A stretch of 64,000 nt of DNA from Chlamydiales bacterium (GCA_016185065.1 JACPOL010000003.1:113609-177608); one strand, 5' to 3'. Shown: positions 1-64,000, counted from the stretch's first letter. Notes: a model not told the origin generated them from the sequence alone. Numbers and translations are program-made.

Positions 1-72
1 ACTCCCTCCCGCTTTTTAAACGAGATTCCCAAAGATCTTCTCAAAATCTCCTCCTGGAAAAAACCCGACTAG
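1..72 (+). CDS. 3' end of a UvrD/PcrA/Rep-type helicase gene (partial; start lies outside the window)
   Basis: Frame 1 reads TPSRFLNEIPKDLLKISSWKKPD, then TAG at 70-72. PSRFLxEIP is the conserved C-terminal motif of UvrD-family helicases. Only 23 codons are visible. Confidence 0.4.
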   Translation, partial: TPSRFLNEIPKDLLKISSWKKPD

Positions 73-177
73 CCTCATATAAGAGTTTTTCTTTCGGAAA
101 AACCCTCTGTTTATTTTGTTGGAATTTTTTACAGCCAAAATAGACATGTCTCTTCTGCTAATCCACAATTAAAAAAA

Positions 178-921
178 CTAGAGGGTGTTCAGGATGCGGG
201 TGAGGCCGCCGTGCTTGCGGATGAACTCTTTGCCCCAAGCGCCAACCCAGTGGACGATGAGCGCGCCGTGAATAACGCCCGATGAGGGCTGCACGTTGCA
301 GATCTCGGGCAGCTCGAAGATGGGAATCTTCTCAGAAAAGATGATGCGAGATAAAACGCACTGATCTCCCATGAAGCGCTCGCTATTTTTAGAAGACTCC
401 TCTGCCCATCTTTTCAAAATGGGTGCGTCTTTTTTATAGAGAATAACTCCAGAATTATAGACCACCTCACCGATAAGAAGTGTGGGGTCGCCTTGTTTGA
501 CGAGTGGTTCTCGAACAATTCCAAAATCTGCACCATCTGGAAGAGTTGAAAAAATGGGATCAAGTGGGCCTAAAACCTCACAATCGAGATCGAGCCAGAG
601 GGTTGTTTGAAAGGGGGTCTCAAGCATTGAGGAGGGCTTCCTAAACCAGGCTTGCCTCGCCTTCCAAACAGAGGAGCCGTAACTCTGCTCCCATCTGCTT
701 GCAACATCTTGCAGGCACTCCGCTCTGTCTTTGATCTTTCCAGCATCCAGCGTAGCAGTAATGACCTTCAGGCGGCTATGACACCAGGCGCGCGCCTGGT
801 CCGACATGCCGAGGTCGATAATGGCAACAGGGAGTGTATTAGTCCGTCTATAGCTCTCCCACCACCAAGAAAGCAGCCACTCCTGCTCCTTATCTACAGC
901 TAGAAGGACCCCTCTCTGCAT
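178..921 (-). CDS. Glycosyltransferase, family 8-like (nucleotide-diphospho-sugar transferase fold)
   Basis: 247-aa ORF with a DxD-type motif (WLDLDCEV) and YNSGVILYKK, resembling the GT8 NSGV signature. Confidence 0.55.
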   Translation of the reverse strand: MQRGVLLAVDKEQEWLLSWWWESYRRTNTLPVAIIDLGMSDQARAWCHSRLKVITATLDAGKIKDRAECLQDVASRWEQSYGSSVWKARQAWFRKPSSMLETPFQTTLWLDLDCEVLGPLDPIFSTLPDGADFGIVREPLVKQGDPTLLIGEVVYNSGVILYKKDAPILKRWAEESSKNSERFMGDQCVLSRIIFSEKIPIFELPEICNVQPSSGVIHGALIVHWVGAWGKEFIRKHGGLTRILNTL

Positions 922-923
922 AC

Positions 924-1985
924 TTATCTTTTATAGGTTTCGAGGTAGCTTATAGTTTCCGCGATCTCTGGTTTCTGCGTCTCTGGAGCCGAACTATACG
1001 AGGCGTTGGCATGTGTAAGAGCTTCTGAAATCTCATTTTTTGTGAAGAGATACTGGGCGATCATCATCTCCACCTTCCATGTATTTTCTTTATCTTTCTC
1101 TCCAAACTTTTTCAGGTATTGGACGAGTGGCTTCACTGCAGACTTCGTCTGGTTCTTCTTTTTGAAGTTATGTGATTTGACTTGGAAATCCAGGATCGCG
1201 AGTCGAAGTTGCGAACCGCTTAAGTTCTTTGGATCTCTCTCTGTGATTTTTTCTCTTATCGACTCTCTCTCTTCTCTATCTCCGCTCTCTTGAAGCTCGG
1301 CATATCGCTCTAAAAGAAAGAAGGTTCCCTGATCCTTTTTTAATCCCATCGCCATCAAGCTATCTGTATAACGATTGCAGTTTAGTTCACGCGCTTTCAG
1401 ATAAAGAGGCTGAAGCTCTTCTGCGCCTAAAAGAGAGAGCTCTTGTCCATCGACCTTTCCACTTAGCTCTTCATAATCAGCGATCATCTTTTCAATGCGG
1501 GCTGCAAATTCAGCAGGAGTGAGCGGCAGATAACCGATTCTGAACATCTCCTCTTGATTTGGAGTGATGACAATAAGCGTAGGAAGCTCTTTAACTCCGT
1601 AGATCGACTTTAACTCTTGAACCTGAACTGCTGTTGCGTTCTTATTAAATGGAATGTTCAACCAGACAAAGTTGAGCTGATCTTTCAGTGGGTTAATAAA
1701 ATCTGGGTCGCTTAATATCTCTTTGTCGATCTTATCAGTCCACGGACACCAGCCACTGCCCATAAACGCGAGGAGCAGGGGTTTCCCATTCTCTTGCGCT
1801 TTAGTTAAAGACGCAGAATAGTCTTCGCTCCAGATGCTGGACTTTTTCTGCTGAAGAAGGACCTGTTCTATCTGCTCTCGAGGAGTTACAGGCAGAAGAA
1901 GCGTCTTTCCCTCACTTCCCATTTGAGAAGAGATCTGAGCCGAAGTGAGCAGCAGCAGAGAGGAGAGAAGAAAAATACGGTGCAT
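924..1985 (-). CDS. Secreted thioredoxin-fold protein
   Basis: 353-aa ORF. N-terminal signal peptide (MHRIFLLSSLLLLTSAQISS). Thioredoxin-like segment LLLAFMGSGWCPWTDKIDKEIL, in which WCPW replaces CxxC. Confidence 0.55.
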   Translation of the reverse strand: MHRIFLLSSLLLLTSAQISSQMGSEGKTLLLPVTPREQIEQVLLQQKKSSIWSEDYSASLTKAQENGKPLLLAFMGSGWCPWTDKIDKEILSDPDFINPLKDQLNFVWLNIPFNKNATAVQVQELKSIYGVKELPTLIVITPNQEEMFRIGYLPLTPAEFAARIEKMIADYEELSGKVDGQELSLLGAEELQPLYLKARELNCNRYTDSLMAMGLKKDQGTFFLLERYAELQESGDREERESIREKITERDPKNLSGSQLRLAILDFQVKSHNFKKKNQTKSAVKPLVQYLKKFGEKDKENTWKVEMMIAQYLFTKNEISEALTHANASYSSAPETQKPEIAETISYLETYKR

Positions 1986-2037
1986 TTTGTTGTAACCTTG
2001 GTAAAATCGTAACCAGCCCCAACCTGTCTATAAGAAA

Positions 2038-2532
2038 ATGTTTACTTTTCCACCAACGATTATTTTAAGACACAGACGAGAGAATCTAAGAAAGTGCAGC
2101 CTTCGCGGATTAGAATCGCGAGAGGATCTCTCTTTCTTTACCTACCCGAAAGATTCTCTCCCCATCGTTGAAAATTATCTTTTACTCTCGATGGATGGAG
2201 AGGCCCTCTCAGAAAGAGACCGGGATCTGGGGCTCCTGCTTCTGGATGGGACCTGGCGCTACGCTGAAAAAATGAAAAAGAGCCTCTCCTTTCCTCTGAT
2301 TGAACGCAGCATCCCCCCTGGATTTCAGACCGCCTATCCGAGGAGTCAGGAGGATTGCAAAGACCCTACAAAGGGGCTGGCGTCGGTTGAAGCTCTCTAT
2401 ATCGCCTACGTGCTGATGGGTAGAGATCCCAAGGGTCTGCTCGATCACTACTACTGGCGTGAAAAATTTTTAGAATTAAATCGAAAACACTTAGAAAGAG
2501 CTCTCTCTCCAACCTTGACTTTTTCCTCTTAA
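2038..2532 (+). CDS. DTW-domain protein (TDD superfamily, tRNA/rRNA aminocarboxypropyltransferase-like)
   Basis: 164-aa ORF containing the diagnostic LLLLDGTWRYA (DTW) motif. Confidence 0.6.
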   Translation: MFTFPPTIILRHRRENLRKCSLRGLESREDLSFFTYPKDSLPIVENYLLLSMDGEALSERDRDLGLLLLDGTWRYAEKMKKSLSFPLIERSIPPGFQTAYPRSQEDCKDPTKGLASVEALYIAYVLMGRDPKGLLDHYYWREKFLELNRKHLERALSPTLTFSS

Positions 2533-2573
2533 TTGCTTAGTTTTTAGCCTTTTCAAACGCTCTGGCGCACTTA

Positions 2574-3845
2574 GTGAAACAAAAAATTTATCCAATCGAA
2601 GAACACGGTCTTCCTATCGACCAGATCGACCGCGACGCTCTCTACGTTATGGAGAAGCTCCAGTCGGCTGGCTACATAGCCTACCTAGTCGGCGGAAGCG
2701 TGCGAGACCTGCTCTTGCGCAAGACGCCAAAAGATTTCGATATCTCCACCTCTGCAGAACCCGAAGAGATCAAAAAGCTGTTTAGAAACTGCATTCTCAT
2801 CGGCAGGCGCTTTCGCCTTGCCCACGTTCGTTTTGGAAAAAAAGTGGTCGAAGTGGCGACCTTCCGCTCCGGCGACTTGGAGAGTACCGATCTGGTTATC
2901 CGCGATAACAAGTGGGGAAGCGAGGAAGAAGATGTCATGCGGCGCGACTTTACCATCAATGGCCTCTTTTACGACCCCTCTACACAAACGATCATCGACT
3001 ATGTCGGTGGCTATCCTGATGCGCTACGCAAATATTTAAGGACGATCGGCCAGCCTTTCGTCCGTTTTAAGCAGGATCCAGTGCGCATGATCCGCCTTCT
3101 GAAATTTCAGGCGCGCTTTGGTCTTGAGATCGATCCAGATGCGAGAATCGCTCTTCTCGAATGCCGTCACGAGATCTTGAAGAGCTCTTCCGCACGCGTC
3201 CTTGAGGAGCTACTTCGCATGCTAGAGCTCGGCTCCGCTTGCTCCTTTTTCCGTCTGATGACAGAGCATGGTCTCCTGCAGCTCATGATGCCTGCTCTCG
3301 CTGAATTTTTAGAGAAGGATGAAGGAGAAGAGATCTACGACTTCCTTCAAGAGGTCGACAGCACATTCCATGAGCCTCCTCTACCGATCTTGGAAAGGCC
3401 TGTGCTGGTGAGCTGCCTGCTATTCCCCATCTTTCAAAGAAGGCTCCTCACTCGCTATGAAGACCGCGGCCGTCATCCCCATCTAGGTGAAATTCTCTTT
3501 GAAGCCAACGATCTAATCGATGAGGTCTTCTCGACATTCTTCCACATTTCAAGGCGTCTTAAAGTTGGAATTTCGTCGGTATTAACCGCTCAGTTCCGGC
3601 TGACTCCGTTCGAGAAGAAGCGCGGCAAGCACCTCCGGGTACCAAACGACCCCGACTTCCCTCTCGCATTGAAATTCTTAGAAGTGCGCGCAGCTCTAGA
3701 GCCCGGCCTGCAAAAGGTGGTAGAGGATTGGAATCTAGCACTTACTTCACCGCAACTTCCTCCGAAAAAGCGACGAAGAAGAAAGAAGAGCAAATCTGGA
3801 ACTCCAGAGGGAAAGGGTCATAGTGGTTCAGAGCCTAACGCTTGA
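2574..3845 (+). CDS. pcnB: Poly(A) polymerase / tRNA nucleotidyltransferase family protein (PcnB-like)
   Basis: 423-aa ORF with a GTG start. Head-domain motif YLVGGSVRDLLLRKTPKDFDIST plus RRDFTING, and a basic C-terminal tail (KKRRRRKKSKS). Confidence 0.8.
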   Translation: MKQKIYPIEEHGLPIDQIDRDALYVMEKLQSAGYIAYLVGGSVRDLLLRKTPKDFDISTSAEPEEIKKLFRNCILIGRRFRLAHVRFGKKVVEVATFRSGDLESTDLVIRDNKWGSEEEDVMRRDFTINGLFYDPSTQTIIDYVGGYPDALRKYLRTIGQPFVRFKQDPVRMIRLLKFQARFGLEIDPDARIALLECRHEILKSSSARVLEELLRMLELGSACSFFRLMTEHGLLQLMMPALAEFLEKDEGEEIYDFLQEVDSTFHEPPLPILERPVLVSCLLFPIFQRRLLTRYEDRGRHPHLGEILFEANDLIDEVFSTFFHISRRLKVGISSVLTAQFRLTPFEKKRGKHLRVPNDPDFPLALKFLEVRAALEPGLQKVVEDWNLALTSPQLPPKKRRRRKKSKSGTPEGKGHSGSEPNA

Positions 3846-4587
3846 GAACGGACTCTCCCTATCCTATCTTGGAAAAGACCTCGGCGAGGGGCCTCTTCCC
3901 GCTCTCTTCTACTTCGCTCTCTCCGGCGAAGAGAGCTTGATGCTCGATCCTTACAATCAGCCAGCTGCCTTTCTCGCGAACTACCCCATGAGACTTTTTT
4001 CAATGTCTCTCCCGTTCCACGGACCGGGATTCTCTCCCGTCGAGGCTCTTACCTTCTGGGCAAAGCGTCTTGCCGAGGGCCACAACTTAATAGAAGAGTT
4101 TGTAGATCAAGTGAAAGCTGCGTTTGAACATCTCGTTAATCGAGGCGCCATCCTACACGACCATGTGGGTGTAGCTGGCCTTTCAAGAGGAGCATTTATC
4201 GCATGCCACGTGGCTGCAAAAATTCCGCAGATCGACACGATTCTCGGTTTCGCCCCTCTTGTAGATCTCTCCTCCACAAAAGAGTTTGAAGAGATTGCAG
4301 AACTCCCTCTGATAAAGAGCCTGCGACTCGAATCACAAGTAGATGCTCTTATCGGTCGCTCTTTACGCTTTTACATCGGCAATCTAGATACTCGCGTGGG
4401 CACCTCCCGCTGCTTTCAATTCATTGAAATGCTCTCCAAAAAATCTCAAGAGAGAGGAGTGCGCTCACCTAGAGTTGAGCTGAGGATCAATCCATCCATC
4501 GGCCATCAAGGCCATGGAACATCTAAAGAGATCTTCGAACATGGAGCCGCATGGATGGCCCGCAAGCTTGGAGCATCTCTACAATGA
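3823..4587 (+). CDS. Alpha/beta hydrolase (esterase/dienelactone-hydrolase-like)
   Basis: 254-aa ORF with nucleophile elbow GLSRG and a late HQGHG histidine. Its 5' end overlaps the pcnB 3' end by 23 nt. Confidence 0.55.
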   Translation: MVQSLTLENGLSLSYLGKDLGEGPLPALFYFALSGEESLMLDPYNQPAAFLANYPMRLFSMSLPFHGPGFSPVEALTFWAKRLAEGHNLIEEFVDQVKAAFEHLVNRGAILHDHVGVAGLSRGAFIACHVAAKIPQIDTILGFAPLVDLSSTKEFEEIAELPLIKSLRLESQVDALIGRSLRFYIGNLDTRVGTSRCFQFIEMLSKKSQERGVRSPRVELRINPSIGHQGHGTSKEIFEHGAAWMARKLGASLQ

Positions 4588-5729
4588 GCTGTGATCTCTT
4601 TATTTTTGCAGGCGAAGCTAGCGCAGATCTTTTGGGAGCAGAGCTGCTAAAAGCACTCAAAGAGCAAGGCGCTGACCTAAAAATGATCGGTGTGGGCGGA
4701 CCCAAAATGCGCGCTGAGGGCTTCAGCTGCATCGCTCAGATGGAAGAGTTCAGAGTCATGGGATTTGTGGATGTCTTCTTGGCTCTGCCAAAACTGATTA
4801 GGCAGTTCTTTTCTATCCGAAAAGCGATCTTGAAGATCAACCCCAAAATGGTCCTCTTCATCGATTATCCCGGATTTAATTTGCGCATGTCACGCGCTCT
4901 ACGCAAGAAGGGGTTTACCGGAAAACTCTGCCACTTCGTCTGCCCTTCAGTTTGGGCGTGGGGAAAAGGGCGGATTAAAACCATGGAGAAGACTTTAGAT
5001 CTTCTGCTTACAATCCTACCATTTGAAGCTCGTTATTTTTCAAACACTTCCCTACAGGTAAAGTATGTAGGACATCCTCTTGTACAGAGGATAAGAGAGC
5101 ATCTTTCGAGCAAGGCTCTCTCTTTTCCTTCAAGGCGCCTCATCTCCATCTTTCCGGGCAGCAGGAAGAAAGAGATTCTTCGGAACTTCCCCCTCTACCT
5201 TCGCGTAGCAAAAAGACTCCTTTCCGACTCTCCCGAATTAATTTTCGGCATCTCCCTATCCCACCCCTCCTTCGCTCCCCTTTTAAAAGAGTTAACGGAA
5301 AAAGAAGGGCTGACTTGGGAAAAAGAGATCGTTCTCATCCCGCCGCAAGAGACCTACGCGCTGATGCGTGGATCAGAAGTTGCAATTGCCAAATCTGGAA
5401 CTGTGACCCTTGAACTCGCTCTTCACGGCATCCCAACAGTTGTGACCTATGCGATCTCACCTCTCGACATTCTGATCGTAAAGTGGATCCTGCGTATTCG
5501 CCTCCCCTTCTGGTGTCTTCCAAATATCATCCAAGAGCAGGAGGTCTTCCCAGAACTGATCGGCCCCATTTTTACTGAAGAGAACCTCTATAAACATGTC
5601 AATCAGCTGCTTAACGATCCTAAAGCTCGAGAGAGCTGCAGAGAAAAGTGCCTAGCAGTTGCGACTTCTCTCGGAGAAAAAGAGTCCTTAAAAGAAGCTA
5701 CAAAATTAGTAAAAGAGTTTGTTACATAG
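4584..5729 (+). CDS. lpxB: Lipid-A-disaccharide synthase
   Basis: N-terminus MSCDLFIFAGEASADLLGAELLKALK is the typical LpxB start. I chose the ATG at 4584, which overlaps the upstream stop as ATGA, rather than the track start at 4551. Confidence 0.85.
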   Translation: MSCDLFIFAGEASADLLGAELLKALKEQGADLKMIGVGGPKMRAEGFSCIAQMEEFRVMGFVDVFLALPKLIRQFFSIRKAILKINPKMVLFIDYPGFNLRMSRALRKKGFTGKLCHFVCPSVWAWGKGRIKTMEKTLDLLLTILPFEARYFSNTSLQVKYVGHPLVQRIREHLSSKALSFPSRRLISIFPGSRKKEILRNFPLYLRVAKRLLSDSPELIFGISLSHPSFAPLLKELTEKEGLTWEKEIVLIPPQETYALMRGSEVAIAKSGTVTLELALHGIPTVVTYAISPLDILIVKWILRIRLPFWCLPNIIQEQEVFPELIGPIFTEENLYKHVNQLLNDPKARESCREKCLAVATSLGEKESLKEATKLVKEFVT

Positions 5730-6167
5730 ATGAAAATTCATATCGATCGATTACGCGATGGGCGCGTGGAAAAAATTGAGGAGACTCTCTCTCCTGAATT
5801 TCTAGAAGTCTCCGAAGAGGAGCTCGCCTTTAAAGAAACAATTACCGTTAAGGGAGAGGCTTACCTCGCGGAGGATCACCTCTTCATCACGTTAAATGGC
5901 GAGACGACCCTTCAGATGCCGTGTCAGATTTGCAACCGCACAACTAAGCTCCCTCTAATTATAGAAAAATTTACTCATGCTGAGGAGCTTACAGACATTA
6001 AAAGCGCTATTTATGATGCAGCACCACTACTCAGAGAGGCGATTCTCCTGCAGATCCCCCCATTTGCCGAGTGCGCGGGAAATAGCTGTCCGGAGAGGGG
6101 GTCTTTAAATAAATATTTAAAAGACAGAGAAAATCCCATCCACTTCCCATTTGCGGGATTGGAATAA
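5730..6167 (+). CDS. yceD: YceD/DUF177 family protein
   Basis: 145-aa acidic ORF with a CxxC...C pattern. It sits immediately upstream of rpmF-plsX, the classical yceD-rpmF-plsX synteny. Confidence 0.6.
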   Translation: MKIHIDRLRDGRVEKIEETLSPEFLEVSEEELAFKETITVKGEAYLAEDHLFITLNGETTLQMPCQICNRTTKLPLIIEKFTHAEELTDIKSAIYDAAPLLREAILLQIPPFAECAGNSCPERGSLNKYLKDRENPIHFPFAGLE

Positions 6168-6232
6168 AGTCTCTTTAAAAAAAAGTCGCGCAGCGTCTAA
6201 TATAGACGCCTTAGAAGAATGGAGACCTTATT

Positions 6233-6415
6233 ATGGCAGTACCACGTAACCGCACTTCGAATGCGCGAAAAAATTCTAGACGCTCTCACCATGCAAAAAA
6301 GCCGCTGAACGTATCTGCGTGCTCTAACTGCAAAAATCCTACTCTGTCCCATAAGATCTGCCCAAGCTGCGGATTCTATGATGGACGCGCTGTGATCCAT
6401 GAGAGGACAAAGTAA
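6233..6415 (+). CDS. rpmF: 50S ribosomal protein L32
   Basis: 60 aa. MAVPRNRTSNARKNSRRSHHA plus the zinc-ribbon pair CSNC...CPSC. Confidence 0.95.
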   Translation: MAVPRNRTSNARKNSRRSHHAKKPLNVSACSNCKNPTLSHKICPSCGFYDGRAVIHERTK

Positions 6416-7361
6416 CTCCCCGGTGCGCGTCGCAGTCGATCTTCAAGGCAGCGACACGACTCCGGACCTGCTTCTCCCTTCTCTTCTAGCTCTTCATGAG
6501 GAGCTAAAAGATTCCGTTTCGTTTACCTTTTTTGTCCCCCAAGAACTCGCTCCCAAGATTCCTAAAACGATCTCTGCGGTAGTATGCCAAGAGGTCATTG
6601 TCATGGAAGATGACCCTCTTTCCGCTATTAGGAAAAAGAAGAACTCCTCTCTTGTGCAAGGCGTTACACGCATGCAGAAGGGAGAGATCGATGCTTTCAT
6701 CTCTGCAGGGAATACAGGTGCGCTTCTCGGAGCGAGTCATATGCTTCTCCCTCTACTTCCTGGAATCGACCGCGCTGGTCTTTTAACTCTTCTACCTACG
6801 CGTCAGAAAGAGATCGCTATCATCGATGTTGGTGCAAATGTCGCCTGCAAACCGGAGCATCTCTTCCAGTTTGCCCTCATGGGAGTTGCCTATCTGAAGA
6901 GCTGCGGCATAGAAAGCCCTACAATTGGCCTGCTAAACATCGGAAGCGAACCGATCAAAGGGACGGCTGAGCTCCGTGAAACCTACCAGAGGCTTCAAGA
7001 GTTTTGCAAAAAAGAGAGCTCTGTCCATTTTGCTGGCAATATTGAAGCTAGAGACGTCTTTAAAGGGGAGATCGACCTCCTGGTTACGGATGGATTTTCT
7101 GGGAATATCTTTTTAAAAACAGCTGAAGGGTTAGCAGCCTTTATTCTAGAGCTTCTAGAAGAGACTTCAGCCTATGCCGGCTTGAGACATCGTTTGAATT
7201 ACGCCGAGTATCCCGGTGCAATTTTGTGCGGAGTTGAAGGGGTGATCGTTAAGTGCCACGGCACAGCCTCCCCGCAATCCTTCATCCGCAGCATCAGAGG
7301 CGCTGTCCGCCTCGTCCAACACTCCTTCCTCGACAAGATCCGCGCCGAGCTCACCCTCTAA
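6399..7361 (+). CDS. plsX: Phosphate acyltransferase PlsX
   Basis: 320 aa. VRVAVDLQGSD and ISAGNTGA motifs. Located downstream of rpmF. Confidence 0.85.
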   Translation: MRGQSNSPVRVAVDLQGSDTTPDLLLPSLLALHEELKDSVSFTFFVPQELAPKIPKTISAVVCQEVIVMEDDPLSAIRKKKNSSLVQGVTRMQKGEIDAFISAGNTGALLGASHMLLPLLPGIDRAGLLTLLPTRQKEIAIIDVGANVACKPEHLFQFALMGVAYLKSCGIESPTIGLLNIGSEPIKGTAELRETYQRLQEFCKKESSVHFAGNIEARDVFKGEIDLLVTDGFSGNIFLKTAEGLAAFILELLEETSAYAGLRHRLNYAEYPGAILCGVEGVIVKCHGTASPQSFIRSIRGAVRLVQHSFLDKIRAELTL

Positions 7362-7374
7362 CCCAACCACTTCT

Positions 7375-7396
7375 CCTTCGCCTTTTTAGGCGAAGG
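7375..7396 (+). terminator. Stem-loop after plsX (possible terminator)
   Basis: ccttcgcc-ttttta-ggcgaagg, an 8-bp perfect stem 14 nt after the plsX stop. No clear T-run follows. Confidence 0.35.
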
Positions 7397-7488
7397 CCAA
7401 ACAATTTATTAATTTTTTAGAGCCAAAATAGACATGTCGGACGGTGTGCGCTTCGCCACACCTCCCTTGGGCCACCTTGCGCTGCATG

Positions 7489-7652
7489 CGAAAGAAGGGG
7501 ATCGGGCACCGGCACGGGCACGCACACGTTCACGAAAGAAAGACGGGAGAGAAGAATCGGGCACTCTTTTCTCTTTCTCCCTCTTCCGTGTCCCCTCTCT
7601 TTCTCTCTTTCGTGAACGTGTGCGTGCCCGTGCCCGATCTTCTCTCTTTCTT
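7489..7652. repeat. Long imperfect palindrome built from GGCAC-type hexamers
   Basis: The left arm ...gatcgggcaccggcacgggcacgcacacgttcacgaaaga... is the reverse complement of the right arm ...tctttcgtgaacgtgtgcgtgcccgtgcccgatc.... The centre is a purine/pyrimidine tract (agaaagacgggagagaag / ctcttttctctttctccctcttcc). Confidence 0.85.
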
Positions 7653-7818
7653 TAACTACAACTGCAATTTGTTATGAAGATTCTCCGAGCTAAAGCAGAA
7701 GACTTCCCCAAAGAGCAGTTTTTCAGAGAAATTTTCTGGGAGAATTAAACTCAAAACTCAGGTTAATATTGGGGGTAACCAACCTACCTGAGTTAAAATT
7801 TTACTTAACGGATTACCA

Positions 7819-9360
7819 ATGGAAGAGATTCTTTTAAACATCGAATCAAAAGAGAGACGCTACGCCCACCTTAGAAACGGCGCGCTCTACGATCTGATTC
7901 TAGAACGAAAAAAAACAAGACAGCTCGCGGGCAATATCTATCGCGGCAGAGTGACAAACATCCTGCATAACATCCAATCAGCCTTCATCGATATCAACGA
8001 GGGGGAAAATGGATTTATCCACATCTCCGATATCATTGAAAACTCTCAAAAGCTCCAAGAGATGTTCGAAATGGATTTCGACTGGGAGTATGAGGAGAAA
8101 GAGGGATCAAAAGCGCAAAAAGATGCCGACATCACAAAACTACTAAAAAATGATCAGCCAGTTCTTGTACAGGTTGTAAAAGAGCCGATAGGAACCAAAG
8201 GAGCGAGGCTGACTTCGAACATCTCCATTCCTGGCCGCTACCTGGTGATGCTTCCAAATACCTCTCACCGAGGCGTCTCCAGAAAAATTGAGGATCCAGC
8301 AGCTCGCGAACGCCTAAAAAAACTCATTCAAGCGTTTGAGATGCCGAAAGATATGGGGCTCATCTGCCGTACTGCAAGTATGAACGCCACTCAAGAGATG
8401 CTCATTGACGAAGCTAATGATCTTCTAAAAACCTGGCAGACAATTGTAGAGAACTTTAATAACGCAAGCAGACCCACCTGTCTGTATGAAGAATCGGATC
8501 TCATCAAGCGTGCAGTGATTACCGCCGTAGATAAGAAGTTCGATCGCATACTCGTCGACGACTATGCAACTCACCAGACGTGCAAACGAATCTATGCCAA
8601 ATATAGCACCGAACACGATCTAAAAATCGAACTCTATCGCGATAAGACGCCGATGTTCGAACGGTTCAACGTAGAAAGAGAGATCGATAAGGCTCTACGC
8701 AGAAAGATCTGGCTATCAAGCGGAGGCTACCTCTTCTTCGATCGCACAGAAGCGATGTTCACAATTGATGTGAACTCTGGAAGAAGCACAAAATCCTCAT
8801 CATCTGGCGACGTTGAAGAGACGCTGGTACGTATCAACATGGAAGCGGCAGACGAAATTGCAAGGCAGCTTAGACTGCGCAATATCGGCGGTCTCATTAT
8901 CTGCGACTTTATCGATATGCGCTCGCGAAAGAACCAGCGACGCGTTCTCGACCGATTGAAGGAAGCAATGAAAGACGACTCTGCAAAGTGCACGATCCTG
9001 GGCATGAGCGAGTTTGGCCTGGTTGAAATGACAAGACAGAGAAGCCGTGAGTCGTTAATGCAGACTCTCTTTACCGACTGCCCTTACTGCGGTGGCAATG
9101 GAATGATTAGATCATACGAGACCACTTCTATCGAGATTGAAAGAGCATTGAAAAAGCTGATTTCAGCGGAAGAGCAGTTTGCACTGGAACTCGTCTCTCA
9201 CCCCGACGTAGATCGCTATCTATGCCACGGTGATAAAGACTACTTCCGTAAGCTCGCTGAAAGATCGAATGCGCACCTTGAATTTAAAACTAATGACAAT
9301 CTTCACTTAAACGACTTTAAATTCTTTTCGACTATCAATGGAAAACAGATCGAAACCTGA
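7819..9360 (+). CDS. rng: Ribonuclease E/G family endoribonuclease
   Basis: 513 aa. S1-domain start (GNIYRGRVTNILHNIQSAFIDINEGENGFIHISD), FTIDVNSGR, and the Zn-link CPYCGGNG. Confidence 0.85.
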   Translation: MEEILLNIESKERRYAHLRNGALYDLILERKKTRQLAGNIYRGRVTNILHNIQSAFIDINEGENGFIHISDIIENSQKLQEMFEMDFDWEYEEKEGSKAQKDADITKLLKNDQPVLVQVVKEPIGTKGARLTSNISIPGRYLVMLPNTSHRGVSRKIEDPAARERLKKLIQAFEMPKDMGLICRTASMNATQEMLIDEANDLLKTWQTIVENFNNASRPTCLYEESDLIKRAVITAVDKKFDRILVDDYATHQTCKRIYAKYSTEHDLKIELYRDKTPMFERFNVEREIDKALRRKIWLSSGGYLFFDRTEAMFTIDVNSGRSTKSSSSGDVEETLVRINMEAADEIARQLRLRNIGGLIICDFIDMRSRKNQRRVLDRLKEAMKDDSAKCTILGMSEFGLVEMTRQRSRESLMQTLFTDCPYCGGNGMIRSYETTSIEIERALKKLISAEEQFALELVSHPDVDRYLCHGDKDYFRKLAERSNAHLEFKTNDNLHLNDFKFFSTINGKQIET

Positions 9361-10363
9361 AAAAACATTCTCTGCCCAGCTAGCAGAGTATGAGAAAAAA
9401 GGAGAGCTAACCCCCAAGCTTAAACAGATCTTGGAGAGCTTCTATCTCTGCTATAAAGAGGCGGTCAAGAAGGGGGTAAGTGGCACTTTCGATCAAGAGG
9501 AGCTCTTTCTGGTCTTTTTAGATCTGGTCAGAGCTCAGATCGCCTCTCCTTTTACATTTGCTCCCTACCATGAGCATATCCGTAAGCCTTTTGATTACTA
9601 TAAATTCGGAAATGAGTTTGCACGTCCTCTCATAGACTTTCCCCACTCCTCAGTCCACGGCCTTGCTCACGCAGATGAAGCGGTCCGTCTCTTGAAAAAT
9701 AATGAGAATGTGATTTTTCTCGCTAACCACCAGACGGAAGCCGATCCCCAGGCTATCAGCCTGCTGCTCGAGAAGAGCCACCCTCTTCTCGCAGAAGAGA
9801 TGATCTTTGTCGCAGGTGAGCGCGTTGTCACCGACCCTCTAGCCATCCCCTTCAGCATGGGACGCAACCTCCTCTGCATCTACTCAAAAAGGTACATTGA
9901 CCATCCCCCAGAAGATAAAGCTCTGAAACAGCAGCACAACAAACGCACCATGCAGCTCATGAGCGAGCTTCTAAGCCAAGGAGGCAGGAGCATCTACGTT
10001 GCTCCAAGCGGCGGTAGAGATCGCAAAAACGCTGCAGGCGTTGTCGAAGTGGCTGCATTCGACCCTCAGAGCATTGAGATGTTCTATCTCATGGCTCAAA
10101 GAGCAGGCAGACCCACCCACTTCTATCCATTGACACTAGCAACCTATGATCTTCTCCCTCCCCCTGCCGATATCCAGATTGAACTCGGAGAGGTCCGAGT
10201 GACACAACTCGCTGACATCCACCTCTCTTTTGGCGCGAAGATCGATATGGACCATTTTCCTGGTTCCGACATGAGCGACAAGCATGAGCGAAGAAAAATG
10301 CGAGCCAATTATATTTGGAATCTAGTAAAAGAAGATTATGAAAAAATTACTCGCACTCGTTAG
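9338..10363 (+). CDS. plsB: Glycerol-3-phosphate 1-O-acyltransferase, soluble plant/plastid (ATS1) type
   Basis: 341 aa. The acyltransferase H(X)4D box reads FLANHQTEADP, as in plastid GPAT and the chlamydial homologue. Confidence 0.75.
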   Translation: MENRSKPEKTFSAQLAEYEKKGELTPKLKQILESFYLCYKEAVKKGVSGTFDQEELFLVFLDLVRAQIASPFTFAPYHEHIRKPFDYYKFGNEFARPLIDFPHSSVHGLAHADEAVRLLKNNENVIFLANHQTEADPQAISLLLEKSHPLLAEEMIFVAGERVVTDPLAIPFSMGRNLLCIYSKRYIDHPPEDKALKQQHNKRTMQLMSELLSQGGRSIYVAPSGGRDRKNAAGVVEVAAFDPQSIEMFYLMAQRAGRPTHFYPLTLATYDLLPPPADIQIELGEVRVTQLADIHLSFGAKIDMDHFPGSDMSDKHERRKMRANYIWNLVKEDYEKITRTR

Positions 10364-13262
10364 CTCTTTTGAAATCCTGGTTTCTCCTCTAGTTTTTGCG
10401 GACTCAACCGCACAAAAAACACTTCAGGGTCTAGATTACCAGACAGTCCAAAACCAGATCTCCTACCCGATCTTAAACCCCTCCCTGCGCGGTAGGGCTG
10501 TTGAAAAGATTCAACTTAAGAATGGTTTACAGGTCTACCTTATCTCCGATCCGGACGCTAAGCAGTCTGCTGCTGGTCTCTGTGTCGAAGCTGGCTCTTG
10601 GAACGACCCGAAGGAGTTTGCCGGCATGGCTCACTTCTGCGAGCATATGCTCTTTATGGGAAATAAGGCCTATCCCAGTGAGTTCGAGTACATGCAGTAT
10701 ATTGCAGACCATGGAGGCAAGGTCAATGCTTCCACATGGCCCGACCGCACGATCTACATGTTCTCTGTCAATAATGATTCTTTCGAAGGCGCTTTAGACC
10801 GCTTCTCCCACTTCTTCATCGACCCTCTCTTTCTCACCTCCTGCATTCAGCGCGAGCTCCATGCAGTCGATCAAGAACACGCCAAGAATATCGAGCACGA
10901 TGGCTGGCGCCAGTATATGGTCTTCAAAGAGACGGGAAATCCCCTTCATCCAAACGCCTCCTTCTCGACAGGAAATGCGAAAACTCTGGGACATATCCCT
11001 CAAGAAGCTTTAAAGAAGTGGTACGACACTCACTATAGCTCAGATAAGATGCATCTTGTCGTCCTCTCTCCCCTTTCTATTCAAGAGCTCACTCCACTTG
11101 TTGCCTCTACATTTTCTCAGGTGCCTGTGCGTGAGAACCTCGACAGGCCGCTTCCTGAACAGGTGACCTCTCCTCAGCAGCGCGGCCACATGATCTACCT
11201 CAAGCCCGTGAAGGATCTCAAAGCCCTCTCTATGATGTGGGAGATCCCCTCGGTGCTTTCAGACATAGAACAGCGTTCGATGGTCTCTCTCGTGAGCTAT
11301 GTGCTTGGTAATGAGACAAAAAACAGCCTACTCGAGCAGTTAAAGCGCGAAAAATTGGCCGACTCGATAAGAGCAGGCACGGATCTACAGACAAGAGGAA
11401 AAATTCTCTTCACAATAGATATTGATCTGACCGCTCAAGGCGTCGCCCAGGCCGACATCGTGATTGCTCGCGTATTTCAAACGCTGAGCCGGTTAAAAGA
11501 GCAGGGCATCCCTTCTCAACTCTTTGAAGAGATGAAGAAAATGGCTGTGCTCTCTTATCAGTACCAGTCGCGTGAAGATGCATTTCAATTCATCTCTAAG
11601 CAGGCTCATGACATTCTCGATGAGGATCTCACAACCTACCCTGAAAAGACTCTTATTCCAACTCAGTACGATTCGAGCTATCTCTCCCAATTTCTAAGAA
11701 CGCTCACCCCTGAAAGCTGCATCTACTTCCTTCAGGCAGACCCTGAGAAAACAGGTGTGCAGCCCGATAGAAGAGAGAAGTGGATGAACGCGGAATATGC
11801 GATTAGAGAGGTCCCTCAAAACAAGTTAACTGCGTGGAGCAAGATCTCACCTCATCCGCAGATCGGTTTGCCTAGACAGAATCCCTTTCTCCCCGATTTC
11901 TCTAACTTTGCGATAGGCCAAGAGGTCGATGAGTCGACCGTAATCCCAACGCTTCTTGCTGATGATAGAGCCGGAAAGCTCTACCATGCCACTGACAGAC
12001 GCTACCTCGTTCCTGAGATGTTCGCCTCATTCGCTCTTAAAACCTCTCAGATCGATGGAAGCGCCAAGGCAGCAGCTCTGTCTGACCTCTATATTCGAGC
12101 ACTCACAGAGAAGCTCTCATCGACGATCTGGTATGCGCAAACAGCAGGCATGGAGCCGCAATTTGGAATTCAGGACCTTAAATTTGTCGTCCACCTATCC
12201 GGCTACCATTTTAAAGCGCCTCTACTGTTAAAAGAGATCTTCCGTAGTCTCAAAGAGGTCCATCCAACTAAAGAGGAGTTCGAACTCTATAGGCAGACCC
12301 TCTTAAGCAACTATGAGAATGGAACGAAAGAGCTTCCTCTTCTGCAAGCCCGCGAGCTCCTGGATAGCATCCTCTACAACGATGCTGCAACTTCAAGTGA
12401 AAAACTCCAGGCACTTAAAACGCTTTCATACGACGAGTTTATCTCATTTTCTAAGACCCTCTTTAAGAGCACCTATATCGAAGGTCTCGTCTATGGAAAT
12501 TTAGAAAATCATCAGGTTAAAAGCCTCTGGGAAGAGCTCAAAGGAGGCCTCGGATCTACCCCTCTTGCTGCCTCTATGCAGCAGAAGAAGCAGCTTCTTC
12601 TCCTCCCTGAAAAACGCGGACCCTATCTCGTCTCCCAAACGACCCCTCGCCAAGGAAATGGCGTTATTCTTGTGTTAGAGGAAGGACCTTTCAGTTTTGA
12701 AAAAAGAGCGGCCCAAGAGATCCTTGGCATCACGCTTCATGAAGCCTTCTTCGACACCCTTCGAACCAAACAGCAGACAGCCTACATCGCAAAAGCTTGG
12801 CCAGTTGAAAAAGAGAAGCAGCTGATGCAGTTCTTTGCTGTTCAGTCGAGCACACACCACCCAAGCGATCTGATTGCTCGCTTTGAACTCTTTTTGGAAA
12901 ATTTCGTAAAAATGTTTCCAGAGAACATCTCTCCTGAACGCTTTGAAGAGCTCAAGCAGATGCTCACAACAACTCTTCAAATGCCTCCCGAAAACCTCTA
13001 CATGATGGGCCAGAGGCTGAACAAGTTTGCCTTCGAATATGATGGCGACTTCTCATGGATCGATAAGAGGATCGGTGCCGTATCTACCTTGACGTACGAA
13101 AAGCTGAACTTCTTCGCAAAAGAGTTCCTTTCAAGAAACAACTTAAGACGTCTCGCAGTGCTTATGGAAGGCGTCCTAAACCGAGAGAACGACTTCCACT
13201 ATGAGCAGATCTCTAAAGAGGATATCTGCGACCTTGGCGTCTACATCTCCTCCGCTCAATAA
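10338..13262 (+). CDS. Secreted M16-family zinc metalloprotease (insulinase/pitrilysin-like)
   Basis: 974 aa. Signal peptide. Inverted zinc motif HxxEH (HFCEHMLF). Length and four-domain size are typical of pitrilysin/IDE. Confidence 0.85.
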   Translation: MKKLLALVSSFEILVSPLVFADSTAQKTLQGLDYQTVQNQISYPILNPSLRGRAVEKIQLKNGLQVYLISDPDAKQSAAGLCVEAGSWNDPKEFAGMAHFCEHMLFMGNKAYPSEFEYMQYIADHGGKVNASTWPDRTIYMFSVNNDSFEGALDRFSHFFIDPLFLTSCIQRELHAVDQEHAKNIEHDGWRQYMVFKETGNPLHPNASFSTGNAKTLGHIPQEALKKWYDTHYSSDKMHLVVLSPLSIQELTPLVASTFSQVPVRENLDRPLPEQVTSPQQRGHMIYLKPVKDLKALSMMWEIPSVLSDIEQRSMVSLVSYVLGNETKNSLLEQLKREKLADSIRAGTDLQTRGKILFTIDIDLTAQGVAQADIVIARVFQTLSRLKEQGIPSQLFEEMKKMAVLSYQYQSREDAFQFISKQAHDILDEDLTTYPEKTLIPTQYDSSYLSQFLRTLTPESCIYFLQADPEKTGVQPDRREKWMNAEYAIREVPQNKLTAWSKISPHPQIGLPRQNPFLPDFSNFAIGQEVDESTVIPTLLADDRAGKLYHATDRRYLVPEMFASFALKTSQIDGSAKAAALSDLYIRALTEKLSSTIWYAQTAGMEPQFGIQDLKFVVHLSGYHFKAPLLLKEIFRSLKEVHPTKEEFELYRQTLLSNYENGTKELPLLQARELLDSILYNDAATSSEKLQALKTLSYDEFISFSKTLFKSTYIEGLVYGNLENHQVKSLWEELKGGLGSTPLAASMQQKKQLLLLPEKRGPYLVSQTTPRQGNGVILVLEEGPFSFEKRAAQEILGITLHEAFFDTLRTKQQTAYIAKAWPVEKEKQLMQFFAVQSSTHHPSDLIARFELFLENFVKMFPENISPERFEELKQMLTTTLQMPPENLYMMGQRLNKFAFEYDGDFSWIDKRIGAVSTLTYEKLNFFAKEFLSRNNLRRLAVLMEGVLNRENDFHYEQISKEDICDLGVYISSAQ

Positions 13263-13417
13263 AAGAAGAGCGCTCGGAGGAGAAATGGACAAAAGTGGAC
13301 GAGGTGGACACGCGCTGAAAAAAGAAAGAGACTCTCTTTTCCCTCTTTCTTGCCCGCCTGTCCACTTCGTCCACTTCCTGTCCACTTAGTCCATTTTCTT
13401 AGAGCGGGTCTTCTTCC
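13263..13417. repeat. Long imperfect palindrome containing GTGGAC/GTCCAC iterons
   Basis: Left arm aagaagagcgctc..aatggacaaaagtggacgaggtggaca. Right arm tgtccacttcgtccacttcctgtccacttagtccatt..gagcgggtcttctt. Centre gaaagagactctctttc. It lies between convergent genes. Confidence 0.85.
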
Positions 13418-13430
13418 GCTTGTCGAAAAA

Positions 13431-14699
13431 TTAAATGGGGGTGCTGTCCTTCTTTCTTCCCAGAGTAATGTAGTATTGAGAGATAAGCCCGATAAGAGCT
13501 ACCCCCATGAGCACAAATGCAGGAGCAATTAGCGCCTGAGTCTTTTGGATTAAAGAGAACGCAAGTAGAGGCGTCACACCGCCAAAAAGAGCGTTGCACA
13601 TGTTATAGCTCATCGCTACGCAGGTGAAGCGAACTGAGGTCGGAAAGAGAGTGCAGATGATGGCTGGCAAGAGAGCAAACTGCGCCGAGATAAAGAGAAT
13701 AAGTAGAATATGAAAGAAGAGCGCTAGGACAAGCGAGTACTGGATTGCAAAAGTATAAAAGGGAAAGGCGAGTATAAGTGTCCCGAGAGCGCTAATAAGA
13801 AGCAGCTTCCGCATGTCGTAGCGATCCCCTAATCTCCCTACAATTGGCATCAATATGTTAGAAAAGATGAGAAATCCCACATTGGTGAGCATTGCAGAGT
13901 GAAAGCTCATCTCTAAGATCTGAGAGAAGTAGAGAGGGGTGAAAACAAAAATCAGATACCAGCCAGAGAGAGGGAGGATAGACAGGAGAAAAGCCTTTAA
14001 TAGCGCCTTCCTATGTGTGTGCAGCGACTCAAAAAGAGGTTTTCCTACAAGATGATGCTTCTCTTTGATCTCTTCAAATGCTGGAGTCTCTGCCAGTCGC
14101 TTACGCAAGTACCAGCCGCTAAGACCCAATAGCCCCCCAACGAGAAAGGAGAGCCGCCAGCCCCAAGAGGCGAAACTCTCTGGAGACATAAAGAGCTTAA
14201 TCACCAGAAACTCCAGTGAGCTCAAAATGGAGCCTACTTGTGAACCAAAAAAGCTAAAACTACCATAGAAGCCGCGCTGGTTAGGCGGGGCCATCTCTAT
14301 GAGATAGCAGATCGCGCCCGGAAACTCTCCACCAGTAGGAAATCCCTGCAAAAAGCGCATGAGCAGAAGAAGAAGCGGGGCGGCCACACCAATCACAGCG
14401 TATGTAGGAAGAAGGCCAATCATGAAGGTGGGAATTGCCATTAATGTGAGCGACATCAGAAGAGCCACTCTTCGTCCCAATCTATCGCCAATATGACCAA
14501 AGAAGATCCCCCCAAGCGGCCTAGATAAGAAGCCGACGGCGAAGATCATAAAAGTCTGTGTGAGGGAATCGATGAAATCGAGCTCAGGAAAAAAGAGCAT
14601 CGCAAAAAGAGGAGTGAAATGCACGTAGAGTGAAAATTCATACCACTCTAGAGCATTTAAGATGATACTCGCCCCAATTTTTCTAGAGTGTGCTCTCAT
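13431..14699 (-). CDS. MFS transporter, metabolite:H+ symporter (ProP-like) family
   Basis: 422 aa, about 12 hydrophobic segments, MHS-type loop motif GHIGDRLGRR. Confidence 0.8.
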   Translation of the reverse strand: MRAHSRKIGASIILNALEWYEFSLYVHFTPLFAMLFFPELDFIDSLTQTFMIFAVGFLSRPLGGIFFGHIGDRLGRRVALLMSLTLMAIPTFMIGLLPTYAVIGVAAPLLLLLMRFLQGFPTGGEFPGAICYLIEMAPPNQRGFYGSFSFFGSQVGSILSSLEFLVIKLFMSPESFASWGWRLSFLVGGLLGLSGWYLRKRLAETPAFEEIKEKHHLVGKPLFESLHTHRKALLKAFLLSILPLSGWYLIFVFTPLYFSQILEMSFHSAMLTNVGFLIFSNILMPIVGRLGDRYDMRKLLLISALGTLILAFPFYTFAIQYSLVLALFFHILLILFISAQFALLPAIICTLFPTSVRFTCVAMSYNMCNALFGGVTPLLAFSLIQKTQALIAPAFVLMGVALIGLISQYYITLGRKKDSTPI

Positions 14700-14700
14700 C

Positions 14701-16005
14701 CTATATCATCGATTTTACAAGATCCAAAACATTCTGTTTAAACGAAGGAAGCCGGAAATCTCCTCTTGCAGAGGGAGACTGGGTCGTCTGGTTAAGCAGC
14801 GAGACCGCCTTTGTGCTGAGTTCAGAGAGATCGCAGAAGGCGTCTCCCAAATTATGCTTCTTCACAAATGCGACGTTAAAGCTCTCCCACCAGATGTGTC
14901 TCGCCGAAGAGTTTTCAGTATTGTCGAGCAGAAGTCTCTTTCCAAGATAGATCGCTTCATTCACAGAGCAGGAGCCGGTCTTTGTAATGATCAGGTCCGA
15001 GCAGGCCATGATCTCGACAACCTCTTTAGTAAATGTGCGGAGGTGAATATAGACCTTATCGCGGGTGAGCATCGTAGTATACGCATCGCACTGGTAGGCC
15101 ACTTCTCCCCCATTTTGCAAAATCCACTCTTTAATCTTATTTGCGATATTGCGGTTTCTTCCCACGCATACGTTAAGCTGGTAGCTCTGTCCCGTTGAAG
15201 TGGTAAGTGGAAGGTTCGAGAGCTGTTGGGCGTAGTGGAGAATCGTGTCTCCTCCTTCCGCGCCCATGATGATGGTTAAAGTTGGCATCCCCTCTTTCAG
15301 ACCATGTTTTATCCTCAAAGCAGAGAGCTCCTCTTCTGTGTACTTCTTCTGGCACGCCGGACGCACAGGGAAGCCAGTTACATGCAGGTGTTTAGTCTTG
15401 AGACGCCCCTCTCTTACAGCTTTAAGCTGCAGATCTGGATCGTCATAGGGAAGAGCCACCGCGAGTTTTGCGTTCTCTTTTACCTCTACATCGTCCATCC
15501 CCAGCAGAAAAGTTTCGCAATCTAGATCTGTGGGCAGAATGACAAAGGGCACGCCTGCGTTTTGCGCAGATTCAAAAAGGGGGGCATTGACCATTGGGAA
15601 AGTAGAGATAATAAGCGACGGTCTATCGCTTCCACACCTCACGAGATACTTATCGAAGAGCTTTCTTACACGTTTCATCTTCGAACGCATGTAGTAGGTG
15701 CCGACATGACAGAAGAGAACTTTTATAAAGCAGTGGTGGCCCTTTCTTAACATGAAGTTATAGAGATCTTCTCCAGTAAATCGGCCAAAAGTGAGAACGC
15801 TTAGTCCATCAATTGGACGAAGCATGTCAACCAGTGGATTTACAACTTCTACATCGTAGATGCCGCCTAAAATCTCTTTTAAGGACTCTCCTGCTGCTTT
15901 GTGACCGCCTCCACCATAGCTAATAAGAACGAGGATTTTCTTCTTTTTTACAGACTCTGTTTTCAGAGTCGATTCAGTCGCATACGTCATATTTTCTACT
16001 GCCAT
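14701..16005 (-). CDS. GT28-type glycosyltransferase (MGDG-synthase / diacylglycerol glycosyltransferase-like)
   Basis: N-terminal KKILVLISYGGGGHKAAGESL is the MGDG_synth/UgtP signature. I chose the ATG at 16005 (alternative 15990). The track start at 16068 would overlap the upstream gene by 73 nt. Confidence 0.6.
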   Translation of the reverse strand: MAVENMTYATESTLKTESVKKKKILVLISYGGGGHKAAGESLKEILGGIYDVEVVNPLVDMLRPIDGLSVLTFGRFTGEDLYNFMLRKGHHCFIKVLFCHVGTYYMRSKMKRVRKLFDKYLVRCGSDRPSLIISTFPMVNAPLFESAQNAGVPFVILPTDLDCETFLLGMDDVEVKENAKLAVALPYDDPDLQLKAVREGRLKTKHLHVTGFPVRPACQKKYTEEELSALRIKHGLKEGMPTLTIIMGAEGGDTILHYAQQLSNLPLTTSTGQSYQLNVCVGRNRNIANKIKEWILQNGGEVAYQCDAYTTMLTRDKVYIHLRTFTKEVVEIMACSDLIITKTGSCSVNEAIYLGKRLLLDNTENSSARHIWWESFNVAFVKKHNLGDAFCDLSELSTKAVSLLNQTTQSPSARGDFRLPSFKQNVLDLVKSMI

Positions 16006-18656
16006 GTGGTTGACATCCCTTGGTAGTGTCCAAGTTGCTGAATAAGCTTGGCGACAAGACCCGTCCATCCCGTCTGATGACTAGCACCAATTCCGCTGCC
16101 ATTGTCGCCATGAAAGTATTCGTTGAAAAGCAGGTGATCCTTCCAATAAGGATCATCCTGAAAGGTGGTATTTCCACCGTAGATAGGTCTGTGTCCGTTA
16201 GAGTCCATTAAAAACATGCGGACCAAGCGATTTGCGATTTCACTAGCGACCTCCCAAAGGGTCATCATTTTTCCAGAACCGGTGGGACACTCTACCTTAT
16301 ACTCATCGCCCAGATAGTAATGAAACTTCTGAAGTGATTCAATGATTAACATATTAAGAGGAAACCAGATCGGCCCGCGCCAGTTGGAATTCCCCCCGAA
16401 TAATCGGCTTGTCGATTCGGCTGGCTCGTAGGCCACGGTGTACTCGTGGGAGTTGAGCTTCAAAACATATGGGTGTTTTTCATGGTATTTAGATAGTGAG
16501 CGAATGCCGTAAGGGCTTAAAAACTCACTCTCATCCAGCATCTTCTCAAGCACCCGTTTTAGTCTCTCGCGGTTCATAATGGAGAAGAGCCTGCGCTCCT
16601 CGACACCAGTCGTGCGCATGCAGGCCACCTTGTCACAGAGGTCTAGACGGTTATCTAGAAACCATTCAAGTCGTTTGTTAAAACCCTTGAACTTTTCGAA
16701 AATCTCTTTTGGCACAGCAGCTACAGCGAAAAGAGGAACGATGCTTACCATCGAACGAACTTTGAGATGGTGGTGCGTTCCATCGGGAAGCATCAGCAGA
16801 TCGTAGTAGAAACCATCCTCTTCATCCCAAAGAGGAAGCCTGTCGCTGCTTTTGTGATTGATCGCATTTGAAATATAGAGAAAGTGCTCAAGAAACTTGC
16901 TGGCCATATCCTCATAGCTGGGATTTTCATGAGCGAGCTCCAGAGAAATTGTAAGCATATTCAGACAGTACATCCCCATCCAGCTCGTCGCATCTGATTG
17001 ATAGAGAGTCCCTCCATTTGGAAGATGCTCACTTCGGTTGAATACGCTGATATTATCCATTCCCAAAAAGCCGCCCTGAAAAATATTTCTCCCTTCGGCG
17101 TCTTTCCGGTTCACCCACCAGGTGAAATTCATCAGCAATTTCTGAAAGACTCTCTCGAGAAAAAATCTATCCTGATTGCCATGCAGCTTCTCTCCTATCT
17201 TATAAACTCGCCAGGTTGCCCATGCGTGTACTGGGGGGTTTACGTCTCCAAAAGACCACTCGTAAGCTGGCAGCTGACCATTCGGATGCATATACCATTC
17301 GCGCGTAAGCAGGAGGAGCTGCTTCTTCGCATATTCGGGATCGATCATCGCAAGCGGCAGCGTATGAAAGGCGGTATCCCAAGAAAAAAAGCCCGGATAC
17401 TCCCACTTATCGGGCGTAGAATGGACATCGTCATTGTAGATGTGCACCCAGTCGGCGTTTCTCCCGATCTTTCTCTTTGGCCTCTCTCCCAGTGCAAGAG
17501 GATCCCGACTTAACCAATCTTCCACTGCATAGTGGTAGAACTGCTTATTCCAGAGCATTCCCGCTAGCGCCTGCCTCTGAATTTGACGTAGCTCCTGCGT
17601 GAGATGAGGATCTGCAAGCTCCAGATAAAATGCGTCCGCCTCCTCCTTCCTCTTCTTCATCCACTCTTCAAACTTCTCAAAAGGACGTTTCACTCCCTTC
17701 TCGCTGGTAAGCCGCAGCTTAACTTCAATGGAAGCTCCGGGTGCAACCTCTCGTACGAAATGCAGCGCGCTCTTGGTGCCGCTGTGAGAGGGATTTATTG
17801 CCGTGGAATTTTTATGGATTAGATACTCGTGAAAGGCGTCTTTAACGTAGGGCGAGCTATTCGGTTTTCCGAAGAGCCGTTTAGCGTTTGTCTCATTCTC
17901 AGTAAATAGCGTTTGAGCGCCATCTTCAAAATAGAGAAAACGTCTTCCTAAATCTGGATGGATCGCCTCTAAACAGCCCCCTCCAGCCTTTATCAACGGT
18001 TTGTTGACCGGCTTTTCTGTCCAGGACCAGGTGTTACGGAACCAGAGAGTGGGAAGCAGATGGATCGTTTTTGCTACGTCGCCTCGATTCGCAATCGTAA
18101 TACGGATAAGCAGGTTCTCAGGAGACTCCTTGGCATATTCGATATCGATATCGAAATAGCGGCTCTTCTCGAAGATTCCCGTATCCAGAAGCTCATATTC
18201 GCGCTCGCTCTGCGTCCGCTTCTTATTCTCTTCAACGAGCTTCGCATAGGGAAAAGCAGCTTGAGGATACTTGTAGAGATAACGCATATAACTATGCGTT
18301 GGGGTGTTGTCGAGATAGAAGTAGTACTCCTTCACATCCTCGCCATGATTCCCCTCTTTTCCCGTTAGGCCAAAGAGACGCTCTTTGAGAATCGGATCCT
18401 CTCCATTCCAGAATGCGAGAGCAAAGCAGAGGCGCTGATGGTTATCGGAAATACCCGCAATTCCATCCTCTCCCCAGCGGTATGCACGCGAGCGCGCCTG
18501 GTCGTGCGTAAAGTAGCTCCACGCATCGCCATCTTCGCTATAATCCTCGCGCACAGTTGCCCACTGCCTTTCGCTGAGGTAGGGACCCCACCTGCGCCAG
18601 TGCTTCTCTAGCTTAGAGTCTTCCTCTAAACGTCTCTTCTCTTCCGACATATCCAT
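15996..18656 (-). CDS. GH63-like (alpha/alpha)6-barrel glycoside hydrolase (MGH1-like glucosidase)
   Basis: WRRWGPYLSERQWATVREDYS...AYRWGEDGIAGISD and GFFSWDTAFH motifs. I moved the start to Met34 (18656) because the first 33 track codons lie inside a nested palindrome. Confidence 0.6.
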   Translation of the reverse strand: MDMSEEKRRLEEDSKLEKHWRRWGPYLSERQWATVREDYSEDGDAWSYFTHDQARSRAYRWGEDGIAGISDNHQRLCFALAFWNGEDPILKERLFGLTGKEGNHGEDVKEYYFYLDNTPTHSYMRYLYKYPQAAFPYAKLVEENKKRTQSEREYELLDTGIFEKSRYFDIDIEYAKESPENLLIRITIANRGDVAKTIHLLPTLWFRNTWSWTEKPVNKPLIKAGGGCLEAIHPDLGRRFLYFEDGAQTLFTENETNAKRLFGKPNSSPYVKDAFHEYLIHKNSTAINPSHSGTKSALHFVREVAPGASIEVKLRLTSEKGVKRPFEKFEEWMKKRKEEADAFYLELADPHLTQELRQIQRQALAGMLWNKQFYHYAVEDWLSRDPLALGERPKRKIGRNADWVHIYNDDVHSTPDKWEYPGFFSWDTAFHTLPLAMIDPEYAKKQLLLLTREWYMHPNGQLPAYEWSFGDVNPPVHAWATWRVYKIGEKLHGNQDRFFLERVFQKLLMNFTWWVNRKDAEGRNIFQGGFLGMDNISVFNRSEHLPNGGTLYQSDATSWMGMYCLNMLTISLELAHENPSYEDMASKFLEHFLYISNAINHKSSDRLPLWDEEDGFYYDLLMLPDGTHHHLKVRSMVSIVPLFAVAAVPKEIFEKFKGFNKRLEWFLDNRLDLCDKVACMRTTGVEERRLFSIMNRERLKRVLEKMLDESEFLSPYGIRSLSKYHEKHPYVLKLNSHEYTVAYEPAESTSRLFGGNSNWRGPIWFPLNMLIIESLQKFHYYLGDEYKVECPTGSGKMMTLWEVASEIANRLVRMFLMDSNGHRPIYGGNTTFQDDPYWKDHLLFNEYFHGDNGSGIGASHQTGWTGLVAKLIQQLGHYQGMSTTWQ

Positions 18657-18667
18657 CCGTGTAGAAA

Positions 18668-18831
18668 TAGACCTCTTTCGAAATTTACTTTGTTCGGAAA
18701 AATTGAGGATTTTTGTGCAGATTTGCCGCAAAATTTTGACAGCATGTGTAAACACATGGTCGAAAAATTTTGTGGCAAAGATGCCAAAAAGACCAATTTT
18801 AACGAGCGAATGAAGTTTCGAAAGAGGTCTA
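18668..18831. repeat. Nested palindrome (about 164 bp) directly upstream of the GH63-like gene
   Basis: Outer arms tagacctctttcgaaa (18668-18683) and tttcgaaagaggtcta (18816-18831). Inner arms gcagatttgccgcaaaatttt and aaaattttgtggcaaagatgc. Core palindrome catgtgtaaacacatg. Confidence 0.8.
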
Positions 18832-18881
18832 AAGCCTGATATAGAGGATTAAAAAATTTTAATGATAGATCTTTTTAGATT

Positions 18882-19043
18882 AGAGGATGTCTACAAAGTC
18901 AGAAACTTTGATTTTTTAAGGTTTTTTGGCAGAATTTAAATTGTTTTTCGGAGGACATACTTGAGAAAGCAGACCAAGAAAGACAATTTATAGTCTGCCG
19001 AAAAGACTAAAAAAGCATGTTGCTGCCTTTGTAGACATCCTCT
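18882..19043. repeat. Second long hairpin element with a 17-bp perfect terminal inverted repeat
   Basis: agaggatgtctacaaag (18882-18898) is the exact reverse complement of ctttgtagacatcctct (19027-19043). The interior has further partial complementarity (ttttggcaga / tctgccgaaaa). Confidence 0.8.
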
Positions 19044-19067
19044 TAGACCTCTTTCGAAAGAGGTCTA
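19044..19067. repeat. 24-bp perfect palindrome abutting the stop codon of the upstream gene
   Basis: tagacctctttcgaaagaggtcta. This is the same motif that forms the outer arms of the 18668-18831 element. It may act as a terminator or operator. No T-run is present. Confidence 0.7.
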
Positions 19068-20690
19068 TTAGATCGAGTCTTCAGTCTCAAGACGCGTGAG
19101 ATCTTCATGGCTATTTGTGCGGAAAAATTCCACCCCGAAACATTCGAAGATACCCCTAAAACAAGCATAGAGACCAACGATGATCTGGTGGAAAAGACGC
19201 GTGATGCAGGAGAGGCGAAGCTCCTCCCACCATAAGATATCTGCGCCGCGATTTTTTGTGATGAGCTCGCGACTCAGTGCTTCGGGATCGCTCTCAGAAG
19301 TTCTTTGCAGAGTTCCACTCTCAGTATAACGATGGGTAATCTTCTCTCCATCGTGATAAACCACCATGCTAGCCTGATTTTCTATAATCTTGCTCTTGTT
19401 GTAGAGCTCACCCACTCTAGTTGCATGGGTTCCAAAGTGGGGACCTCCTGGAGGTAGCTTCTGGAATACAGTTAACTTAACACGGACTCCTGCCAAACCG
19501 GCGCCAAGATGCTCTGTGCCAACGTGGTCAGCCTTATCGTTCTCATTTCTGAAGATGTGGATCTCTGGCTTATGATCGGAACCTGCGGCGCTAATCTCTT
19601 TTCTAAAACGCTCTGCCGTAGCTTCATCGACGCCTGGATCATTGAAAAAGAAGACTCTTGCTATGCGCTTCCAAAACTCTACTAGGAGCCGCTGCGCATG
19701 CGTCCCTCCAAGGCTATAGCCAACGAGATCGATCGGGCCATTAAAGAAGTTTGTGTCATTAAAAAGCTGCTCAAAAAGTTTCTTCGCGGCTCCAGCACCA
19801 CTCTCTCCAATATTATACTCCAGATCGTTGATCCAACTCGGCACAGCATTCTCCATAGTAGGAGCCACCTGAGTCGGACGAATGAAAATCGCGTGCCGCA
19901 TCTGCGAATCTACAGCAATCGGAACTAGCGCGTAGGCGACAAGACCGGCCACATTAATTTTCGAATACACTGAATAGTAGTCGAGCTCTCCACCCTCATC
20001 TAAAGTAGTGATAATCTCTCCCTTTTCAAACTCTTTGCTGACGAGGACTTTTGCAAGTCCTTCAAACGCAGGAAAGCCGGCAAATGGAAAAGGAAAGACC
20101 TGATCTTCTGTTAGCGCGTCTCTATTTTTTGACAGATGCTCATAATAAGAGAGCTTCTCTCTATCGAGCTTTAGAGGATTGTACTGAAGCATATCACCTA
20201 CAGACTCGGCACCACCCCTAATCCGTTCAACAGGGATCTCTTGGCCTAAATGCGCGCGCGTTCTAGCCGAGCTGAGATACTGAGCAACCTCTTCTTTCGT
20301 TATCGATCCGCGGTCAGCGAGATCGCTTTTAAATACTTTTGCTGCCCCAACGCCAATAGATTGAATATGGCGTGCTTTCAGGGGAGATCCCTTGTCAATT
20401 GCCTCTTGAAAATTTAATTTATATCGACTGCAAAATCTGCTCACCTCTTTTTCGAGAAAGGTAGCTCTTACAATCCGTTCAAAGATCTGCCAGCTTCTCT
20501 TATTACGAGCTTTTTCAGTGTCGGAAAGTTCAGCTGAGTAGGTGTAGCAGCAGTAGGAAATAGCCTCGGGAGCGTCCACACTCTCAAGCTCCTCCTCCTC
20601 ATTAAAAGAGAGAAACTGATCTTCTGGAAGAGCAGCTACTTTTGAATAGCAGGATTGAAGCTGAAATAGAGAGGCATTCAGTGAGCTCAT
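19068..20690 (-). CDS. Hypothetical protein with a lipase-like alpha/beta-hydrolase core
   Basis: 540 aa. Nucleophile elbow VGYSLGGTHAQ. Downstream candidate Asp (NENDKADH) and His (GPHFGTHA). Hydrophobic C-terminal segment (ITRLFHQIIVGLYACFRGIFECF). No signal peptide. Confidence 0.45.
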   Translation of the reverse strand: MSSLNASLFQLQSCYSKVAALPEDQFLSFNEEEELESVDAPEAISYCCYTYSAELSDTEKARNKRSWQIFERIVRATFLEKEVSRFCSRYKLNFQEAIDKGSPLKARHIQSIGVGAAKVFKSDLADRGSITKEEVAQYLSSARTRAHLGQEIPVERIRGGAESVGDMLQYNPLKLDREKLSYYEHLSKNRDALTEDQVFPFPFAGFPAFEGLAKVLVSKEFEKGEIITTLDEGGELDYYSVYSKINVAGLVAYALVPIAVDSQMRHAIFIRPTQVAPTMENAVPSWINDLEYNIGESGAGAAKKLFEQLFNDTNFFNGPIDLVGYSLGGTHAQRLLVEFWKRIARVFFFNDPGVDEATAERFRKEISAAGSDHKPEIHIFRNENDKADHVGTEHLGAGLAGVRVKLTVFQKLPPGGPHFGTHATRVGELYNKSKIIENQASMVVYHDGEKITHRYTESGTLQRTSESDPEALSRELITKNRGADILWWEELRLSCITRLFHQIIVGLYACFRGIFECFGVEFFRTNSHEDLTRLETEDSI

Positions 20691-20784
20691 TTTTCCCTTA
20701 AACCTTAGTATGATGAGGTACTATTTTAGCTGACGAATGACTTTTCTTATATGAAATTAATCAAATGAAATAATTAAAATTTAA

Positions 20785-21507
20785 CTATTCAGGGAGTTTC
20801 ATATTATGATAGACAGCGTCGACGTCGTCTAGATTCTCAAGCCACTCAATTAGAGCAAGATTATCCTTCGCCTTCTCAGAATCGCACTCGATCCAGACCT
20901 TGGGAATCATCTCTAAACTTGTTTCTTGACAGGTGTAGCCCATCTGCTCAATTTTTTCTTTGACCTGGTAGAGCAGATCCGGAGGAGTTGTGATAAGAAA
21001 GAGCTCCTCATTCGACTCGAAATCCTCCGCTCCAGCTTCTGAAACAGCTAAAAAGAGGGCGTCTTCGTCAACTCCTTTTTTGAGAACCTGGATGAAGCCC
21101 TTTCTATCAAAATTAAACATGACAGCCCCAGGATTCGCGACCGTGCCACCGCGCTTATTCGTGGCTATCCGCATGTCTGATGAGGTGCGATTCTTATTGT
21201 CCGTCATGATCTCTACAATGATTCCCACTCCGCCATGCCCATAGAGCTCATAGGTCAACTCTTCAAAGTCCGCCTGATCGGTGCTAGAGGCCTTCTTGAT
21301 GTTGCGCTCGATATTGTCGGCAGGGAGGTTATTCTCGCGCGCCTTCTGAATCACAAGCCGCAGCTTGGAGTTGGATTTGGGATCGGGACCTCCCTGCTTT
21401 ACCGCAGAGATGATCTCCTTGGTAAGACGAGAAAAGAGCTTCCCCTTGATCGCATCGGAGCGCCCTTTGCGGTGTTTGATGTTTGCCCACTTACTATGAC
21501 CTGCCAT
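20785..21507 (-). CDS. yebC: YebC/PmpR family DNA-binding transcriptional regulator
   Basis: 240 aa starting MAGHSKWANIKHRKG, the invariant family N-terminus. Confidence 0.95.
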   Translation of the reverse strand: MAGHSKWANIKHRKGRSDAIKGKLFSRLTKEIISAVKQGGPDPKSNSKLRLVIQKARENNLPADNIERNIKKASSTDQADFEELTYELYGHGGVGIIVEIMTDNKNRTSSDMRIATNKRGGTVANPGAVMFNFDRKGFIQVLKKGVDEDALFLAVSEAGAEDFESNEELFLITTPPDLLYQVKEKIEQMGYTCQETSLEMIPKVWIECDSEKAKDNLALIEWLENLDDVDAVYHNMKLPE

Positions 21508-21522
21508 ATTCCCACTCGATTT

Positions 21523-22026
21523 CTATAATATTTTTTGCATCATGATCTTGGAGATATACTCCCCGCTGTCTCGAATGAAGTGAGTCTCCACCCCATACTG
21601 GACAAAGCCCATTCTTCGATAGAGATGAATCGCTGGATTTCCCTCGTATACTTCCAGGTGCAAGATCTCTAAATTGAACTTCTCTTTTGCCACTTTAATT
21701 AGATAGGTAAGAAGAGTTGTCCCGATCCCCTTATTCCGGAATTTTTCGGAGACGATAATAGCAAAAAGAGACTGGTGTGCCAACTTTTTATAGGGCTGAA
21801 GGTAGAGATTTGCGACTCCGCATGGAACCCCGTCGCACTCAATTGTAAAACACGCCTCATGTTTTGCATAGCTAACCCAGATTCTCACGGCATCCTCTAC
21901 TTCGCGCTCATCAAACATGGGGAACCAGCGGAGTACGCCAGGCTCAAAGAGCCAGCTCTTGAGATGCTCCGAGTCCTCTGGTTCTGTAATGCGGATGTGT
22001 AGCTTAGGAGCGGTCTGTTGATTCAT
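21523..22026 (-). CDS. GNAT family N-acetyltransferase (tandem copy 2)
   Basis: 167 aa. FRNKGIGTTLL (Q/RxxGxG/A acetyl-CoA motif). Paralogous to the next gene. Confidence 0.75.
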   Translation of the reverse strand: MNQQTAPKLHIRITEPEDSEHLKSWLFEPGVLRWFPMFDEREVEDAVRIWVSYAKHEACFTIECDGVPCGVANLYLQPYKKLAHQSLFAIIVSEKFRNKGIGTTLLTYLIKVAKEKFNLEILHLEVYEGNPAIHLYRRMGFVQYGVETHFIRDSGEYISKIMMQKIL

Positions 22027-22036
22027 TTCGTTTGTC

Positions 22037-22537
22037 TCACAAGAAGCATTCGAATAGTAGGCGCGCTAGGTAGGTCTCTCCCTCTTTCACAAAGCGCTCC
22101 TGTTTGGCAAATTGACGAAACCCCTCTTTCTGCAAAAGTTTTACAAGAGGATTACCCTCGTAAACCTCTACGTGTAGGATCTGCAGGCGGAAGTAGCTTT
22201 TAGCAAGATGTTTAAGATTTTTTATCAGCTCCGTCCCGACGCCTCTTCTCTGAAATTTCGGGTCGACAATAACTTTAATTAAGCAGTGGTGGGCCACTTT
22301 GCGATAGGGCATCAGAAATAGAGTTCCGATTGCGCAGGGCACCCCATCGATTGTACAAGTCAAACTGCAGCTCCAGCGTGAGAAGCTCGCCCACGCCTGC
22401 GCTGCATCTTCAATCTCTTTCTCCTCCTGCATGGGAAACCAGTGCAGCATACCAGGAGCATTCAGCCACTCCTTTAGATTAGAAGCGTCGGTTAGCTGCG
22501 TGTAGCGAATCTCAAATCCAGGAATCTTCTCACTCAT
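22037..22537 (-). CDS. GNAT family N-acetyltransferase (tandem copy 1)
   Basis: 166 aa. FQRRGVGTELI. Shares WFPM..E.E.EDA..W and HLEVYEGNP blocks with 21523-22026. Confidence 0.75.
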   Translation of the reverse strand: MSEKIPGFEIRYTQLTDASNLKEWLNAPGMLHWFPMQEEKEIEDAAQAWASFSRWSCSLTCTIDGVPCAIGTLFLMPYRKVAHHCLIKVIVDPKFQRRGVGTELIKNLKHLAKSYFRLQILHVEVYEGNPLVKLLQKEGFRQFAKQERFVKEGETYLARLLFECFL

Positions 22538-22539
22538 AT

Positions 22540-23635
22540 CTATCCAAACTCTTTGAGATAAGCGTTGATAAAATCATCGATCTCCCCATCCATTACAGCG
22601 TGTACATTTCCCACTTCGTACTTGGTTCTTGCATCTTTGACAAGTGTATAAGGTTGGAAGACGTAACTGCGGATCTGACTGCCCCAGCCAATCTCCTTCT
22701 TCTCTCCACCCATCTCCTTAAGCTTCTCCTGCCTCTCGTTGTACTCCTTCTCGTACAGCTTAGCGCGGAGCATCTTCATGCAGGTCTCTTTATTATTCAC
22801 CTGACTTCTCTCGCTCTGGCAGGAGACGACCATCCCCGAGGGAGCGTGGGTAATGCGCACAGCCGAGTCTGTCTTATTGACGTGCTGGCCGCCCGCACCC
22901 GAAGCGCGGTAGGTGTCGACGCGAATATCCTCAGGCCTGATCTCAATCTTGATCTCATCGCCAATTTCGGGCGTTACATCAACAGAGGCGAAGCTCGTAT
23001 GGCGTCTGGCATTACTATCAAAAGGAGAGATCCGAACAAGTCTATGAACTCCCTTCTCCGCTTTTGCATACCCGTAGGCAAAAGCCCCTGTGATTTTGAA
23101 GGTGATGCTCTTTATCCCTGCCACCTCTCCCTCGGTCGCTTCCAAAGCCTCAACCCCCCATCCCCTCTTTGTCGCCCACCTCTCATACATCCGAGAGAGC
23201 ATGAGCGCCCAGTCGCACGCCTCCGTGCCACCCGCTCCAGAATTAATGCTTAAGTAGCAATTTTTTGAGTCGAGCTCGCCCGAGAGCATCTTGCGCACCT
23301 CGAGCTCTTCAAGAATTTTCTCAACAGCATCGAGCTCGCCAAGAAGTTCTTGAACTAGCTCACTCTCTCCACACTCTTCAGCTTCGGGGAGCAGGCTTGC
23401 GGTATTTTCAAATCTCTGTTTGATCTCTTTATAAGGTATCGTCCATGCTTTCAGGTCGTTACACTCTGAAATCACACCTTGAGCGAGCGCAGCATCCTCC
23501 CAAAAAGCTGGCGAGGCCATCTGCTGTTCAAATTCTTCTACCCTCTTTTCTTTTGTAGCCAGGTCAAAGATACCTCCACATGTGGAGGAGTCGGCTTTCG
23601 ATACTCTTCAGACGATCTTGTGTCTGTTCGTTCAT
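22540..23635 (-). CDS. prfB: Peptide chain release factor 2, requiring a programmed +1 frameshift
   Basis: Frame A reads MNEQTQDRLKSIESRLLHMWRYL then TGA (23635-23564). The +1 frame continues into the 326-aa track ORF, which carries SPF (RISPFDS) and GGQ (SGAGGQHVN). Confidence 0.9.
23563..23577 (-). promoter_or_regulatory. RF2 +1 frameshift site with internal Shine-Dalgarno
   Basis: The minus strand reads GGAGG-TAT-CTT-TGA-C. The slippery CUU UGA C and the SD spacing match the E. coli prfB site (AGGGGG UAU CUU UGA C). Confidence 0.85.
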
Positions 23636-23763
23636 AAATCTCCCATTGTTATACCTACAATAAATTCCTTTGGAGCGTGAGATCAACAAGAAAATGTCTA
23701 CTTTACAACAATCTCACCCCCACTGATAATATTCTGGAAATTTAATCTCTTGGAGGAGAAAAC

Positions 23764-25245
23764 ATGGCAACCGCTACTACACCACAAGCAACACAAGCTT
23801 TAATAGCTAAAACAGACTTCGCTGCTGAAGCAGCTAACTGCTGGCAGCACACAACTGAGATCGGCGCTCAAGTTGGAACATGGGCCCTTGACGGCGTATC
23901 CTACTCAGCTGTCTGGATCCAAGATACTGCTATCTGGTTAAAAGATGGCGCGCTCGTCTTTTTCGACTTCATGTACGACATGGCAGTAAAAATTTACGTC
24001 GCTCTTGCTCCTCACTTTGCCGCTTTTGGTAGAGCAGTTGCAGAAGCCGCAACAGCTGCTTACGTCTTCACAGCAGACTTTGTAAGAGCTCATCCTGAAG
24101 AGACACTCATCGGCTTAGCTGTCCTTACAGCTGCAGCTCTCCTCGCTGTCGTCATCACAGTTCTCTGCGACTGCTGCGCAGGCGCTGCACTCCCTCCTCC
24201 TCCTCCAACCCCACGTGAAGCAGCGATCGCAGCCGGAAGAGCAACTGCCGCAGAACCTGCCGCATCACTCACTCAACGCACAGTTGATGCGATCATTGCA
24301 ACACTGCCAGTACTGGCTGATGCAGCTGCAGCTCAAGCGCGCATTTTAAGAGCTCTTCATGCAGGGCAGACTGAAGCCGCCAAAGTTGGAGCAACTCGCG
24401 ATGCTGTAATCACAGCAATCGTAGACGCAGCTCTAACTGTTCCAGCTCCCGCTCCTACTCCACGTGAAGCCGCAATTGCAGCCGGAAGAGCAGCAGCAGG
24501 TGCTGCCGATGCAGGACAGGTTCAGCGCATTGCTGATGCAATGGTTGCAACCCTACCAGCAGCTGCTGCCCATGACACAGCTGAGGCACGCGCTGGAAGA
24601 GTTCTTGCTGCCGGACAAACTGAAACTGCAAGACAAGGATCGTCTCTCGATTCAATTCTTGGTGTAATGGCAACTGTAGCCTTTACAGCACTACCACTTC
24701 CACCACCACCTCCTCCTGCTAGAAGCCAAGCTAGAATCCACCTGGATGCAGTTATTGCCGCAGGAAACGTTGCAGCAGGAGCTGGCCAGACTCTTGCGCA
24801 GCACGGAGAAGCTATTGCTGATGCGATGGTTGCATCGCTTCCAGCAACAGTTGACGCAGGTGCGGCTCAAGCACGCGCTCAAGCAGCTCGCCAAGCAGCA
24901 GCTACGGCAGCAGCAGTACAAAACGCAACTGCTAACGATATCATCATTGCAGTTGCAGCAGCTGTTGCACCTGCATCACCAGCTCAGATAGAGTTCGCAC
25001 AAAAGCTAGCAGCTGGAAGAGCTGTTGTTGCACTTGACACTGTTGCACTAGCTGACTTCGCTAACCTCGCTGTTGATGCGATGGTTGGACCTGCACCAGT
25101 AGGACAGGCCGAAGCAGCAGCCCATGGTGGACGTGCTATGGCAGCTCGTGCTGTAGCGGCCACAGCAGTAGCAGTACAGAACGCAACTCGCGAAACTGTG
25201 ATCCAAGCGATAGCAGGTCATCTCGTTCCTAACCACAACGCTTAA
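23764..25245 (+). CDS. Alanine-rich repeat protein with a hydrophobic N-terminal region (Inc/effector-like)
   Basis: 493 aa. GGAGG RBS 7 nt upstream. Hydrophobic segments lie within residues about 33-140. Four modules of about 83-90 aa follow, each introduced by a Pro-rich linker (PPPPPTPREAAIAAGRA at aa 144-160, PAPAPTPREAAIAAGRA at aa 227-242). Confidence 0.6.
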   Translation: MATATTPQATQALIAKTDFAAEAANCWQHTTEIGAQVGTWALDGVSYSAVWIQDTAIWLKDGALVFFDFMYDMAVKIYVALAPHFAAFGRAVAEAATAAYVFTADFVRAHPEETLIGLAVLTAAALLAVVITVLCDCCAGAALPPPPPTPREAAIAAGRATAAEPAASLTQRTVDAIIATLPVLADAAAAQARILRALHAGQTEAAKVGATRDAVITAIVDAALTVPAPAPTPREAAIAAGRAAAGAADAGQVQRIADAMVATLPAAAAHDTAEARAGRVLAAGQTETARQGSSLDSILGVMATVAFTALPLPPPPPPARSQARIHLDAVIAAGNVAAGAGQTLAQHGEAIADAMVASLPATVDAGAAQARAQAARQAAATAAAVQNATANDIIIAVAAAVAPASPAQIEFAQKLAAGRAVVALDTVALADFANLAVDAMVGPAPVGQAEAAAHGGRAMAARAVAATAVAVQNATRETVIQAIAGHLVPNHNA

Positions 25246-25267
25246 TCCAAGTAAGCTAAGAACGTAG

Positions 25268-25305
25268 AAAAAGGCTCGGGGCTAAAACCCCGAGCCTTTT
25301 TTTTA
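25268..25305 (+). terminator. Rho-independent terminator
   Basis: aaaaaggctcgggg-ctaaaa-ccccgagccttttttttat. GC-rich 9-bp stem followed by a T-run, 23 nt after the stop. Confidence 0.85.
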
Positions 25306-25310
25306 TCCCC

Positions 25311-25437
25311 TCTTTTTTGGAGTGCGGCGACCCGGCGCCGCTTTTCTTGAGATCGACTCGGCGATCTCTCCTCAAAGAAACATCGCCAGGGCGATGTTGA
25401 GAAAAGCGGCGCCAGGTCGCCGCACTCCAAAAAAAGA
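25311..25437. repeat. Cruciform-type palindromic element (GGAGTGCGGCGACC family), full copy
   Basis: Arms tcttttttggagtgcggcgacccggcgccgcttttct and agaaaagcggcgccaggtcgccgcactccaaaaaaaga enclose two small hairpins (gagatcgactcggcgatctc and aacatcgccagggcgatgtt). A half copy lies at 47626-47688. Confidence 0.85.
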
Positions 25438-25444
25438 GAATCTG

Positions 25445-27616
25445 TTATTTGGAGAGGCTTAGACGGAAATCCTCTGTGATCTGATAGCGCCACGACCAGC
25501 TGGGCTGTGAGATACGCTCTCTGATAAAACGAACCCTACCTTCTACACTCATCGCTGTGACGCGCACTCCATCCTCTACAACGATTGAAAGAGGGCCTTT
25601 CAATGTGACATTTTCGGCATAGAACTCTCCACTTCCGTGGATGAGAATGCGGCACTCCTCTTTGCGCGCAACCTCCTGCTTCCAGAAGGTGTTTCTGGCT
25701 TGCCAGTCGATTCCCTGATTATGGATGTGCACATTTTTAAGCGTGCACTTGCCCGCCTTTTCTGAATAGATAAGCGCTCCTGTGGAATCCGGCTCTCCCA
25801 TCGGCTCTCTAGCCTCGATGGTCAAGCTTCCATCCAGATCGATGTTCAAAATTTCAACCTCAGCAATCTCTAGCTTAAGTTCGCTTCCAGAGGTGATCTT
25901 TCCTCTGCGGAGCTTCTGCGCAATGATCGTGTAAAGCGGGCCTAGAGCTGGGTGGTAGGAGAAGAGGAAGGGAAAGGGGAGCCCTCTCTTAATTTCAATC
26001 AGCTCCAATTTGCAAAAGTCGAGTAGTAGTTCCCGTGCATTCTCCTGGAGATCGATAAAGCAGCCCTCTGGCGTCTCACCGAGCTGGCCGCCAAGCACAT
26101 ACTCGCGCTTAACTGTAGAGATCGTCTTCCTTCTATCATTTAGGGTGAGAAAGGTCCGCATCTCCTCTCTTCTCTTTCCTTTGGGAAGTGGCTCAGGAAA
26201 GGACTGCACAAAGCAGTCGGCAATATTCTGCATCGTCGACTCGAGGCGAGCGACCTCCTCTTCAATGATTTGATTATCCCGCTTGTAGCTCATCTTCTTT
26301 GGATTGATCACTACGCCGGGAAACGGACAGTCGATAACCGCCTGATTCACCGCTTCCAGATCTATAAAAAGAATGTTCGTATTAGATGAGAATTTGGAGT
26401 GTTCGGGATCTCTCTTCTCCGTCTGGTCTACAACTTGGCACTTTTGCAGGTCGCAATACTCGATGTTGGTGAGAACATACTCCATCCCCTCATCTTTCTT
26501 TCGTTCAAGAAGGACGTTCGTTCCTTCCATCGCTCCAGCCTTTCGCGGGCAGGAGGCGAAGCCAAAAATTTTATTCTCTTTAAAGCCCACTCCCGTGAAA
26601 ACCAGCAGACCGTAGTCGATTCCAGCAATCGGATTATTGATCTGCCTCACAAGTGCTTTTCTCTTTCCTAAGCTCGCCAGCCACTCGAATGCTCTGCTAT
26701 CTCGAGCTAGTTTCCAAATAACACCATGTCCACCCGGCTTAAGAAGAAGTTGAAGAGGGCCTTGCATGCACCACTCTCCTTTCGTATTCATCGAAGGAAC
26801 AGAGGGCTGCGAGAAGAAGTGAAAGGAGCTCTTCGGTCTTCCAAACCAGCCGTTTGATTCGCAGATCGAGAGGATCTGCGCCTCATTGTCCTTCTCTTGC
26901 GATGTCATCATCACAATTGGTGTCTGCACCTGCTGGCCAAAGAGCTTGTAGTGCAGATACTCGCGCGCTTGAAGATCTCGGATCATTCCTTCTAGAAGAG
27001 TCTTTCCACCAAAGGGAAGCTTAGCAGCAGGAAGAGGAGTTCCGCTCTTGGGGTCTTTAAAATTTAATCGATCGGCTGCGCCGCCTACAGGGTAGATCTC
27101 CGCCATTTCCGATATCTTCTCAATCCCTGCAATGAGCGCTTCGCGCACCTCTCTCGTCTCTACGTAGATATCTACTCCTTCAGGAGGATGGTAGCTCACT
27201 TCGCTGGTTTCAGCGGGCGTCTCTCCCGCGAGCAGGCAGCGCTGCATAAGAAGGTGGTAACCGACAATTCCGCCGATCTCTTTGTAGAAACGCTCTACAG
27301 CAATCAGTTCTGTGACTAGCTGCTGAAGTTTCTGGAGTGCATCTGGATCTCGAGAAGGGAAAGAGAGGACGCGCGGGCCTTGACCTGTCGCTGCGACAGC
27401 TTTGATAACGAGCTGACTCTCTTTCGGAAGATCGCTTAGCAGACTACGTAGAATGCTAGGCAGCCTAAAGAACTCTTCCACTCTTGGGAATGCGTCTAGT
27501 AGGCTGATTTTCTCTTCAAGAGAAGCGGCTCTTTTTAGCCCCTCTACAAGAGGCGAAATCTGCGCACACTCGCTCTCCAAACTGGTAGTTTCTCTTTCAA
27601 TACTCGTGGTAGGCAT
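25445..27616 (-). CDS. UTP--sugar-1-phosphate uridylyltransferase (eukaryote-type UDPGP family) with a C-terminal extension
   Basis: YPVGGAADRL and LKPGGHGVIW motifs of the UDPGP family. I chose the ATG at 27616 (AAGGTG RBS 6 nt upstream). The track GTG start is at 27640. Confidence 0.65.
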   Translation of the reverse strand: MPTTSIERETTSLESECAQISPLVEGLKRAASLEEKISLLDAFPRVEEFFRLPSILRSLLSDLPKESQLVIKAVAATGQGPRVLSFPSRDPDALQKLQQLVTELIAVERFYKEIGGIVGYHLLMQRCLLAGETPAETSEVSYHPPEGVDIYVETREVREALIAGIEKISEMAEIYPVGGAADRLNFKDPKSGTPLPAAKLPFGGKTLLEGMIRDLQAREYLHYKLFGQQVQTPIVMMTSQEKDNEAQILSICESNGWFGRPKSSFHFFSQPSVPSMNTKGEWCMQGPLQLLLKPGGHGVIWKLARDSRAFEWLASLGKRKALVRQINNPIAGIDYGLLVFTGVGFKENKIFGFASCPRKAGAMEGTNVLLERKKDEGMEYVLTNIEYCDLQKCQVVDQTEKRDPEHSKFSSNTNILFIDLEAVNQAVIDCPFPGVVINPKKMSYKRDNQIIEEEVARLESTMQNIADCFVQSFPEPLPKGKRREEMRTFLTLNDRRKTISTVKREYVLGGQLGETPEGCFIDLQENARELLLDFCKLELIEIKRGLPFPFLFSYHPALGPLYTIIAQKLRRGKITSGSELKLEIAEVEILNIDLDGSLTIEAREPMGEPDSTGALIYSEKAGKCTLKNVHIHNQGIDWQARNTFWKQEVARKEECRILIHGSGEFYAENVTLKGPLSIVVEDGVRVTAMSVEGRVRFIRERISQPSWSWRYQITEDFRLSLSK

Positions 27617-27864
27617 AGAAAACACCTTGCCACTCCGCACCGCTAAAAGGCAAGTATTTCCTTTGATAAAAATCGTCTATGAACTGTTAAAATTTTTCCT
27701 TTTTCTGCTTCTTCTTTCGATTTTTTTTGACTATAATGCCTCGAGAAAGCTACAACAGTCTTTCGAGGAATGAACTAAACCACCCTCGAGAATCTATCCA
27801 GAAAAGTTCTTTTTACTTTATAGGATAGTCCCTAAGAAGGTGTTCACAATAAGGAGAACGTACA

Positions 27865-35894: not shown

Positions 35895-36293
35895 ATGAAG
35901 AGATGTGCAATGCAAGGCGGGCGCCCTTCAGATCGAGAGCTAATTAAACGACTAAATGAAGCAAAAGAATATCTAAAAAACCGATCTGGGTTGTTTGCTA
36001 ACCAGTCGAAAGCTGTCGGCGAGTTAAACGATCTGGATATCGGAGATGCGAATGATGTTTGGCAACTGATTAGGGGGCTGCTTGAGGAGATTTCGCCAAA
36101 GGATTACAGGGGGTCAAGACCTCCGCAAAAGTCCTATGAGAAGACGGTAGCTGGGCTTGAATTACTGGCTTTTAGCTGGTGGAGTCCCAAATGTGCAAAG
36201 CAGATGTATATCAAATTTGTTTTGAAGAACGAGCGATATTATTACGTCTCTCTACATCAAAGCCGTTCAACACAACAAAAAGGAGAAAATTAA
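35895..36293 (+). CDS. MqsR-like toxin candidate
   Basis: 132 aa. The C-terminal half, DYRGSRPP...LLAFSWWSPKCAKQMYIKFVLKNERYYYVSLHQS, parallels MqsR (DFYKS...WQDVYRP....VYLKITVI...IVSFKE). It lies directly upstream of an MqsA-type gene, the same order as mqsRA. Confidence 0.45.
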   Translation: MKRCAMQGGRPSDRELIKRLNEAKEYLKNRSGLFANQSKAVGELNDLDIGDANDVWQLIRGLLEEISPKDYRGSRPPQKSYEKTVAGLELLAFSWWSPKCAKQMYIKFVLKNERYYYVSLHQSRSTQQKGEN

Positions 36294-37157
36294 ATGAAAT
36301 GCCTAAATTGTGATTGTGAAAAATTTGAGTCAAAAAACATCCGCTTTAATCCTGAGATAAAAGGAGAGGAAGTTGAGGTGGTCGTGCCTTCATTTGTTTG
36401 CACCAAATGTCAGACGCCTTTAATGGACGGCGAGCAGATGAATGTGCTTCGAAGAAGCGCTGCGGATAAATATCGTAAGCAGCACCATCTTTTAACATCT
36501 GAAGAAATTATCAAATTTCGGGCTCTGCTTGGGATGTCTCAAGCTGCTTTTGCAAGCTATTTAAAAGTTGGAGAAGCGAGCATCAAACGTTGGGAAACCT
36601 ATTATGTCCAAGATGTCGTGCAAGATGACCATATACGTTTGAAGTGCGATGAAGCATACGCAGAACTGAACGCTCTTGAAGTCCATTGGAAAAGCCAATC
36701 ATCGGACATCTACAGTGGTAATAGACCATTTTGTTTAGAGCTCTTTAAACAGGCCGTGCGCTACCTAATCGGCTTTACGAAAAGCCCTTTATTTTTGAAC
36801 AAAGCCATGTTTTATGCTGATTTTAAACACCACCAGCAACACGGAACGAGCATAACCGGCGCCAGATATGTCCATTTAGAATATGGTCCATGCCCAGATC
36901 AGTTCCAGAACATCTATCAGTTATTTCTCTCTAAAGGCGTCTTGATTTCTGGTGGTCACCATATTTTAAAAAGCATCGAGAAACCCGATCTGAGTGTTTT
37001 TTCAGATTCTGAAAAAGAGGTTTTAGAATTTGTTGCACAAATTGCCAAAGATGGCGGAAAGAAGCTTTTAAAGATTTCTCACGACGAAAAAGCCTTTAAA
37101 AAAACCGAACCCCTGCAGCTCATCAGCTACGAGTTTTCAAAAGAATTAATGATTTAA
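36294..37157 (+). CDS. MqsA-type Zn-finger/HTH-XRE antitoxin fused to a Panacea (DUF4065/SocA) domain
   Basis: 287 aa. Zn ribbon CLNC...CTKC. HTH LTSEEIIKFRALLGMSQAAFASYLKVGEASIKRWE. C-terminal FLNKAMFYADFKHHQQHGTSITGARYVHLEYGPCP matches the DUF4065 core. The start abuts the toxin stop (TAAATG). Confidence 0.65.
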   Translation: MKCLNCDCEKFESKNIRFNPEIKGEEVEVVVPSFVCTKCQTPLMDGEQMNVLRRSAADKYRKQHHLLTSEEIIKFRALLGMSQAAFASYLKVGEASIKRWETYYVQDVVQDDHIRLKCDEAYAELNALEVHWKSQSSDIYSGNRPFCLELFKQAVRYLIGFTKSPLFLNKAMFYADFKHHQQHGTSITGARYVHLEYGPCPDQFQNIYQLFLSKGVLISGGHHILKSIEKPDLSVFSDSEKEVLEFVAQIAKDGGKKLLKISHDEKAFKKTEPLQLISYEFSKELMI

Positions 37158-37207
37158 ATAATAAAAAACGCTTCCCTCTAGAAAAGCGTCATGATAGCGA
37201 TCGGTCG

Positions 37208-37375
37208 GTTATACACAAACAACCTGAAGAATCGGTTTTTGACCGCGTCGGCTGTGCCTCAGATTTTTCGTTCTCACTCGCGCCTTGCCTCTCGGCAATG
37301 GTCACTCGCTCCGAACAAAAAATCTGAGGCGCCTCCTTGTCAAACTCCCGATTTTTCAGGTTGTTTGTGTATACA
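37208..37375. mobile_element. MITE-like element with nested inverted repeats
   Basis: Terminal IR gttatacacaaacaacctgaagaatcgg (37208-37235) versus ccgatttttcaggttgtttgtgtatac (37348-37374). Inner IR tgcctcagatttttcgttc versus gaacaaaaaatctgaggcg. The right IR supplies the last codons and the stop of the 37356-38141 gene. Confidence 0.5.
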
Positions 37376-38141
37376 TGGAGTGGATTTTTAGAAAACGGGT
37401 GATCATAGCGTTTACTTGTTCGGGAACTTCAAGAGTAGCCCAACATTTCGATCCCACGACTTTTCCGATTTCAAATTGAGGCGCTTCTCGATGCATCTTT
37501 TCATAAGAGCAGTGATGTTCATCAGTTAAAATGCACAGTGTTGGGCAGGCAATCTTTTTTAAGATCCCCGCTGATGTAGCATCCCATTCAAGGAGCCCTC
37601 TAAAAATTCCGGACAGAGATTTTTTATTTACGCCATTAAACGCACTCGCAGCGATTTCCTTGTTGCTAGAATCCGTATTGAGAAATAGCGCATCAACAAA
37701 CGCTGCCACGAACTGATGATTGAACTCCGCTTTTTCTAAACTCTCAATATAAGAATCGATTTCGCTAACGAAGGACTTGTTCATAAAAATTGGAGGATCA
37801 ATCAAAACAAGTCTCTCGATTGCCAAAGAGTGATTCAGCACCATATCAATCGCGATATTAGCGCCGTTATTGAGTCCTATCAGGCAGATATTTTCGAGAG
37901 ATAATTTTTCACAAACCCTGGCAATAATGGAGGACAAATCTCTCATTGTATAGCTGGATATTGGTTGACTCTTGCCAGAACCAGGCAAATCCAACTGAAT
38001 GACATCGCCAAACTTTCTCAATGTTTCAAGCTGATGGGTAAAAAAGCGATGATCTGAGCCCGCATTGTGAATCAGAACAAAATTCAAACTCCCTGTGCCT
38101 GGAAGTTTTTCTACAAAAATTTCAGTCCCACTGATGTTCAT
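37356..38141 (-). CDS. Alpha/beta-hydrolase-fold protein with a non-canonical nucleophile elbow
   Basis: 261 aa. NFVLIHNAGSDHRFF (oxyanion-hole region). The elbow reads CLIGLNNGANIA, with Asn where Ser or Asp is expected. The C-terminal MYTQTT* is encoded inside the inverted repeat at 37348-37374. Confidence 0.6.
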   Translation of the reverse strand: MNISGTEIFVEKLPGTGSLNFVLIHNAGSDHRFFTHQLETLRKFGDVIQLDLPGSGKSQPISSYTMRDLSSIIARVCEKLSLENICLIGLNNGANIAIDMVLNHSLAIERLVLIDPPIFMNKSFVSEIDSYIESLEKAEFNHQFVAAFVDALFLNTDSSNKEIAASAFNGVNKKSLSGIFRGLLEWDATSAGILKKIACPTLCILTDEHHCSYEKMHREAPQFEIGKVVGSKCWATLEVPEQVNAMITRFLKIHSMYTQTT

Positions 38142-38298
38142 CGAGTTCTGCCTTGAAAAGCACGAGCATTCTCGTGTTATTGGTTTACATCAACATAATA
38201 CAGATATTTGCAGGGGAAACAACGGCTTCTTTTTTAAGGCAATTGCCAGGGCTCAAAAGATGTCGAAAAATTCGCAATTTTGGCCCGGCGCAGAATAA

Positions 38299-38694
38299 TT
38301 AGATTCTTACTGCTTTGCCCGTAGAGTGCGCGATTAACGCTCCTGAAGAGTGGATAGAGGCTCTCATCTCTATGATCCTGCGCTTTTCACAGATAATCTC
38401 CCCTCGGATTGTCAGCAGCTCTCCAATGCGAGCAGGCGCCACGAAACGCACGGTCATTTCTGCTGTTAGTGCTCCTCCGCAAACTTCGCAAGCAAGCCTT
38501 GTCATCGCCTCATCTAAAAGCGTGGCGATGATTCCTCCATGTAAAATCCCTTGCCATCCCTGATATTTCCGATCCGGAGTGAATTCAGCCACTGTAGTGG
38601 CACCTTCAATTTTCCATTGTATGCGCAATCCATGCGGATTCTCCATACCACAAGCGAAACAGTAGTGATCATCAACAAGCAGCAGTTTATCCAT
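38299..38694 (-). CDS. PaaI-family hotdog-fold thioesterase
   Basis: 131 aa. GILHGGIIATLLDEAM motif. Confidence 0.75.
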   Translation of the reverse strand: MDKLLLVDDHYCFACGMENPHGLRIQWKIEGATTVAEFTPDRKYQGWQGILHGGIIATLLDEAMTRLACEVCGGALTAEMTVRFVAPARIGELLTIRGEIICEKRRIIEMRASIHSSGALIAHSTGKAVRI

Positions 38695-38833
38695 AGCCCT
38701 AATCTATAGTCGGAATAGTTATTAGATCAAAAAATCGAAATCCTCTCTAGTAATTCCAGAGTTTAATCACGCTTGCGCGTTAAGCAGCCTCCGATCTACT
38801 CTCTCCGCGCAGTTTTTACCGGAGGAGGTACTT

Positions 38834-39529
38834 ATGACTTTTGCATTAAAAAATATGGTTAGTTTGCACTATCGCGACCATTGCGAGGTGCGCTTTTATA
38901 AAGATGATCGCGGACAGCTCTCTGCGACGATCGATACCGACAGATTGCATATCGAATCCCTCGGCCCACAAAACGATAATCCAAGATCCACGGAAGAGAC
39001 TCACGCCTTATACGCCTCTCTGTATGGAAATACAGAAGTAATGGAAAAATTTGCGGGAGGAAAAACAAAGTCTCCTGAAGATACAGCAAAGCTTGTCAAT
39101 AACTGGATAAAGCGTTGGCAGAGCGGAGATCCCTTTGGAGGAATGGCCATCTACTTAAAAGAGACCGGGGAATTTGTGGGTCACATCGTGTTGGGCCATG
39201 GAGACAATCCCGGAGAATCCTCGCTAGCAGGTCTTGGAAACGCTCGCTTTTGGAACTCAGGTTATGGAACAGAGGCAGCAGTAGCACTAGTCGAAGACTT
39301 TGCGCCGTTAACAGTTCAAGAAGATTATAGATTTCTGATCACTGATAAAGATGGACAAGTATCCAAACCCCTTCTTAACAAAATTGCAGCCACTGCAAAG
39401 ACGGACAATGGCGCTTCCGTAGCAATACTTTCAAAAAAACTAAAGATGAAAGATGCCGGAATATGGGAAGAGCATGGGGCGCCGCGCCACCACTTCTTCA
39501 AAGAGATCTCAGACCAAAAATCCAGCTAA
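38834..39529 (+). CDS. GNAT-family acetyltransferase (RimJ/RimL-like)
   Basis: 231 aa. FVGHIVLGH...FWNSGYGTEAAVALVEDF resembles the Acetyltransf_3 core. Weak call. Confidence 0.45.
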   Translation: MTFALKNMVSLHYRDHCEVRFYKDDRGQLSATIDTDRLHIESLGPQNDNPRSTEETHALYASLYGNTEVMEKFAGGKTKSPEDTAKLVNNWIKRWQSGDPFGGMAIYLKETGEFVGHIVLGHGDNPGESSLAGLGNARFWNSGYGTEAAVALVEDFAPLTVQEDYRFLITDKDGQVSKPLLNKIAATAKTDNGASVAILSKKLKMKDAGIWEEHGAPRHHFFKEISDQKSS

Positions 39530-39546
39530 TCTCTTCTCAAGAAAAA

Positions 39547-39569
39547 GGCTCCCGGTTAGGGAGCCTTTT
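39547..39569. terminator. Rho-independent terminator (A-tract/stem/T-tract, potentially bidirectional)
   Basis: aaaa-ggctccc-ggtta-gggagcc-tttt. It lies between the GNAT gene and the tRNA 3' end. Confidence 0.75.
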
Positions 39570-39571
39570 AT

Positions 39572-39654
39572 TGCCGATGACTGGACTCGAACCAGCACCT
39601 GATTGCTCAGAGCAGATTTTGAATCTACCGCGTCTGCCATTTCGCCACATCGGC
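39572..39654 (-). tRNA. tRNA-Leu (anticodon CAA)
   Basis: Minus strand: GCCGATG-TG-GCGAAATGGCAGACGCG-GTAGA-TTCAAAA-TCTGC-long variable arm-GGTTCGAGTCC-...CATCGGC-A. 7-bp acceptor stem, class II variable arm, no encoded CCA. Confidence 0.9.
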
Positions 39655-39704
39655 ATGCAGAGAAGGCATCACAGCTTATATTAAGCTAAAGAAATAGGGC
39701 AAGA

Positions 39705-39917
39705 TCACTTTTGGGAGCTCTTTTGAGGCTCTTCCCAGGGGTACTTCTCTCGCTCGCGCATCTTGGGGCTTTCGACCTTAAACTGGTACTCGCTCTCATG
39801 GCGCTGGATGTACTCTCCCTTGGCGTTCTGCTTGCGCATCTTCTCATCTTCAGACTGCTCGAGGTTGGAGCAGCCGGCTGCAAGTAGGGGCAGAAGTAGT
39901 GCGGCTAGTCTTTTCAT
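39705..39917 (-). CDS. Small lipoprotein
   Basis: The ATG at 39917 gives MKRLAALLLPLLAAGCSN (lipobox LAAGC), followed by a charged 50-aa tail. Confidence 0.55.
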   Translation of the reverse strand: MKRLAALLLPLLAAGCSNLEQSEDEKMRKQNAKGEYIQRHESEYQFKVESPKMREREKYPWEEPQKSSQK

Positions 39918-39985
39918 TAAAATATATTTTATATAATTAAAGCCAAAATCGGTTATTAAGAGAATATACACAAAAATGGAGCGCC

Positions 39986-40975
39986 GTGTCTTTAGATAAA
40001 ATTGAAATACCCGCCTCGGGTCTCTCGAAAAAGAACCAGATCATCGCAGAGAGCATCGTAATGAAGAAGATCCTGAGCGATGTGGTTAAAATCGCACAGA
40101 GCTCCGCAAGCGTCTTCATCAGTGGAGAGTCGGGCACGGGCAAAGAGGTGATCGCAGAGGCGATCCACCTGATGTCTCCGAGGGCTTCTGCAGCTTTTAT
40201 CAAAGTCAACTGCGCGGCAGTTCCGGAAACACTGATCGAATCTGAGTTTTTTGGTCATGAGAAGGGCTCGTTCACTGGAGCAGTAAATCGGCGCATCGGC
40301 AGGTTCGAGCAAGCGGATAAAGGAACCCTGCTTCTGGATGAGATCTCAGAGGTTCCCCTCACGGTGCAAACGAAGCTTCTGCGGGCAGTGCAGGAGCAGG
40401 TGTTTGAGCGCGTGGGAGGCCCAAACCCGATACAGGTGGACGTCCGCTTAATCTCGACCTCGAATCGGAATATGAAAGAAGCTGTCGAGCAGAAGATCTT
40501 TCGAGAGGATCTCTACTACCGGCTCAATGTGGTGCCAATTCATCTTGCGCCTCTCAGAGAGCGAAAAGAGGATATCCTGCCTCTTGCGGAGCACTTTCTC
40601 GAGAGATTATGCGCTGAGAACCAGAAGCCTAGAAAGAGCTTAAGTCTGGCTGCAAAAAACAGGATGCTCAACTACCCGTGGCCTGGCAACATCCGCGAAC
40701 TTGCCAACATCATCGAAAGGCTGGTGGTCATGCACAGCACGGTAGAAATTTCCCCAAGCGATCTCTGCTTGGAAGAGCCGGGCCTCTGCTCGATCGGGCC
40801 GAGCTTGTATGCGGGCCCCCTCACTCTGGAAGAGCTAGAAAAACGCCACATTCTAGAAACGCTGGCTCTGCAAAATTATAATCGGACGCAGACGGCAAAG
40901 CTCCTGGGAATCAGCGTGAGAACGCTTAGGAACAAGCTCCATCACTATCAAGTGTCTGAAGTTGGCTCTCAATGA
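39986..40975 (+). CDS. Sigma-54-dependent transcriptional activator lacking a receiver domain (PspF-like architecture)
   Basis: 329 aa with a GTG start. Walker A GESGTGKE, GAFTGA-loop variant GSFTGA, DEISE Walker B, C-terminal Fis-type HTH (NRTQTAKLLGISVRTLRNKL). There is no room upstream for a receiver domain. Confidence 0.85.
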   Translation: MSLDKIEIPASGLSKKNQIIAESIVMKKILSDVVKIAQSSASVFISGESGTGKEVIAEAIHLMSPRASAAFIKVNCAAVPETLIESEFFGHEKGSFTGAVNRRIGRFEQADKGTLLLDEISEVPLTVQTKLLRAVQEQVFERVGGPNPIQVDVRLISTSNRNMKEAVEQKIFREDLYYRLNVVPIHLAPLRERKEDILPLAEHFLERLCAENQKPRKSLSLAAKNRMLNYPWPGNIRELANIIERLVVMHSTVEISPSDLCLEEPGLCSIGPSLYAGPLTLEELEKRHILETLALQNYNRTQTAKLLGISVRTLRNKLHHYQVSEVGSQ

Positions 40976-42722
40976 TCTCTTTGACGCGGTGCCACTTAAT
41001 TCTCTGCTGATCGACCTTATCTTTTTCCGACCGCCCCATGTAGCGCAGCAGGAGATGGTCGAGCGCAGGAACGGCAACTGCCATCAGCGCCTCATACGCA
41101 CTTTCACTCTGTAGGTCGTGCTCGAGCAGTGCCATCTTGGTGGTAGGAAGAGGGGTCTGGGCCGACTTAATCTCATACAGGATCTCTTCACAGAGTTCGA
41201 GGCATCTGCGCAAACTCAATCTGAGCTGCTCGTAGAGGGCAAAAATGCGTGGAGTTGAGATCTGCGTCATCTTCAAGTTCTGGATATCAGAGTGAATCCT
41301 ACCTCGAAGATCATGCGTCTGTTTCATCTTCTGCTCTGCGATCTCTTCAAGAGGAGTGTATTCAATGCCGGGAAAGCCGATGCCTCCTTCGGTTGCACTC
41401 AAAAACTCTCTCTCTGGATGAGCTTTAGCATAGGCGCCAATGCACTCCGACTCCATGACCCACTTCACCATGGTATCTACAGGATTGCCGAGGCGGTCCT
41501 TGCGATGGAGCAGCCTATCTGTCGAGCGCTTATCTTTTTTCAGCTGGCCTTTATCGATTGCATTCTGTGCGACTACGCCATCGGCATAGCGCTGCTTGCC
41601 AGTATAGGCGAGGTCGACGCCAGCGAGGATGATCGGAGTGCAGCCAAGGGTATAGGCGTATGCAATTGCAAGTGTTGTCACTGAAAAGGCCTCTCTTCCA
41701 AGATCGGGTCCGATCGCTTCTCCATCTATCGAAAGGCGCTCTTCGATCCAGCTTTCAAAGAGGCCGCCAGTATCAGATTTGAGGTAGCCAATGGGGCCGT
41801 TGCATGTAGAGAAAACATCTGGCTGCAATCTACTGCCAAAAAGGAGTGGAACTTCAAAAGCGGCGCTAGCTTTCAACCTTTCATACTCTTCGGGATTCGG
41901 ATCTAAAGCCATGGCAAGATGCGGCACAACTCCTTGATTACTCAGCGCTGCAATGGCAGATCCACCTGCGATGATAAGCGCCCGGTTTTCAAGTGTTTTA
42001 AGTGTTCCGATCACAGATTTCAAAGAGGGGCCTGCACCGCAGATGATCGCAGGCACGCCCTGGTAGCGACCTTCCAGTTCATTTGCATAGAAAGCGGAAG
42101 GCAGACGCTTCAAGTTGGGAGCTAGATTCTGCAAGAGCTTATGCGAAAAGAGGGCCTCTGAGAAGAGCGCGTGGAATGAGGAGCTGCTGCGGAGGAGCTG
42201 AAGACGGATGCGCGAGATCTTCGCTCTGCTCTTTTTTGCGTAGGCAGGAAGCGCAGTTACTGCAACGTGCGCGCAAGGAAAGGTCTGTGCTAGATTGTCG
42301 AGATCTGCCTTCCAGCTGCGCACGAAGCGCAAAACTACCTGCGGATCTTCTGTGATCTCAGCGGCTGCTTCTGCCTGAAAGAAGGCAGCAATCGCACCGA
42401 GGTCATCTTCTAAAAAAACAACTCTCCGCTGAGGCAGCTTGTGCAGCCAGTTTTTTATTTCCGCATAGCAGTAGCCTAAGCCCACGCCATAAACATAGAG
42501 GATCTCAATGTCATCTAGATCAAGTGATGCAGCCCAGAGCTTCACCTCTTCATCGATGTCAGAAATAGAGTGCAGAAACTCCTCTGTCTTTCCTTTTTTC
42601 CGCACGGCGTTCACTTTGCCATCTGCACTACTTGTCATCTCATAGGCGGAGTAGTCGGTGTAAGAGAGAAAAAAATAGATGTCGGGATATTTTTCTAGTA
42701 GGGCTTCTCGCTCTTTTAGCAC
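40926..42722 (-). CDS. DUF115 (Maf / MptE-like) family protein, copy B
   Basis: 598 aa. GVPAIICGAGPSLKSVIGTLKTLENRALIIAGGSAIAAL...MALDPNP is the DUF115 signature. Its 3' end overlaps the convergent activator gene by 50 nt. Confidence 0.55.
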   Translation of the reverse strand: MLKEREALLEKYPDIYFFLSYTDYSAYEMTSSADGKVNAVRKKGKTEEFLHSISDIDEEVKLWAASLDLDDIEILYVYGVGLGYCYAEIKNWLHKLPQRRVVFLEDDLGAIAAFFQAEAAAEITEDPQVVLRFVRSWKADLDNLAQTFPCAHVAVTALPAYAKKSRAKISRIRLQLLRSSSSFHALFSEALFSHKLLQNLAPNLKRLPSAFYANELEGRYQGVPAIICGAGPSLKSVIGTLKTLENRALIIAGGSAIAALSNQGVVPHLAMALDPNPEEYERLKASAAFEVPLLFGSRLQPDVFSTCNGPIGYLKSDTGGLFESWIEERLSIDGEAIGPDLGREAFSVTTLAIAYAYTLGCTPIILAGVDLAYTGKQRYADGVVAQNAIDKGQLKKDKRSTDRLLHRKDRLGNPVDTMVKWVMESECIGAYAKAHPEREFLSATEGGIGFPGIEYTPLEEIAEQKMKQTHDLRGRIHSDIQNLKMTQISTPRIFALYEQLRLSLRRCLELCEEILYEIKSAQTPLPTTKMALLEHDLQSESAYEALMAVAVPALDHLLLRYMGRSEKDKVDQQRIKWHRVKEIIESQLQTLDSDGACS

Positions 42723-43231
42723 AGCGCGCCCTCCTGAATTAAGACTCCCTTCGGATTCCAGATGCGGTCTGTTCCCTCTCTTTTGCCATGCGCATAGTAG
42801 GTGTGGCGTTTGAGCTTTCCGTCGGGGTAATAGAGCAGAAGCTCTCCATGAAGATGGCCGCTGTCGTAGAAGATCAGACTCTTGATCTTTCCATCTTCGT
42901 AGTAGTACTCCTGTTTGCCAGTGAGGAGCCCATCTTTATAACGCTGCACCGAGCTTAAACTTCCAGAGGTGTAGTACTGCCACATCTTCCCCTGACGCAC
43001 CCCCTTGATATACCAGCTGCGCGAAAGAACCACTCCTGTTTTGCTGTAGAAGATAGATGGACCATGCAAGAGCTCTCCATCGTAGTAGCAGCAGCTTTCG
43101 ATCTTCTTGTCGGGATAGTGGGTGTAGCGCGCACCCTTCTCAGAATCAAAGGCGCACTCTAGATGAAGGCCAAGCTCTTCATCGATTAGAGTGAGGCGCC
43201 CATTTTCAGTCTCATATCTCTCTTTGTGCAT
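42716..43231 (-). CDS. MORN-variant repeat protein (YwqK-like)
   Basis: 171 aa of repeated G.L.G....YY.DG units (for example YYDGELLHGPSIFY, YYEDGKIKSLIFYDSGHLHGELLLYYPDGKLK). Confidence 0.6.
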   Translation of the reverse strand: MHKERYETENGRLTLIDEELGLHLECAFDSEKGARYTHYPDKKIESCCYYDGELLHGPSIFYSKTGVVLSRSWYIKGVRQGKMWQYYTSGSLSSVQRYKDGLLTGKQEYYYEDGKIKSLIFYDSGHLHGELLLYYPDGKLKRHTYYAHGKREGTDRIWNPKGVLIQEGALC

Positions 43232-44675
43232 TGCAGGTTCTCTTAATAAATATTAGTTTATGCAAGTAGGGGGAGGCGTCTGCATCGCGAGTAAAAAGAG
43301 GCTGCCAGATCCGCCAGAGAGGCTCAAAAAACATCTGGTATGCAACCTCCTCTTCTAGCTCAACCTCTAGCAGAGCTCCCTCTCCTCTTTCGCTGGGAAG
43401 ATTAGGATAGATCTTTTCGCATAAGGTGAGCAAGTCATCTACAATTTTTTCACACTTTAAAAAACTCTCTTTCACTGCCAGGCTCACCGCCTGAGGATCT
43501 CTTTCGCACGCAGGCGGCAGCTGCGCAACCTTCGCATGCACAAGAGCTTCTACATCGACCATCTTCTGGCCATGCGTTTTAAGTAGCTCCTCAAGCGAGC
43601 TTCTCTCAACTCCTTTCAGCTCAAGCCCGCCTCTCGTTGCATTCACAATCCGCAGATCTTTGTGCGCCTCTGCAAACTGCTGAATCCAGCTCGCTGCCAT
43701 CTGCCAGTCGCGCTTTGTATACACCCTTCTGCCATCTACATCTTCAGCTTCGATGAACTGGCTGCCCACTTTCTCATCGACTCCTGCCCCGTAGACCCTC
43801 TCAGAATCTGTCGAGAGCTCAACTCCCACAAGAATAATCGGGCTGCAGCCAAGAGCTCGTGCAAGAGCAAGGGAGAAGGTCGATACATTCCACCCTCCAT
43901 CGAAGGGGGGCTCATCTATCTCCACCTGCGCATTCATCCAGGATTCGATCGGGTAGTTTCCGCTGTCTGGCATCCAGAGGCGGGGCCCATGCGCCTGCGC
44001 AAGAAGCTCTTGAGACACCCTGTTCTGGTAGAAAAGGGGAGCTTCGATCGCATGCTGCTGCAAGAAGCGCTCCAGCGGTGGATCTGGATCGATACAAGCA
44101 GTGAGGTCTGGAAGCAGGTTAAACGAGGAGAGAACGTTGAGCGAGGAGCCGCCGGCGAAGATCACCCCGCGCCCCTTCCACTTGCGCAGCTGCTCTATCT
44201 CTCTTCCCAGCGAGGGGCCCGCACCGCAGATGATCGCAGGCACTCCCTTAAACTCCCCAAACAGGCCGCTTGCGCGCTTTGCCTTTCCAAGCTCAGAAAA
44301 GTTCTCGAGATAGTTGGAGAGGACCCTCTTTCCCATGTCCTTAAAATCTGAAGCGATGAGGTTGACCTCTTCCCTGCATCTCTCAATCCGCGCAAAAGCC
44401 TCTTTCGCCTCATCCCTTTCAGCTTCATGATAGGAGAAGCGCAAGAAGAGAAACTCCTGGAGCTGCTGTTTTAAAAGCTCCTCGTCTGCATCGAGAGAGA
44501 GAAAGCGAACTTTAGGATGGCTGGCTGCAAGAAATTGAGAGAGAAGATCTCCCCGATTTAGAAAAAGAAGATACCTCTCCTCTTTCTCTTCCAACCACGA
44601 AGAGAAGAGCTGCACGCACGGGTGCATCTCTGCATCAAAAAAGCAGAGGACGTCTGTCTCTTTATACTCTTCCAT
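43212..44675 (-). CDS. DUF115 (Maf / MptE-like) family protein, copy A
   Basis: 487 aa. GVPAIICGAGPSLGREIEQLRKWKGRGVIFAGGSSLNVL...ACIDPDP. Paralog of 40926-42722. Confidence 0.55.
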   Translation of the reverse strand: MEEYKETDVLCFFDAEMHPCVQLFSSWLEEKEERYLLFLNRGDLLSQFLAASHPKVRFLSLDADEELLKQQLQEFLFLRFSYHEAERDEAKEAFARIERCREEVNLIASDFKDMGKRVLSNYLENFSELGKAKRASGLFGEFKGVPAIICGAGPSLGREIEQLRKWKGRGVIFAGGSSLNVLSSFNLLPDLTACIDPDPPLERFLQQHAIEAPLFYQNRVSQELLAQAHGPRLWMPDSGNYPIESWMNAQVEIDEPPFDGGWNVSTFSLALARALGCSPIILVGVELSTDSERVYGAGVDEKVGSQFIEAEDVDGRRVYTKRDWQMAASWIQQFAEAHKDLRIVNATRGGLELKGVERSSLEELLKTHGQKMVDVEALVHAKVAQLPPACERDPQAVSLAVKESFLKCEKIVDDLLTLCEKIYPNLPSERGEGALLEVELEEEVAYQMFFEPLWRIWQPLFTRDADASPYLHKLIFIKRTCNAQREI

Positions 44676-45159
44676 TCTTTATCGCGTTTATAAGTTCTTG
44701 ATAGGGAGGAAGTGAGGATGCAAAAGCATAAGTTCCGCTCTTCCGATCTGGATAGCCAAATAGGAGCTCATCTTTTGCTGCCATGGAGATGAAGTAGGCT
44801 CCCACATAGCTATTGTATCCGAGAAGCTGCTCTTTTGCATCGAAGCCAAGCCCCTCTTTTTTACACTCGATGAGAAGCAGGGGATATAAGGCGTGGTCGG
44901 GGTGGATTCCTCTACCGAAACAGAGAATATCAACCCTGCGATCTGGAACTTTTACACCCTGTAGATGAGGAAGTAGACCGATCTCTCTTTCGATTGCAAG
45001 AAGCTCTTTTGGATAACCTAGAAGGCCGACCATTTGATGCAGCAGAGTCTGACGGACGATCTCCTCTTCCGTTGCAGCAACCCAAATTCCACGAAGCTCG
45101 TCGAAGATCTTCTGCTTTGGTTTTCTACTCTGGCTGGATAACGCCATAGTTGCCATCAC
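44662..45159 (-). CDS. HsdR-N-terminal-like PD-(D/E)xK domain protein
   Basis: 165 aa. RRVDILCFGR...LLLIECKKEGL fits the D...(E)xK restriction-endonuclease-like core of HSDR_N_2 proteins. It overlaps the hpf 3' end. Confidence 0.5.
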   Translation of the reverse strand: MMATMALSSQSRKPKQKIFDELRGIWVAATEEEIVRQTLLHQMVGLLGYPKELLAIEREIGLLPHLQGVKVPDRRVDILCFGRGIHPDHALYPLLLIECKKEGLGFDAKEQLLGYNSYVGAYFISMAAKDELLFGYPDRKSGTYAFASSLPPYQELINAIKNGRV

Positions 45160-45751
45160 TGCGGCGATACATCACTTTGAGTTTCTGATCTTCCTCTCCG
45201 CGGAAGACGAGGAAGTGGTCTCCAGAGAGATCCATCTTCATCACAGCCTCTTCCATATTGAGAGTCTTTAGACGCAGCTTCTCGGTGCCGATCACACTTG
45301 GAAGCTTATACTGCTCATTTTTTTTGTTTTCGAACTCGATTTCAGAGTTGATCTCTTCAATCAGGTCGTAGGGACGATTTAGCACGTTGACAAGAACATC
45401 TGTCGCAGTGAGCTTCTTCGCATTGTGATCTTGAATGCGCCCCTTCCATCTGCGGATCTTATGCTGCAAACGGCGGACTGCAGTGTCGATAGAAGCATAG
45501 ATGTCGGTACTATCGGCAGAGACTTTAATTTTAAAATGCTCGAACTTAGCGACGATAGTCACCACGTGTTCAAGGCGCTGGATCTCCATGTAGACGTGGA
45601 TATCCATGATGTGCGTGTGGAGCTTATCGATCTTCTTCAGCTTATCGCTCAGGTAGTTCTTCATGGCCTCGGTAACATGAATGCCCTTGCCATAGACATT
45701 GAGCTTATATCCCGCAGCATCTTCTTCTTTGAACTTGTTCTTGTCGACCAT
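45125..45751 (-). CDS. hpf: Ribosome hibernation promoting factor, long form (sigma-54 modulation protein/S30EA family)
   Basis: 208 aa. YKLNVYGKGIHVTEAMKNYLSDKLKKIDK N-domain plus a C-terminal dimerisation domain (FLVFRGEEDQKLKVMYRRSDGNYGVIQP). Confidence 0.85.
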   Translation of the reverse strand: MVDKNKFKEEDAAGYKLNVYGKGIHVTEAMKNYLSDKLKKIDKLHTHIMDIHVYMEIQRLEHVVTIVAKFEHFKIKVSADSTDIYASIDTAVRRLQHKIRRWKGRIQDHNAKKLTATDVLVNVLNRPYDLIEEINSEIEFENKKNEQYKLPSVIGTEKLRLKTLNMEEAVMKMDLSGDHFLVFRGEEDQKLKVMYRRSDGNYGVIQPE

Positions 45752-45796
45752 GACTAACCTATCCCGATTTTAATTCTATATTTTCGAAGATATCCA

Positions 45797-46855
45797 TTAG
45801 CTCGAAGTTTTGCAAAGGATTTTCTGCCTTTTACCAAGTTGCCCGCAGGCAGCCATGATCCCCCGCCCTTTTGGATGGCGCACCAGAGTCTGATAACCCA
45901 TCTCCCTTATTTTCGCAGCAAAGGCGTCCATCTCCGCCTCGTCCGGCGGCGCAAAAACGCCCCTGCTCTGCGCATTGTAGGCGATGAGATTCACCCGTAC
46001 CCGCAGCCCCTCCAAATAGCGCCCCAGCTCCTCTGCCGCTGCAACCGAATCGTTGATCCCCTTGATCAGCACATACTCAGCAAAGATCTGCCGCCTCGGA
46101 TTCTCGCAGTAGCGCATCAGCACCTCTTTCAGAGCCGCCATATCCCAGCGCTTATTCACCGGCATCAGCCTCGAGCGCACACTATCGTTCGGCGCATTCA
46201 CCGACACCGCAAGATTAACCGCAGGATCGATCTCATTTGTGAAACGCACGAGTCCATCCAGCACCCCGCTCGTCGAGACCGTGATCCTCGATGGCCCAAA
46301 GCCCATCCCACAGGGATCTGTCAGCACCGCAATCGCCTGCTTGACGCAGTCGAAGTTGTCCAGAGGCTCACCCATTCCCATGAAGACGATGTTGCGCACC
46401 GGACGCTTAAACACCCGCATTGCAATAAAAACTTGAGAGACGATCTCCTCCACAGAAAGCGAGCGAAGAAGACCCATCTTTCCCGTTTCGCAGAAGGCGC
46501 ACCCCATCTTGCACCCCACCTGAGAAGAGATGCAGAGCGTGATTCCCGACTGCATCGGAATGAGCACCGACTCGCTCTCCCTTCCATCTCCATAACGCAG
46601 AAGATACTTTACCGTGTCCCCCTCTTCGCGCAGAAGAGAGACCTCCGGCAGAGAGAAGTCGGTAAAAGAGATCATCTCGCGCACCAGCCCCCTCGCCTGC
46701 GACTCTATCCAGGGAGCCTCGTCAGAGACCTCCCCTTTAGTAAACCAGTCGCGGTAGAGCCCGCACGCGTGGTGCTCTCCTTTTCCCAGCAGCGCTAGCA
46801 CAGCCGCGGAAAAACTTCTTTGAGTGTGGCAAAAAATCGGAAGTTTAGAAACCAT
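45797..46855 (-). CDS. rlmN: 23S rRNA/tRNA (adenine-C2)-methyltransferase, radical SAM
   Basis: 352 aa. SSQVGCKMGCAFCETGKMG (CxxxCxxC) and MGMGEPLDN. Confidence 0.9.
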   Translation of the reverse strand: MVSKLPIFCHTQRSFSAAVLALLGKGEHHACGLYRDWFTKGEVSDEAPWIESQARGLVREMISFTDFSLPEVSLLREEGDTVKYLLRYGDGRESESVLIPMQSGITLCISSQVGCKMGCAFCETGKMGLLRSLSVEEIVSQVFIAMRVFKRPVRNIVFMGMGEPLDNFDCVKQAIAVLTDPCGMGFGPSRITVSTSGVLDGLVRFTNEIDPAVNLAVSVNAPNDSVRSRLMPVNKRWDMAALKEVLMRYCENPRRQIFAEYVLIKGINDSVAAAEELGRYLEGLRVRVNLIAYNAQSRGVFAPPDEAEMDAFAAKIREMGYQTLVRHPKGRGIMAACGQLGKRQKILCKTSS

Positions 46856-46879
46856 GAGGCAGATAGATTGAAAAAAGAA

Positions 46880-46953
46880 TGCACCGAACAGGACTTGAAC
46901 CTGTAACCACCCGGTTCGAAGCCGGGTACTCTATCCGATTGAGCTATCGGTGC
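46880..46953 (-). tRNA. tRNA-Arg (anticodon TCG)
   Basis: Minus strand: GCACCGA-TA-GCTCAATCGGATAGAGT-A-CCCGG-CTTCGAA-CCGGG-TGGTT-ACAGG-TTCAAGT-CCTGT-TCGGTGC-A. The cloverleaf folds cleanly. Confidence 0.9.
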
Positions 46954-47006
46954 TTTTAAAGAGCTAGAGTTTTAACATCTTCCCACTTTTTAAGGAACAA
47001 GTACGA

Positions 47007-47609
47007 ATGGAAGAGACCGAAGGCATCGTTTTAAAATGCCTGGAATATAAGGACCGCGAGCGCATCATCACCGTCTTCACAAAGGAGAACGGCCTCGTCA
47101 GCCTCATCGTTAAAGGCGTCTGGGCAGGCAGCCACGATAAGCTCTCCGCCACAACCCCCTTCTGCCAAGCCCAATACATCTTCAAACGCGGCAGATCCGA
47201 CCTCCTCCGCTACCATGAGAGCAGCATCCTCTACGAGCACCTAGAGCTCCGCAGCCACTACTCACACCTCGAAGCCGCAGGCCTCATGGCAAAAACCCTC
47301 CTAGACTCTCAACTCCCCGGCAGACCCTCGCACGCCCTCTATGCCCTCTTCGAGCGCTGCCTTAAACAGATCCCCCACTTCTCCCATCCACAAACCCTCA
47401 CCTCCAGCTTCCTCCTCAAGATGCTCCTCCTCGAAGGCCTCATTAGCCACGAAGAGAGCGACATCCCCCACCTCACCCCCGCCGAACACGAACTCTTCCG
47501 CGAGCTCACCTTCGGCCGCAGCTTCCAGAAGCTCGCCCAGCTCCAGGTCCCCCCCGAACTCGCACAAAAAGTGCAAGCACACTTCTCCTCCCGCATCCAC
47601 CAAAATTAA
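47007..47609 (+). CDS. recO: DNA repair protein RecO
   Basis: 200 aa. The N-terminal OB-fold start EGIVLKCLEYKDRERIITVFTKENGLVSLIVKG is typical of RecO. Confidence 0.7.
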   Translation: MEETEGIVLKCLEYKDRERIITVFTKENGLVSLIVKGVWAGSHDKLSATTPFCQAQYIFKRGRSDLLRYHESSILYEHLELRSHYSHLEAAGLMAKTLLDSQLPGRPSHALYALFERCLKQIPHFSHPQTLTSSFLLKMLLLEGLISHEESDIPHLTPAEHELFRELTFGRSFQKLAQLQVPPELAQKVQAHFSSRIHQN

Positions 47610-47625
47610 ATAGCAGTTTTGAAGT

Positions 47626-47688
47626 TCTCTTTTTTGGAGTGCGTGCGACCTGGCGCCGCTTTTCTCGATATCGACCTGTCGATATCTC
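47626..47688. repeat. Half copy of the GGAGTGCGGCGACC palindromic element
   Basis: tctcttttttggagtgcgtgcgacctggcgccgcttttctc plus the small hairpin gatatcgacctgtcgatatc. It matches one arm plus one inner hairpin of 25311-25437. Confidence 0.75.
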
Positions 47689-47736
47689 TTAAAACTAATT
47701 GTTTGGAAGGGAAGATAGAGAAGAGATTAAGGGATA

Positions 47737-47820
47737 TGCGAAAGGGGGGACTCGAACCCCCAGGAGGTTACCCTCACTACCACCTCAAGGTAGCGCGTCT
47801 GCCAATTCCGCCACTCTCGC
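47737..47820 (-). tRNA. tRNA-Leu (anticodon GAG)
   Basis: Minus strand: GCGAGAG-TG-GCGGAATTGGCAGACGCG-CTACC-TTGAGGT-GGTAG-long variable arm-GGGGG-TTCGAGT-CCCCC-CTTTCGC-A. Confidence 0.9.
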
Positions 47821-47966
47821 AAAGAAATGAGGCCCGATTCTACGAATTTTCCGGATATCTGTTCAAGAAATTTCGAGAAAGAACCCCCACCCGCCACTTT
47901 TCCAAGATTGGGTTTTAATTCTGGATAAGGTATAAGAAGCCTATATTAGCCTTTTTGGATAGACCC

Positions 47967-48761
47967 ATGCGCTGTACCGGGTACTGCACCGCCGCTTCCT
48001 ACGACATGCCCCGCCTCCAACAAGAATTGCAGAAGCGCGTCCCCTCGCAGCTCAATCGCGACGTCATTCACTCACAGGTCCGCGAAGATAAACGCGTAAA
48101 AGGCGACGCCTTCTACTTCGCTTATGGAGTCGTCATCCTCTGGGGCTTCACCGCCGACGAGGAGCAGGAGCTCCTCCGCTTCTTAAAAGATTTTGAAAAA
48201 GAGCCCCATCCAAGACCCGAGATCGATGAGTTCACCTTCGTCTACGGCGAAGCCATGAAGATCGAAGAGGATGAGATCATTTTGCAGAACAAGAGCCCTC
48301 AGACAAAACTCGCCATCTCCTACGGCATCGCCCAGTCCGTCAAGCTCACCATCTTCGAGGAGATGATCCAGAAGACCATCGACCACACCAAACACCTCCC
48401 CTCCTCACTCGCAAAACACGGAAAGATCGCCCTCACCAGAAAAGAGATCTCCCAGAAAATGGGCGAGATCTTCATCGAGCGCAACTTCATCAACCTCCAC
48501 TCCGAAATCCTCGATACCCCCGAATTCTTCTGGAACCACCCCGAGCTAGAACCCTTCTACCGCCGCACCGCCCACTACCTAGACGTCACCAAACGCGTCG
48601 AACTCCTCAACAAACGCCTCAATGTCGTCCACGAACTCTTCGAAGTCCTCACCAGCGAACTCAACCACCAGCACTCCTCCCGCCTCGAGTGGGCCATCAT
48701 CGGCCTCATCATCGTCGAAGTAATCCTCACCATCCTCAAGGACATCTTCCACTTCATCTAA
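47967..48761 (+). CDS. RMD1/DUF155 family protein
   Basis: YFAYGVVILWGF and a C-terminal TM helix (WAIIGLIIVEVILTIL). ATG at 47967; the track TTG start is at 47955. Confidence 0.6.
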   Translation: MRCTGYCTAASYDMPRLQQELQKRVPSQLNRDVIHSQVREDKRVKGDAFYFAYGVVILWGFTADEEQELLRFLKDFEKEPHPRPEIDEFTFVYGEAMKIEEDEIILQNKSPQTKLAISYGIAQSVKLTIFEEMIQKTIDHTKHLPSSLAKHGKIALTRKEISQKMGEIFIERNFINLHSEILDTPEFFWNHPELEPFYRRTAHYLDVTKRVELLNKRLNVVHELFEVLTSELNHQHSSRLEWAIIGLIIVEVILTILKDIFHFI

Positions 48762-48886
48762 TCATTAAAGTTTTTAAACCAAACAAATCAAAAACTTTAA
48801 TGAATATTACAAATTAATTTCATCTTCCTATTAATTTCCGCCGTTTTTACTATCCCGGCTTTCAGAGTCAAACCCTGGAGACAAAA

Positions 48887-49198
48887 ATGGTCACGAAATC
48901 CTCCCCAAGCCCTCTAGAAAAATCCAGCACCACCCAGAGCGTCCCCACCCTCATCCGCAAAGCACTCCTACGCGCCGGCCTCTCCGAAAACGACATCCCC
49001 CACTTCCTCACCTGGGCCTTCAACGGCCCCATCCCCGACACCTTCTGGCAGCTCTGCATCACCTGGAACCAGAAGTTCGGCCACAAGTTCTGGCTCAATC
49101 TCACACAAGCCAACTCCGCCTCCGAACTCTCCAACCTCTTCTTCCAGATGGGCCAGCTCTACACCTCCCTCCATCCCGCCACCACTCCAAGAAATTAG
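48887..49198 (+). CDS. Hypothetical protein
   Basis: 103 aa. GGAG 8 nt upstream of the ATG. It shares the C-rich codon style of its neighbours. No recognisable motif. Confidence 0.4.
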   Translation: MVTKSSPSPLEKSSTTQSVPTLIRKALLRAGLSENDIPHFLTWAFNGPIPDTFWQLCITWNQKFGHKFWLNLTQANSASELSNLFFQMGQLYTSLHPATTPRN

Positions 49199-49323
49199 GG
49201 TTGACCCTGTAATAAATTAACTAGATAACAAACACTTTTTTGATACCGATTTCTTGAACTGTTGCTTTTATTATATTAATTTGCTTTTAATAAGCCTATT
49301 GAGGTTGTAGATTGAGTTATTAA

Positions 49324-49629
49324 TTAACGTTCTCCTTTTTCATTCTGAATTTCTGGAACCTGCTCTCCTGTTTCCTTAATAATTTCTAGCGCATTTGTTG
49401 TTTCTAGAGTTGTAATTTCTTTTAGGAATTTCTCTTCCCAATCATTACTAACTGTTTCGAGAGCATTTAGCAGGAATTCTAAACTACCAACCAAAGAACT
49501 TAGATTAATTTGTTTGTTTTCAAAATAACTCAGATGTTCAAGCATCAACATTAACTGACGTTCATCATATTCGCTTATATCTTTCATGTGACTATCCTCT
49601 TCCAGGAATGATAGTGATAACTTGTCCAT
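49324..49629 (-). CDS. Immunity-like small acidic protein (array member 8)
   Basis: 101 aa, helical and acidic, last gene of the co-oriented small-ORF array downstream of the toxin-like gene. Confidence 0.4.
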   Translation of the reverse strand: MDKLSLSFLEEDSHMKDISEYDERQLMLMLEHLSYFENKQINLSSLVGSLEFLLNALETVSNDWEEKFLKEITTLETTNALEIIKETGEQVPEIQNEKGER

Positions 49630-49745
49630 TTTCTCCTATGATTGCCCCAATTTTATTAACAGAATCATAATATTCTAAACCTCCCTCCATCCCGCCGCCA
49701 CTCTGCCGAAGTAGCGCTTCTCATTTCTAGAAACAGTTGTGGTTT

Positions 49746-49973
49746 TTATTTTTTATATTGTTCCAGATAAAGCTCTGCGATTTGGATGTCGCTTCCATCC
49801 TGAAACTCAACTGTGTAGATCCAATCTCCGATATTGCATTGAAATTCTTCACCGTCTTCTTGAGACGAAATTTGATAAAAACCACACACAGATGCAAATT
49901 CTCCACAGTGGGTGCGATCAGGCGCATTGTTAGTAATAACTATCGGATCTCCCCAAGTGAATTTGTTTGCCAT
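49746..49973 (-). CDS. Single SH3/Tudor-like small domain protein (array member 7)
   Basis: 75 aa. NKFTWGDPIVI...GEFASVCG...GDWIYTVEFQDGSDIQIAELYLE. The same domain is present twice in 50550-50999. Confidence 0.5.
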   Translation of the reverse strand: MANKFTWGDPIVITNNAPDRTHCGEFASVCGFYQISSQEDGEEFQCNIGDWIYTVEFQDGSDIQIAELYLEQYKK

Positions 49974-50056
49974 ATTTCTCTCCTGGTTCTTAGCTGGAAA
50001 CTTTCATCAGCACGTGTGAACAAGAATCCGATTCTTTTTGGCCTCAGAAGAATACA

Positions 50057-50536
50057 TCATGACTTACAATTTTCAATCGCTACGTCATATGTATTCGCTA
50101 TTCTTTCAATTAACACCAAGTCTTCTGCGTATATCGCGAAATAAGATGTGTCGAATGCTCTGATCTCTAACAGGACTCCATCACAATCTATAGGACGAAA
50201 TGACGCATCTTCAGTTTCTAGTTCAACACCTTGAATGTTTCGAGATGAAAAGCTGCTATCGACACACAAAAACACTCCCCACATGAATTGTTGAATTTCG
50301 GCACAGTATTCAACAAATTGCGAGTCCGCCCCGATTGGATTTAATTGGCTGTCGTTAAGGTTATATTTCTTTGCGCCTTTCCCAACAGCGTCAACATCCG
50401 CCCCATACCATGTGTGTTGCGGCAAAAAACCCTTAAGAGAATTAATTATCAAAACCAACTGAGTTCCTAAACAAACAACTTTGTCCCCTAAAAAACACTT
50501 GCTCGTAAGTAAAACTCTGTACTTTGGGGTAAACAT
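50057..50536 (-). CDS. Immunity-like protein (DUF2691-like; array member 6)
   Basis: Met23 start (MFTPKYRVLL...). The WYGADVD...FMWGVFL...LEIRAFDTSYFAIYAEDL pattern is recalled from DUF2691-type proteins in Firmicute immunity clusters. Confidence 0.4.
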   Translation of the reverse strand: MFTPKYRVLLTSKCFLGDKVVCLGTQLVLIINSLKGFLPQHTWYGADVDAVGKGAKKYNLNDSQLNPIGADSQFVEYCAEIQQFMWGVFLCVDSSFSSRNIQGVELETEDASFRPIDCDGVLLEIRAFDTSYFAIYAEDLVLIERIANTYDVAIENCKS

Positions 50537-50549
50537 TAACAATTCCAAT

Positions 50550-50999
50550 TTAGCTCGTATCCTTCTCCAGAAGTTTTTCGGGGATAAGCAAAGAACTGCC
50601 ATCGATAAGTTCCACTGTGTACAACCATCTACTTCCTACGCAATCATAGACAGCGGCCACTTCCTCCGAATCTATGTCTATCATTCCGCAAATAAATCCA
50701 AGCTCTCCAGGATGATATTTTTCCAAGGCATCTTTTGAAATTCTTACAGACTCTCCGTAATGAAACCCATTTGCACCTTCGTATTTCTCTAAATGACATT
50801 CGCGAATTTGAGCATCATCGCCTCCTGTATATTCAATGGTATATACCCATTCGCCCAGGTTAGCTTTATACACATCTGCAAGCACCTTAGAGTCGACCTT
50901 TGTCATGCCGCAAATTGATACAATTTCTCCTGGGCGAAAACTTGTAGGCACCGTATTTTTTACTCTCACTGATTCAGCCCAGTCGAATTTGTTTTCCAT
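50550..50999 (-). CDS. Tandem-duplicated SH3/Tudor-like domain protein (array member 5)
   Basis: The ATG at 50999 gives MENKFDWAESVRV...WVYTIEYTGGDDAQIRECHLEKY plus a second copy, FHYGESVRI...WLYTVELIDGSSLLIPEKLLE. Confidence 0.5.
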   Translation of the reverse strand: MENKFDWAESVRVKNTVPTSFRPGEIVSICGMTKVDSKVLADVYKANLGEWVYTIEYTGGDDAQIRECHLEKYEGANGFHYGESVRISKDALEKYHPGELGFICGMIDIDSEEVAAVYDCVGSRWLYTVELIDGSSLLIPEKLLEKDTS

Positions 51000-51009
51000 A
51001 TTTCTTTCC

Positions 51010-51492
51010 TTAGTCAATCTGACAAAGCGAGTTCCTATAATCGGCAACTGAGGCATTCTGAATTACGATCTCGACATCACAAAACTGAATATCGATATCT
51101 TTCTTCGTAGAGAAAAACATGCGGTGAGAAAAAAGATTGCCCTCTAAAACTTCGATTTCGCTGCTTAGAACTTCCACTTCTTGTTTTTCGAAGATCAAAA
51201 ACAGCAAACCCGGATCTAGATTTGTTACGCCTAAATATTTGATTTCCAAAAAGAAATACCCGACTTCCAAATCACCAAAAATGCCTTTCAAAATCAATTT
51301 TCTTTCATTTTGAATAACGGTTATTTTTTCCAGTCTTCCATCATGAAAATTAACATTTCTAGCTAGAATCTTAAGAGCGAAAGGCAGACTTTCATACACA
51401 GAATCAATGTACTGTTCGTAGGATTTCAATCTCTCTTCGATTTTGTAATCTTCCACCTCGCTTAAGCACCAATCTTTGGTAAAATACTTCAT
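51010..51492 (-). CDS. DUF4085-like immunity-type protein (array member 4)
   Basis: The ATG at 51492 gives MKYFTKDWCLSE..., the characteristic DUF4085 N-terminus. The start overlaps the upstream stop as ATGA. Confidence 0.5.
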   Translation of the reverse strand: MKYFTKDWCLSEVEDYKIEERLKSYEQYIDSVYESLPFALKILARNVNFHDGRLEKITVIQNERKLILKGIFGDLEVGYFFLEIKYLGVTNLDPGLLFLIFEKQEVEVLSSEIEVLEGNLFSHRMFFSTKKDIDIQFCDVEIVIQNASVADYRNSLCQID

Positions 51493-51899
51493 ATGGAACC
51501 CTCTAAATCGGGAATATTCTCCCACCAGATCTTCTCAGCCTCAATCTTAATAACTGAAAATACGTTTTCTTCTGGTTTAGGAGGAAAATTCACCCATTCT
51601 ACAGATAATTCAACGGTGCTTTTTGTAACTTCGAAATCAAAAATTCTTCCGTTATCGTACGCTTTTTTCACTGTGCCCTTAAACGGCTTGTCCCCTATTG
51701 CTACGCTTATGATTCCTTCCAAGCATAGCTTACCTTGAATGCTCTCATCTCTTGAAAGAGCAATATCATCTTCTAAATCTTCCTCAGCCATTTCTGCGCT
51801 AGCCATGAAAAACTCAATTTTGTCTCCTTGATGTTGAACATCCATAATCGAACCATCATGGAAAAAGGCCGCGTATTTAGAAATGTCCATAAAAACCAA
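51489..51899 (-). CDS. Immunity-like protein (array member 3)
   Basis: 136 aa. FHDGSIMDVQHQGDKIEFFM... motif of a type common in polymorphic-toxin immunity genes. I cannot name a family. Confidence 0.4.
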   Translation of the reverse strand: MVFMDISKYAAFFHDGSIMDVQHQGDKIEFFMASAEMAEEDLEDDIALSRDESIQGKLCLEGIISVAIGDKPFKGTVKKAYDNGRIFDFEVTKSTVELSVEWVNFPPKPEENVFSVIKIEAEKIWWENIPDLEGSI

Positions 51900-51920
51900 A
51901 CTCCAACAAAAATTTCTGCC

Positions 51921-52181
51921 CTACCCAACAAAAAACTTATCCACCAAGGATTCAAGGATTTTACCATCCGGTGTTAACTCATACTTTTCATCAAATCCAA
52001 CAATCTGTAACTGCTCCTGGCAAAGGTTCCGAATTTCATCTGCCTGATCCTCAGAAATTTCCAATGAATATTTTTTATCTTGTTTCGTACCAGAAAAAAG
52101 CAGTTTTCTGTATTTATCTTCCAGAAAAGACGCCTTGCAAAGATATTTATATTCACCGCTACTCAGCTCTATCTTTGACAC
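51921..52181 (-). CDS. Immunity-like small protein (array member 2)
   Basis: 86 aa. LEISEDQADEIRNLCQEQLQIVGFDEKYELTPDGKILESLVDKF. Confidence 0.4.
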   Translation of the reverse strand: MSKIELSSGEYKYLCKASFLEDKYRKLLFSGTKQDKKYSLEISEDQADEIRNLCQEQLQIVGFDEKYELTPDGKILESLVDKFFVG

Positions 52182-52274
52182 GGCAAAAGCTCGCTGTTCA
52201 ATTTTTCGAATTTCTTGGTAAAACTGGATTTACAACAGCAACATATTCATAGAATGTTCTACTGATTTGCTAGG

Positions 52275-52640
52275 TTAGCTGTGAATCTTTCGGTAATTGA
52301 ATGCTATCAACACATCTCTGGCCAAACCTTTTATTTTATTCCACTCTTGCGTGCTTAAGAAATTCTCAGGCATGTCGTGTGTCTCAGAAAACTTCCGAAA
52401 TTCATCATGCAGTTTTAGTAACAATGCATGCTGCATTTCTGTGATCCCGAAATTTTTGTAGTCTTCTAAAATAGGTTCTCCGATATCGAAGAAATCACAA
52501 ACAGCATCATCAAAGGCCTGACATTCTGGACCTTCTCTTAAAATCCATACCCTTTTTTGATAATCGCCATCGAGAAAGTGGGATATATGCCTAAGGTATT
52601 CATCTAATATGTATTTCTTTTCGTCATTGCTTAAGTTCAA
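52275..52640 (-). CDS. Cognate-immunity candidate (array member 1)
   Basis: 121 aa. The TTG start overlaps the toxin-like gene's TGA as TTGA, suggesting translational coupling. Acidic and helical. Confidence 0.45.
   Translation of the reverse strand: MNLSNDEKKYILDEYLRHISHFLDGDYQKRVWILREGPECQAFDDAVCDFFDIGEPILEDYKNFGITEMQHALLLKLHDEFRKFSETHDMPENFLSTQEWNKIKGLARDVLIAFNYRKIHS

Positions 52641-64000: not shown

Follow-up and report, generated by a model that had tools for sequence, protein, structure and literature searches.

Predicted Maf-type glycosyltransferases with a MORN-repeat partner beside hpf and a receiver-less CtcC in a chlamydial genome with no flagellin match

We describe here a chlamydial locus in which two predicted Maf-type glycosyltransferases and a MORN-repeat partner would form a glycosylation module, placed within an ancient gene neighbourhood. 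The window, i.e., the whole stretch of DNA analysed, is 64,000 nt long and comes from a Chlamydiales bacterium (GCA_016185065.1 JACPOL010000003.1:113609-177608) whose genome is 98.6% complete; the locus occupies positions 39986-45751. We propose that three separable units are joined here on an ancient backbone made of recO, then rlmN-hpf-HsdR_N, then ctcC. The first would comprise a pan-chlamydial PD-(D/E)xK protein and, coupled to it, rlmN and a long-form hpf; the second, the two Maf-type paralogs and their MORN partner; and the third, a receiver-less CtcC that would be active without phosphorylation. In the second unit, the central sialyltransferase-like domain would bind a CMP-activated ulosonic acid, which in this non-flagellated genome would be CMP-Kdo from KdsB, and the conserved Asp/Glu pair would transfer the sugar to Ser or Thr of an acceptor protein in the cytoplasm, with the MORN protein as a targeting or acceptor-binding subunit. 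This explanation starts from observed folds, conserved residues, gene order and phyletic patterns, from which we infer the glycosyltransferase activity, the protein acceptor and Kdo as the sugar; taken as a whole, protein glycosylation with Kdo included, we give it a probability of about 0.55. The features are the following.

39705..39971, minus strand: small lipoprotein-like ORF (MKRLAALLLPLLAAGC...), which probably starts at 39917 and diverges from the EBP gene
39821..39836, plus strand: sigma-54-like -24/-12 match, TGGCGTTCTGCTTGCG; the EBP gene begins 150 nt downstream
39986..40975, plus strand: EBP, sigma-54 enhancer-binding protein (PF00158 3.4e-68, AAA lid, HTH_8)
40926..42722, minus strand: DUF115b, predicted Maf-like glycosyltransferase paralog b (PF01973 1.4e-35; 598 aa, three domains)
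42716..43231, minus strand: MORN_2 repeat protein (PF07661 4.9e-15; 171 aa)
43212..44675, minus strand: DUF115a, predicted Maf-like glycosyltransferase paralog a (PF01973 1.1e-32; 487 aa, three domains)
44662..45159, minus strand: stand-alone HsdR_N-like PD-(D/E)xK protein (PF13588 1e-11; 161-165 aa; alternative start ATG 45147)
45125..45751, minus strand: long-form HPF, hpf (PF02482 6e-16, PF16321 3e-18)
45797..46855, minus strand: rlmN, radical-SAM rRNA/tRNA methyltransferase (TIGR00048 9.6e-81, PF04055)

The first-pass annotation had reported five minus-strand genes, from hpf to DUF115b, that overlap one another by 7-35 nt, with the EBP gene on the plus strand. All these coordinates and overlaps were reproduced: 35 nt for hpf/HsdR_N (23 nt with the HsdR_N start that the database gene call places at ATG 45147), 14 nt for HsdR_N/DUF115a, 20 nt for DUF115a/MORN, 7 nt for MORN/DUF115b and, between the convergent 3' ends of DUF115b and EBP, 50 nt. 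Every domain call made there likewise has a Pfam match above the curated cut-off. An AGGAGG is found 8 nt before the GTG start of DUF115b. Conservation of the gene order, which had been proposed as a check, was found together with the tight packing in some 20 relatives that belong to several families, and this is far beyond chance. The unrelated flanking genes rlmN and recO are just as syntenic as the cluster genes, so that order alone is no proof of common function; chlamydial genomes being highly syntenic overall, gene order is weak functional evidence. The operon-like packing holds, and the cluster would be co-transcribed. As for rlmN, it lies on the strand of hpf, 45 nt upstream, within the conserved backbone; the two genes are adjacent in most relatives and possibly share one transcript.

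The DUF115 assignment of the pair stands in profile searches, since DUF115a and DUF115b reach 113.6 and 123 bits against PF01973, for a gathering cut-off of 34.6. The common core first described for these paralogs, GVPAIICGAGPSL together with a D-P-(D/N)-P motif, is present in both, and the nucleotide loop GAGPS is found at residues 151-155 of DUF115a and 229-233 of DUF115b. The AF2 models have a pLDDT of 94.9 for DUF115a and of 96.6 for DUF115b (pTM 0.93), and their comparison with Maf and MptE structures clearly favours Maf. Indeed, 5MU5 is the best Foldseek match of both proteins (E 9.8e-17 over 540 columns for DUF115a and 2.8e-20 over 670 columns for DUF115b, TM about 0.5), and its layout of a degenerate N-terminal Rossmann domain, a central domain and a C-terminal helical domain is reproduced in both. 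MptE/HPPK 8SD5 comes second, its match being confined to some 190 residues in the central domain (E 1e-3 to 1e-5), and a profile search with DUF115b gave 2.6e-10 for 5MU5 and 2.3e-3 for MptE. In the HMMER alignment, the equivalents of Maf E324 and D415, which are essential (preprint, bioRxiv 10.1101/2020.06.03.131540), are D274 and D370 in DUF115b and D196 and E286 in DUF115a. All four positions are invariant or conserved to at least 90%: among 101 DUF115b sequences, D274 never varies and D370 is kept in 90% or more, and D196 is invariant across 80 DUF115a orthologues. The PseD model of NCBIfam (NF050051) gave 58.6 and 30.4 bits, with a weak DUF115b match over the N-terminal half; as these scores are far under the cut-off of 670, the pair must be distant Maf relatives. 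As modelled, both proteins are full three-domain Maf-type enzymes and not MptE-like ones.

The closest known system is that of the Maf (motility-associated factor) enzymes, which are flagellin nonulosonic-acid O-glycosyltransferases (M. magneticum 5MU5, C. botulinum, Geobacillus and the PseD/PseE of Campylobacter/Helicobacter). The likeness extends to the three domains, the central PF01973 sialyltransferase-like domain, the GxGPS loop, both acidic residues and a cytoplasmic location, and in flagellated chlamydiae to a unit that adjoins flagellin and NeuB genes. Unlike Maf systems, the window's genome and family have neither flagellin nor a nonulosonic-acid synthase, and the locus holds two fixed paralogs with a dedicated, sometimes fused MORN partner, embedded behind hpf and HsdR_N. 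We know of no MORN-repeat partner described for Maf. The MORN protein resembles the N-terminal MORN-like sheet of SET7/9 (7e-6). Natural DUF115-MORN_2 fusions are found in P0231 and P0235, and also in the genomes G039 and G036; G030 has four independent pairs in which a MORN gene follows a DUF115 gene, and more pairs occur in G133 and G041. Lying behind DUF115 or fused to it in many genomes, the MORN protein is, on this arrangement, predicted to serve the Maf-like enzymes as a dedicated partner or adaptor.

What these enzymes would transfer, and to what, depends on the rest of the genome. Flagellin (PF00669) has no match in the window's genome and is found in 0/61 genomes of its family. No candidate for a NeuB-type synthase (PF03102) was found in the genome or its genus, with weak partial matches elsewhere in the family, and genuine NeuB is absent from the family in the phylum sample. 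The lack of flagellin and sialic-acid genes, first reported for the window, therefore extends to the whole genome. The single CTP_transf_3 CMP-sugar synthetase is KdsB, and KdsA-type genes are found too. With KdsB present and no NeuB-type synthase, CMP-Kdo is the only evident donor and the most likely one, but a host-derived or unrecognised sugar may take its place. In E. coli, Maf enzymes do accept CMP-Kdo as a donor and transfer its Kdo, so far only as a promiscuous side activity in this heterologous host (PMC11339370; bioRxiv 10.1101/2020.06.03.131540). As the genome has no flagellin, the acceptor must be some other molecule, and the Maf-type pair of this flagellum-free environmental chlamydia probably glycosylates another target; of the protein or cell-surface glycosylation first suggested, glycosylation of a non-flagellar target is the best reading. 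A more precise proposal, which we hold as tentative and rather doubtful, is that the module is a repurposed flagellin glycosylation system that now attaches Kdo to Ser or Thr of a non-flagellar protein; if true, this would be the first native protein O-Kdo glycosylation. Substrates of the type III secretion system, which is related to the flagellar export system and which Chlamydia expresses under the control of sigma-54/CtcC, may be a natural candidate class of acceptors.

The distribution of the genes was followed in a phylum sample of 300 Chlamydiota genomes, 61 of them from the window's family. DUF115 is present in 242/300 genomes and in 61/61 of the family, and the single-copy HsdR_N gene, which is core to the phylum, in 295/300. 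In the Chlamydiaceae-like family f20, DUF115 was not found (0/29), and ctcC-hpf-HsdR_N-recO is still there, with HsdR_N in 29/29. In f19, f20, f8 and f15 the same backbone is found with the Maf block cleanly absent, and extra Maf-MORN pairs exist away from hpf. Flagellin is found in 6/300 genomes, and in the rare flagellated chlamydiae the Maf-MORN unit has genes for flagellin, FliM and nonulosonic acid as neighbours. In G030 (contamination 3%, short flagellin contigs), flagellin is next to one MORN-DUF115 pair, and DegT, NeuB and a methyltransferase are next to another; in G133, HsdR_N is separated from DUF115b-MORN by FliM, and a flagellin-like gene is close by. The Maf-MORN module would thus be ancestral to Chlamydiota, with a flagellar context in a few flagellated lineages.

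Several other explanations of the locus have to be weighed. The first-pass annotation had read all five genes and the activator as one sigma-54-controlled stationary-phase or developmental module. The tight overlaps and the order conserved across families speak for it, as do the age of the ctcC-hpf-HsdR_N neighbourhood, found even in Chlamydiaceae-like genomes, and the late developmental sigma-54 regulon of C. trachomatis (PMC7482065). However, the phyletic patterns of hpf/HsdR_N and Maf/MORN differ, as the counts above and the clean absences of the Maf block indicate; additional Maf-MORN pairs lie away from hpf, and the flanking genes share the synteny. In the proposed scan for sigma-54 promoters, neither hpf nor rlmN was found to have a -24/-12 element in front of it. 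The single module was not borne out, and we consider it improbable. Hardly better placed is a transfer of Kdo to a lipid- or glycan-linked acceptor such as lipooligosaccharide. CMP-Kdo is indeed the sole CMP-ulosonate that the genome can make, and the central domain is like that of glycan sialyltransferases, with weak ST3Gal/ST6GalNAc fold matches. The entire architecture, including the helical C-terminal domain, is nevertheless that of the protein-modifying Maf; no obvious membrane segments were seen in the DUF115 proteins, the unit lies beside flagellin in flagellated chlamydiae, and a protein-binding MORN partner suits a protein target better. We thus see this alternative as unlikely, if slightly less so than the single module.

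Two further readings appear very improbable, and equally so. One takes the DUF115 proteins for pyrophosphokinases of the MptE type, or for other small-molecule enzymes that depend on ATP. Their automatic NCBI name ('6-hydroxymethylpterin diphosphokinase MptE-like') suggests it, and they share with MptE (8SD5) the Pfam family, the Rossmann-like central fold and the GAGPS loop. In contrast, the archaeal enzyme, a 6-hydroxymethyl-7,8-dihydropterin pyrophosphokinase, consists of one domain of some 230 aa, against 487 and 598 aa here, and its match ends with the central domain, whereas the Maf match (1e-17 to 1e-20) takes in the N- and C-terminal domains and is also the better one in the profile search; the linkage of the unit with flagellin and NeuB, seen in relatives that have flagella, is a further argument for Maf. 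The other reading, a functionless relic of a flagellated ancestor, would account for the loss of flagellin and NeuB and for the stops that the DUF115 genes of some relatives carry. Both genes of the window are nonetheless intact and the pair is kept throughout the sampled family, with catalytic and nucleotide-loop residues (nearly) invariant across 80-101 orthologues, and reduced genomes of 1.2-2 Mb seldom retain 3.8 kb of coding sequence for which they have no use.

The first unit of the proposed explanation, rlmN-hpf-HsdR_N, can be described apart from the Maf-MORN module. The hpf product scores 65.8 bits against TIGR00741 (cut-off 40.9) and is of the long form, with the S30AE N-terminal domain and the C-terminal dimerisation domain. 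Its gene also adjoins HsdR_N in lineages that have no DUF115, f20 included. In the HsdR_N-like protein, the motif E...RRxD...ECK...Q...GYN is invariant across 32 orthologues, as is the catalytic set E53, D73, E94-x-K96 and Q107, so that the nuclease motif is intact. A type I restriction HsdR was rejected: the protein is short, has no fused helicase/translocase and is flanked by hpf and DUF115a, not by hsdM/hsdS, and its gene is a single-copy core gene.

The third unit, EBP, is the sole strong PF00158 match in the genome and its only sigma-54 activator. It has intact GESGTGK (Walker A), GSFTGA and LLLDE (Walker B) motifs, GSFTGA being common to six relatives. It had been described as PspF-like and receiver-less; the AAA+ domain, GSFTGA, the Fis HTH and the lack of a Response_reg domain in Pfam were all retained, but not the descent from PspF. 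Against the curated PspF models, it scores 285 bits (TIGR02974, cut-off 443.6) and 258 bits (NF008622, cut-off 529). EBP shares with PspF its receiver-less make-up of AAA+ and HTH; unlike in PspF, the loss is derived from a response regulator, and no psp genes were noted nearby. Indeed, orthologues in relatives are open frames of 430-480 aa, and a Response_reg domain is present in a 451-aa orthologue of the same genus (PF00072 1.4e-15) and in the CtcC-like protein of f20 (8.5e-28). EBP keeps MSLDKI and misses residues 7-131, a clean in-frame deletion, and at least three genera of the family show such a receiver loss. By position, EBP is a predicted CtcC orthologue that has lost its receiver domain. 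It resembles CtcC, the NtrC-type sigma-54 activator of C. trachomatis, in its place next to hpf-HsdR_N-recO and in being the only EBP of its genome, and in being receiver-less it is like the engineered ATPase-only variant of that protein, which is active without a receiver (PMC7482065); unlike CtcC of Chlamydiaceae, it keeps a Fis-type HTH, and its receiver loss is natural and in frame. The receiver being missing, EBP is probably active without phosphorylation, hence constitutively.

Upstream of the EBP gene, the genome-wide scan for sigma-54 promoters gave the match TGGCGTTCTGCTTGCG, which is most likely due to chance, given that it lies inside the lipoprotein-like ORF and that 13 relatives have no such match at the corresponding position. 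This ORF itself has no Pfam match; tblastn finds it next to the EBP gene in 12 relatives, and it reaches 266-286 aa in other genera.

The locus belongs to an environmental chlamydia whose genome has 1.87 Mb and is 98.6% complete; the names that homologues bear at NCBI put its family in Rhabdochlamydiaceae. We recovered the six open reading frames (ORFs) of the locus at exactly the coordinates claimed in the first-pass annotation, and the domain assignments made there all hold, that of DUF115 included. The features are the following, each Pfam match lying above the curated cut-off.

Features of the locus (window coordinates, strand, content)
45125-45751, minus strand, ORF, hpf, long-form HPF; PF02482 and PF16321
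44662-45159, minus strand, ORF, HsdR_N-like; HSDR_N_2
43212-44675, minus strand, ORF, DUF115a; PF01973 (E 1e-32)
42716-43231, minus strand, ORF, MORN; MORN_2
40926-42722, minus strand, ORF, DUF115b; PF01973 (E 1e-35)
39986-40975, plus strand, ORF, activator, a sigma-54 enhancer-binding protein (EBP); Sigma54_activat, lid domain and HTH_8

From hpf down to DUF115b, the minus-strand genes overlap by 35, 14, 20 and 7 nt in turn, the first overlap being of 23 nt with the HsdR_N start of the database gene call (ATG 45147). DUF115b and the activator share 50 nt at their 3' ends, and rlmN lies on the same strand as hpf, 45 nt upstream.

The core of the locus is probably a flagellum-independent Maf-MORN glycosylation module, and the sugar in this lineage may be Kdo. 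The two DUF115 proteins are of the Maf type and not of the MptE type. The DUF115b sequence alone matches 5MU5, the structure of Magnetospirillum Maf, at 7.7e-5. With a profile of 101 sequences the values are 2.6e-10 for 5MU5 and 2.3e-3 for archaeal MptE. The first-pass annotation had left both kinships standing, and the structural comparison that it proposed favors Maf: the AlphaFold models, for which alignments of homologues served as input, have very high confidence (pLDDT 96.6 and 94.9) and fit 5MU5 over 670 columns (E 2.8e-20) and 540 columns (E 9.8e-17), while in both of them the match to MptE/HPPK stays within the central domain and covers some 190 residues. In Maf, E324 and D415 are reported to be essential (preprint 10.1101/2020.06.03.131540); the aligned positions are D274 and D370 in DUF115b, and D196 and E286 in DUF115a. 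D274 is invariant among 101 orthologues and D196 among 80, with the GAGPS loop almost unchanged in both sets. Since the acidic residues and this loop are kept, both paralogs look catalytically competent. They nevertheless lie far from the curated flagellin-modification models: the PseD model has a cut-off of 670 bits and gives 58.6.

The MORN protein belongs with these Maf-like enzymes. Two homologous proteins (P0231 and P0235) are natural DUF115-MORN_2 fusions, and two genomes of our Chlamydiota sample carry DUF115 ORFs of 828 aa (G039) and 926 aa (G036), the former with a MORN segment inside. In G030, a flagellated genome, the DUF115 family is expanded to nine copies, and on four separate contigs each DUF115 gene is directly followed by an overlapping MORN gene; the pair is also found in G133 and G041. 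The MORN protein is similar to the MORN-like sheet of SET7/9, and it could act as a targeting or acceptor-binding subunit.

It had been proposed that hpf, the HsdR_N-like gene, the DUF115-MORN-DUF115 genes and the activator form one stationary-phase or developmental module, perhaps for glycosylation. In favor of this reading, the order rlmN-hpf-HsdR_N-DUF115a-MORN-DUF115b with its convergent EBP gene recurs with similar overlaps in 20 relatives. However, recO and a 268-aa ORF, which are unrelated flanking genes, are equally syntenic, and order alone therefore tells little. The distributions of the genes across 300 Chlamydiota genomes speak against a single module. PF01973 is present in 242 of the 300, including all 61 of the window's family, 47/47 of family f5, 31/32 of f22 and 26/26 of f23, but within this sample no match came from f20 (0/29) or f15 (0/5), and f19 has one weak match (1/18). 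The HsdR_N protein, in contrast, is present in 295 of the 300 genomes and in all 29 of f20. The lineages devoid of DUF115 keep a complete backbone from which the Maf block is plainly missing: in f19, hpf-HsdR_N lies directly against the convergent EBP gene, and in f20 the order is EBP-hpf-HsdR_N-recO. The f20 EBP has 386 aa, with a receiver and an AAA+ domain but no HTH, which is the published architecture of CtcC, the NtrC-type activator of C. trachomatis (PMC7482065), and on this basis we take f20 to be the Chlamydiaceae. Because of these differing distributions and of the backbones without a Maf block, Maf/MORN can be separated in function from hpf/HsdR_N. The cluster is thus a mosaic built upon an ancient backbone, and the single module first proposed is not supported. 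The module's loss in Chlamydiaceae-like genomes is one difference between pathogenic and environmental chlamydiae.

The HsdR_N-like protein (window 44662-45159; L140:9639-10223 on a contig piece of the sample) is a single-copy core gene product of the phylum, and its gene always adjoins hpf, Chlamydiaceae-like genomes included. Its PD-(D/E)xK motif is invariant among orthologues, and it may have a role linked to ribosomes or RNA. A PDB sequence search with this protein gave no match, and a literature search on chlamydial hpf returned nothing useful.

The absence of flagellin and of a nonulosonate synthase, noticed at first within the window, is true of the whole genome: neither flagellin nor a NeuB-type synthase was found in a genome-wide search. 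The sole CMP-sugar synthetase of this genome is KdsB, which exceeds equivalog cut-offs, and there are two KdsA/DAHP-type genes. Across the phylum sample, flagellin exceeds the cut-off in 6 of 300 genomes, none of them in the window's family. In flagellated lineages the Maf-MORN unit has flagellar genes around it. In G030, flagellin adjoins one MORN-DUF115 pair (L125:120-914), and a second pair has as its neighbors a methyltransferase, a DegT aminotransferase and a NeuB+SAF synthase (L126:1957-4647), on contigs that are short and in a genome with 3% contamination. On the hpf backbone of the flagellated G133, FliM (L152:12155-13111) has HsdR_N on one side and DUF115b-MORN on the other, and about 4 kb beyond recO comes a flagellin-like gene (L152:3664-4401). 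Flagella without Maf also exist in Chlamydiota, as G027 (family f4) has eight flagellin-family matches and no DUF115 match. Taking E below 1e-60 as the mark of a genuine NeuB, the synthase is present in many large-genome families (30/32 in f22, and every genome sampled from f25, f26, f28, f3 and f32); in the window's family, f5, f23 and f37 it is absent or represented by weak partial matches. As a side observation, ORFs of about 340 aa in several f1, f5 and f23 genomes (for example G124:C3:432715-433296; none in the window's genome) match NeuB model positions 53-238 alone, with E of 1e-8 to 1e-13, and may be a divergent NeuB-like family. The simplest history would be that an ancestral flagellin/nonulosonate glycosylation system was retained after the loss of flagella and of the sugar pathway, and the flagellated lineages offer a readable route by which glycosylation of flagella could have passed to another purpose.

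Maf enzymes are able to move Kdo from CMP-Kdo onto Ser/Thr in E. coli (PMC11339370; preprint 10.1101/2020.06.03.131540). Given this transfer, the lack of a NeuB-type synthase and KdsB as sole synthetase, CMP-Kdo would be the most economical donor in the window's genome, a tentative assignment to which we give somewhat less than even odds. Gene neighborhoods gave no acceptor candidate for this genome, and they point to flagellin in the flagellated lineages alone. A literature search found no paper on chlamydiae that also treats DUF115 or "motility associated factor". To our knowledge, Maf enzymes are described as flagellin modifiers alone, and we know of the Ser/Thr-O-Kdo linkage just as an artefact of heterologous expression. 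The Maf pair is carried by about 80% of the sampled chlamydial genomes, nearly all without flagella and most without a nonulosonic-acid synthase; such a conserved, flagellum-free pair suggests that a whole phylum of intracellular bacteria has a cytoplasmic system of protein glycosylation not yet described, and makes the Maf-MORN module a concrete place to seek a native Ser/Thr-O-Kdo linkage.

The activator is the only true sigma-54 EBP of the genome, with rpoN on another contig. The first-pass annotation was right that it has no receiver domain, none being returned by the Pfam search, but by descent it is not PspF-like: it is a CtcC orthologue. The EBP open frame spans 430-480 aa in nearly all relatives, and the same-genus orthologue (451 aa, starting MSLDKILVVLD) has Response_reg. 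The window's protein reads MSLDKI and then runs straight into the linker before the AAA+ core, and thus lacks residues 7-131 of its relative; the deletion is clean and in frame and spares the first six codons. The protein retains Walker A, Walker B and the GAFTGA-type loop, whose GSFTGA form is no defect, as it is a common natural variant among relatives. Receiver-less orthologues also lie inside intact contigs of two other genera (G006, L155:1134-2075; G022, L156:533-1498), so that the loss is recurrent, in at least three genera; these orthologues and the clean junction make an assembly artefact unlikely. The idea that the sensor kinase went together with the receiver was rejected, since one intact HisKA kinase is kept in the window's genome, G006 and G022; the window's genome has two other receiver proteins. 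An ATPase-only CtcC of C. trachomatis hydrolyzes ATP without phosphorylation and turns on the sigma-54 regulon (PMC7482065), and by analogy the natural receiver-less form is probably active without its kinase. Its recurrent appearance provides a ready-made experiment on the control of sigma-54 activation. In G041, a ParA/MinD-like ATPase (L154:5336-6370) follows the EBP gene.

The connection of hpf with sigma-54 suggested at first is not borne out by promoters. A genome-wide, weighted GG-N10-GC scan placed no site in the gap ahead of either hpf or rlmN, and showed no conserved sigma-54 promoter within the cluster or ahead of it. The single candidate on the EBP side, a good -24/-12 match (TGGCGTTCTGCTTGCG, 39821-39836) that precedes the EBP gene by 150 nt and falls inside a lipoprotein ORF, was rejected as a chance match because it is absent in 13 relatives. 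Counts of sigma-70 promoters and terminators were no higher than in shuffled controls, and these scans are therefore uninformative. The small lipoprotein-like gene itself (39705-39971), divergent from the EBP gene, encodes 70-88 aa, against 105 aa in the same-genus relative and 266-286 aa in other genera, and appears to be truncated in the window's genus.
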